Source: Kondoa subrosea
Taxonomy: Eukaryota
Length of the DNA stretch: 64,000 nucleotides
Assembly (NCBI GenBank): GCA_039545335.1
Contig: BCIN01000001.1
Span: 2,545,136-2,609,135, forward strand
Direction: 5' to 3'
Notes under the pieces: generated by a model
What the model was told of the DNA's origin: nothing
The model's input: the letters and a program-made list of their open reading frames with translations, nothing else
Database searches by the model: none
Made by a program: the position numbers and the translations under genes
In this document: positions 1-64,000 of the stretch, in pieces
Numbering within the stretch: position 1 is the first letter of the stretch
Layout: the number at the start of each line of letters is the position of its first letter

Positions 1-666
1 GGTGTAAAAGCCTTTGACTTCGCCCATCAACATAGGCGCTTGACTTTGCTTGAGCCATGTCCATGATTGGTCTCTAGAAGGATGATGCAGTTCGGAAAGA
101 TCAATTTTGTCGAAAGGAGCGTTTGGAGGTGCAAGATCAGGAAAAGCAAAGTTAGCAGGCTTCTGTGTAGTGAGCCCAGGTTGTATGCAGTGTAGGTAAG
201 AAACATCAAGGTGATTGAGCTGAGGGCTATTGGGTTGTACGTTATCTTGTACTGTTTTCAAAACAGCTTCCCCAAAAGGTGCGTCGAAGTGAATTGACGG
301 CCTAACACCGGTAGAAATTGGTAAAGGCTCGTCTCCAACTGGAATGTGAAGGAAAGGCACCACTCCAGGCGGATTTGGAGTCAAAGTAATTTCAGTAGTA
401 GCGAAATTCTGATAAGGCAGTAAAGGTGCGTTTGCTGTTGCGACGGCAAGATTGTGATTTATAAGAAAAGCATAGGCACCTCTTCTAAGATGAGCTTGAA
501 CCAGATATAGCGCCACGTAATGCCAGTGAGTCCAGGTGCCCGCGGTTGCTTTTACTTCGGCTTTAAAGCGCAAGACACCTTTACCGCCAAGCATACTTTC
601 GGAAAGAGAGCTTCGAGGCGTTCCATGCCTCCTCGTTTTTCGTTTCAAAGTTCTACTTGCAGGCAT
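1..666 (-). CDS. Hypothetical protein, 3' part runs off the window
   Basis: Manually translated open frame of 222 codons from ATG at 666 to base 1 (MPASRTLKRK...APMLMGEVKGFYT); absent from the ORF track because no stop lies inside the window. Apparent 5'UTR intron GTGAGT..TAG at 720-674. No family recognised. Confidence 0.6.
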   Translation of the reverse strand, partial: MPASRTLKRKTRRHGTPRSSLSESMLGGKGVLRFKAEVKATAGTWTHWHYVALYLVQAHLRRGAYAFLINHNLAVATANAPLLPYQNFATTEITLTPNPPGVVPFLHIPVGDEPLPISTGVRPSIHFDAPFGEAVLKTVQDNVQPNSPQLNHLDVSYLHCIQPGLTTQKPANFAFPDLAPPNAPFDKIDLSELHHPSRDQSWTWLKQSQAPMLMGEVKGFYT

Positions 667-2288
667 AGTGGGTCTATCAGCAGGATCAGCAAAGAGGCAA
701 CGAGCATCTCGTTCACTCACAGTTTTCAGAGGACAGTGCGGACAGATAGACAACGAAACAAGTAGATGACAAAATTTAGCTCACTGTACAACCTATCTCA
801 GCTATACTGAGCAGACTGCGGTCCAGCTCAACTTACAAGGTGCCCAAAATGAGCTGTTGCCCGACGCACAAATTCGTCAGACTGGTCTCTTCAATAAGCA
901 GGTACAACTCACAAATGTGAAGATGATGATACAACGTTGATTCTCGATGGTATATTGCCAAAGTATGAGGTCTGTGCAAGGAAAATAAGGAAAATTGGGT
1001 TGCATAATTCGGGAAGCATGACTCACGCTTGATGCTAGAGAATACGGAGTACCAACGTGCGAACAAAGAATTGTATTTCAGATACAAACGAAACGTTTGA
1101 AATAGTCAAGTCAAACTTGAGACGAAATTTGCGAAAGAAGATAAAAAGAAGAAGCACAAAGATACAGCGAGAGTCAGACCAGCTTCAAGTATGCTCGCGA
1201 AGAGAGCTAGAGCATTTGTCCGTCGTGGTAGAGATAGACAGACAGACACAATTTTTCTCAGATATAGCGAGACAGGTCCGGTTGAATGCGACGCGGCAGA
1301 ACAAGTGCACACGTACAAATGCAGTGTATCGCACAGTCCTTGTAAAGCGCTAATGATAAAAGTCTACACCGGAAGAAGGTCAAAGCTTTGCTCTTTCGAA
1401 AATCACAAAGGCAAAAAATGGAAAGGCAAGTCAATCCGTACCCAGACTTGAAGCGATTCTGAATAGGCCATTCTGACGGCCTCGATACGATCAACACAGC
1501 TGTGGTCTTCGTTTAGCCAGAGCTTAACGAGGGAAACGTATAGACATATCTCCCAGGCTTCCTTTTGGTTTTGGCAATAAGATAGAGCTCAGAACAGCAG
1601 AACAGAAGGCATGAACATTATCAAAGGATACCAGTCAAAGCGAGGAGGAGGATATCAGTCAAAGCGAAATAACAGATCCAAGCTTGTTCGAACGAATCTT
1701 TCTTCGCGTCTTTGTCCGCCCAAGCGGAAGTTTGTCAGCAAGAAGGTCTTTCAGCCTCAAGTACTGTGATCGAAAGGAGCTTTTATCGTGTTGCGTCGCA
1801 ATCAATAGGTTCGTTGCTTAAAAGAAGGCTCCTGTGCGAAATTCAAACGACTTTTGTGCTGAAACGATTCAGTCAGAAGCTCAGACTTGTGATTTGAGTA
1901 CTCTCGGGCACCTATAAACACCTCTGACACAATCCTAGCCTAGTGGGTAATTCTCCTTCTTACTTTGAACTCGAAGCTGAAATCAAACAGCAGAGAAAGA
2001 CTGGCTGTCACTGCTTACGATCTTCTATGGCTCGATGTGGGAACGTGTCTCTGATTCATCTATAGCCATCATTCTTTGCTGGTAATTAGGAGTCAAGTCA
2101 ACAGAAAGTACAGCAACTGCATTCATTTCACTCTTGCTCGATGTCACATTTTTGCGCGTCCTCGTCAATCAATTAATCTTTCAGCATAGAACCCAAATCT
2201 ACTTGCATTATCTCTCATATGATTACTCAAGACTTCAGACTTGGTCAACACTTTAGCTCAATCAAGTTCAAAAGAATCAATTACGCGA

Positions 2289-3352
2289 TCAAGCCTTTCG
2301 AGATCTCTTCGTTGGTCGTGGATTGTAGACTTCCTCTTCTTCCACATCATCATCCTCATCTTCTTCACCATAGATGACAATGGGATCGGCTCGAGATGTT
2401 GCTCTGGGGTCGATAAGCTTGATCTTTAAAGAGATTGGTCTAGACGGAGAAGAAGTAGTTGGATTGGTCATTTCTGCATCTTCGTCTGGTTCAGGAGTAG
2501 AAGAAGGAGAGCGAGAAGGAGAGCGAGAAGGAGAGTGAGAAGGCGAAACATCTTGATTGGCTTCTTGATCTTCAATACCGTTATCCCTGAAAAAGGTTTC
2601 TGCTTGTTCTTTGACCACTTCTTTGATGTAAGCCTTCTTCTCGTTGTTGTTGGGCTCTTTCTTACTCTTTATCGTAGCAGTCATCACAGCGTTCTTGAAA
2701 GTGAGATAAGGTTTCTTCTTACTTCCTGCTGCAGCCTCATTCAATGCTTCGTGCAGATCAGAGAAATTGGTCAAGAAGGCTCCAATCCAGATGTTGTCCA
2801 ACATGTTCTTGCCGCTGGTCCAGCTCCAATCACCCAATTCCACTAACTCAGCAATCGAAGTTGCATTGCATCCTTTGACCTCCCACAAATCGCTCATCAA
2901 ATCCTTAGCTTCTAAAGTCTTCTTTCCAGCACTACCAAAACCATTCATTTGAATCTTCAACTTTTTTCCGACTATTTTAAACTTTGGATGTTTGGTGATA
3001 TGCGAAGGGTATCTTCCTTCGGCTTCTTCGAGTTTGCTTTCGTGAGCTAGGATTCGCTTCTCTCTTCCCCTTTCAATCACCTCTGCTAACGTTCCGCCTC
3101 TCTCATTCTCTCCACGCAATTGTTGTGCTACGGTGATTGTCAGAAAATCACTTTGAATGAGTTTCATGACTTACCCAGCTTTCGCTGAGCAATCTCCGCT
3201 TTGAGCTGGGTCTTCTCACGCTCTGCGGCGCGTTCTTGAGCAACTTCCTCTGCAGCACGCTTTTTGAGCAATTTCTTCTCTTTCTTCAGTTCTTTGGCTA
3301 TAGCTTTCGCCACAGCCTTGTTGATTTCGTTCTTGCTAGGTCCACGCGCCAT
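2289..3352 (-). CDS. Hypothetical Lys/Glu-rich protein with Ser-Pro-rich acidic tail and basic C-terminus
   Basis: ORFs 3164..3409 and 2289..3167 join in frame after removing a 47-nt GTAAGT..CTGAC..TAG intron (3174-3128). First ATG is at 3352 (3409 is GTG). Confidence 0.7.
2500..2540. repeat. 12-bp coding tandem repeat (agaaggagagcg-like, about 3 units)
   Basis: Seen directly; encodes SPSHSPSRSPSRSPSS on the minus strand. Confidence 0.8.
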
Positions 3353-3802
3353 GAAAGTTCTGAAATGGTTTACAACAAGCTTCAAACTTCCGACATTTTT
3401 GGATGGCACGGTTAATCCACCGATTAGAAGGCATCTTCTCGTCGATTATCACACGAGAAGTGATCTCATCGCGCAACGCCAGAAGAAGCTGTAGTTCACC
3501 TCATGCTAAAATGCTGACATCGTACGCGTAAATCTAGCCAAGACGCGTCAACTAACTTGGTTTTTGGATGGCAGCACTTTTGACCTGCTGCGGCTGCGTG
3601 CAGAATGAGCTTTACACTGAGTATCTTTGAAAGGGCGGAGCTTGCGATGCTTATAAATTACTCGTCTAGTCGTCTTGGCTGGCACTCGTATCTCGAAAGA
3701 GCTACCGCGCTATGCGGTTTAACGAAGAAATACCCAGGCCGTCTTGTTGGGCTAAAGCTGTCTTCTGATTCAGTGGAAGGACACGTCGCTGTTATCGACG
3801 AG

Positions 3803-4002
3803 TCTTGCCAAATGACTCCACTCAATGAACGTCAAGCTCAATGCAGCAAATACTGAAAGCTGCTACTAGCTCGTCGTATTACGGAGACACCCGTTATAAG
3901 AGTCAGGAGCCTGATGCTGAAGTGCTCAGAGAACTTGTCGATTCTCGGTGCACGACTTTCGATGTTCTTCCGGCTTTCTTTGGCAACGCAGATAGCTGGA
4001 TC
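3803..4002 (+). pseudogene. Isolated frameshifted fragment of the acetyl-CoA carboxylase central domain
   Basis: SCQMTPLNERQAQ / MQQILKAATSSSYYGDTRYKSQEPDAEVLRELVDSRCTTFDVLPAFFGNADSWI resembles the fungal Acc1 stretch (..ER..QME.IL.SSV..S.YG....EPD..VL.E..DS.YTVFDVLP.FF...D.W). A3841 is shared between CAA and ATG (1-nt loss). Flanks are not Acc1-like. Confidence 0.75.
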
Positions 4003-4571
4003 TTTGAATACATCACCAGAGACATCTTCTCACCTCGCCTTGCTTTGCATTCCGATGTGCGCGAGCTCTGAATAACAAGTAATGTGCACTGCAAGATCAG
4101 CTTTAAGATCCTTTGGTGCTTCCCGGCGAAGCTAAACGAAAATCTTTTAATCTTGCGATACTTTGCTGAATCACTCAGAGGCTTGGAGGGAAGGTTGGCA
4201 GTGTCATGCTGCTGTTGTCGGAAAAGGGAGCAGCTGAACTCTCGAGAGACTGGAAAGTATTTTGTGATAACTGTTCTGGACAAACAGCCTATGTTTGAAG
4301 TGAGCTGTTCTCTACTCGATGTTCACAGGTGTATGCGCAATTGTATGCTTAACGATCAAAACAGAGAAGTGTTACAATTTTTTCAAGACCCTTGTCACGA
4401 TCCCTTGTGACATTTAAGGGTCACAACACATCGTGATGGCAGATGTATAAACTTGATTTTACCATTGTACCACTTGATTTCTGTAGGATTTAATTTCTCT
4501 CATTTCAATAACCGTTCGATTCGTCAAACTGCCATACCACTTCGAAAGAGCAACCGTGATCTTCGCAAGAA

Positions 4572-5866
4572 ATGTCAATACCTAGGCTATTGATACCATC
4601 TACAAGTGCTAGGATATTCACAAGAGCTGCCTCCTCGTCGTCGTCTTCCTCGACTCCAGGGAATTTACGAAAAGCAATCAAAGTCAAAGTAGCAAATTCA
4701 GCACCTCGGATCGATAACCAAGGGCTTTTCAAGACTTACAAACCTGTAACACCTGGTATTCGACATTTGAGAAGACCTGTCAATGATCATTTGCACAAGG
4801 GAGATCCGTTTAGGGCATTAACGATAGCAAAGCGATCAACAGGTGGGAGAGCAAAAGGGTCAACAGGTAGAGTGACGGTCAAAGGAAGAGGTGGTGGACA
4901 TAAGCGTCGAATCAGGCTCGTTGATTTCAAGAGGGATGAGCAAGGGCATCAAGAATTTGAAGTCGTCAGGATAGAATACGATCCAGGTAGATCAGCTCAT
5001 CTAGCTCTGGTACGGAAAGCTACAGCAAATCCTACAAAGGAAGATTATTCTTATATCATTGCACCGGATGGTGTACGTGCTGGAGATAAAATCAGATCTT
5101 GGAGAAGAGGTTTACTTTCGACTGATCCCAATTCCCCTCAAACTGTTGCTCCTGGTGGTCAAGATATGCCTGCTGATCTTCAAGAAGCACTCTTACGCTC
5201 TGCAGCTCTGAAACCTGGCAATCTTTTACCGCTTGCCGATATGCCGTTAGGTCTACCTATTCACAATATCGCTCTCAACCCAACAGGCAGCGCAAAACTA
5301 TGTCGAGCTGCTGGAGCATATGCAACAGTCGTATCAGTAGGAGATCACTGGGCTCAAGTCAAGCTGGCAAGTGGAGAAGTAAGGAAAATTCACAAGACTT
5401 GCACGGCGGTGGTAGGAACGGTCAGCAACAAGCTATGGGACTCAAGGCAACTTGGTAAAGCGGGAAGAAACAGGTGGTTGGGCTTCAGATCGAAAGTCAG
5501 AGGTGTTGCTATGAATAGTGTTGATCACGTAGGTCCAAAATTCTCTTTAGTCGTCTTCTTGCGCTGAAATTTGTACTTCTTGATCACCACCAGCCACATG
5601 GAGGTGGTCGTGGAAAATCCAAGTCTAACAAGCAGCCTCAATCGGCCACTGGAATTTTGGCTAAGGGTTTCAGAACCAGAAGAGCGAGTTTTCTTTCTCT
5701 TTTGCTATTCTCGTTACTGATGCTGATTCTCTGCTACTCTAGCCTGTACGCGAGTTCTGGTATAGTTGTGTTTGCTTGCTGATAAATATTATAGGGCCCT
5801 CGAGGCAACACAATGGTCGTCAAACAAAGGCCGAGAGGAAAGCAAGAGACTGGTCGAAAGACTTGA
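4572..5866 (+). CDS. RML2: Mitochondrial large-subunit ribosomal protein uL2m
   Basis: uL2 motifs [59 protein letters not shown]. Introns 5529-5593, 5684-5742 (GC-AG), 5746-5794; stop TGA 5864-5866. Confidence 0.95.
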
Positions 5867-6227
5867 TTGTGAATGGAGACTGCATTGCATCCTTATTGTT
5901 CTGTCCAGAGATCTCAAGTCTCTTGTCTGGACTTGGTTTAGTGTTTTCAAGTTGTCTCGGAAAAGGTTCCAACGCTTTTCTGAAGTATCTATGGGCACCA
6001 AGCGAACTACTTAGCGCACTACGATTGCAGCGGTAACTGTAGATAGCGACCAGTTAGCGAGCTTTTCGAGACCCCCTCTTCGCTATTGGGGGTACAGGCG
6101 TTTCAATAACGACCACATGTGCGCTCGCGAAATCTAACAGATTCGCGAGCATTGAGAGGTGCTTGGACAAATCAGGCATTTTGGGCGAAGGACAGAGGTT
6201 GAGTGCACGGCTTGAGACCAAGTCTCA

Positions 6228-7321
6228 ATGTATGTCGATTACACGAGATGCTTGGTGCAGCTCAGCTTACCAGCCGTCGCGGTCTCTCTTGATATTATAG
6301 GCAGCAAATTCCTCCACGATTTGTCATCACAGTTGAAGCCCAGGCAAACCATCTTCGCAAGATACTCGCAGAAAGAAATTGGAATGCGATTCTAAGCTTC
6401 TTCAGTGTCTCATCAAAGCGCTCGCTGCACGATGAATCCTTCTTCGTCGCAACCCTGAAGGCTTTCGCAAGCGAGGATCTCAGCGCATTCATCGATATCA
6501 TTCCGCGACATAGCATCTATCCTCGCGCATCGGATGACGCCGTGCAAACTACAGCTCAGACTGCTTTCTTGGCCATGATGGAAGAACTGGGAAGGTCCAC
6601 CATCCGTTTCAAATCGCTTGCCGGTCACAAAGTGATGGCCCAGCTTTTGCGACTTGCTCTTGCTACAGACCTAGCGTGGGTGAAGAGCGATCTTGATCTA
6701 CTGCCACTATCACCATCGGTAGTATCGCTGGGAATGACGCATATCAGACCACTTGAGCGCGCCCTTCTTTTCTCGGTTAGACATGCCGCGCTCCTACAGC
6801 AACTACTTCAAGATGATACGTTCTACACTCAATTTGGGACCATACTCAGGCATATAGCATCTTCATTCAAGAACAGGAGCCTAAAATCTAGTAAATGGTG
6901 CGATCGCTTCTTCAATTGTTTCAATGTTCTGGGGGCGTTGTACGGAATGTATAGAGGTGCCAATGCTCCCTCAGCGCATGGTGCCTGGTATTGGATCTGG
7001 AGAGCTGGCCAATTTCCGACCGTTGTAGAGCGGCTGCATGCACTCAAGGTTCCAGAAACCGAAGATTCGTATAGACATATAATGAAGCTGGCGAAGAGTC
7101 AGAATCAATTCGTCTGCGTTTTCTGTCTGAGTTTCTACATTCCGCGCATCCCAACTGAAGAGCAAGAATCCGATCTGATTATTAAGCAGTTCCGACTCTG
7201 CGCTGGATGTAGCAGTGCAATGTATTGCTCTTCGATCTGTCAGCAAAAAGCCTGGCAAGGCGGTCATTCAAGCAAGTGTAATGGTTTAGGGAAAGAGAGG
7301 AGGAGATTGAAGAGGACTTGA
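6228..7321 (+). CDS. MYND-type zinc finger protein
   Basis: CVFC...FRLCAGCSSAMYCSSICQQKAWQGGHSSKC matches the zf-MYND pattern. Frame is open back to 6302; start probably AT|intron 6230-6300|G. The 3' end could be extended by further splicing. Confidence 0.7.
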
Positions 7322-7978
7322 GTGGATTGGTCAATGTTCTGTTATGCCTGTGAGATCAACAGTTTACCTAGATAGTAACTTCATGCTCATCTGGCTTCGC
7401 ACAGCATATGTACAGAAACGCAACTCGAAATCCATTCTTCTGCTGCCGATATTTAATGGTCAGCGCTGAGCAATATCTGTACCATTAACCTCCTGTAAAT
7501 ATTGAAGATACTCTCGCGCTATCACCTGGCGCGAGCAATCTCGCGCCGATCACCATTCAACCTTCTGTTCGATCCGCTTCCAGTTTTCAGCATGGCCGGC
7601 GTTTACATGCTATTGCATCTGAGCTATTGCGGAACACAGAATGAGGAGGGCTTGTGCATAAGTGGCATGTTTCTGAAAGGTACATACCAGGACAGTATAA
7701 ATTGAAAGAGCTGGCTACAGTTTGTAAGCATGGATAGACTCCTCCTATTCGTACAAAGCTGAGTCACTGCTCCAGGTGCCTCTCATACGCACAATGCATT
7801 CAGTCTATCAGAGTCAGAGGGGTGTATATTACGTAATCGCTTGTATTTCGTGCTGGTACAAACTTTCATCAGCCAGTCAACGGGGGCTCGCTAGTGAGAT
7901 TGCTCTAGTACTCATCGTCTGTGCGCTGCACATGTACAGCTGCTCGCAATAATCTACTGCTCTTGCCCATCTCCAGCG

Positions 7979-10874
7979 ATGTCTGCCGACGTTGCATCAC
8001 TCTGGAATCAGGCATACGCAAGCTTGAGCATGCCAGACGATACTCTACAGCAGACTCGTCAGGCCTGGCTCATTGCAGAAGACTACTTGTCACCGAAAGA
8101 ATTGTCGCATGCATTTGTCACTCCTTCGAATGATGTCCTGCGAGCACTGCAGCGTCTCAAATCTGTCCAATCCACAGATACCCTCCTTCTACAATTCTTA
8201 GAGTCTATCACTGCCAATTTCTACCGTCTGCAGCCTGTCATCAATGCAGCGCTTGAACAATGGAAGGTTAGTAGCGATTTCTTATACCATGGTGCTCCAA
8301 TCGAAGAGATTTTCTACACAGGAATCAGAAGACCTCAATACAATCTTCAGCTTGCTGGACACTTTGGCAGAGTACTACAATAAATGGCAAGAACCGCTTC
8401 TAGCAGTAGGCAGGTGAGGATCTGAATGCTTGAGCTATCAGAAGCGTCTGATATAGTCTCATAGCGGCCCAGAGCAAACTGTGGCCTATCGAGATCGATT
8501 TCATGCGTCTTTGTTTCCTTGTTTTCCAACATCGTTCGGTTCTGCTCTCTATGCAGTCTTCAAGCACTTGTTAATCACTCGCGACGCGGAAACTTCATCA
8601 TCTGGCAGGGTAGTCGACAACCTGCATCTGCTTGGCTTGATCACGCGGCACAAACCCATCATGCTTCGTTTCGTTTATGATCAGATCGAAGAAAGAGTCA
8701 ACGGCACGTGTGCTGGTGAATGGACCGAAAGCGAATTGGAGAAGACACATCATTGGTTTGGCGAAGAAATTGCGAATTGGGTCAGAAGTATTCTCTATCC
8801 TCGTAGATCACCTGAAGGTGAATCATCTCGTTACATGAAGTCATTTACACCTGACAGATCACTAGACCTGACCAACGAGCAAGACGATGAAATAATGACC
8901 ATCTTTACGCGATTCGAATACCATCTGTACAAGACTATGGGCACCTTACGGTGCGTTGCCATGTATGCTCGATAATGCTCTCTCACGACACATATACAGA
9001 ACGGAAGAGCTCTTTGATATCATTGTGGAGTATCCTGATTCTCAGGCTGCACTTCGAGATCTTAAGGTGATTTGCCTGTCTCGCCTTATTTGCAGAAAGC
9101 TTAATCATTTTCATGTTGCCAGACCTGTCTTGGGCGAACAGACGAACGCAAATCTTTAGCTATCCGATTGCAAGCAGCGAACGAGAAGCGTCTGCTTCAT
9201 CCTGGTGCAGACACTAAGGATATTATCGATCAATACATCTCTACTATTCGCTGCTTGCGTATCCTGGATCCGCCTGGAGTATTGCTTTCTAGGGTTGCTA
9301 CGCCCATCAGAGAGTATCTGAGGTTAGCGCCGGAATTTATTCTGTCTTTTGCACCGCATTTAATCAAGCTTGTCTTTTGTACAGAGCACGCGAAGATACT
9401 ATCAGATGCATAATGACGGCGCTTCTAGACGAGAATGGCGATTTAGCTGAGGAGCTAGAAAAGGAAGGTGCTGGTCAATTGGACACAGTCAAAGACGAAC
9501 CGGAAGACTACAGTGATCTGAACTGGCAGCCAGATCCTATAGATGCTCCTCCTAGTATGTCTTTTCCTCTCTTCGTATGTGTAAGTGCGCTGAGATCGTT
9601 CTTTCCCAGACTTCCATCTTAGCAAAAGTAGCGACATCATTCAGATGCTTGTCAGCATATACGATACGAAAGATGTCTTCATCAAGGAGTTCCAAGTGTT
9701 ACTAGCTAGCAGTCTGCTCAGCACGAAGGACTACGATGCAGATAGACAGGTTAGTCCAAGCTCGCGGATGTTCTGCTGTCCTGATTTTGAATTATAATAG
9801 ATCCGCAACGTGGAAATCTTGAAGCGACGATTTGGAGAAACCAGCTTACAATTATGCGAAGTCATGATCAAAGACATTGCCGATTCGAAACGTGCAGACC
9901 AGCTCGTTTCCTCGTCCTACCATCCCAGTCCACTGAAACCTTTGATCTTGTCCCGCAACTTTTGGCCAACCTTCCAGAACACCCAATTTCGGCTGCCTGG
10001 AACACTTGCTACGTAAGTGCGGTCGCATTATCAGCGCAAGATATTGATCATTCTTCGCAGGTATCTCCAACAGTATCACAGGCAATTTTCGTCTATCAAG
10101 CAAGACAAGAAACTTCAATGGATGTTTCAGCTCGGCACAGTGGAGCTAGATGTCGAACTGAAGGACCGAACGCTTTCACTAGAGGTGACGCCTTTGCAAG
10201 CTGCCATTGTCGAGTGTTTCAAGCATACAAGTATGCGATCTCTTGGGACGCGGGTCAGATTTTGATCATGTCGTTTTAGCCAAACTTTCCACATCAATCA
10301 TCTCGGAGAAGTTACACATGACCGAAGAAGCTCCCTTAGCACTGTTGAAGAATAGTCTCTTCTTTTGGGTCAATCAAGGCTTACTGAAAGAAGAAAGTTT
10401 CGATCAAGTACAAAGCTGGACTCTCCTCGAAGAAGCAGACAAGGGTTCTCCAGTGAAGACGAGAAGTAAGCTCCATTCTATGAGCATCGTTGAGACGCTG
10501 AGACTTCCCTTTTTTGCAGTTATCGAAGAAGATGCACCTGCATTGGAATCAGTACAACAGCAGCAGATTGAACAGGTCAGCGTAGTCTACTCTTATCGGT
10601 AACATACTGATACAACTTCAAAGTTACGAGTCTACTGGCAGTTTATTCGTGGCATTCTTACAAATCTGGGCTCGATGCCCGTCGATCGCATGCATATTAC
10701 TTGTGAGCTCTGCTCTCTATCTAGAATTTACAACCCCTAAAGTGCTCCCCAGTATCTCGCGTCTTGCCGGCCTATCGTGGCCGAACAGTTGAGGAGTTGA
10801 CGGCCTTCTTGCAACAACTCGAGCGAGAAGGAACGGTTCAAGCTGGTACGAACAATACTTGGCGCCTCGCTTAA
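7979..10874 (+). CDS. APC2: Anaphase-promoting complex subunit 2 (cullin family), multi-exon
   Basis: RLLHPGADTKDIIDQYISTIRCLRILDPPGVLL, WQPDPIDAP, EILKRRFGETSLQLCEVMIKDIADSKR and a C-terminal WHB-like exon YWQFIRGILTNLGSMPVDRMH...WRLA*. Confidence 0.95.
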
Positions 10875-11594
10875 GATTTTGATGGTCCTGCTACTTTTCG
10901 CGGCTCTTCAAGTCCATCATCAGTCTGCATCAAGCTCCAAGAAACTGGCTTGAGTTTGGCACCGTTCTGCGAATGTTGGGCGAAGACAACCCCTAGATCA
11001 TTGGCTGCAGTACTCAAGCTATTCCAAAGGAAGCGAGCGATTGGTGGTGATAGGAAGTCGCCAAAGGAAACGCTTACAAGAAATTTCGTGCATCACCGAG
11101 CGATATCTGTCATGGGAGTTCAGCGAACGAGAGAAAGAGAATTGTAACGAAGGAGCTTACAACTGATGCTTTCACTACATCGCCAGGACGATAGCAATTG
11201 CTCATCTGCACCTTGTCAATTTCAGTTTGCCGAACATCCTGAGTTCTGATAATCCCTTGAAAGTCTCCCTGACATAGCAGACCATCCGTTGTTTGTATTC
11301 CCACTGTAGCTTGCTGCCTGTTGATCCTTTGCACAATACCTATCACAATGCTGCCTTCTTTCGGTACAACGGATTGTGTTTGCGATACGCCCTTGACTGA
11401 TAGCACCTGCTGCTCATTTCAGCTAGAGCTTGCGCCTGTCCATGCAGAAGTCTCACTCCGCCTTCCCTTTGCAGATTTCCTGCTATTGATGCGAAGATTT
11501 GATTCCCCCTTTCAAACGTTCCTTTGCCTGTACTGTAGCTAGCTCCGCTTGCAATGTCGCTTAACGGTTGCCCTGGGAGCACGGACGTCGTCAT
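10871..11594 (-). CDS. CSL4: RNA exosome cap subunit Csl4
   Basis: VLPGQPL..GKGTFER, FQGIIRTQDVRQTEIDKV..CYRPGDVVKASV|ISLGDARN..LSTAANDLGVVFA..EEPRKVA; three introns; stop TAA at 10873-10871. Confidence 0.93.
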
Positions 11595-11725
11595 CGCGGT
11601 TCAGATCGAGGCTTGCCCAGCAGATTATCTCAGCAACCCCTATCTGTTGTTGGCGTTCCCAAGAAATGCTGCTTTCTTCTCTTTCTCTTCTAGACAGTCA
11701 CGACACTTGTCCGGATCAGCTCAGC

Positions 11726-12892
11726 ATGCTTCAGCGTCCAGCAGCAGCACCTAGAGCCCGCTCATTCGCTGGCCGAATCAGCGCTATCACCGAAGGGCTC
11801 CTCAAGAAGAAAAGCTCTCAGCCCAATTTGACAGCACTTGGCTACAAAGGCTCCAAGTCTCATTCGTTCGCCGACTTACCACCTTGTCCAGTTGTTGCCA
11901 TCACGAATCCTATTTTGCCAAATTCAGCACCACAATCGTTATTAGTACCCACTGAAGACAGCAACCCTTTACGTATTCGTTTACTCAGGTCTAGAACAGC
12001 CGACACCATCTCAACTCGAAATGAAGATGTCGCATCCGAATTGTATACACCTTCACGATCAGATACACCTTATGAGTTGGTCGAAGGACATCGAGCCATG
12101 CTCACTCCGTCTCATTTCACTATCAAATGTGGCACCAAGATCCAAGCAAGCCTTTCAATTCAAGATGAACAATTTCAAGATGAGCATTTTGTTTCAGATG
12201 AGGAGTATTCGCCTAAAACACCGACGGATGTCGTGCCTCATACCTCTCGTCCACCTTTGATTTCTCAATGGACGGAATCAACTATTTCAACCCGTTATCC
12301 ATCGTATCAGTCGGAAATTTCTCAGTTTGCTCAAAAAATCGAGCTCGCTACAGACGGTTTTCCATTCCCTCTGTTCCCTCTGCAATCTTGTCCCACCAAA
12401 AAGAATGATAGCAATCGTTCTTCCCTTCTGGTGGAAACCCTTGCCAGTCCAATTCATTCAGCCAAACTACCTATCTCGAAAATTGATCTCGCCAAATTAT
12501 CGATGCTTGAAACTTCACCTTTGCGCAAACGATCTGGTTACAGAGATTTCATCAAGACTTTGCCTGACCTGGCGGGCTCGACTTCTACTTATCAGTCTTC
12601 ATCCGAGTATTGTGATTCCGAGGCAGAAATCAACGCTACTTTGAAAGTGTTGGAGGGGAAAAATTTGAGTTGGTCTTCTGCTGATACTTTGGATGACTCT
12701 GTAGCCATGAAAGAAGAGGAAGGAGTTGATAGTGCTGAGATTTTGATCATGTCTCTTGCTTCCGTCAAGCGTTTAAGTAGTAAAGCAGTCGGTACGGAAG
12801 AGGTCTCTACTCGTTCTATAGGTGTCCAGACGGATGAGGATCTTTATGGTAGGAAGGGATCAACTGCAACCGCTTGCACGACTTTCGGGTAA
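11726..12892 (+). CDS. Hypothetical Ser-rich, largely disordered protein
   Basis: Long uninterrupted ORF (11549..12892); in-frame ATGs at 11666 and 11726. The end may be spliced (GTAAGC near 12889). No domain recognised. Confidence 0.65.
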   Translation: MLQRPAAAPRARSFAGRISAITEGLLKKKSSQPNLTALGYKGSKSHSFADLPPCPVVAITNPILPNSAPQSLLVPTEDSNPLRIRLLRSRTADTISTRNEDVASELYTPSRSDTPYELVEGHRAMLTPSHFTIKCGTKIQASLSIQDEQFQDEHFVSDEEYSPKTPTDVVPHTSRPPLISQWTESTISTRYPSYQSEISQFAQKIELATDGFPFPLFPLQSCPTKKNDSNRSSLLVETLASPIHSAKLPISKIDLAKLSMLETSPLRKRSGYRDFIKTLPDLAGSTSTYQSSSEYCDSEAEINATLKVLEGKNLSWSSADTLDDSVAMKEEEGVDSAEILIMSLASVKRLSSKAVGTEEVSTRSIGVQTDEDLYGRKGSTATACTTFG

Positions 12893-13270
12893 GCTGCTGT
12901 TTGCTTACGATTTGCCTTGGGATTGATTTGCGTTTGCAAGATACTGGTCCATGGCTATTCTTCCTTCACCTAATCAAAAGCAAGTATTTGCACCAACTGA
13001 TGTTGAACCCATCAAACCAAAATCAAGGAGATTCTCCTTCTAGAGTCATCATCGAACGCAAGTGTTTTCACTTTCTGTATAGGGTTTGTCTTAATTTGTC
13101 GGTATGGGTATAACACACGCATAGCATTCAAAAGAGCATAGCACCAAAATGATGCTCCACTTTTACTTCAGCTTGGGTGGTATCACTTGACATCCTTGTC
13201 AGCAACTTTGATGCAGTCTAGTTTGCTATCTCGCTCTACACGATACTTCAGTCCCGCTCTAGCTAGAAGA

Positions 13271-15931
13271 ATGGCTTCCTCTACATCCGCTTGTCCTATA
13301 AAGGTGTTTACCTTGTGTCATGCGAAATACATTGCGGTCGAACTTAGGTTGTCGAAATAGCTCAATGATCCCTCGTTATGGAAGACACAATGTGGGCAGT
13401 CATATCTAGCCCATCACCTTGCGTTAATTTCACAATCTCGCAGCATTCATTAATGGTTAGCTAAGTGAGGGCTCTTGACTTTACGGATCACTAACACTTC
13501 AAGGAAGGTCAATGGGTTTCTGGCTCGTACACTCAATTCAAAGTTACCGATCCTGGTAATGGCAAACACATTGGTTCGGTTGACGAGCTCGGAGTGAAGG
13601 AAACAAAGCAAGCTATTGAAAGCGCTCAAGCAGCTTACAAGCTCTGGAATGCGACTACGTGAGATTGTGGTCATCGTAGGCACTTATTTCTGGCTGAATT
13701 GAATCTATGTACAGAGCGAAAGAGAGATATGATTTACTCATGAAGCTGTATGGACTTTGTATGGCTAATGCGGAAGATTTGGCATCTATCATTACTCTTG
13801 AGGTAAATTATAACTTTCCGTATACTCTATATGCTGAAATTTCTGGGTGACAGAATGGGAAACCTTTAGCTGATGCGAAAGGCGAAATCACTTATGGCTC
13901 GTCTTTCTTCGAATGGTTCGACTTGTATGATGTGTGTAGATAAGGCTCTAATGCTTGCCTGCAGGTTTGCTGGAGAAGCTGTGCGGAACTATGGCGATGT
14001 CATTCCAGCTGCAACGAAAAACATGCGAAACATCGTAAGTGGATTTACTGCTGCATCGAAGACGGTAAGTAATGAAACGAACAGGTGATCAAACAAGGAG
14101 TTGGCAAGTAAACGAGTATTAATACTGTGCTGTACTTACTCAATGCGCTTGTTAAGGTGTTTGTGGCTTGATTAGTAAGCTTCGTCTCAATTGTGTTGAT
14201 CGACGCTCATACTTCATTCAGCCCCTTGGAACTTTCCCAATGCTGTAAGCCAGTTCAGCGCCAATCTGACGGCTGAGCTGAGATCCCATCAGATGGTCAC
14301 CCGAAAATTAGCAGCAGCAGTTGCTGCGGGCTGCAGTGTCGTTGTAAGGTGTTTCCATATACTGATACATGCTTGCTCAGCATAATGAGTAGCTCAAAGC
14401 ACCATCAGAAACACCTTTCAGTGCTCTCGCATTGGCCGAACTAACGAAACGTGCTGGATTCCCCGATGGTCTGTTTAACGTCATTACCGCAGACAAGGAA
14501 TTAGCTGCAGTTGGCAAAGAGCTTTGCGAGAACCCCACTGTCAGTCAAGACCAGCCTTTCGGATGCAGACAGAGCTCTAATGATGAGTGCACCGCAGGTA
14601 CGGAAAATCTCCTTCACTGGCAGCACAAGAGTTGGCAAGATCCTCATGTCTCAAGCTTCTTCCGGGCTGAAGAAGTGCTCTTTCGAACTTGGAGGCAATG
14701 TGGGTCGAGATTACTACATAGACACAACTGAGCTGATTCAATTGTATAGGCACCATTCATTGGTGCGTTTACGGATTCTACCATATTACAAGAGATCTAT
14801 CCTCATGATCTATTCAAGTCTTCGATGATGGAGACCTAGATGCAGCTGTTGACGGAGTGATTGCCTGCAAATTCAGATCTTCAGGTCAAACTTGCGTTTG
14901 TAAGTATTCGTGCTGCAGAATGTAGCTGTAGCTTGACCTCTTGTGTAGGCGCAAACAGAGTATTGGTGCAGAGCGGAGTATATGACGAATTCGCATCTCG
15001 GCTAGCGAAGAAGGTCAAGAACTTCAAAGTCGGTTACGGTTAGTTTCGTTCGACTACATGTTTGTGTTGCGGCTTACAGGAAGGTTGCAGGTTTTGACGA
15101 GGGTATCACGCATGGTCCTCTCATCCATGAAGCTGCTGTCAAGAAGACCGAAGATCATGTCGAAGATGCTAAATCAAAGGGAGCCAAGGTCGTCTCTGGC
15201 GGCAACCGCTTGAAAGGCAATTTCTTCGTAAGATCTCAGCCTTTCGTCACACCAACACCACTAAATTTCATTGGCTTTGACTGAACAGGAACCGACTATT
15301 TTGACTAACGTACCGAAGGAGGTCCAAATATCGACGGAGGAAACCTTCGGTCTGTGCAATATCTTAATGCTACCTTATTACCTCTCATTATTCCGTCAGG
15401 ACCTGTCGCTGCTTTGTACAAGTTTGAAACCGAAGAGGAAGCGATTACTCTGTCGAACGATACTGAAGTTGGGCTTGCCGGATAGTGAGCTGCTTACACG
15501 CTCTGAGAGGTTTCACTAATACGCCATAGCTTCTTCTCTCGCGATATCGGCAGAATATGGCGCGTAGCAGAAGCTCTGGAAGTTGGTAAGTAGTTTTGTA
15601 TTGGTGCTGGTGTTCAAGCTAACTCTTGCAAGGCATGATTGGTGTAAACACGTAAATTTTTTTGTTGCTTTAAGTAGCGGCTTCTGACTAGATCTGGTAA
15701 GGGGTCTCATTTCGCAAGCCCAGATTCCTTTCGGTGGTGTTAAAGTATGTGTTCCTATATGAACCACCTTGTAATCTGCTGAAAGTATGGCGTAGGAAAG
15801 TGGCTTCGGTCGAGAAGGCGTGTAACACTTGTCTATTGCTGCTTTCGGGCTAATTTCTACTGAGAACAGGAAGCAAATACGGTTTAGCGGAATATCAAAG
15901 CATCAAGTTGATTGCTATGGGTGGACTGTAA
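13271..15931 (+). CDS. UGA2: Succinate-semialdehyde dehydrogenase (ALDH5 family)
   Basis: Spliced motifs [89 protein letters not shown]; 23 introns by manual parse. Confidence 0.92.
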
Positions 15932-16197
15932 TCTCCACGCTACACTCAAGAACAGGCTGTGTCTCAGAGCAGATTATGGATGAAGTGGAGATCTGCCTCT
16001 TTTTCGGTAATGAGAACGGTGCGAAATGTATATACAGTGAATCAGAAGTGTTGTCCGTGTTGGAATGCTTGCGTTGTTCCCGCTCGTGATCGAATTCCGA
16101 TAGGACACAAATACATTCAAGTTGCTGAATGCTGAAATCCATGCATTGTTCTATCTCGTAGCCTCTTTCTGGCGTAGTAATCAACCCTATTTATCTT

Positions 16198-17127
16198 TCA
16201 ATGCTTCCTGCGAGTGATTTCAAGCCAATTGTCCAAAGCTGACTTGATTTCCTGCATATGACCTGACCAAAAGTGATCTCCTCCTTCAACTTCGATAGCT
16301 ATTGCGAGACATCATCAGACACCTAATGATCGCAGGTGATTATGCTACGACTGACCTTGAAAGTCATCTTTGCTATCCATTACTCCTTTCAACCTCTCGA
16401 CTAAAGCCCGATATTTGCCTATTGCCGTGAACTGATCTTCCGTTCCATACAGCATCAACAAGTCCGCTCCATCTTCTATCAGTTCCTCGAGGCCGTCGGT
16501 GAAGGGAGATGAGCGAAAAGCAGTCAGTGCCCATAAAACTGAAAGAGGGTAAGAGATCATTAATCGTCGAATGCGAACGGAAGATAGAGTGTTAGGTGGT
16601 TGGCATAGGATAACAGGTAAAGATCCAGCAGAGTAGCCCTATTCATTATCTGAGTATACAGACTTCTCAAAGCTAGATGCATCGCTTACAGCAAAGAGCA
16701 ATTCCGTTAGGGGCCGTGTTTCTAGAGCGCAGTAATAATGTACGATAGCTTGATAATCTTCCGATTCTGGTAAACAGCTATATCTCAATTCAGCTCTCTT
16801 CTTGACTAAAGTCGCACAGACAGAAGACATACGAGAAGCTGCCTCTGCCTGTACTGTTTCCCACTCCTCGAGAATTCGCTTGCACAACATCATAATCATG
16901 AGAAAGAAGTATCCGAGTGACGTTTTGAACGACTCTGTCATTCCATGAGCCGCCTAACTTCCCAAAGCTTCGAGGTTTTCAGCGGAACATAAAAGAAATC
17001 ATTAGAGAACAGCTGACGGATGAGCGATGAAAGCTAAGCGAGTGCTGGACCCTGCAGCACGAAAGATACGAGTTTCGAGTTCAAGACCATCTTTTGTTGG
17101 AACTTTATGAAGAGTAGGCGCTTGCAT
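16198..17127 (-). CDS. Alpha/beta-hydrolase fold protein
   Basis: HPFGKLGGSWND, ANSRGVGNSTG, nucleophile elbow GYSAGS, YGTEDQFT and GGDHFW give a Ser-Asp-His triad pattern. Confidence 0.85.
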
Positions 17128-17174
17128 TATTGGAGCAAGAAGAAGAAGACTTTCAAGGGATGGCGCAGACTTTC

Positions 17175-19211
17175 ATGAGTGGAAGTGGGAGAGAGCTACC
17201 AAGACATCCTATTGGGTTCGTAAGGCTCGAGACGAGAAACAAAGGAATTGCTGTTCCTTCAAAGAAGCTAGATAGAATGAGTCAGTCGCAGGCGGCGAGG
17301 CGCAAAGTCTATGACAGAGGGATACAGTGGCCGACCCAGCGCAACCATCTAATTTCCGACATCTTGCTCTTGACCACCGCGAGAGCTGGACACGAATATT
17401 GGCAATAAGATACCTCCCAAGCATTGATCACCCACATTCGAGCTATACCAATGGGTAGACCGTTTGTCGCCTGTTGTCTGAATCGCTTGCGAAACTGAAA
17501 TCAGCACAAATGAAACAGGACAGCCGAGAGCTTCGATACTCTGTTGCTGTACGTTGTAAGAGTTCGCACACCAGGGAAGTTATACTGACTTACTCAACAG
17601 AGCCAAGACTAAGCATTTGATGTAAATTGGGCACCTTGCTTACAAGTCTTTATCGCATCTCAATCCTATTTGCATGTAGTCGGCAAGCCATAGACGCAAC
17701 GTCGGACGACTGCCCTACTCCGTTAAGCGAAGAGGTGTTCATCAAAGAGCTGGACTCGTCAGATGCGCTGGAATGTACTTTGTTTGAAGTAATCGCTCAG
17801 GTACATTGAATTGAGCCTTCTCTCAACTTTCATTCCGCTTATGACTACACCTTAGGTCGTCATCAAGCGGCGTGCATCTCGTCAAGTAACGATCCCTTTA
17901 GAAGTGGACAGCGAAGACGAATACACTGAAGTCCTGGATCGAGCAAGCCAACGCACCGCAGCTTTGCGTGAAGCTTCGCGTAGTTTTCGCTCAAGACAAT
18001 CAAGAGATCCGTCCGACTCATCTATCGGCGACGCATTAGCTACAGTGCGACGATTGACTCGAAGCACTTCAAATACTCAGACACCTTTCTTTGATCTCAA
18101 TCCTGCATCTTATCGAGCTGTTGCTTCCACTTCTTCAGCAGCATCAGGCTCAACCTCTTTCTTGAACGGAGTTCGTAGACATCGCCTCCCAGTGACAACT
18201 GCAGATCACAACAGCAATTCTCGCCCGTCTCGTATGATTAACCCGGATAGTGATTCTGACGAAGACATGGCGGCAGCTTCGGCGTTGGTGGACGCACAAA
18301 TGCGACTTCTGAACAGATCTCACTTTGCGTCAGCAGCAAATCAAAGCGAGGAAGCAAACGCTGATGGTGAAACTCCACTCAACCCGCCAACGCTACGACC
18401 TTCTTCACATGACGGCTGGGAAGTCGTTGGACCTGCTCGAACTTTGAGAAGAAGCCATTCGATTCGAAGAAGCGGGTTCCACAATCCGCCTGCTGGCACG
18501 ACTACTATTGGGGAAGGTATGGCTGGTGACCGAAGTAGTTCAGCTCCTGCTCGACATGCTTTGAACAACCAAACAATCGCAACAGATCCTGAAAACACTT
18601 ATGAATTACCTTTCTCTTTCACGCCTTCTTCTCCACCTCCTTCCCAATGGCCAAACTTGAGAAGACAAGCAGAACTCATTTCTGCTGAATTAACCAATTC
18701 CAGCAGACAACCTCCATCGGAAGGAGAATCACCTAATGAATTAGCAGCTCGAATAGCAAACCATTTATCTACTTCTCCTCTACCTCTCAATGGTTCAGAT
18801 CAAGACCTTCCTCCATCTTCTTCTCGAACTATCCCGCTATCTGCTTGGTTGAATGAAAGAACTACTCATCCCCAAGAGGAGATGACATTTACCGAATTTA
18901 TGGCTTTGGATGATGAACGTGCTGCTACTACCGTACAAGGAGAAGGAGAAGAAAGATCGGGCGAATTCAACAATTTTAGTTCAATGAGAAGAGGCCAATT
19001 GAGGGATCTGATTGCGAATGCGGCTGCTCGAGCAGAGGCGGTAAGAAATCATACTCCGGAAGAAATCTTGGGTTCTTCTTCAAGCGCTTTGCACTTGTCT
19101 ACTGCTGGTGGATTAGAAGATGATGAGGCGGACGAGGATAGGGAAAGGAGAAGGAGAACACCTGCTTTTGCGCCAAGTAGAGGGACGCAAGCTTTGGAGA
19201 CACTCTTGTAA
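17175..19211 (+). CDS. Hypothetical protein: short multi-exon N-terminus plus a long disordered exon
   Basis: Large terminal exon ORF 17904..19211; upstream exons join in frame via GT-AG introns near 17455, 17549, 17621 and 17801. The start at 17175 is tentative. Confidence 0.55.
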
Positions 19212-19404
19212 AGTTCTCATTTGTACTTATAGTTTCAGTGTACTTAGCATCATGTATTACATTTCATTTAGAATTATGTATTTCGTCGTCCTGTAGTTTC
19301 CAAACTTATTACTTCGTGACTACAACCCTTTCTACTCATAAGTTATACAATCTTTGCACTTTTATTACATCATTAGCCTCGACATTCCCTTTGCATATAT
19401 GTTT

Positions 19405-22400
19405 TCAAGCCTCGTTGATGCGAACGACAGTGCCTCCAAGCAATACTTCCTGCTGCCTGAAAGCTTCTTCACCATTTTCGAAACGCAATATTCTCTTGAC
19501 GTTTGGTTTCACCTCGTGTTCTTCTACTTGCAGACGCAGAGCATCCAGAGCTTCACGGTCTACGTTTGAATGCAAGTCAGGAAATGTGACATTGAGAAGA
19601 AGTAAGCTTACGATCTTCATCCTGCATCATAGGCAGGAAATAGCCAATGCTTTTGCGATCCTGCGATCGAATATTTGTATGACTCTGACACAATCGAGAG
19701 GGGACAAACCTTCTTGACAAAGGCTCTCCTTAGCGATCGCCAATTAGCCTTGAATTGCTTGCCGACACTTGCTGGAGTGAGATCGTCGCCGACAAGTGAT
19801 ACGAAAACACCCTCGTCGTGAAGAATACGACGAGAAGCATCGTATATTCTTCGCCCGCCAATGGTATCCAATACGACTTCGAAGCTGTTTTCCCGGAGGC
19901 GATTGATAGCTACGATAGCATCATCTCGAATCACTTCGTGTGCTCCATTTGACTTGCATAACGTTTCGGCATCGAGGGTGTCGGCTGCGACGTGAGCTGT
20001 GACATGCAAATCTGAACGCAAGTTCCGTGCGAGCTGCATGGCAACAAAACCAGATCCGGCGTGAGCGTTGAGGATAAGTATCTGCGGTTCTTGTCAATAC
20101 GCTGAGATGACCTCTATTCTGGCTTGACTTACCTTTGCGTCTTTTGGCAGATCGGCAGCTAGCGTAGAGATCGCATAGAATGCAGGAACACCTGCAAGCG
20201 GCAAAGCTGCAATTTGCTCTATTGTAAGAACGCCATCTGGTGCTTTTGTGATTGCTCCACGGTCGACAGTGATCAGTTCTGCAAGCGCTCCCGACTAGTA
20301 TTCAGGCAGGGTCAGCTGAGCTTCAGACACCGAGATTAAGCAGATGAACCTTTTTGATGTCGGTCAAACCATAAACAATATCCCCTCTCTTGAGCTTATG
20401 CACATCTTCTCCAGGCTCAACGACTTTCCCGCAAAAAGATCTTCCAGGAACGAATGCAAAGCCATCACCTCTCTTGACCAAGGTTTCCACTCTAGCGGTA
20501 TCCCAGAAATCTAAAGCTGTAGCCCAAACTTGCACCAGAACTTCTGTGGCTTTCGGTTTGGAAGAAGGTGGTTCGGCTATTTCAGTAAATCTAACATCTA
20601 GAGCAGCTCTAGAGGATGCTGGTGATTTACTCTTGGAGCTGAAGAACCTAGTTTTAGAAGCTTTTCTATTCCTTTTGAACGCTTCTGCAGCTCCGGAAGC
20701 GATAGCTATGGCGCACATTGTAGTCGAAGCGTTTTGAAGATGAGCTGTTGTCCAGTTGTTCTTGACTAGAGAACGTGATTGCGAACCGTACAAAGAACCA
20801 GCTGGAGCATTCATTAAACTGGCTGCTCTTCCTTTAGGTAAAGTATTAATTGATGTATCTCGTTCATGTAACGAAGAAAAGCGTCGATTAGTAGAGTTGA
20901 AGCCATTGAAACCGTTTTGTAAGGATTGCGTATCGAAGGACATGCGACGAGCAGCTGATCGAGGTGGACGTGCTGGTGGTGCGAATTCGGATGGTTGAAA
21001 AAGCTGACCCAGAGTGGCTGCTTGAGTGTTGACCAAACCAGTGGAAGAAGGGAAGACCACATCCGATGGTGGCTCTGGTGTGGTAGCTCTTTTATGATTG
21101 AAAGGCTCATTCAATGAACCTGCAGCAGATTTGATGGAAGAAGGTCTAGAATGGCTAGGCGATTTATTGGAGGACGGTCTAGAGTGACTAGGTGAAGGTA
21201 CAAGAGGTGGTGGTGGACCATAAGTCGTCAAAGGTATTGCTATCGGCGCGGGTAACGCCGAATCTACCTTGCTGTCGAAATTTTGCTTGACCAAACCATA
21301 TTGAATATCGTTATTATTTGCTCGTGAAGGTCCAGATGATCCATCAATGGAAGCTCGAGGTAATTCGCTGCGAGGTGTTGTATAATTCGCATATGTAGGC
21401 ATTGGCTGACTGCCTTCTTCAGTTGATGAACGCGAAGCAGGTAATTTGACAGGAGAAGCAGGTATCAGTTCTTCGCCCATACTACTCTTTGATAGATTTG
21501 CTCTGTCCGATTCTGTTCTAGTCAAGAATATTCTAGGAGGTACAACAGAAGAAGGTTTTGACGAAGTAAGAGGTTGATGTTGAGCTAAAGCGCTATCTGA
21601 TGTGGCTGGAGTAGTAACAGCTGTTTGTCGATCCCAAGAAGAAGTAGATGAAGCTGAAGTAGAAACCGGACGTTCCAAATTCCCAGCCAAATGTTTGTAA
21701 GATGCAGGAACATTATCGATCCAAACTCTTGACGGTTTCTCTTCTTCCTCATCTTCACCTTCACTTGCGCTAACAAAAGCGTCCGATCCTTCACTAGGTT
21801 GAGGGTGATGCTTTGTAGTAGTAGATCTTGTATGGTTATTGAGGGACGGACTGGACGAAAGCATAGGACTTGCAGAAGCTTTAGGCTTGGTGAGTTTGGG
21901 CAGGACGATGGCGAAAATTTTCCCATTATCTGAATCCCAAGATTCTTCCTCAAGGACAAACATTCTAATAGCGAATTCCAATCGATCGCCAGGATTTGCA
22001 TAAATGTTCACTGTAAAGTCAGCTTCGTTTGAGAGAGCATTAGAGCTGGTGATGGCTGTATGATCTTCTTGCGTAAGCCATCGGTTTCTTGAAAGACGGA
22101 GTATAACATCTGGTGATCGATTTTGCGATTTGCCCGTAACCCTTCCGCGTAGTTGATACACGTCTGAGACCATCAATTCGAACTTGAGCAGGACGAAAGG
22201 TTGCGAATAATCGCGAGGTGAAAGCGGCGATAAGATTGGTATGGCTTGCTTTGATTTGGACCGACCTACGGGAGAAGGTGAAGTTGACCTAGGTTTCTGA
22301 TCTTCTCTTACAGAGGGTAGACTTGGTACTGTTGGCTTTTCTTCATCTTCTTCCTCTTGAACTCGAGCAAGAGACCGAAGTCGGCGAGCGGAAGAGGGAG

Positions 22401-22964
22401 AATCGTGTGTAGTTCGAGGTTGATAAATTATCGGCTCTGGTTCTTGGTCCACAAGCGAAGACTGTGTATTGTATATCATTCAGCTCAGTTGATAAATCAC
22501 AAGCTGGTCAAACGTACCTGAGATGCAGATTGTGGAGTAGCATAGCCAGACCCAATAGACGCCGCTAGATTGGGCGATGAAGCAGCCTTCAAGCGACCGG
22601 CTGAATCTCTTCTACTCCTTGCAGCTGAACTCGAGATGGAAGGTTGCCTTATGATTAGCGAATCTTGCTTCTTTCCCAAATAATTTCCATAAGTACGAGA
22701 AGTTTCTGGTAACGGTTCTTCATTGTTCAAAGTACTAGAACTCCATGTAGAATACTTGGATTTGCTCCGTATGTAACCAACAGATCTGCTCGAGCGGATA
22801 GAAGATGCCGAGCGAATAGAAGCGGTGTCCGAATCACCAGCTTCTGAGCGAGTCCTTGGCCTACGTCTGAGGGGATCAGTCGCTGGAATATAGAAGCTGT
22901 TGTCCTGATTGTAAGATTTTGTTGGCTTTTGAAGCACGGACTGAATTAAAGTCGGCTTAGGCAT
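19405..22964 (-). CDS. Large protein with a C-terminal MDR-superfamily (quinone/enoyl reductase-like) domain and a long Ser/Pro-rich N-terminus
   Basis: EVLVQVWATALD, FVPGRSFCGKVVEPG..LKRGDIVYG, SGALAELI, IAALPLAG, ILILNAHAGSG, FEVVLDTIGG; exons join through GT-AG introns. Confidence 0.85.
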
Positions 22965-23242
22965 GCTCTTCTCACGCTTCTCTTAATTCTCTTGCAGCAC
23001 CGGCCCTGTTGCTACAATTTCTCGTGCAATGCAGATCCTTTGACTTTGTTTTTTTCTGAGAGGGCGCTACTTTCTATTCTTGAACGCTGATCTCGGTTTC
23101 GTATACCACGAGCAGGATAAAAACCCAAGACAAGGCAGGTGGATTCCACAGACCACAAAAGTTCCGCCGTTAGTGAACAAGAAGAAATACACCGACCGAC
23201 GTCAGAAGAATAGTTGAAGTCTCGAATCAGTCTCAGCGCAAA

Positions 23243-25612
23243 ATGTCCATGTCAAGTTTTGGTCCTCATCATGATCATAGCGAGACGCCGCATGTGAGGA
23301 AAGATACTTGGCCTAAAGTTGCTCAAGAAAGTCGGTGAAGCTGTTTCTAAGTTACATCCGCCGTTATTGATCGAATGGAGAAACAGAGCGGGACTCCTTG
23401 CATGCCCTCATACCAGAAGACTGGCGTTTACCTAAATCTGTTCTCGAATCTCTTCCACCCAACGTCCTAGAGATTCCTGCTTCAAGCGGAATTCTATCAG
23501 ATCATGAACTGAAGATCACAGAGGAGAACGATATCGCGATCATCTTACAGAAGCTACACAAGGGAGAATGGACTGCTTCTGATGTGACTAGAGCGTATTG
23601 CAAAAGAGCTGCGATCGCTCATCAAGTCGTCAATTGTCTGCATGAAGTATACTTTGATGAAGCTCAAAAGAGAGCGCAAGAATTGGACGAGCATTACAAG
23701 CAGACTGGGAAAGTCGTCGGTCCGCTTCATGGACTGCCTGTTTCTCTGAAAGAGTGAGTCCTTGCTTTGTCAGAATAGGCCATTGCTTATGTAAGTCTAT
23801 TCTTAGCCAATTTGATATCAAGGGTGCGTTCTCTGCACAGTAGCTCAAACTTGTCTGACGTGAAATTAGGCAAGGAGCTTACTATGGGCTACGCAAGCTG
23901 GCTGGGTCGGATCTCGAAACAAAGTGCTGCTATTGTCCGATTATTGCAAGATGCTGGAGCTATAATCTATGTTCGGACTTCGCTACCTCAGGTCAGCTCC
24001 TGCACTGTTTCAATTAATAAATAAGTCTGATCTCTAGCGCGAGAAAGACCCTTATGCACGGAGAGACTTCTAACCACATTTTTGGGCGAACTGACAATCC
24101 TTACCATTCTGCATTGACTCCGGGAGGTAAGCAGACTTATTGCAGATTATTGTAGCTTGATTGACACTCCTATAGGCTCAAGCGGTGGTGAAGGCGCTCT
24201 GCTTGCCATGAAAGGCTCCCCGTTCGCCTCTTTTGTCCTGCATTCATTGCTACAGCTGACAGGCCATTCATCAACGCAGGGTTGGTCTCGGAACTGATAT
24301 AGGTGGCAGTGTCCGTATTCCAGCTGGGTTCTGCGGTTTATGGGCTTTGCGGCCAAGCTATTTTCGAGTTCCTTATGGCCACGCATCGAATTCCTGGCTC
24401 GGCCAGAACAGTATCGTCAGCGTTATAGGACCTATGGCTCGTTCACTTTCTTCAATCGACATTATGTTCAAAACGATTTTGGACTGTCGACCAGAGGATT
24501 ACGATGCGACTGTTCTACCCTTCCCTTATCGATCTGAACTACGTCTGCAAGCTCCGAAATTGGAAAGGCTTTGCTTTGGTTTAATAAGGACTGATCATCT
24601 TCGAACACCTCATCCGCCTATTCAGAGAGCTCTAGAAGAAACAGCTAAAGCACTCAAGGCTGCTGGTCATGAAGGTATGTCATTGGTTTCGGTTGCAAGA
24701 TCGTTTGCTGATTTCATTGTAGTCATTGAATTCTCGCTGGAGAATTACAAGCGAATGCCTTCCCTTAATGGTCTGTGGACTTCATTTTTAGACCTGTATG
24801 TTGCTGAATTACTGCAAAGAGGAGATTCTCTTCGCCGATGCAGGTGAAGACGTCAAACGTACCTTTGAGACCATCGAAGAGGTACTTTTCTACCTCTTTA
24901 AACTTTTTCTCCGCTAAACGTATTTCGGTAGCCTCTTATGGCAATTACCGAGTTCGGGATTGATGAAACAATGGAACCTACCTCAGTTTACAATCTCAAT
25001 CAGCTCAATAGAGAAAAAGAGCATATGCAGCAAGAATTTTTGGCACATTGGCTATCTACCAAATCTCAGACTTCGACCGGTAGACCAGTAGATGGCTTGT
25101 GAGTGCAGCTTGCCATCATAAAATCAGCTCAGTACTGAACTTGTTGTAGGATTATGCCAATCGGTCCAACGACTGCTTGCGAGCACTCTCATATGGAGTA
25201 AGTCCCATCCAATGGTCCGGAAAAATTTGACTGATTTTCGAGAATAGTTATGACAATTATACTTCCTTCTGGAACGTCATGGATATGCCAGCCGTTGCTT
25301 TCCCAGTCACTACGGTCGATTCAACTCGAGATGCCGCTAAAACGACACCCAATTTGTTTGACGAGAAGGACAAACGCTCGTGGTCTCGGTGTAGGTCTTG
25401 CTTGCAGAGCAGCGGCGTAGCTTTCACTGATTCCACGTGAACAGACAATGCCGAGCTCACGCACGGTCTGCCGGTCGGTCTACAAGTGTACGTTCTAAGT
25501 CAGCCCAATAAGCCACGATTGACTCTGTAATAGTATTGGCAGAAGGTGGCAAGAGGAATCTGTGTTGGGAATGGCTGAGGTAATCGAGAATGCACTCAAA
25601 CATGCAAAGTAA
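23243..25612 (+). CDS. Amidase-signature family enzyme (fungal acetamidase/general amidase type)
   Basis: GPLHGLPVSLK, TPGGSSGGEGAL, GLGTDIGGSVRIPAGFCGLWALRPS, GLPVGLQV; multi-exon; stop TAA 25610-25612. Confidence 0.93.
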
Positions 25613-25648
25613 TGCAAATGAAATCGAATGCAAATGTAAAAGTATTGT

Positions 25649-28027
25649 TTAGCAACCGTCCAGGTAGTTCATCAGATTGCCGATGATAGCTCTTTTCGTA
25701 GCACCTTCCGTACCTTCTTCTCCTTCTATGTTGGCAGAGTATTCTTCAAGTACAGCTATCACATCTGAAAACTCTTTGCCTTTTCGACTAAGCAGCATCT
25801 TGGCGTGATCTCGAACCTGCAATCTCTTAGATTTGGAATGGTCGTGATAGATATACACTCACTCCATCATCTTCCATGCAGATCCACGCTAGGACATAGT
25901 CCGCCAATTGCAGAGTCGCTAAACCATTCTCTAGCTTGCCCAAGAATAGCTCATCCGCATCTAGATCAACTCCTTCTACACCTCTCCATCTAGACACTCT
26001 ATTCTCTGCTGCTTCACGCAACTCAAGCAGACGATCGACCTTTTCGTAATCTTCGGCTACGAATTTTGTCAATAGGCGTACTCGAGGTGCAGAATCTGAT
26101 TCTAGAGAAGAAAAGAGTGAAGAAAGAATGCCAAGAATGTGTTCGGTATCTTCTGTGGTTAACGCTGCTTCTTTTTTGCCGCCCTGTCGCATCAGGAACG
26201 ATTCTAAGCATTCAGCATGCTTAAGTAATGCCAAACCGACCTTGCCCATGAATGCAGGGAAGAGAGTCTTCAAGCCTAGAGCATCCACAAAGAGAGCGCA
26301 TGTATCCGCGCCTTCTCCTTCAGCTGACATAGCGAAATCCAGAACCTTGATAGATCGCGTTCTAGCCATTCTCTTTTCCCTTCGTAGTGCATTGATGAGC
26401 ACATTTCGAAGTAACACAATTTTCTCGACTTACTTCATGAGAATGACCATCAGTTCCACGCCTTCGTCTGTTCTGAATGCTTTCTTGCCTTCTTCGGATC
26501 CTAAACATTGGCAAACCAAATCGAATACATTCTCCATGAACTCGACTTCTTCCGTCCCTCTTGGATCACGTTTCCTATACCCACTCAAGACTTGCAAACA
26601 TATATCAAGACCTTTCTTTTCCAAAAACAAGCTCTTTGCTTGCGTTCCATGTACGTCGGAAGATAAGACGATAGCTAAAAGTTCAGCAGCGTAGAATCGA
26701 TTGGATTCTTCTGGTGCTGAAGCTTTATCTTTACTTGGAGTGATAGTTTTGATTAGATAGGATAGAAGATCAGTTGAGAGAATAGAAGAAGCGGTTAGAT
26801 CTGCTTTGGAGGAGGAGAGCAAGTTTTCGATTAAGCCAAATGTGTGGTAAAGACCTTGCGCTTCGGCATCATCTGCTGGATTAAGACGATTTGTATTCGA
26901 TGTGAGTAGTTCAAGTAAAGAAGCATTGAGCTGTCAAGTAAGCTCGAGTTAGTATCAACACTGTATATGGGATCATGGTCCTGACCATTTCGCCTATCAG
27001 CTGATCTAGAGCACTGAGGAAAGCTTCTTCGTCTTCAACACCTTCTCCCACATCTTCATCTGTGAGTTCTTCGATGACTTTCACAGCTGCTATTGCTATA
27101 TCCACATTCTCATCTGAAATAAAGCAGGTAAGCAAAGACTTGAGTTCATAGATCATCACATACGCGACAGTAAGTCTACTAGCGATGCTGCTACTCCAAG
27201 GCGTACAATTTCCGGGTAGAAGGTGGCTACATCTTGCGTTAATAGCAGCAAAGAGCCCAAAGCAGCATCAAGCGCTATTTCCGAATCGACGAATCTATCA
27301 GTGTATCAGTCAGTCGTAATAGAGAGTGTCATGTCAGAGACTCACTTTTCCGGAGCCTTGTCATACTTTGTCTGTCGATCATACGGAATCGTCAGCGCAT
27401 GTAACGTGCAGATAGATGCGTATCAACCGACCCTCAGTTCTCTATTCTTGTTGATGCTTTTCTCCAAATTAAGCAGCGTCTTTCTACATTCAGGTAAAGT
27501 CATGAGTGAGCCTTCTTCAGTATCAACTTGAGTGTCCGTATCCAGTATTTGTATGATCTGTTTCTGCTCTGAAGTCAATCCACCTCCAAAGAAGCGACCT
27601 GTCAATCTCAAAATCACATCAGCTATATAAAACAGCATGATACACCTTTGAAACTGACCACCTTCGTCGTCTTCTTCTGCAAAGTAATCCGCATCACCTC
27701 CAGGAGCGAAATCATCTCCAGCAGGAACCATCTCATCTTCTTCATCACTTCCATCAGTCACTCGAGCTCGTTTGACTGGTTTACTGCTACTCGACGAAAC
27801 TTGAGATTCGCCAGAGATTGCTTCTGACGTAGCTTTATTGGTTTAAGCAGAGCATAAGATGTTTGTATAGATGTATATTGAGTCTTTGACTCGCCTAGAG
27901 GAGGAGCAGGTGCTTTTCGCTTGTTATTGATGCTGGATTTTGGCAGAGCCGGTAGCTGAACAGGTACATTGAGCCTTGGATCAGTGGCTTATGAAGAGCT
28001 CACCTTGAAGATGTCGTTCACGTCCAT
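25649..28027 (-). CDS. CTNNBL1: Beta-catenin-like protein 1 (Prp19-complex associated)
   Basis: EEDDEGGRFFGGGLTSEQKQI, LEKSINKNRELR, HENVDIAIAAVKVIEELTDED, NRFYAAELLAI, YRKRDP..EEVEFMEN, EGVELM, KVDRLLELRE. Confidence 0.92.
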
Positions 28028-29319
28028 AGCTGCCTCGCCGTATGCTGCAGACAAGCAAATCCAATAATTGTTAGGGTTGCTCTTAGCGGTCATTTCTGCT
28101 TGTGTCTATCTGGTGACTGCGAGCAATTCGCCCTCGAGACCGTCGCTATCTCATTCCTTGTCCCGAATGCAGGAATCTATGCCTTGCTACTTGGCTCTCA
28201 TCTCACTCAAAAATCCATGTCCGCTGGCTGCACTTTAATGGCCTCTAAATCCCATTTGTTTCCCATAATTGGTTCTTGTGCAAGTTTCAAGTACACATCT
28301 GGGATTGACAACGCTCTCAAGAGCAGGAATGATCCAGTCACATTGGCTTGTGAAGCTCGCAGTCGTCTTTTCGTATATGAGCTTGCGATGGTACTGGGAC
28401 ACTGGTTCAGAAGACGGCCATGGGCGACTGCTATCTCAATCAGCCATTGCTGCGATATACGGAAGGAGGAGAATATCACTAAGATGGCCATTTTCTTTTG
28501 CTTGTAGAAGACATGCTGTGTGCTCTTTAAACATCTCTAGCTTGCTCCTTCCAGTCAATCGCGCTTTGGACTTCCTTTACCAGAAAATATTACCTCTTCG
28601 CGTTCGCTCGATTAGGTAAGGTCACAATGTACGTATGAAGTCGCATTGATGGATCAACTTTCGCTCGCCAAGCATGTCCAATGGATGGAAGCTCCTGCTT
28701 TAATGTTCCAACCAAGGCTTGTGATGCTACCATGAGATTTCGTTGCATTTCAATGTATCGAATAAAATGAAGTGCAAGAGGAACAAGATAAAAGCTGGTC
28801 TACTACGAACAAACAAAAGCAAATGAAAGCTGTGCTGCTAAGCCTATCTGATGCTATGCGATATGCTGAACACCGCTTTACAAATTTGTCACTGCCTTTT
28901 CTCTTTCCCCCTCCTTGCAATATTGCACAGCGTCGCGCAATGGCGATATTGTCTGCTCCGGCACAAGAGCTGTGCCTCTATATAGCGCGATGCTAGTCAA
29001 CGTCTCTGAGTGCCTTGAACTTTGAAAGGCCAAGATCACACTCCCGAATGATTTTGCTTCTTTTTTGGTCTCATACCGATGCTCTGTCGGAGCGAGTGCC
29101 TGAAACGTAGCATGTATACGTCAGGCTACTCTTCTGTGCTCTAACTCTGAGCGCGACAAGATTTGCACCACCTTCCGAAACATTCTTGACCCATTGTTCT
29201 CGCATCAAATCCAATTTCTTGGTTGATGTCTGAGTGATTGATTTTTGAGAAGAGTATTTCAACCTCACCTTTGCTCCTGTAAAGATGTTTCCCACCTCAT
29301 ATTCCCTCTCAAATCACAA

Positions 29320-29946
29320 ATGGCTTGCATTTCCTTTCCAGCTGAAGCTCATTTATCCCCTCCTTCTTATTCTTATGACCTCTTCACTGAGAGTCAAACT
29401 TCTTCTACTTCTCCGGCAGCAATGATGGTAGAAGAATTACCAACATACGGGAAAGAGCGACGAACGAAATCCGAAAGAATGTTCTGGCGTAAGTTTTCGT
29501 CCTTCCCTGCACGCTTCTACCTTTCTGACGTATTGATTTGGTTCTTGTAGTCGGGTTCTTCTTCTTTCCTATTTGGGCAATCGGAGCTCTATTATATTTC
29601 TCACCTTCCGATCCATTGAAATCAGCTCGGTGTCATTCTTCTTCTCCTACTTCTTCTGAATCAAATTCACCACCAAGAACTCGATTGATATCTTTCTTGC
29701 AACGAATAAGGAAAGAAAAGGATGTGGATGTAGAAGGATTAGCTGTTTCAGAGGAGATGAGGGAAATGTGGAGAGGTGAAGAAAGGCATTGGGCTTTGTT
29801 GTGTCTCAGATTCTTGGGAGTTGTGAGTTCTTCTGTCGAATGACATCTGATAGATTGGCATGCTGATTGATTGTTTCTATTAGGCTATTCTGTTACTTGC
29901 TCTAGCTACATTCATTGTAGTATATTTTTTTGTGCTCAAGCAATAA
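29320..29946 (+). CDS. Small membrane protein of unknown function
   Basis: Three exons (introns near 29489-29550 and 29824-29883); hydrophobic GFFFFPIWAIGALLYF segment and a C-terminal hydrophobic helix after EERHWALLCL. Confidence 0.7.
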
Positions 29947-30120
29947 AGGCACGGAGGGAAAATGTATAGAAAGGGTTGTAGAGAACGAAATGTATACGAC
30001 AATGAGACGATTACGATGATATTAAATGCACTACCTAGAGACCAAAGAAACGACTATTAAGGATTATGATGATCTATAAAGCGATACGAGAACGATTGCA
30101 AACGAAGATTCCTCCCATCT

Positions 30121-30871
30121 CTACGCGGCAGTTGGACTGGCAGCGACGGGACTACTGGCAGTAGCAGGGTTGTGAGCAGCCAAAGCAGCGTTGCGATCTT
30201 GATCATGATGTTGCTTGACCTGCTTGAAAGATTCGAGATGTGCCATCTTGCTTTTGTGATCGGCTACCATTTCTTCGTGATGTTTACTCTTATTTGCTGC
30301 AATGTTAGTGTTCTTCTCCAATTCAGAAACAGCTTTGGTATGAGCATCTTGAGCTTTAATGAGCTTCTGCTTAGTCTTGTATTCAGCTTTTTTGCTCTTC
30401 TCCACTTGACGGTTTGCTTTTCCGCTTTCTTTAAGACTCTTTGCTTCAGCTTTTCTTGATTTATCAGCAGCCTATTCAAACCGGAGGAGGTCAATACTCG
30501 AACACAGAGATTATAGCCACACAAGCAAACATACCTTTGTAGCAGCGGCAACAGTCTTAGCCTCCTGCTTCTCTTCTTTAGCAATCAACTTCTCGTACTT
30601 CTTCTGTTCCTTCACTTCTTCTTTAGTTGGCTCGTGCGTTGTTGCAGCAGGCACGGCAGTCACAGTAGATCCATTTGCTGATTGTGGGACATGAGTGTTA
30701 TGACTGAGTCCACTAGGTTCGCCTTGAGTAGCTGGGACATCCGTGATGACTTTAGATAAAAAGAGGAATGTTCAGAAATGGAAATGAGGCAAATCAAAAG
30801 AGCTTACTGGTTGGCTTCTCCTTTTCTACAGGTACTGTAGCACTTCCTTGTTCGTAAGCAGGGGCAGACAT
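30121..30871 (-). CDS. Lys/Ala/Glu-rich coiled-coil hydrophilic protein
   Basis: ATG at 30871 (MSAPAYEQG..), two GT-AG introns, helical repeats KEQKKYEKLIAKEEKQEAK...; stop at 30121. Confidence 0.75.
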
Positions 30872-31046
30872 GATCGGTTAGCTATTGTAGAAATTGGTGG
30901 TCAAAAGTCAAGAATGGAAGGAAATTCAAAACAGCGGGCGGCGGAACAAAAAAGGGTCGCGACTCTATGACTCATCGACACGCATCTTGATCTGCAGATA
31001 CTCGCTCTGTCAGACTATCCAAATACACCGGCTCATTCGATACAGC

Positions 31047-32292
31047 TCATGTACTAGTCTTGAAGATCGCTTTCACTCCAGCACCTCGCACTTTCATCTT
31101 ATCTCTTGAACTCATACCCCTCATATCCACACTGTACGGATCTTCATCCTGCGCTTTTCTTATAGCTTTATCAAGATCATTGGCTGAATCTTTAGTAGCG
31201 AAGAAACAAGCTAAAACTTGAGCGACGAAAGTGAATGCGGCCAAGATAAGTCCAATGGGAGAAAGGTCTGTCGAAAGCACACAGATACCATCAGTATCGA
31301 GAGACTGAAGCTTTGGGATCGGAAAGTACTGACGATTGTTCGAGCCGTTCTTATCCATCACCACTCGACCCCAGAAATCAATTCCAATACAGATTATCAG
31401 AACAGCCATAGAAAGGATGCATGAGCTGTTATGAAGTGTGAGATCGAACAAAATGGAAGAACTCCAGAGACAGCTCACGTATAGCAAAAAGCAAGTTTCG
31501 TCAAAGGATGAAGATGTCTAGACGTTCCTGCTGATTTAGTCCATTGGGCTTGCTTGTTCTGTACTGCTCTTCTAGCATCCTGATGCTGTTCTGCAAGTCT
31601 GTTCTTAGTACTTCTTTCACACTATCACAAGCGAAATTTAAAGCTCACCATATTCTTCCAATTGTAAATGATGAATATGCTTGCGATGGAAGAACGATAT
31701 TATCAATACTATAGTAGTCAAAGCACTCCAACAAGCTGAAACAATATGACTATAACAATCAAAGAGCATCAGTTTAGAATTGGAAGATAGCTTCTTATCA
31801 AACTAGAACTCACATCCAACTCAAAGCGTCCAAACCCAAGAATAGAGCATAAATAGCATCATCGTTCTTAGCAGATAAAGCAAAAGAAGCCAAACTTGCG
31901 CATTTACCGCCTAACTCGCTCGAACAGATCCCATCTACAAGAATACTGAGTTCGTTCTTGCCATACGTGAAGGTTGATACAGCAAAAGATTTCCTAGTTG
32001 GTGCAGAAGTACAGCCGCCCACGGATTCAAGGAAAGCAAAAGTGGTAGCTATAGCGAACAGTCTGTTTGAGAATGTAAAGTCAGTCAGAAGAAGGGATCT
32101 CAGATCGAAGCAGAAAATATACATGATAGCGAGCAATAGTTTCGTAGCGCTGATGGGTTGATGATAGTCTTTAGTAATGTATTGACCAGTCTTCGCGCGA
32201 TAAGCATTGGAATGGCCGCCTCGCGAAGCATCACGACTGTTATGACCAACAGGCGTTGGAGGGTCATAGAGGCTATCACGATGCGATGCCAT
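31047..32292 (-). CDS. Multi-pass (about 4 TM) membrane protein, possibly SUR7/PalI-like topology
   Basis: ORFs 31810..32394 and 31047..31487 are linked by internal exons; hydrophobic segments flank a Cys-containing loop (DGICSSELGGKC). The family is inferred from topology only. Confidence 0.6.
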
Positions 32293-32364
32293 TCTATTTT
32301 GGTAAAGGGTAAAAGAGGAAGATAATGACAGACGACAGGTTGATTGGCATTCCCTTTGTGCGAC

Positions 32365-32382
32365 AGAGAGAGAGAGAGAGAG
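32365..32382. repeat. (AG)9 microsatellite
   Basis: Seen directly, in the 5' region of the minus-strand membrane gene. Confidence 0.9.
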
Positions 32383-32720
32383 AACGGAGAGCAAGTCTGG
32401 GCCGCTGTTATATCACATGTATACTAGAGAACGCCTGATGCGGAAGCTCAAGAAGCCATACAAAGTCAGAGGGCGAGTAGAAAGTCGGATCTATTGACAA
32501 CTGAGTTTATCCAAGGGATGAAGCACTCTCAAAGTTCGATAGCCAGCTCTTGAATGCGATAGACCTTCCTTCCGCGAGATTGGTGGTATCAGACAACCTT
32601 CGACATAATTTTCGAATGGTGCTCTGCTTGAAACTGTGACGATATCTCAGCTTGCTGGCCTATGTATGTGCTCTTGCTACCCAAACGATCTGCTCTTAGC
32701 ATTTACTGGCAGAATCCAGT

Positions 32721-35096
32721 ATGCTTTCGCGCAATTTGGCTCGATCAACGCAAGTCACAAGTTGCAAATGTTTTCAAGCTCAAGCTGGTTCGCAGCGAAC
32801 TCTGTTTGGGCTTCTCAGAAGATCTGGATCTAAAGAAACACATGAGTCGCATTTGAAGAAGATTCGTAAAGCGATAGAAACGCATGATCGGGATGCATTG
32901 CGTGAAGCCTACCCAAATTACGCTCACTTCCGTAACACAAATCAATCGCAACCTTCTTCCTCTTCTTATTCTTCTGATAAGACGCCTGATCTGTTGTCCG
33001 CCATGAGATTAATCGTGACCGGGTCGAATAAATTGACAGCAAGAGATTACCGCTTTGTGAAACGACTGTTCAATGATATGGAGAAGGCTTATTCCTTTGT
33101 ACCACCTATACAAGCTCATCACTACCTTCTACTTGCAATGGTCAAAGCTGATCGAACTGAAGAAGCTTTTCGCTGGATTCAATCAATGGAAAAGAGCCAT
33201 TCCCTCACACCCGGTGTACAAGACTGGAATGTTATATTGACTGGATACTCGAAGAAATCAGGTCGCAAGGGAGATAGGATGGAAGCAATGGACCAAGTTT
33301 GGCAAGCGATGCAGGAAGCAAATGTCAAGCCTGATCTCATTAGCTACAATTGCTATATAAAAGCTCTATTCCTCTCTGATCGACCAAATGAAGTTCATTC
33401 CCTCCTACAAAAGCTAAAAGATGTCAAAGGTCCAGATGCCTACACCTATGCAACTTTGATCAATGGCTACATTGATGCCGGTCAATTAGATATGGCAACT
33501 CAAGTAGCCGAAGAGCTAGAAACCGCACAATTCGAACCACGGGGTCTGAAAATGGATGTTGTAGCATGGAACGCTCTCATCAAGCATGCCGCAGTAACAG
33601 GCGGTCAAGAAAGGCAAAGATCGGTCTTGAACCGATGGATGAAAAGCCCTGGTCCAGTCAAGCCTGATGCCTGGACGCTATCTGAGCTTCTTCTGTGTCC
33701 AACCAAAGATTCTGCTCAAAATCTATATACATCTGAAGTACCGCCGGATGAGGCAGCTTATCAGCGAATGATTGAAGCCTGCGAGCTCAGTAACTGTCGA
33801 CCTACCAACCATGGCTACGCGATCTTAATACAACAACTTATAGATCAGGCGCAAGACGCTGAACTTGGTTATCGCTTCGCAAGACGATTGCATGACAGAG
33901 CCGTGACCGGTCCTGATGCAGTGCAATCTTCTTCAGCTATGGTTCATCCTCTGTTGAAGACTCTAGCAAAGCTTCCAGCTCCTGATCTCGCAGCTGCTAA
34001 ATCGCTCTATCAAAATTTGGTTGATCCGATCGAGAGTTCTCGATGGAGCAACGCATACTATCCTGATGAAGCGGTATACAAGACACTTCTACAAATATGC
34101 TCTTCTTCGGGTTCAGAAGGCTTAAGTTGGTCTTTGGTGCTCTTGGACGAAATGCGTCAAAACGGCATCACTTTCAGCAATAAACACACTGCTTTGGATC
34201 ATATTGGTTTGCTCATCAACTGTTGTAATACCTATGCAGAAGCGTTCAAAGTCTATGCCTGGATACAAGTTTTGGATCCGCATTCACTCGACACGGAGTT
34301 CTACAATAACATTCTCACTATCTTCTCTCAGCTTTCTTTCTCACCTTCTACTTCTGCACCTCCTTCAATCTTTTTCGAAGTACTCAAAGACATGAGAGCT
34401 TCCGGTCATCCTCCTACAACAGTAACCTATACTATTCTGCTCAATTACTATTCTCGCATCGCCGTTCGACCAGAACAAATCAAACGCTTACACGATATTA
34501 TCAAACTCGATCCAATGTATGATCCAGATATCAAGCTGAACAATGCTCTAATGGATGCTTATGGTCGAGTTGGTCTTTACGCCTCCGCTATACAAGTTTG
34601 GAAACTTATGAGAGTCAACAAGAGAGCGGTGGATAATGCTTCGATTTCAATCATATTGGATGTAGCCGGTTGGGCAGGAGCAAAAGATTTCGCTTACTTG
34701 ACTTGGAAAAGTATTCGACAAGATCCGGATTTACAATTGACAAACAAGAATTGGAATACCTGGGTTGAATGTCTTGGTCGTTTGGACGATTTGCAAGCGG
34801 CTTGCGATGTAGTTTGTGAAGAGATGCAAAGTCCATCAAGTGGAGTAAAGGAGATAGATATGTCTACGGTAGAGGTTTTGGTCAAGTTTGCTAGGAAATC
34901 AGGAAGAGAAGCATTTCTCTATACTCGCAAGCGGATACAAACGGATCTACCTTTTCACTATTGGGAACAGTTGGACGAGAAGCTCAAGGAGGACGAGTGG
35001 ACACCGAAAGCAGAATTCAGACAGGGAAGTATATCAGAAGCTGAGAAACCTGGATTTGTTAGTATGACAGCGTCTGCATTCGGTTGGGCAAAATAG
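32721..35096 (+). CDS. Pentatricopeptide-repeat protein, probably mitochondrial; intronless
   Basis: 791-aa ORF with PPR-like repeats (PDLISYNCYIKAL, PDAYTYATLINGY, PTTVTYTILLNYY, LNNALMDAYGRVG) and an Arg/Ser-rich presequence-like N-terminus. Confidence 0.92.
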   Translation: MLSRNLARSTQVTSCKCFQAQAGSQRTLFGLLRRSGSKETHESHLKKIRKAIETHDRDALREAYPNYAHFRNTNQSQPSSSSYSSDKTPDLLSAMRLIVTGSNKLTARDYRFVKRLFNDMEKAYSFVPPIQAHHYLLLAMVKADRTEEAFRWIQSMEKSHSLTPGVQDWNVILTGYSKKSGRKGDRMEAMDQVWQAMQEANVKPDLISYNCYIKALFLSDRPNEVHSLLQKLKDVKGPDAYTYATLINGYIDAGQLDMATQVAEELETAQFEPRGLKMDVVAWNALIKHAAVTGGQERQRSVLNRWMKSPGPVKPDAWTLSELLLCPTKDSAQNLYTSEVPPDEAAYQRMIEACELSNCRPTNHGYAILIQQLIDQAQDAELGYRFARRLHDRAVTGPDAVQSSSAMVHPLLKTLAKLPAPDLAAAKSLYQNLVDPIESSRWSNAYYPDEAVYKTLLQICSSSGSEGLSWSLVLLDEMRQNGITFSNKHTALDHIGLLINCCNTYAEAFKVYAWIQVLDPHSLDTEFYNNILTIFSQLSFSPSTSAPPSIFFEVLKDMRASGHPPTTVTYTILLNYYSRIAVRPEQIKRLHDIIKLDPMYDPDIKLNNALMDAYGRVGLYASAIQVWKLMRVNKRAVDNASISIILDVAGWAGAKDFAYLTWKSIRQDPDLQLTNKNWNTWVECLGRLDDLQAACDVVCEEMQSPSSGVKEIDMSTVEVLVKFARKSGREAFLYTRKRIQTDLPFHYWEQLDEKLKEDEWTPKAEFRQGSISEAEKPGFVSMTASAFGWAK

Positions 35097-35142
35097 GAAG
35101 GATTTAAGACAGTGTGTCATACATTATATAAGCCAATTCATG

Positions 35143-36419
35143 CTACGGAGGAAAACGCCTTCCTTCGATCTGCATTCGCCTTGTAACATTGCTTGGCATA
35201 CAATATACGGGATCGACTTCTTGCAAACCTTCATGTTTCAGCAAAGAAAGTCCAGCGATACCAAAGACTGTATGCCAAACATCCGCTACATCTTCAGGTC
35301 TATCTGCTATTCCTCCCTTCTCGGTGTCCTGTATGTTATTCAGCTAGATCCATGCGGCGTTGATGTGAGTCCTCACCTGACATGACAGTATGAAGTTGGA
35401 AAGCTTTTCTCCATTTATCCAATCACTTCGTCCCAATATCGCTAGCGAAGCCAAAGCCCACCAGCTATAGCAGACCTGTCTCACATTCAAATTTCATCCT
35501 TCAAGACGCGCAGATTGCAAGGCTTACATCCTCCAGTTTCTCTGGTCTTCCGTTGAGTCCTCCGTTTGGCAACTGTCGCTCACATAGCCACCAACTGATC
35601 ATATCCCGCTTGACAGTTTCTAGCTTGTTAAGTATAGCGAGAGTTCCAACGCATGTCCAGACTACGAAGTAATTAATCAGTGCGAGAATACACAAACGAG
35701 AGAATATATGTAATCACCATAAGCAGCATGACTCTCAGCTCCTGGCACCATGCCATAGCCTCCATCGAAATTAGCGCATGAAATGATCCAAGAAGCTGTT
35801 TTGTCCCAATCCAGAGCATCCAAGCGACCAAGTAGGGATAATGCTGATACAGCGCAATAAGAGAAACGACAATCTATTTCTCCCCATTCATCGCCCATAA
35901 ACGAGCCGGTCTTAGGATCTTGCAGGGACAGGATGACTAAGCAGAAGAAGATCAGATTTGACCAAACAGTCAGCGAATGTGCATACAGTTGACGATCTTC
36001 TCTCTGTCCAGCAGGTCGAGTGCATCGTGGGTAGCGAGGATCTGAATTGCGCTAAGCGTTGGGTGCAGATGCACATCATGACCTGGATGAGGACTGAACG
36101 CGCCTGATCGCGTTGGTTGCAATGAGATAGCAACATCCCTGAGAATCATCTGACACACCAGCTTCGGCGTTCCAGCACGACATGACCCAATCCAGCATTT
36201 CTTGTCGAGGTAAAGCTTCGACATGACCCATCAACGCCAGAGCCGTAAGGCCCCAATAGACGCCATTCATTCGCAAGTGCTCCGTAAGATGATAGGCCAG
36301 CTCATCCTTCTTCTGTATATCCAGCTTAGATTTGGGGACTTTCTACTTTATGTTCCTCGACCAACCGAATCTAATGATTGCACGTATTTGACATGCTTCT
36401 CTATCAGCAGTGGTACCAT
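35143..36419 (-). CDS. BET2: Rab geranylgeranyltransferase (GGTase-II) beta subunit
   Basis: [74 protein letters not shown]. Confidence 0.95.
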
Positions 36420-36703
36420 TGCAAGCTGCAGTCTTGAATGCGATCTTGCTCGTTTCGGTCTTTCCTTGCATTGCTCAGCCTGTAAATCTCATCGCAGTGT
36501 GTTCTGGCTAACTTCCATGCGCCGCTCGCCCTGTGAATACGCATAGTCACGGTTCACCTGCTTCTTCGCTGAGTCACTGCACAATCCCGATGACCAATCA
36601 TTGGTGTTTGTAATATTTATAAGTCCTGACCTGTCTGGCCCTAATTGATCAGCAGCACATGGTAATCACCTGATCATCAGCGTAGTGCTTTCTCCTTCTC
36701 CTT

Positions 36704-36719
36704 TCTCTCTCTCTCTCTC
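36704..36719. repeat. (TC)8 microsatellite / pyrimidine tract upstream of the SDR start
   Basis: Seen directly. Confidence 0.85.
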
Positions 36720-36754
36720 GTTCGTTTCATTTAGCTACTATATTCATACCCACA

Positions 36755-37842
36755 ATGTCTGCAACTCAGAAAGTCTATCTCGTTTCAGGCGCCAAGTAAG
36801 CGATATATGACTTCATAGCCTCGCTCGAACTAAGTTGTCCTGTTACAGTCGCGGTATTGGCTTACAGATTGTAGCTCAATTGCTAGCCAAGAATGATTCC
36901 AGTCAGCCTTACATATATCCCTCATCTAGTCTTGCACCGCTGACCGAATCTGCTTAGTCGTCTTTGCTGGTGCAAGAGATCCTTCGAAAGCGACCGAGCT
37001 ACGATCTTTGGCCAAAGAAAATCCAGGCCAACTTCACGTTGTCAAACTCGCTTCCGCTTCAGTTGACGATGCTGAAGCAGCTGTCAAGACCATCAAGGAT
37101 AAATTTGGTCACCTGGATGTAGTCTTAGCGAACGCTGGTAGGTTGTGCCGTACAATCGCAAGTGGTTTTGTCTCTAACTTAATTACATAGGTGCTGCTGC
37201 GCAATCCGGCAAATTGCATGAAGGTCCTCTTGAAGAATTCCAAGAATTATGGAATGTCAATTGCCTTGGTCCTGTTGTGTTATACAGAGCAGTCCACGAC
37301 CTCTTACTCCAATCTCCAAAACCCATCTTCATGCTCACAAGTTCCGCTGCCGGATCCATCGAAAACCAGCCTGGTGAATTCCCTCTTGGACCATATGCCT
37401 CCTCTAAAGCGTACGTCTGCGTTTACTGCTGGCTAAACTCTTTGTCTGAATATCAAACAGTGCTGCCAATTCAATCCTCCGCAAAATCCATTTCGAAGAG
37501 GAGAAATTGACCGCTATCGCCTTACATCCAGGGATGGTCTCGTCAGACAGTTAGTTTGCGTCCTCCCTTATTCGGATACCATTATCTAATAAATTTCTTC
37601 GCATCCAAACAGTGGGAAGAGTTGGACTGGAGAAGATTGGCTTAAGTGCGGAGAAAGCTACTGAAATGGGCTATCCGGTCATCTCACCCGAAGAAAGCGG
37701 TAAAGCCATTGTCAAGCTCTTGGACAATGCTACGCGTGAGAATTATGGTAAGCCAGTTCTCCCCAAAAGTATGAACTTCGCTGATATGGGTTAAACAGGT
37801 GGCCGCTTTGTGAGCCATGACGCCAGTCCAATGAAATGGTAG
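36755..37842 (+). CDS. Short-chain dehydrogenase/reductase
   Basis: VYLVSGANRGIG, FAGARDPS, HLDVVLANAG, TSSAAGS, catalytic YASSK, ALHPGMV; multi-exon. Confidence 0.92.
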
Positions 37843-37928
37843 CAGGACTGTAAGACTATTCACAGGAGCAATGCAATGTAAACACTATTGTTCATAAAAT
37901 ACAACTCAGACTCCTTTGCTTCTCCTTT

Positions 37929-40689
37929 TCACTGGAACTTAGCTTTCTCATGATCCTTCACTATTGAAATAAAAAGCATATACATGAGCCAAGGACAAAG
38001 ATACCACCGGCTTTAGACTTACAGCGTTGTCTCAGAACATTCTTTTGCAATTTCCCTGTTCACACAGATCAGCTCAAGGTCAAATTAGAGAAAGGGAGTC
38101 TAAGCACCAGTACTTGTCTTGGGTAGCTCCGTGACAATCTCGTACCATTCTGAACAAGATCATCAGACTAAATGATCAGAAAAAAATTGGGTGACTTGCC
38201 TGGTCTTGCAAAGCCAGGTAGCCGGCTTCGAACGTGTTCATGAAGTTCTTTGAACAGTTCTGCTTCGCGATTAGCCCACTTTTTGGCTCCAGCAACAGCT
38301 TCGGACGATGTTATCAGGACAATTTGGGAGAAGAAGAGCTTCGTATGCGACTCACTGAGAAGGACATAGGCCATTGCACGCTCGCCAAACTTATCGTGAT
38401 GTCTAGCAATGACAGCGACCTCGCCGACATCGGGATGCTATAGAATCACATGAGCAGTTTGTAAAACACTCGATCTTATACGAACAGAGATCACTTCTGA
38501 TTCGATTGCGATACTTGAAGCGTTTTCTCCTCTGGACGAGCGCAAGTTTGAGCAGCGACCTTGTAAAAAGATGCTTAACATACCCTGAGATGATCAGATC
38601 CTTCGACCGATCTTGAATGGAGATGGTACCATCTGGGAAGATGACTGCTAGATCCCCAGAGTGATAGTAGCCTCCTGCAAATGCCTTCTTTGTCGCTTCT
38701 GGATCATTGTAATACTCCTGCATGACAATATTGCCTCGAACCACAATCTCGCCAAGCTCTTTGCCATCTCTTGCAACTTCGACCAATCGACCTTGACTAT
38801 CAGGTTCAGTTTTCACCACAATCGCTTCATCGGCTGTCAAGAAAGATTGTCCTTGTCTTGCTTTACGCCTAAAGACCTCGCTTTGCTCCAGTTCCGGCCA
38901 ATCGTCCTTTTCGCTGTGCGTGATTTAGTATAAGGCAGAAACAAGATTCACATGCTTACTAGGATCTCGCTGCAGAAAAGAGATCCAAGTCAACGTATAC
39001 CTACGCATGAATTTGACGACACGTACTGAATGGTCCGTAAGTTTCGGTAAGCCCATCTATTTAGATCAAAACAGTCGATCAGAATACAGCAATGTTCGCA
39101 AATGCTTGAAAGCCCACAAGTATGAGTAATAGATATGTTCAGCTTGTCCAACTGTTCAATTGTTTTCGCTGTTGGAGCAGAACCGGCACAACAAGCAATG
39201 ACCTGTTGAGGTAAGCGTTTTGCTGCTGGACATTGAACGATTCCGATCTATACAGCGTATTTAGGGAACGTCTCCAGATCTAGCGCCAATCACGAACCTG
39301 GACTGTAGGAGCAGCACAACTGAAAAAGGAACCTTAGCGAGCAAAGACGTTGTCAGGCAATGCTGACTCACTATGTGGTTACACCTAATTCTGTGAAGTA
39401 AAGCCACGTCGCGCTGTAATCCCCTACTTGTCGCATACAGACTTGTGATGCCATTGCTTCACACAGATTCAATGAGCTCCTTCTGTGGTTACTCTCGCAA
39501 CAGGCTTACCTGCTGGTATGGCATATGGCTGCACTTCCATCAGGAATAGCTGCATCGAAACAAGAGAGTACTCACATAGGTCCAGCCTATCAATAAGGGC
39601 TATTAGCTTGGTCACCAGAGCAGAGCGCCTGACAAACCCGATGCATGGAAAGCGGCTGATCCAGAAAGATATCAGACTGGGACACGGACGGCATGGAATA
39701 GACTGACGCAGAATCCACAGATACACTGACTCGTGCCTGATATTGCATTCTGCAGTGAAGCAAACGTGAGGGGCCTTCTTAACACGAAGAAGCTTATGAC
39801 CAACCACTAGCATTGGCTAAAGCGGCCAAATAAACACCTCGATGCGTAGTAAGACATCCTTTCGGACGACCAGTGGTTCCTTGGAATCAATTCAGCATAA
39901 GAAGCCAAAAAAGGATATGAGAGCGTTCACCACACACCTGAAGTATAATTCAAGGCCAAACCCATGTTCTCATCCGCGATGCCATCGATGGTCGAGAATC
40001 CAGTAGCATTACTTGATTTGTAACCTGAGCTTGCTTGTAAGCGAAAACAACAGGATTGACCTTGCTATTCTCACCTTCCGCAATCAAAGCTTCATATGCA
40101 TCTCCAGCAGGACGACTGTCGTCTGCAATGATCACCGGAATCTTCGCATCTGCCACAGTGTTTGCGAATTGTTTGTCGACAAGTACCATTTTGGCCCCAG
40201 AGTGCTCCAGAATATAGGCGATTTCTGCATTCGTCAAGCGGATATTGACTTGAACAACGATAGCTCCGATAGCTGTACCATTTTGAGCACATGGCTCATC
40301 AATTCCAGATGGGACCACTGACCTGGTATAGCCTGAGATGCATCGAGAATCATTGGCACATTTGGAGAAATGACTGCCACTCTGTCGCCTTGCTTGATAC
40401 CTCTGGCTTTGAGTCCATGTGCCAGATTTGCGATACGCCAAACCCATTGACTATAGGTGAAAGAGTAGCCTTGCTCAGGATGATTCAAAGCAACAGAGTT
40501 CGGATAAATTTGAGCAGCACGCAACAGAAATGAAATTGGCGTGAGAGGGGTATCGTTCACTTTGAGATGAGGAGGAACACGGCATCTGAAAGGCTGCAAA
40601 GAGCTGGGCACAATTTCGTTGCCGTGGCTTTGCGGTTCCACAGTGTTGAGCAAGCTGTTCTTGATTTGGTTCAGTCTTTCGAGAGCCAT
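37929..40689 (-). CDS. AMP-binding acyl-CoA synthetase, paralog A
   Basis: PLTPISFLLRAA, NYTSGTTGRPKG, YGLTETYGP, GEIVVRGNIVM, YHSGDLAV, DRSKDLIISGGEN, LPKTSTGKLQK; ends KAKFQ*. Confidence 0.93.
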
Positions 40690-40885
40690 GCTGAAATCAA
40701 GGACCTGGTTGGTATAGTCCGCTCACACAGGGTATTGGGTTGGTGCAAGAACAACCTTGGGAAATCCCCAGCGGAGGAGCTCCACAAGTCAGCTTCGGCT
40801 AAACATGAATAACAGCAATCTTCGCGGAACAAGATGGACATCATCCCACAGAGATACACTTCATTGCAAGTTTTAGTACAATATT

Positions 40886-43692
40886 TCACAGGAATTTTGC
40901 CTTTTGATCTTCCTTCAGTCGGGCGCGCAAGACATTTTTCTGCAGTTTCCCTGTTCACACAGTCAGCTGAAAAATACATCAGAGAGAGGGAGTATAAGTA
41001 CCTGTAGAAGTTTTCGGCTAGCGCAAAATTAGTATGAACAATTCAGGAGCTGTGATCAGGCGCACCAGCTCATCCACGATTTCATACCATTCAGGCCTGC
41101 TGAATCCAGGCAATCGAGGCTTGACATGGGCCTTCAGTTCTTCTATCAGCTGGTCGTGTTTTCCTGCCCATTTAGCGACACAAGATGGACCTATAGTAAG
41201 CAAGCAGAGTGAGCTCGACAATTGATCTTGACAGTAGTAACTCACGCAGAAGGATATAAGCCATTGCTCTTTCGCCATACTTGTCGTGATGCCTTGCAAT
41301 GACTGCCACTTCAGAGACATCGGGATGCTAACGGAACTTCAATTGATAGTCAACTCGCGTTGAAGCCACTTACCGAGATGACTTCCGATTCTATAGCCAA
41401 ACTCGAAGCGTTTTCACCGCTACGTCTAACATTAGCATGAGGTTAGCCTTCCAAGTGATGACCGACCCAGAAATAATCAAATCCTTTGATCGATCTTGAA
41501 TGCTGATAGTACCATCTGGGAACATGACAGCCAAATCCCCAGAATGGTAGTAACCGCCCAAGAAAGCCTTCTTAGTCGCTTCCGGATCGTTGTAGTATTC
41601 TTTCATAACGATATTACCTCGAACAACGATTTCACCTAGTTCTTTGCCATCTCGCGCGACTTCAGCTAGCCGCCCTTGACTGTCTGGTTCGGTCTTGACG
41701 ACGATACATTCATCTGCTGTTAAATAGGATTGACCTTGTCTTGCTCGACGTTTGAAGTATTCTGCGGGTTCGAGATCAGGCCAGTCGTCCTTCTCGCTGG
41801 GATGCTGATCAACACTTCTGTCTTGACACAGTGATATCACTTACTAGCATCGTGCAAAAGGACCATAGGTCTCCGTAGCTGAAAGCAAATCAGTATCAAA
41901 TCTAGATAGCTGGCAAAAAAGTCAACCTCCGTCTGGAAACAATTAGCTCAGAATTTTCGCATCGTGCAAACGACTTACAGACATGCGTGATCGATATGTT
42001 CAGCTTATACAATTGTTCAATCGTTTTCGCTGTAGGGGCAGAACCAGCACAACAAGCGATGACCTCTCGAGGTAGTCGCTGTGCCGCAGGACATTGTATT
42101 ATACCAATTCTGTTGAGAGCACTTGTGAGCCATGCACGTTATCCGATTGACGGTTGCATACTGAACAGTAGGAGCAGCACAACTGTGAATGGTTCAGCAA
42201 ATGTGCGAAAAGCTTGGAAACCATACTGACTAAGTCGTAATGCCTTTCGTTGTGAAGTACTTCCAGGTATCAGTATAGTCCCTTTTTAGAGCGAATGAGC
42301 ATTATTCTTCATCCAAGACAACGGGCAGCATACCCGACAGCTCTTTGCACAACCTGATTGGCCATGGCTGCAATAATAGTAAACGCGTGTGCTTCTGATT
42401 CACGACCTAGAAGACTGACCAGCTGTAATAGCGTAGGGCTGATACACATGTTAGTATGTACGAATTTAAGATTTCGATAGACTGACATGGTTCCATCCTG
42501 AACATGTCAAGGTCAGACTTCGTGTGTGAGGGATATTAAGCACACTTACCGGATGCATGGAACGCCGCTGTTGCGCAGTATGAGATAATCTCTTGTCACT
42601 AAGAGGTGGGACATACGTAGTATCCAGAGATATACTGATTCATGCCTAATGTTGCACTCTGAAGCGATTTCAGCAATAGACCATAGCAGGCAGAATTTTA
42701 CTCACCGCTAGCATTCGCCAAAGCTAGAGCAAGCGTTGAGTGAGGCTTCTGACGGCCAACATTTACTTACCAGCCAGATACGCGCCTCTGTCTGAATATA
42801 TGCGCACTATGAGCGAAACGGATATCTTCTGGTCGTCGAAAGGGCTTACGCGTCGTCACAACTCCCTTTGGTCTTCCAGTTGTCCCTGAGGTGTAATTGA
42901 TCGCGAAGATCATGTGTTCGTCTGCTATCCCGTCAATAGTCGAGAAACCTGCTCCTTTACTGATCTTGTAACCTGGTAACAATGAACTACTGGGTTTGCA
43001 GCACCGAAGAAGCCTACCTTCAGCCAACAAAGCCTCGTATGGATCACCAACGGGTCTACTATCATCTGCTACTACGATTGGCAGTTTGCAATCTTTGACC
43101 GAGTTGGTGAATTGAGAATCGCAGAGCACCATCACAGCACCAGAAGCTTCGAGAATGTAGGCGATTTCTGCGTTGGTGAGACGTATATTGACTGGTAAGC
43201 ATAGCTTTAAGCAATGGCGAACTTAAGGCTGCAGATAATCCAGACATACTAGGTACGATAATTGCACCCATAGCTGTGAGCGAAGAGCAATCAGCACGGC
43301 ACACTTCTCTTGCACGGTACTGGCTCACCTGGCAGAGCTTGCAAAGCATCAAGTATCATTGGAGAATTGGGTGAAATGACAGCTACCCGATCTCCTTGCT
43401 TGACTCCTCTTGCTCTCAGTCCATGGCACAGATTAGCTATCCTCCATGCCCATTGACTATAGGTAAAAGAGTAGCCTCGTTCCGGGTGATCTAGAGCAGT
43501 CGAGTTGGGATAGACCTGAGCAGCCCGCAAGAGAAAAGAGACCGGCGTAAGGGGAGTATCATTCACTTTGAGATGAGGTGGAACTCGACAGCGAAAGGGA
43601 TTGAGAGCGCTGGGCACGATCTCATTCCCATGCGATTCTTGACTGGCTCCAAGCAAAGCGTTCTTGACTTGATTCAGCCTCTCCAACGCCAT
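40886..43692 (-). CDS. AMP-binding acyl-CoA synthetase, paralog B (tandem duplicate)
   Basis: Same motifs as paralog A (NYTSGTTGRPKG, YGATETYGP, YHSGDLAV, LPKTSTGKLQK); ends KAKFL*, 196 bp upstream of the paralog A ATG. Confidence 0.93.
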
Positions 43693-44062
43693 ATTTCCTT
43701 CTAGTACCGAAAACTACTGTGCAAGTGTACAGTCACGATGCAGAGCCAAGCAGAAGGCATAAATATTAAACGCGGAGCAAGTGAGCTACCCCGGAGTTCG
43801 GATTGCCGAATATTATTGTGCTTCATGCAGAGCAAAGGGTAGTAGACGGGCGACAGTCTGAGCAAAGCATGGCTATCAGTTTACCTTTGGTAGGGTTACA
43901 AATACAGCATATCCCCTTTGTCGAGCAAGTCAACCTCACGCGCCAAAATGACAAACAGAAGAAAGCTTCTTACTATGCTCTGCTTCGAGCAATCCCTTCC
44001 CTCTTCTTGCTCTTGTACGATCCATCTTATCTTCTGCTCGTTCATACAGCCAAGAGCATAGC

Positions 44063-44888
44063 ATGCGTTTCTCGTTCACCGTCTGTGCACTGCTGGCCTC
44101 TAGCTTTAGCTTAAGCATCAGCGCTATATCTCATGAAGGCAAGAAAGAGATAGCTATTAAGCAAACACTGGTGAGTCAGCAATTGGAAGGGAGAGAGCAT
44201 ATAAGCTCACGGAAGAGAACAGCCTAAGCACGATCTTCGAGTGCAAATTATCGAAAGAGAGACTCCCAGCAACCGACTCGACTCAGTAGACGATACTACT
44301 GACACAAATGAAGACGCTTCTGATGATCAGGCCCACGTCAGCGGAAGAACTCGTCCTTCTGGCAGACCATCGGGCGTTCCATCGGGCGTTCCTTCAGGTG
44401 TACTAGGACCACACGGAGGACCTCATCGATTTGGTCCGTCTTCTCCTTCTTACTATACAGACGTTTGCCGAATTGACGAATGATCAGCTGGTGAAGAAGG
44501 TGCGAATGGTATGAGCAGACCATGCAAAGAAGGAGAAGACAAAGGCGGTAGACGTCCGCCAGACGGTGAAGGAGCACATAGCACTCCATTAGCCAAACCG
44601 GACGATAATCATACAACACCTCCAACTTCGAAAGCTGATCCAACGGATGAGATTACCGCAATAGGCAAGGGAGTTGTTGCTCCTACTTCAGCTGTACAAG
44701 ACAATGCGGCTGCAGTAAAACCTTCTTACTCTGTTGCACCTGGTAGCGAAACGTCAGCCGGACAGAAGACGATGCTCATGCATTTGGGCACAATAGCAAT
44801 TTTGAGTGCGTCTGTCTGTTTGGCGAGGCATGGAGATCTACTTACTATCCATATAGTATTTGGGCTCGCAGGAATGGTTCTTGCCTGA
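44063..44888 (+). CDS. Secreted, probably GPI-anchored low-complexity protein
   Basis: Signal-peptide-like MRFSFTVCALLASSFSLSISA, PSGR/PSGV tetrapeptide repeats, Ser/Thr/Pro stalk and a hydrophobic C-terminus; three predicted introns. Confidence 0.7.
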
Positions 44889-45035
44889 TACTGTTTCTTC
44901 AAATCGTAGATAGCTTTATTTTTGTAGATCAATACCTTCAAGCAGTGAATATATCAGTCTGGACAGTCTGGAATAAGTGACCAATGACAACGGATCACAA
45001 AGAGGGAATTCGATATTGAATTTCATTTCATGACT

Positions 45036-46813
45036 CTAGTCGAATGTGATGACATTTCTAAATCTAGGTTTGCCCGCCATCTGTTTCAATGATCCATCAG
45101 ATTGGGTACGCGTCCACCAGCTCAAAAGAGACTTACCATATCCTCGAAAGCCTCATTACACTGATCCAAGGTATAAGAGTGAGTCATGACCTTGATACCA
45201 CGTTGAGCAGCCATGCTATAAAAGCAATCAGTCATGAAGCACGAGAATAGCAATAGCGCTCACTTGACTGTGTCTTCTGAATCGGCGGCATGACCAGAAG
45301 GCCATCCTCGAATAGTGAGACGCTTAGTGATCATAGAAGCAGTGTTGAATGGAATTCTGTTCCTTCAGGTTTCAGATGATTGTATCATTGATACCTGAAA
45401 GCTTACGGCTCTTCTTGCAGACCCAAGATGAGTACTGAGACATGAGCGTAATGAGCAAGAAAAATGGAAATACAACTTGGTCTGTACTCACAAGTACCGT
45501 CAACGTCAAGACCGTCGAGTAAAGGAGCGACGAGTTTAGCGCTAGGTGCGGTGACCATAATAAGCTTGGCACCACCAAGCGCTTGAAGCTGCTTGACGTG
45601 TTCTTCAGAATGACCAACCAAGTATTCATCAGCTCCTAATTCAGTAGCCATCTTGCGTTTGTCTTCAGAGGTCGAAAGAGCGGCAACTCTGTAGCCTGAA
45701 GCATGGGCGTATTGAATAGCCAAGTGACCCAGACCTAGAAAAATCCGGTGTTTAATATCTCTCTTAGACAGTGGCAACGAGACGAACCTCCAATGCCTTG
45801 AACGGCAACAAGATCGCCAGCAGTCAAGTGACTAGTGCAGTAAAGTGATCAGCCCAAGAAATGATACTTTTGGTCAAAGCGAAACTCACTTCATGTTTCG
45901 CATAGAGTTATAAACGGTACATCTAGTGAGAACACAGACATCAGCATACGATACTTCTTGGAACAAGGATTCTCCTTACCCAGCGCACAAGAGCGGAGCA
46001 GCTTGTACAGGATCTAAAGATTCGGGAATGCTAACAACTGCTTCTGTTCTGAGGTAGACATATTCTGCGTAGCCACCGTCTCTGCTGATACCTGTTGAAA
46101 GATTAGCCTCTGTATAAGTTGCACCTCGCGATACATACCATTGATTTGCTCATTCTTGCAAGTCGTGAAAGAGCCTTTTGAACAGTATTTGCAGTTGCCA
46201 TCATGACCACTGTTCTTTTGGTCAGAGATTTGTAGGTGAATACATAAGAAAGAACATTACCCATGCCAACCTGATCCTACAAGCTGACCAACTTTCCATT
46301 TCTTTTCACTTTCTGGTACGGCAGCAACAGTTCCGATGATCTGCTGAAAGGATGAGTATACTGTTGCGATTGTCTTGAAGCAGAGTACGTGCCTCGTGTC
46401 CTGGGACTCTTGGCAAGCCTGCACAAAGCTGATTAGCCTAGACGCATTACTTCAGAAATCTGACAGTAGCTGACCTCCTCCGAACATCTGTAGAAGTATA
46501 GACATGATTCAAAATAAATCAATACTGCAAGACTCATAACATACGTCCACCTGAAAGATTAGGTAAGCGATTAGTGAGCTTATTCGAACTTGAAGTCTAG
46601 ACTCACTTGTGCTACATGGTCACTGTGGCATACCTGAAGAAGATGTGAGATGAATCCGAACAACTACAAGAGCTAACTCACACCGCAAGCTTTGGTTTTG
46701 ATCAAGACTTCACCAGCTTCAACAGGTCTGATCTGCTTCTCCTGAATCTCAAGCTTTCCACCAGCTTTTACAAAAGCAGCAGCTCGGTAAGTCTTTGGTA
46801 ATTGAGCAGTCAT
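45036..46813 (-). CDS. Zinc-dependent alcohol dehydrogenase (MDR family)
   Basis: ACGVCHSD, PRVPGHE, GWHGGHDGNCKYC, AAPLLCAG, QGIGGLGHLAIQYA, GWPSGHAADSEDT; many short exons. Confidence 0.93.
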
Positions 46814-47259
46814 GTCTGTAGAGAGTGGGTGTATGGGAGAAGAAGACAAGAAGCCAAAAAAAAGATCAGTAAGCAAGCAATAATGGGCGTCATCGGCTAA
46901 AAGTCTGCGGCATGGCTTCAAGAGTCTAGAAGTATCTAACAGCAGCAATTAAGGTAGTGCGGCGTCACTGTAAGCGACCAAGCGAAGCTACTATATGTCA
47001 AAGCTCCAAACTTGCATTGCTAAATTGTGCCTAACTATAGCAGCTAATCTTCTCGCTCGCCAATATCTGTAGCTAAGCGCTCTGCAGCAGTGCAGCAGTA
47101 ATATGTGCCGTATAACCGAAACGCCCGAGCAGCAAGCACGGTTATTGGAAGACAGGAGTGCAATTTCCAAAAACGCATTGTTGTCTGCATTCGACCGACC
47201 GATACCTGCTCGCTTGATGTATACCTGCTGTTGGATGTCCATATACCAATGAACTTGCT

Positions 47260-49534
47260 ATGGCCGGACCGAAAACATTGGACACGCCTACAAGGAAGCA
47301 ACATGCCGAGTTGAAATCCTTGCTAGCACAATATTCGAGTCCATCCGAAGCACCAACAACTGCTCGAGTAGATCACTCTATTCCGCAAGTCAGTATAAAA
47401 CCATTAGGTCTCTTGCAATCATGGAAATATCTTCCTTTTGTCGTCGGACAAGCTTCTTCAGCTGCTGCTGCTTTTGCCAAACATCATGTTTATGGTCCTG
47501 CTAAACCTTCTTGGGGCATTGAAATGACTTTGTTCACCAATTTCTTGAGGAATTCAGTCGATTATTCTCATTTGGGTAACATTGAGTTCTTAAGGAGAGT
47601 ACTTGATCTGGGTCAGATCCTACGTGCGTGCCAAGTACTATAACCAGATCAAGCCATGGCTGAGACTACTTCCAACTCTAGCAACGCCGAAAGATGGTGT
47701 AGTCACTCCTGTCAGTTTCAGAGTTCGCAAAAGAGGGTTGACGGGTTTCTTGAAAGAAGCGGATCAAGCAGAAGATGGGACAAGAGAATTGACAGCTGAA
47801 TGGGTCTTCAACAAGAGGTTATGGAAAAGAATGCAAGAAGATTATAGAATCAATGCTTCTTTTTCCTCACCCAACTCTTCATCATACAATTCAAGAGATT
47901 CTTCACCTCACTCGTCTAGAGAAAGAGTCATCTATTGGTTACATGGTGGTGCTTATTATGTCTTCTCTGCCGCTTCGCATCGATTTCTTACTATTCAAGT
48001 GTCGAAATATACCGATACAAGAGTGTTTGCTTTGAATTATCGCTTGGTAGGCGAGAAGAGCTTGTAACAGTTGAGTACATGACTCATTCGTAACTCCTTC
48101 GTTCTACTACAGGCACCGGAAACCAGATTCCCCGGTCAATTGCTAGACGCCGTAAATGGTTATTTCAGACTCATCTATGACCTCAAGATTCCTTCGCAGA
48201 ACATCATGGTTGGTGGAGATAGCGCTGGGTAAGTCATACTAAGCGGAACCAGAATCAAGGCTCATTCTAGTGCAGAGGCGGATTGGTCACTGCTCTAATG
48301 CTTTATTTACGAGATGAAGGTTATCCATTACCTGCTGGAGGTGTATTGATGAGTCCTTGGGTGGATCTGACAATGTCTTGTGCATCCTGGGATACGAATG
48401 CTGTCAGTCCCTTCTTCTTCCTCGTTCATCGCAATGCGCAATATACTCACTCCAAGAGCAGAAATACGACTACCTTCCTCAACCAGCTAACGATGATCAA
48501 TTCCATCCGGTCAAATGCTATATCGCACCCGAACAATTAGCGGAATATATCATTCATCCTTATGCCTCACCCATTTTCGGAAACTTTAAAGGAATACCAC
48601 CTTTATTGATTCAATGCGGTGATGCTGAACGACTGAGGGATGAAGGAACGTTGTTGGCTCATAAAGCTTCTTTGGCTGGAGTAAGAGTGGAGCACGAGAT
48701 TTACGAAGATGCAGTCCATGTTTTCCAAGTAAGCTTTCAAAAGTGTGTGCAGAGTACTCGTCTTGACCGATGAAAGCAGATGTTTGGATTCTTGGATGCA
48801 ACAAGGAAAGCTCTTCGCTCGGTCCGACATTTCGTTCGCGAAACTATGGCTCATCGCCGAACTATGGATTCAAGTCAAATGGATTCAGAACTTATGGCCG
48901 ATGCGCATAATGTCAGAGATGAAGATGCTGGTCTGGAACCGGAATCCTTGGGTCCCTCTCCGACGGAATCAGAAACACCTTTGACGAAAGAAGAGAGCGC
49001 AGCTTACACTCAGCCGGAAGGATCAATAGATCATGCAGTGGATTCTTCGGCACAATCTCTGGCAGTCTCAGCAACACGAATGATCTTACAAGCCGCTTCT
49101 GGAATATCACCTTCTACTTCTACTTTACCTTCCCCAACATCACCATCTTCCACTGTGAGGCGTTTACGAAGATTACCCTCAGCTCATGAAGTATCCACCC
49201 TCTCTTCTTCGGATCAAAACTCACGACCTAATTTATCAAGCACAACATCCACACTTAATACAAACACTCGACCTAGAATACATCAACGTAGTCATACTAT
49301 TGCTATACAACCTCAAGCTTTGAGAGTACGCCCGAGGAGTACGAGTCATCCGGATGTCAGGGCAGTGAGTTTTGATTCTATTTTTCGAATTTGTGTTGTG
49401 CTGAATAGTGATGCCAGCTCATGGATGATTATATTAAATCTTCTGCGGAACCGTCCTTTGCTCCTCAGTACGAGGAAGATGACGAAGGGGATATGACCGA
49501 TAATCCTGGGACACCTGTACGATTCAATGCTTGA
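47260..49534 (+). CDS. HSL-family (GDXG) lipase/esterase with a disordered C-terminus
   Basis: YWLHGGAY, NYRLAPETRFP, GDSAGGGL, MSPWVDL, QCGDAERLRDE, YEDAVHVFQ. Confidence 0.92.
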
Positions 49535-50166
49535 AGGTATTAATTTGGGGACACATCTGGAACATTAATTGTAATGTAAGGTTATTCCACTTGTACATAT
49601 AGCATACACTACTAATTAAACTTTGTAATAACTATGTTAAATTATGTACATTATGTTTCAGCTCCTGCTCTGCGATTTTGCATTTTCCTACATCCACATT
49701 TGAGATCAGCAGTTCCATCTGTCCGGAAACACTGGTTACACAATGGACAGATAGGAGGGACCTGAGCTGGCATAGAAGGTAAAGGTGTGTATCTTTTACG
49801 AAAGACTGTGGTTTGATGCAAGAAATTGTACGATTTAGGAAGGTTATGCCTGGAAATTGCACTTGACGGATTGAATTGTGATGTGTTCGTGCAAAGATAA
49901 AAATGGCGTGAAGATAGTTCCGCTTGCTAGTAACAGCAGAAGCTGCCAGATCAGCATGATCACCGTCAAAATGAAACGATGAAACGATCGAAGCGAAATT
50001 TTCGATTGGCTTCGCACTCAGCTACACCGAAGACTACGGTACAGGAGTGTCCCCTCGCTCAGCGCCAATCACCGCCGTCGAGATCTTCTGAACGTCTTAC
50101 ATAGTTGTTAAAATGGGGTGCTATATTTTGAAAACATGTTGGCTTTCACCAACAAGCATTAAGCAC

Positions 50167-50251
50167 CTCTAAATAGCTCAGTTGGCAGAGCATCAGACTG
50201 TAATGGCAACAATATATCTGGGTGTCCCTGGTTCAAATCCGGGTTTGGAGA
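50167..50251 (+). tRNA. tRNA-Tyr (GUA) with a 12-nt canonical intron (50204-50215)
   Basis: Cloverleaf: acceptor CTCTAAA/TTTGGAG+A73, D stem GCTC/GAGC, anticodon stem TCAGA/TCTGG with CT-GTA-A, T arm CCTGG-TTCAAAT-CCGGG. Confidence 0.96.
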
Positions 50252-50261
50252 GAGGTCTTAC

Positions 50262-50268
50262 TTTTTTT
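50262..50268 (+). terminator. Pol III oligo-T terminator
   Basis: T7 run about 10 nt after the tRNA 3' end. Confidence 0.8.
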
Positions 50269-50539
50269 GGCGCTTTTAAGTTTTTTGCCCTTTATTGCAG
50301 CCGAGGTACAGAATCGCCGAGCAGAGATTTGTGTCACTTCTTGGAAGCACAAATCGCGCGCCTGCCTTTGGAGATACCGCTGTGCACTGCTTTTACAGCA
50401 CCCAGCACACTCTTTTGTGCGAGTCAACTTGAGTTCTTCCGCGGCACGGCGGTCCTAGATATGCCGAAATTTATGCAGCAGCCGAAAAAAGCATCTGCTC
50501 TTCTCGCAACGACCTTAGGAGTATATCCATGCTGAGACG

Positions 50540-52727
50540 ATGTCGACAAGCATGCCCATCACCACGACCGATTCCGATCAGACTTTGACTGAAGATCACA
50601 AGAATGACAAGCTTATCTATGTGACATTCGCGCCGGACGATGCTGAGAACCCATATAACTTCTCGAGGCTCAGGAAATGGACGCTGGTCGGCGCTGGAGC
50701 CGCTATGTATTCCTTCGTGTCAGTCTTCTACTTTCTTCGATGTCGATCAATTTGCTAATGATTACTAAAGTACCGCTGTCAACGCGACTGCATATCCTTT
50801 GGGCTCAGCTACTATGATTGCTGAGCTGAATTGTACCAATACACAAGTCCAGCTTGGAAACACAGCGTATTTGCTTTCGTGCGCGTGAGTCATTAATTTC
50901 ATGTTTCACTGTATTCGCGCTTATGCCGACATCAGCTTTGCTCCAATGTGTCTGGCACCACTGAGCGAGCAATTCGGAAGACTATATCTTTTCTTGGGAT
51001 CTCACCTTGTCTACACTCTTTGCTTTATCCCTCAAGCTCTGGCTCCGAATGTCTGGTACTTTGTTGGCTTCCGAATATTACAAGGAGCAGCTGGAAGTGC
51101 TGGAAACTCAATCACAGGCGGTATCGTTTCGGACCTGTTCAGAGCAGAAGATCGAAGTCTACCGATGACTCTTTTTGCAGTATTGATCATGATGGGACAA
51201 GCGCTTGGAGTAAGTCAGGTATGGTTCCCAACATACCTTGCTCATTCATCTACAGGGTCTTTTTGGATGGGTTGATCTGACAAGTCAGTTCCAGAGCGGG
51301 GCATCAAATTTGTGGAGCTGATTTTAGCATTAGTCGGTTTTCGCTGGATAAGCTGGATCAATCTCATCTTCTGCTGTGTTCACTTTGCAATAATGCTCCT
51401 CGTCTTCAAGGAAACTCGCGGTTCAGCTATACTCGAGCACAGAGCAGCTCGTCTTACGAAAAGCACTGGAATATTGCACCAAGTCGCTGAAGACGAATCA
51501 AAGCCTAAACCTACTCTTACACACCTGATCTCAAAATCAATCCAGCGGCCGTTTATTCTACTGCTGACAGAGCCAATAGTCATGGCATTCTCGATATATG
51601 TGTGTTATTTCCGCTGTCATACTTTTGTTGGCTGATATATGTTCAGGTTGCTTTCTTATGGGGACTGGTCGTAAGTACTCTTGCTTGGATTCGGACTAAT
51701 ATCTTATCCACTTTTGTCTGATTGCATTAGTTGTGAGTGATAACATCAAGACACCACTATCTTACTGAGGCTTGTTTCAGCTTGGCTTTCGCCAGTATAA
51801 GGCTAGTCTTTGCGCAATATGGATGGAACAGGGTGCGTAGGGAATGGTAGCTGATGATCCGACCCTCAATCTCCACCTGCAGGGTCTTCAAGGGACTGTC
51901 TTCCTTGCTATTGGCATCGGATCTGTTCTTGGTGCTGTGCTCAATAGATACCAAGATAGACTGTATGCGCGTGATGCCCGGAAATCGCCCATACATATGG
52001 CCAGAGTAAGACAAGTTCAGATCGCTGGGCTTCAGGCTTACTTTAGTTGACCCAGCCGGAATCAAGGCTATACGGAGCTTGTGTGGGAGCCATATTTGTG
52101 CCTATTTCGTTGTTCATGTAGTTGTTCTCGACCTTTCTAGCACGAGTCCAGCTAATGAGTTTGATGCAGGTTCGCATGGACTGGAAGACCGAACATCTAT
52201 TGGATAGCGCCTGCTATATCCCTTGTGTCCGTAGCATGTCCACACATTTGACATCAAACTGACTATTCTTCAGGCTTTTTATGGCATCGATTTTCCCGAT
52301 TTACCTTGCAGTGTGCGCGAATCTCTTCCAAAGCCGAAGACCTATCTACTAAATCTGTGACCTAGATTCGTTTATCTAGCGGACTCCTACAATCAATATG
52401 CTTCTTCGGCATTAGCAGCTCAGTCTTTTATGCGAAATGTCTTTGCGTAAGTTTCACTAGCGCCAACTTTTCGTGCACGAGACTGATTTAGGCAACAGGG
52501 GAACTTTTCCTCTTTTCGCAGCTGCTATGTACCGAAACCTAGGCTATCCTGTAGCCTCTTCGACTCTAGCAGGAATTGCAGCGCTACTCAGTCCCATTCC
52601 GCTTGGATTATTTCTCAAAGGTCAAGCGATTCGAAGTCGGTCCCGGATAGCGAAGAGAATATTAGCTGAAGAAGAACAGCGCTTGTCTGCGTACAGCGGA
52701 GCAAAAGAGAAAGTAACAAAAGTATAG
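50540..52727 (+). CDS. MFS transporter, DHA1 (drug:H+ antiporter) type
   Basis: DAENPYNFSRLRKW, APLSEQFGR, FRILQGAAGS, GGIVSDLF, GFRWISW, KETRG, LLLTEPIV, PESRL, YLADSY..YASSALAA; highly spliced. Confidence 0.93.
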
Positions 52728-52791
52728 ACACCACAATAGCATAAATGATGTATAGTAAACTTGTTTAGCTGCATGACTAGCATTTCGCACA

Positions 52792-54130
52792 TTATTGCAA
52801 AGCAGACAGACTCTTGACGAGTTGTTGCATCGTGTATAGCGGCGCTGAGTAGTCTAAGTCGTACCACCAGTTGCAACTAATGGCTAGCTGCTGATCTGAT
52901 CTGTTTGGGCCCGGTCCAACATCTTGTTCTACTTGATGAAACCAGAGAGCAGGTAGATAGAGCAGATCACCTCTTTCTAAAGTGGCAGTCATGGCTGGCA
53001 AATCAGTGTCTTGAGGGTTTTCGCTGATCCATGGTACAGTCGCTGCATCTACATCCGATTCGATGACCCATCGATCGTCTTTCCGTTTCCACCTTGCTGC
53101 TGGATAGCTTTGCTCTAGCATTGTTCATAAATAGAGGCACGTTAGAAGCCCTGACCAAGCATACCGTTCATCAAATGATAATCGCATGGTGGATATAGCG
53201 TGAAGTGCTTGCTTCCCTGTAATACCAGGTATAGATTTTCACTGCGAACTGGATCAAGTACCGATTCAGTGAGAGATTGTTCATCGTACTAGGGATCTGC
53301 TGTCTGTTAGAAAAATTAAAGATCATGTCGAGAAGAAGGTACTGACCTTTATGTAATGACGTTGTACTCCTAGAGTCGCCTATCCATATATTGACAGCGT
53401 CCGGTGGGGTATCTACATGGTATCAATGCGTGTAGTCAAACCTCCTTAGAAACTTACCAAAGTATTCCGATGCGAACGGTATATCTGTGCCAATGTCTTG
53501 TAGTAGCACAGAGAGATCTCCGGTCAGGTTTGAGTTCTGAGATTGCAGATAATCTATGTAGAACCCTTAGCTTGAGGGCAAATAAGCACTGAGTCGCCCT
53601 ACAAGCCTCGTTCGATGTAGTGTTGTCTAAAGCCTCAAAAAACTCTTTGATTGTCATTAATTCTTCAAGAGCTTCCACAAATCGACCTTCCACGACGGAG
53701 TCCGCTCTTCTGTAGCGCGCTCGACCTATTGAGACATGTCTGAGACAATAGATCCTAAACTTACCCGTTTGGCGAATGGGCTATCGCGAGCTTGCGATCC
53801 CCTAGTCGCTCACACAGATACTCATTCGTCCACGCGTAGAAAGCTCGAGCTGTTTCATTGCTCTTGTAGCTTCGTACTACAAACGGTCGATTCGCATTGA
53901 CAGCTCTGAAACCTAGATTGAGCAATCCACGGCATCCTCATATTTCCAGATTGACCTAGCGAAGCGCAGCGCTGTAGGTGCTTCAATCTCTTCTACATGC
54001 GGGGCAATAAATTCTTGCCGATTTGTGCTTATGAGGCTTTCTTCCGTGTTGCGTAACAATAAAGCATACCTCGATATTCAAGACTAGCCTGTCTCAAGCA
54101 CTCTTTAACAGCGCCAGAAGAGCCCTGCAT
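52792..54130 (-). CDS. JmjC/cupin 2-oxoglutarate-Fe(II) hydroxylase, JMJD7-like
   Basis: [62 protein letters not shown], NWWYD. Confidence 0.88.
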
Positions 54131-54206
54131 ATTGACTTTGTGGTCTTGAGCTATTCTTGCCTTGGACCAACGTGATCGCTCTTTTCTCACTTGTCGACCA
54201 CTGAGT

Positions 54207-57200
54207 ATGAATCCTATTCCATCTGCTTCGTTGTTGCCAGATGAACGAGGAGGTGGTAGTAAGAGGAAAAGAGTTGCCGTATGCCGCCCGCTCACTCGCT
54301 TATCACGGCCGCAATTGATAAACTTCTGGTTGTTATAGCTTTCTTGTTCTGAATGCAAGCGACGCAAGATCAAATGTAGCAAGACTATACCCTGTGAGGC
54401 TTGCACCAAGCGAGGTGAAGAGCATGACTGCAAGTGAGTTCTTTCGGGGTCATGTAGCTTGTTTAGCACGTTTGATCGATTTGGTTGTTCCGCAGGCCAG
54501 AGTTTCAAGTCCGTAGAGATGAACAGCAACAGCAACAGCAGCGAAGCACAGCTATCCTGCCTGTAGACGAGCTAGTCGCTATCAAAGCACGTCTGGCTGC
54601 TTTGGAAGTTGCTGTCTATGGAAATGGTGTTCACAACGGCTTCACAAGTCCGCCTCCACTGAATATGAGTATGAACTCTGTTGCTTCTCCTCCCGTTTCG
54701 AGATCTCGAGAAGATCCAGATAGGTGAATAGTCCTGTGTTGATTTGAATTAAGCTGATTGAACCAATCCGCAGCGATACCGAACAAGCTGCTGTAATACT
54801 AGAGTGTGTTCTCACATATGTACCTAGAGATCTTGGCTGATTCCAATTTCAGAGACATGAGTTTGGGTCAGTCTATTCTGATCAGATAATTGCTGCGAAA
54901 GCTAACACACATATCAGTGGGAGTCGGTATTCAAGCCGCTGGTGCTGGAGTGCAATGCCCGCCACAAGCAGTACAAGCAGCTCCAGGTTCCGACACAGTA
55001 TGCTCATCTACTCAGATCCACCGACTTAGACTGAAAAGAGCTTTGCACAGCTCTTGACGAACGCACAATCGCTGAGCTCGAATTCTCCAGAAGGCGTCTT
55101 TTTGCTCAAAGCTTCCTTTCGCGAATCCGTTATTGCCATGCTACCTACCAACGCGCAAATCGCCATTCTGGTCGGTCACTACTTTCAGAATCTAGCCTGG
55201 TTCGCACACGTCATTTGCAAACCGCAGCTTGAGAATGGTGAGTACCTTGTATACGACGTTTGCACGACTTTGATTCGTCCACACCAGAATTGAGAGAATT
55301 CTATATCTTGCGAGAGCGAAATGCTACCAATTCCATTGATGTAGCTTGGCTAGCTCTTCTTTTTGCTGTCTTGCATCATTCTATCCGATCCATGGCTCGT
55401 CTATGTATCAGCCCGATGGAAGGCATAGCGCAATCAGAATACATTGATCTCGCCAAGAAATGGCTCGAAGGAATGAAGGCAGCGCTATATTTGGCAGACG
55501 CTTTTCAAAGAGCACAAATCAGATGTATTCAGGCTTTGGTATGCTGCACTGGCGGTCCAGTGCGATAGATTGTTGACGTTCGATTTAGCTTTTGTTCGGC
55601 CCTGGAGCAGTAATGGGAATGGGTCAGAACGATGGTACAGACCTAACGATTTGGCGAAGTGCTACAATTCGATTGGCAATGTCACTCAATCTGCACAAGC
55701 TAGGAACGGACGAGAACAAGATGCCGAATCCAGATCAATCTCTGCCACCAAATTCTTCCCTTGCTCGCCAAGTACGATATTGTCCTCCTCTACGTACGAT
55801 AAACTGACCTTTATTGCAGATTGGATGTCGGATTTGGTGGCAGTGGGTGACTCCCATTTTTCACCCTCACTAGCTGACTTAAGTGCACAGTATCATTGTC
55901 GTAGACTGGATGGCAGCAGCTCACAAAAAGGGAGAACACTCAATTCTAGAGGGCTCTTTCGACACTCAACCACCTCTACACTGTAACGACTCCGATCTTG
56001 GTTTACATCCGCATCTTGAGGCACGACCGGAACGTGGGTTAAAATATCTAACAGGAGCATTTCGTGACGCTGACATCGCCTGTAGTGGAATTGACTGATA
56101 CTTCATTTGACTTGGTATACCGTCTGTCTCGCAACTTGAGTCAACTGCTGACAACCCTTTACAGGCAAAGATTCAATTGGCTTCTCATGCTCACGCCTGC
56201 GCTCAATTGAAGGAACGGGGCGAATTGACCTATGATAAGGTTTCCGAGCTTGAGGTTGACTGTCGCAATATGTCTGCTACATTCCAAGAGCGCATTCGGT
56301 TAGCAAAGCAAGGACCCGATAAGCCATATCACCTTCAAACTCACTGGTTGGCAACGTTGACCTTATCAGGTATGTTACATCGTTCGATGACTTGAATGTC
56401 AAGATGTTAAAGTCCCTACGACGGAAGGCTTGAACAACCGAGTAGGCTTTATAAGAGATACCTTCAATGATGTTCTAAGCCGTGGTCCAGGTGCTTCGTC
56501 TACACCGTCCTTTCTTGCACAAGGCTTTCCGAAACGAAACTTATGCAAGGTCTATACCGATCTGCGTCGACGCTGCATATAGGATAGCAGAATGCTTTCC
56601 GATCGTTACTAGCCCTGCTGCAACTTTGGGACAACCGCCGTTCATTAGTACGCAATTTTTGAACTTCGCGGTCTGCTCACTCAACGGTTCCGCATAGTGC
56701 TGCACAACTTGAACGCAGGGATTGCTCTTTCAACCTTGCTTCTTTGCAGCTTATCCCTGCCTGAAGACAATCCACATATTGTTTCGCACCGGCACCATCT
56801 CAACCTGATTGCTGAAACGCTTGAACGTTGTTGCTTATCTGAAGATCCTCCTTATCGCGCTTTGGCCAAACGTTAGTGGTCTCTTTCACTAGCTGAATGC
56901 CTCTAATGCTGCGTCTTAGATGTCTTGTTGACGATAAGAACTTTGATTGACGTGGAGGCCGAAAGAAGGCGAAACTCTTCAGCTTCGTCCAACAGATCGC
57001 TGGCGGATGTCTTCAAACAAGTCGCTACTGTTCATAAGGACTCGAAAAATGACGTGTCACCATCGACTTCGGTTGTCAGCCCTAGTGCCTCTTCTCAGAC
57101 ACCTTCGGATGAAGATCCAGCAAAAATGTTGGCGGATCTAGGTCTCTTTCTGGTCCGTGCTCTCTACTATGTTGAACTTTGCTGATACTTTGTGAATAAC

Positions 57201-57429
57201 ATCAGCCACCCCAAAATAGTCCGGGCAGCAGTTGGTTGGACTCGTCTGCACCTGCTGGCAATTTCGATCAAGATATCAGTCTGGACTGGGTGAGCTCCTC
57301 CAATTCCATCCTGGTGGTCATTATCATTGAGCTTCTGCATAGGAACAACTCATGTTCGGACCAGATCAGTTTTCGTTTGGGCAAGACCAAATGATGTTTG
57401 GCATGCCTACAGCGGCGTCAGGGTTTTGA
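54207..57429 (+). CDS. Zn(II)2Cys6 transcription factor with a fungal-specific middle domain
   Basis: CSECKRRKIKCSKTIPCEACTKRGEEHDC; WLALLFAVL, AIRL-like ATIRLAMSLNLH, LRLHRPF; many introns; stop TGA 57427-57429. Confidence 0.92.
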
Positions 57430-57692
57430 AGTTTCGGTCTAAGAGGTTGTACATTAGGGTCTTTGTATATTGCAATATGAGAACGGATTGAGGCAGACAT
57501 GACTGAACTTTCGCCATAATACAATGTGTTGTCTGAGCTATACTCTCGCGGCGGGCGACGAATTCAACAACATTTGAGGTGATCAGGACCGCACAAGCAC
57601 CATACGATAGCTTTAGAATAAAGTGTAATCTGGAGATAAAGTGGGTCTGGCCAATACAACTGTAAAGCGCAGTCACAGCACCCAGCGCAAAA

Positions 57693-57837
57693 TTTCCGGA
57701 GCGTAAGTCGAACTGAATGCTTCAATGAGTCCCAGGATTCAGTTGAGACCGATTGACTTGAACTTACCCCGCGACACCCAGATGGATGAAAGTATGCCAA
57801 TTACAGTCTGATGCTCTACCAACTGTGCTATCCAGAG
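57693..57837 (-). ncRNA. Diverged tRNA-Tyr(GUA)-like gene with a 17-nt anticodon intron (57800-57784) and a 55-nt GT-AG insert in the T arm (57767-57713)
   Basis: Minus strand: CTCTGGA TA GCAC AGTTGGTA GAGC A TCAGA CTGTAA [ttggcatactttcatcc] A TCTGG GTGTC GCGGG [gtaagt...cattcag] TTCGACT TACGC TCCGGAA A TTTT. Homology to the tRNA at 50167 is evident; function (tRNA, derived ncRNA or pseudogene) is unresolved. Confidence 0.8.
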
Positions 57838-58556
57838 ACGCTGCTGATGGATGATCTTCCGCATTCACAAGAAGTCAATCTCATTCAACGTATTCTGTAA
57901 GAATTTTCGGAGATCAGGCTCGAAGGTGTTTCCCGCGATGATGCGTTTTGCTCGTCATCACCTTCAGTTTTGCGGTTTGAGCTAGTCTGACGATAGCTGG
58001 TTCGTGTATCATCGAGGATCAGAGATGGATTTCACTGGAATAAGATCGATACGGGCATATAATTGCAGCCAAGAGATATCAACAGCGCTACGAAATGAGC
58101 TAGCTGCCTACTGTCGGTCTGTGCAAGTGTCACGGCCGCATTTTCATGCCAGGCAAAGAGCATGAATATCTGAGCAAGCGGTTGAGTAAGATCGCAAATC
58201 GATATGCGCAAGTGGAACGCCGGACAGTGAAGGCTTAGTAGAAGAAGGAAAAAAGAGCAGGTGGAATTTGCGAAAGAGCAAGACAGGGAAGGCTGTGCCA
58301 CTGAATGCATACAACTGAATGTATATGATGATCAATACCAGAACTGAAATCCCGACGTTGAAATGAACCAGCCTCGCTAATCGGCAGGACTGCAGATTAA
58401 GGAACAGAGGTAAGGTGTGACGGTGCCCAGCACTGTGGGAAAGTACCGGCAGAGTAGGTGCACCTATTTGTTGCAGAAGTTGCCTGACCGACCTGATTGT
58501 GTCTTGGTCCATTTCAGCCGCTCTATGCTTGTTCTGGTACCACTATCCTGCGCATA

Positions 58557-59910
58557 ATGCTTCTCCTACACGCCTGCTCTTACGTGGCAGCAGTGATCGC
58601 TTTCGTGTTCTGCACGCTGTCGTTGGGTAAGAAAGAGCCGCCTTTAAGACGATCACTTTTGCTAAATTACGCGGTACAGCGAGCGGACTGCTGTACATAG
58701 CAGAAGTCATCGAAGAACACACTAAGCTAGCCAAACTTATAGGACAGCGTTTAATCTACGCGGTTATTGGCTTTCATGTCCTTCTCTACTTTTCAGATCA
58801 TCTACCTTTGCATCTCATTCTCTTGGGCATCCTGTGTCATGCAGCTTACCTTACCAACCTGTCGACAGCGACTTGGCCTTTCATCTCCCTTTCTTCCATC
58901 AAGTTCCTCGCATCCTGCTGTCTGGTCCTGCTCGATCACTTTGCATGGTTCTTCTACTTCGCCGACAGAGCAAAGAGTATAGAAGAGAGTGCAGCAAGTC
59001 GGTTTAGACACGGGCGAACTCCTTATAGGCCAGCATGGGACGCAGGAATGACAAGAGGGAGAGCAGACGAACCACTCAGCTTTATGGATGTGGCTACTTT
59101 CTTTGGCGTCTGCGTCTGGCTTGTACCCTTCTTTCTCTTCCTCAGCTTGAGTGCAAACGATAATGTTCTTCCATCCCAAGGTGAGATTACTTCGCTTATC
59201 GTATCTGCAACATGCTGATACCTTCCTCAGCTGGAGCGGCTCCAACTGCAGCTCAAGTAGCAGCAAATCCAAAGACGGCAATGAATGGCGGCAATGGCTT
59301 AAGCCTCAACACCGCAGCATCTAGAGCTCTACCACGCGCTTCTATCCTCAAATCTATTCTCATCAATCCCCTTCTTTCACTTGTGCCCAACCTCCGGAAT
59401 CAAAATCGCTCTTCTCGATCTCAACGCGAAGGTCTAATAGCTTCACCTCGATTGCACAGTCGTACAAACTCAGGCAACACTTCCCCAACTTTTGGCAGTT
59501 TTCAACCATACATCAATGGCGGTCCACCTTCTGCCCCTTCTTCTCCTTTACAACAATCCAGAATGAATGGCAATGTATTCAGTAATAGTCCGCCTTTAGG
59601 TCGAATGCCGCCAATGAAAAGATCTCAGACCAGTGCACCAGGTCTACAAACTTCGCCGCACCATAATAGCAGTATTTTAGGAGGTGGACCAAGATCACAA
59701 TCACCTACTCCACAGAATGGTCTTGGTCAAGACATTGGTCAAGATCTGGGCTCTGGCAAAGTTTTACGAAGAGTAGCTAGTGGTAATGCTTTCCAAGGCG
59801 GATTGGGCATTTCTCAAGAAGACAGTAACGTAGGTGATTATAACGGGTCAAGAAGTAGTAGTCCAGCACCTCGAGCGTCTTCCTTGACGATGAAGAAAAG
59901 GACTGATTGA
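58557..59910 (+). CDS. SVP26: Svp26/Erv26 (TEX261) ER-Golgi cargo adaptor with a long disordered tail
   Basis: FCTLSLASGLLYIAEVIEEHTKLAK, TWPFISLSS, LLDHFAWFFYF, ATFFGVCVWLVPFFLFLSLSANDNVLP. Confidence 0.92.
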
Positions 59911-59977
59911 TGGATTGTATAACATGTAAATGGCTTTGCAGTGCATTCCGCCTTGTAAAAGTATTGAAATTTAGACT

Positions 59978-62772
<2,795 letters not shown>

Positions 62773-62918
62773 TCCAAGCTGTACCGTATCTGGGAAGCAG
62801 AGTCGGAAATTTCATCTTCTCTGCACTACTCTTTTCGATCAATTCCGTTCTTGTCTTCATTCGCACTCTCTCGCTCGCGTCATCTGTTCTGTACCACGCC
62901 AATCAAAGCGCTGTCTAC

Positions 62919-64000
62919 ATGGACTCTGGACCGCTGTAAGCGACTCGAAAAGCTCGAAAGTCAGCTGCATATTCAAGGACACACAGCTTTCTAGGCATAG
63001 ACGTTGGTTCCACTTCTGCGCGAGCGCTTCTCGTCACGCAAGATGGTAAAATACTCGCAACCGCTATTGAACCGATAACGACGAGAAGAGATGAATTACA
63101 AACTGCAATTTACGAGCAATCTTCTCAGCAAAGTAGGCTCATTTAGAGATCATCCGACTGTTCTCATGATTAATGATAAACCATAGTATGGAATGCTATT
63201 GCTACTTTGTGCAAAGCCGTTCTGGATCAATCAGGCGCAAAGAAAGAGGATATCAAGGGAATAGGTTTCGATACTACTTGTTCTCTCGTCGTTTGCGATT
63301 TCGAGGGCAATCCAGTAGCGGTCTCACCTGATCAAGATCAAAGCGAATATGATGTTATTCTGTGGTGCGATCATCGAGCAACGAAAGAAGCGAAACTCTT
63401 AAATGCTACTGGATCTCATACGCTCAAGTATATGGGTGGATCAGTTGGTGGATTATTTCTGCACACCTAGTGTAAGCTGATTCACTTCCAGGTCATTCCA
63501 GAGATGGCTTTACCTCGCGTGAATAACTGCTGCATCGCTATTGACTTTCCTATAGCTTACCATTTTTTCCAGATCCTTTGGCTCAAGAAACATCTTCCGC
63601 CGAACCGCTTTTCTCAATGTCAATTCTTTGATCTCCCAGACTTCCTGACTTACAAATGTACTGGTAATCCTGTACGAGGAAATTGTTCTTTGATCAATAT
63701 GTGCGGCTACGTTTCTGGTCAAGGTTGGGATAAGAGCATGTTGCGTAAAGTTGGCTTAGGCGAATTAGTGAGCTTTTTTTTCTTGATTTTAAACTGTTGA
63801 GCTAAGTGTTGCAGGTCGATAGAGACTTCGAACAGATTGGCGGAAGTCTTAGACAACCGGTATTGACTGCAGGTCAGCCTGTAGGGAATGGCTTAACGGC
63901 AACAGCAGCGAGTCATCTCGGTTTGGTCGAAGGGACGGCTGTAGGGAGTGCTTTGATCGATTCTTCTTGTGGTTGGACGGGAGTTGCGGCTAGTCAGAAA
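62919..64000 (+). CDS. FGGY-family carbohydrate (pentulose/ribulose-type) kinase, 3' truncated by the window
   Basis: FLGIDVGSTSARA, YEQSS, IKGIGFDTTCSLVV, VILWCDHRA, PEMALPRILWLKKH, FFDLPDFLTYKCTG. Confidence 0.92.

Follow-up and report, generated by a model that had tools for sequence, protein, structure and literature searches.

A spliceosomal intron-like insert between two T-arm nucleotides of a probably decaying tRNA-Tyr(GUA)-like gene in Kondoa subrosea

Can an intron of the kind removed by the spliceosome reside in a nuclear tRNA gene, and is the gene that holds it still a working one? In the textbook view, a eukaryotic tRNA gene carries no more than a single intron, which is removed by a protein endonuclease, according to passages of PMC8450103 and PMC10275265, and the relevant part of PMC5855946 gives spliceosomal introns in noncoding RNA genes as known only for snRNAs and rRNA. 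Searches of the open-access literature turned up no nuclear tRNA gene described as holding a spliceosomal intron. The question is raised by a tRNA-Tyr(GUA)-like gene on the minus strand of a 64-kb stretch of the Kondoa subrosea genome (contig BCIN01000001.1 of assembly GCA_039545335.1; hereafter the window), where direct reading of the sequence places tRNA positions 1-73 together with two inserts at 57693..57837. The element occupies a gap of about 1.3 kb, with a plus-strand gene ending near 57185 on one side and the Erv26 gene starting near 58500 on the other. A first-pass annotation had described a minus-strand gene with a 17-nt intron at the 37/38 site and a 55-nt insert running from GTAAGT to CAG, followed by TTTT, and this anatomy is seen directly in the sequence.

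All parts of the element are encoded on the minus strand. Exon 1 (57801..57837) extends from C1 to A37 and comprises the 5′ strand of the acceptor stem, the D arm, and the 5′ strand and loop of the anticodon stem, with the anticodon GTA at 57804-57802. The intron that follows (57784..57800) has the type removed by the tRNA endonuclease and occupies the canonical 37/38 site; ARAGORN reports it at 38-39 with a length of 17. Exon 2 (57768..57783), from A38 to G53, contributes the 3′ strand of the anticodon stem, the variable loop GTGTC, and the 5′ strand of the T stem, GCGGG. Between G53 and T54 lies the 55-nt spliceosomal-type insert (57713..57767), with GTAAGT at its 5′ end and CAG at its 3′ end. 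Exon 3 (57693..57712) runs from T54 to A73 and supplies the T loop TTCGACT, the 3′ strand of the T stem (TACGC), the 3′ strand of the acceptor stem (TCCGGAA), and the discriminator A73. Immediately 3′ of A73 is TTTT (57689..57692), the sole run of at least four T's within 400 nt downstream. The D arm of exon 1 (within 57801..57837) includes an intact, A-box-like TAGCACAGTTGG. Since the 55-nt insert splits the B box, the latter reads AGTTCGACTTA in the DNA, a poor match to the B-box consensus.

An intact tRNA-Tyr(GUA) gene on the plus strand of the window (50167..50251) served as reference. It is detected by ARAGORN and by Rfam RF00005 (52 bits; gathering score, 29), has a 12-nt intron and standard pairs throughout its cloverleaf, and is followed by a T7 run. 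Positions 7-38 of the tRNA-Tyr-like gene match the reference at 30 of 32 nucleotides, and exon 2 matches it at 11 of 11 over ATCTGGGTGTC. The 17-nt intron begins TTGGCA, and the 12-nt intron of the reference gene begins TGGCA. Comparison of the stems bore out the compensatory changes originally proposed at 5-68 and 6-67 (A-T in the reference, G-C here) and at 49-65 (C-G and G-C, respectively), and added a further one at 51-63 (T.G and G-C). Compensatory differences account for 8 of the 15 differences between the two tRNAs, which shows that the lineage of the tRNA-Tyr-like copy was long under structural selection. The copy is redundant, because an intact tRNA-Tyr lies 7.5 kb away.

The 55-nt insert was compared with the 37 ORF-joining introns of the window, which were scored leave-one-out using signal matrices derived from the window itself. 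These introns are 44-72 nt long, with a median of 51, and the insert therefore does belong to the size class of the window's mRNA introns, although that class is broader than the 47-62 nt first given for it. The donor of the insert scores 9.3 bits, above 36 of the 37 introns; its branch, at 6.1 bits, outscores 25 of them, and its acceptor, at 5.1 bits, outscores 26. The summed splice-signal score of 20.6 bits exceeds that of 35 of the 37 introns and is reached by 31 of 14,090 other GT..AG pairs of 44-72 nt. The best branch candidate is ACTGAAT (57737..57743, minus strand), whose branch A is located 26 nt from the 3′ splice site. It falls within 8 nt (57737-57744) whose complement matches the 3′ junction at 57711-57718 without a mismatch. 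GACTCAT, the branch-like sequence initially singled out, corresponds to the second candidate, ACTCATT (57724..57730, minus strand), which would place the branch A 13 nt before the 3′ splice site. CTCA-type branch words are present among the ORF-joining introns, and ACTCATT stands as a candidate at 4.8 bits but is outscored by ACTGAAT at 6.1 bits. A point against intron capture is the insertion site, GGG|TT, which is not a good proto-splice site; the insert is devoid of any run of four T's. Set against the introns of the window, the insert rates as an excellent U2-type GT-AG intron.

How readily such a match arises by accident was gauged by placing each of 127,890 genomic 55-mers at the insert's site. 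Excision from GT to AG restored the same product for 876 of them, of which 12 reach the median score of the real introns and 4 reach the score of the insert; these 4 include the insert itself and probably also real 55-nt introns. The match to an intron is thus beyond chance, a random insertion being as good about 3 times per 100,000. These counts weigh against a reading in which a dead tRNA-Tyr copy gained 55 nt of unrelated DNA, through repair filler or local duplication, that merely starts with GTAAGT and ends with CAG, and we regard this as unlikely. It draws some strength from the selection of the element out of a very large scan, in which rare coincidences are expected somewhere, and from the decayed look of the host.

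The same reading could also appeal to internal complementarity. ACTTAC at 57703-57708, spanning tRNA positions 58-63, complements the GTAAGT of the insert exactly, which places GTAAGT on the plus strand at 57703, and the opening 16 nt of the insert show 75% complementarity with the 3′ junction; both could reflect fold-back copying rather than a splice signal. The insert also resembles the downstream flank weakly (20 of 51 positions ungapped, p = 0.019 in a register picked post hoc), and one of four comparisons relates it to the upstream flank (p = 0.035). Filler DNA copied from the flanking sequence is not borne out, since the four alignments, with p values of 0.035-0.087, are not significant after correction for four tests. 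Tandem duplication of the 3′ part of the tRNA is likewise unsupported by local alignment (p = 0.33 and 0.87), and Tandem Repeats Finder returned no rows at the element. Within the 64-kb window we found no other copy of the insert or of the 900-nt region around it, the next-best blastn match to the insert being 12 nt, and no donor intron.

Position 53/54 is a known intron site in archaeal tRNA genes, and T-arm introns are spliced in some eukaryotic compartments, as noted in a section of PMC4090602. By analogy with archaea, nucleomorphs, and Cyanidioschyzon merolae, the insert could be a noncanonical tRNA intron that the tRNA splicing endonuclease cuts out. The predicted folds do not favor this reading: minimum-energy and centroid structures of the 145-nt and 81-nt stretches contain no bulge-helix-bulge at the insert borders, which would require both borders to sit in 3-nt bulges around a 4-bp helix, and the folds are no stabler than those of shuffled sequences (z = 0.22 and 0.00). 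The 5′ border is predicted at the foot of a continuous 7-bp helix (GUAAGUU/GACUUAC) and the 3′ border in a large internal loop. Only one arrangement with a 4-bp helix could be drawn by hand, and in it the second cut falls inside the T loop and not at G|T54. We know of no fungal tRNA endonuclease that uses T-arm sites of this kind, and endonuclease removal of the insert appears highly improbable.

As it stands in the genome, 57693-57837 gives no match with ARAGORN, and Rfam finds no RF00005 match in it, either at the gathering score or, on 161 bases, at E values up to 10; relaxed Rfam thresholds return chance-level matches only (CRISPR-DR16, snoR79, SNORD104, and Ocean-VII), all far under their gathering scores. 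When 57713-57767 is deleted, ARAGORN reports a tRNA-Tyr(gta) with a 17-nt intron, but only when its threshold is lowered to 97% of default or below, whereas the reference tRNA-Tyr passes at up to 105% of default. Trial deletions that shifted each insert border by up to 10 nt (n = 441) were scored with ARAGORN at the 97% threshold, and 3 of them, representing 2 distinct products, yielded a tRNA-Tyr; the exact GT..AG deletion is among these 3, and none of the 441 passes at 100% of default. The proposal that exact GT..AG removal restores a tRNA is therefore upheld in that this deletion is the best of the 441, although its product is accepted only at the 97% threshold. At the level of sequence, the spliceosomal-type reading of the insert holds up: its length and its donor, branch, and acceptor signals fit the introns of the window, and exact removal restores the best available tRNA.

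The restored molecule departs from a regular tRNA in several places. It has the GUA anticodon and the 37/38 intron (ARAGORN, gta), and its T loop, TTCGACT, is intact. Fully paired stems of 7, 4, 5, and 5 bp with C61 are not present: C1:A72, A12:A23, and G52:A62 do not pair, and G53:T61 stands in place of G53-C61, confirming the defects listed in the first-pass annotation. A T arm of 5+7+5 had also been claimed for the spliced product, and its loop is as described; the stem is not a clean 5 bp, having three Watson-Crick pairs, one G.T pair, and one mismatch. T61, A62, and A72 all sit in exon 3. The strongest determinants for yeast tyrosyl-tRNA synthetase (TyrRS) are C1-G72 and A73, according to a passage of PMC1934993; C1 and A73 are present here, and position 72 is A.

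These features bear on a possibility that the sequence invites, namely, that the element is a working tRNA or tRNA-like gene served by two machineries, in which the spliceosome would first take out the 55-nt T-arm intron and the endonuclease and ligase would then take out the 17-nt intron. Its splice signals are perfect and stronger than those of most real introns, exact excision gives the best tRNA of the trial deletions, and the score of the product is just 3% below the ARAGORN default. The A-box-like D arm is intact, no T4 run interrupts the gene, TTTT directly follows A73, the canonical intron has been kept with a 5′ end resembling that of the reference gene, and the stems show compensatory changes. 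A precedent for a spliceosome-spliced RNA polymerase (Pol) III transcript also exists in the U6 introns of Tani and Ohshima, as cited in part of PMC5855946. Against this, C1:A72 loses a main TyrRS determinant (per the same passage of PMC1934993), A12:A23 and G52:A62 are mismatched, C61 has become T, and an intact tRNA-Tyr is nearby. Of the Pol III signals, TAGCACAGTTGG is intact, but the DNA-level B box is split and agrees poorly with its consensus, and the gene ends in T4 versus T7 at the reference. On balance, a working gene processed by both machineries seems improbable.

The host copy is probably a pseudogene, or at best weakly expressed. A pseudogene is favored over a working tRNA because the restored product falls under the ARAGORN default, has three stem mismatches, lacks C1-G72, and is followed by only T4. 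The caveat in the first-pass annotation that the element might be a pseudogene accordingly carries weight, given the 97% ARAGORN score, the stem mismatches, A72, and the T4 terminator. The four structural defects and the ARAGORN score at 97% of default are the whole basis for this label, and a gene in this state is not a badly decayed one. Counting against decay are the splice signals, all of them intact, and an insert without a T4 run, both of which a working Pol III gene would need. We give an even chance to the reading that we prefer, in which this is a redundant, decaying tRNA-Tyr(GUA) paralogue of an intron-rich fungus that captured a genuine spliceosomal-type intron.

A genuine intron might instead belong to another transcript. 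An unannotated minus-strand Pol II transcript, such as a noncoding RNA divergent from the Erv26 promoter region, could cross a fossil tRNA whose halves would then be mere exons with no role for Pol III or the endonuclease. The intergenic gap of about 1.3 kb upstream of Erv26 is a plausible place for divergent transcripts, and removal of the insert opens an ATG-started frame of 81 codons that spans the junction. Minus-strand intron-like segments are found nearby at 57997-58111 (18.1 bits) and 57335-57410 (16.7 bits), although they carry little weight, since the matrix gives false positives of 18-21 bits on the wrong strand of known exons. Minus-strand ORFs over the element resemble noncoding ORFs in codon usage (scores of −0.07 and −0.14, where the training ORFs have a median of 0.24), in what is a weak test (a true Erv26 exon scores 0.008). 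No Pfam family was found in five of the seven ORFs tested, which include both minus-strand ORFs near the element. For an intron that arose in a fossil tRNA, borders whose removal restores the tRNA with single-nucleotide precision would be unexpected, and we consider a Pol II transcript of this kind quite improbable.

For the preferred reading, a decaying copy with a captured intron, the following course of events seems the likeliest. An excised mRNA-type intron may have been placed by reverse splicing into a tRNA-Tyr transcript or into the displaced DNA strand of the gene, and the inserted intron would then have become fixed in one of several tRNA-Tyr gene copies; this route is purely conjectural, because the 64-kb window yielded no donor intron. 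The host copy is now degenerate, with C1:A72, A12:A23, G52:A62, and G53:T61, a split and weakened B box, and a terminator of T4. Were the gene transcribed, the spliceosome could take out the insert before the tRNA body folds and the endonuclease acts, and the product would even so be a poor substrate for tyrosyl-tRNA synthetase. Elements of this course have parallels elsewhere: portions of PMC5855946 describe spliceosomal introns in the snRNA genes for U6, U2, U5, and U1 as well as in rRNA genes, where reverse splicing may have brought them in, and a section of PMC11146597 reports that intron transposition has been observed in yeast and that R-loop DNA has been put forward as a target of reverse splicing. 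D- or T-arm insertions in eukaryotic tRNA genes are generally read as marks of pseudogenes, according to a passage of PMC4090602.

Relatives were sought in a metagenome scan with the neighboring Erv26 exon, which matched 173 stretches and gave 12 loci of 34-53% identity. ARAGORN found no tRNA at any of these 12 distant loci, and U4 snRNA, at 2 of them, was the sole Rfam match, a result that says nothing on conservation of the insert. By Atlas features, the Erv26 exon is nearest to clusters that are commonest in Basidiomycota (scores of 0.92 and 0.91), a lead toward a fungus and perhaps a basidiomycete, whereas the AAA exon proved uninformative.

Among known systems, one close resemblance is to the U6 gene of Schizosaccharomyces pombe, transcribed by Pol III, and the U2, U1, and U5 genes of Rhodotorula hasegawae, where a short GT-AG intron with mRNA-type signals interrupts a small structured noncoding RNA gene. 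Splicing of the S. pombe U6 intron has been demonstrated experimentally, whereas that of the insert described here is a prediction. Unlike the snRNAs, a tRNA has no role at the spliceosome active site and possesses its own protein-based splicing pathway, and this particular copy looks degenerate. Reversal of splicing is the origin usually proposed for snRNA-gene introns in the pertinent part of PMC5855946. Small spliceosomal introns also occur in ascomycete nuclear rRNA genes (Bhattacharya et al. 2000, as cited in portions of PMC5855946 and PMC6652019), which likewise are not transcribed by Pol II, and such insertions are thus not confined to the RNAs of the spliceosome. The rRNA introns differ in having a Pol I host, in their many cases, and in their conserved rRNA sites; the insert is present once, in a gene of the Pol III class.

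T-arm bulge-helix-bulge introns are known in the tRNA genes of archaea, including at 53/54, nucleomorphs, and C. merolae (described in passages of PMC4090602 and PMC3728597), and they resemble the insert in being a second, T-arm intron in a tRNA gene that also holds a 37/38 intron. They are cut by the endonuclease, unlike the insert, which has no such motif and is bordered by GTAAGT and CAG with a branch-like site. With eukaryotic tRNA pseudogenes that carry D- or T-arm insertions, the element shares its status as one of several synonymous copies and its combination of an arm insertion with stem defects; the insertions in such pseudogenes are described as short sequences that lack splice signals, whereas the insert matches the introns of the window to a degree seen in about 3 of 100,000 random inserts. 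Introner-like elements of fungi and algae, as outlined in part of PMC11146597, are similarly short (<200 nt) noncoding introns that may spread via the spliceosome, but introners exist as many near-identical copies, and the window contains no further copy of the insert.

A GT-AG intron lying exactly between two tRNA nucleotides would be a natural record of how a spliceosomal intron entered a Pol III gene, whether or not the copy that holds it is dying. Such a record bears on how new introns arise, for which reverse splicing into RNA or into R-loop DNA is discussed in a section of PMC11146597. If the gene were also expressed, it would reveal cross-talk of the two eukaryotic splicing systems on one precursor. 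Should both machineries prove to act on it, the insert would become the first case of a tRNA with a spliceosomal intron and would directly attest to the spliceosome's ability to seed introns into abundant Pol III transcripts or the genes that encode them.

The minus-strand tRNA-Tyr(GUA)-like gene at 57693-57837 consists of three exons separated by two inserts. Exon 1 (57837-57801) carries the anticodon GTA and is followed by a 17-nt intron at the canonical 37/38 site (57800-57784); exon 2 (57783-57768) ends in GCGGG, positions 49-53 in tRNA numbering; and a 55-nt insert running from GTAAGT to CAG (57767-57713) separates it from exon 3 (57712-57693), which comprises the T loop TTCGACT, TACGC, TCCGGAA, and A73 and precedes a TTTT (57692-57689). 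This two-insert anatomy, proposed in the first-pass annotation, is read directly in the minus-strand sequence. An intact tRNA-Tyr(GUA) at 50167-50251 on the plus strand is the sole tRNA-Tyr seen by standard tools (ARAGORN; Rfam RF00005, 52 bits). The canonical introns of the two genes begin alike, with TTGGCA in the tRNA-like gene and TGGCA in the 12-nt intron of the intact gene (50204-50215, plus strand), a likeness that suggests shared ancestry or constraint on the intron 5' end.

As it stands, the tRNA-like gene was not matched by RF00005 with E relaxed to 10, whether presented in 501 or 161 bases, nor by ARAGORN down to 80% of the default threshold. With 57713-57767 removed by script, ARAGORN reported tRNA-Tyr(gta) with the 17-nt intron, solely at thresholds of 97% of default or lower; the intact gene passes up to 105%. 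Each border of the insert was shifted from -10 to +10, and the resulting 441 deletions were submitted to ARAGORN at several thresholds: none passed at 100%, 3 at 97%, 4 at 95%, 36 at 90%, and 71 at 85%. The three passes at 97% represent two distinct products, and because the GT..AG product is one of these, the GT..AG borders match, to the nucleotide, those that restore the tRNA, with an ambiguity in placement of 1 nt because a G stands before the insert and a G closes it. The earlier statement that exact GT..AG removal restores a tRNA thus stands in that the product belongs to the best class of the 441 deletions, and has to be tempered in that it passes only at 97% of the default threshold or below.

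The restored 73-mer differs from the intact tRNA-Tyr at 15 positions. Eight differences are compensatory, in pairs 5-68, 6-67, and 49-65, as had been noticed, and also in pair 51-63; three lie in loops; and four are damaging, namely A12:A23, G52:A62, C61 to T (G53:T61), and G72 to A (C1:A72), the same defects that the first-pass annotation had listed. For yeast TyrRS, the strongest determinants named in PMC1934993 are C1-G72 and A73. The TTTT is the only run of at least four Ts within 400 nt downstream of the tRNA-like gene, and T7 follows the intact gene. The A-box-like D arm is intact, and the B box, interrupted in the DNA by the insert, reads AGTTCGACTTA; the A box is called intact and the B box weak by comparison with the box consensus sequences. 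The idea that this is a working gene whose single precursor is processed by both splicing machineries has the compensated stems in its favor and the four damaged positions against it, and we regard it as unlikely. The reading we prefer, at about even probability, is that a redundant tRNA-Tyr copy captured an intron and is now decaying or barely used, because it would account for the four structural defects, the lost TyrRS determinant, the weakened B box, the T4 terminator, and the intact tRNA-Tyr nearby, and because reviews treat an insertion in an arm of one copy of a eukaryotic tRNA gene as the mark of a pseudogene (PMC4090602).

To define reference introns, we searched the window, which is eukaryotic with about 46% G+C and has short GT-AG introns linking many short stop-free stretches, for GT[AG]NG[TC]...YAG segments that connect two stop-free stretches, each 50 codons or longer, and whose read-through soon meets a stop. 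There were 58 qualifying donors, of which 37 had a shortest solution of 40-75 nt; these 37 introns, surely including a few false members and missing introns beside short exons, are 44-72 nt long (median 51), so that the 55-nt insert falls in the mRNA intron size class, as claimed. Donor, branch, and acceptor matrices were trained on the 37 introns, which were themselves scored leave-one-out. The insert scores 9.3 (donor), 6.1 (branch), and 5.1 (acceptor), 20.6 bits overall, exceeding 36, 25, and 26 of the 37 introns, respectively, and 35 in total score. The window contains 14,090 other GT..AG pairs of 44-72 nt; 31 of them attain the total of the insert, and several of the 31 are probably real introns. 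Two sites are candidates for the branch: ACTGAAT, with its A 26 nt from the end, and the branch-like site recognized earlier, ACTCAT(T), with its A 13 nt from the end. In the reference introns this distance spans 10-34 nt, which covers both sites.

When every genomic 55-mer (n = 127,890) was set between the two exon contexts, a product-restoring GT..AG excision was possible for 876, among which 52 reach 12.7 bits, 30 reach 15, 12 reach 17.6, the median of the real introns, and 4 reach 20.5. Those four include the insert itself and probably also real 55-nt introns. A random 55-nt insert would thus attain the insert's intron-likeness about 3 times per 100,000. The score is not proof by itself because the same matrices award 18-21.5 bits to segments opposite known exons and on the plus strand within the tRNA-like element: 57703-57781 (plus, 18.8 bits) and 57792-57835 (plus, 19.4 bits), both opposite the tRNA-like gene, and 58756-58849 (minus, 21.5 bits), opposite an Erv26 coding exon, all probably false positives that gauge the error rate of the matrices. 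The evidential weight is in the coincidence of intron signals with tRNA borders. That this coincidence is due to chance, surfaced by a very large scan, appears improbable beside the frequency for random inserts. Because that frequency is so low, we consider it quite probable, summing over the three intron-based readings, that the insert truly is an intron of spliceosomal type, whether it arose as one or was selected to be one.

The eukaryotic tRNA endonuclease recognizes its substrates in a ruler-type manner, measuring from the tRNA body. If Pol III transcribes the tRNA-like gene, we infer from this that the spliceosome would have to act first, because the T arm, and with it the tRNA body measured by the endonuclease, can form only after the insert has been removed. 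That the insert is itself a noncanonical tRNA intron cut by the endonuclease is very improbable: the predicted folds contain no bulge-helix-bulge, the 3' border sits in a large loop, and GUAAGUU forms a continuous 7-bp helix with GACUUAC (tRNA positions 57-63). The folds are neither more nor less stable than shuffled sequences (z = 0.22 and 0.00). The GTAAGT of the insert (57762-57767, minus) is exactly complementary to ACTTAC at tRNA positions 58-63 (57703-57708, minus), a hexamer that holds both T-stem defects, T61 and A62, and that resembles the 5' end of U1 snRNA; the complementarity could be coincidence, a trace of fold-back copying, or functional pairing. In addition, AACTGAAT in the insert (57737-57744, minus), a stretch that overlaps the best branch candidate, is complementary at all 8 nt to the 3' junction ATTCAG|TT (57711-57718, minus). 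By simple arithmetic, the odds of each match at its exact place are roughly 1 in 200 to 1 in 1000; both were spotted post hoc. Neither the insert nor the 900 nt around it recurs in the window, and local tests for duplication or templated filler gave nothing convincing.

The tRNA-like gene occupies a gap of about 1.3 kb between the end of a plus-strand gene near 57185 and the start of Erv26 near 58500. An unannotated minus-strand Pol II transcript passing through a fossil tRNA would place an ordinary mRNA-type intron here, and seems rather improbable. Neither a Pfam search of two minus-strand ORFs nor codon usage, a weakly discriminating measure, pointed to protein coding on the minus strand. 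Removal of the insert opens an 81-codon ATG frame (57564-57870, minus) that begins shortly upstream of the tRNA-like gene and has a cysteine-rich tail; its codon usage looks noncoding. A weak snoR79-like match lies some 90 nt upstream of the tRNA-like gene (57922-57965, minus; 16.3 bits, with E = 1.9 and a gathering score of 80). It combines a terminal stem, GAAGG/CCTTC, with a C-box-like word, TGATGA, but lacks a properly placed D box, and is probably due to chance. A strong 64-nt intron-like segment (58454-58517, plus; 20.3 bits) lies shortly before the region of the apparent Erv26 start codon and may represent an intron in the 5' UTR or first exon of that gene. The window also encodes an AAA ATPase, whose exon was uninformative in the Atlas comparison; Erv26 itself is identified by Pfam (E = 1.3e-53), and the nearest protein clusters of its exon are commonest in Basidiomycota, an affinity that is a lead only. 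Among 12 distant Erv26 loci in the metagenome scan (34-53% identity), none had a tRNA, and two had a minus-strand U4 snRNA beside the Erv26 homolog (L011:1-107 and L012:1-115; Rfam RF00015, 52 and 60 bits), the gene being cut by the contig end; Rfam found no U4 in the window.

Capture of the intron by a redundant tRNA-Tyr copy would most plausibly have occurred via reversal of splicing, as proposed for introns of snRNA and rRNA genes (PMC5855946; PMC11146597). The nearest known precedents are mRNA-type introns in snRNA genes (Schizosaccharomyces pombe U6, a Pol III gene; Rhodotorula hasegawae U2, U1, and U5) and spliceosomal introns in the rRNA genes of ascomycetes (PMC5855946). T-arm introns of archaea, nucleomorphs, and Cyanidioschyzon merolae share the position of the insert but not its signals. 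Eukaryotic tRNA genes are described, in PMC8450103 and PMC10275265, as limited to one intron, cut by an endonuclease and not by the spliceosome, and full-text searching of the open-access literature turned up no nuclear tRNA gene described as having a spliceosomal intron. At the level of sequence, the evidence for a spliceosomal-type insert in this tRNA-like gene is solid.
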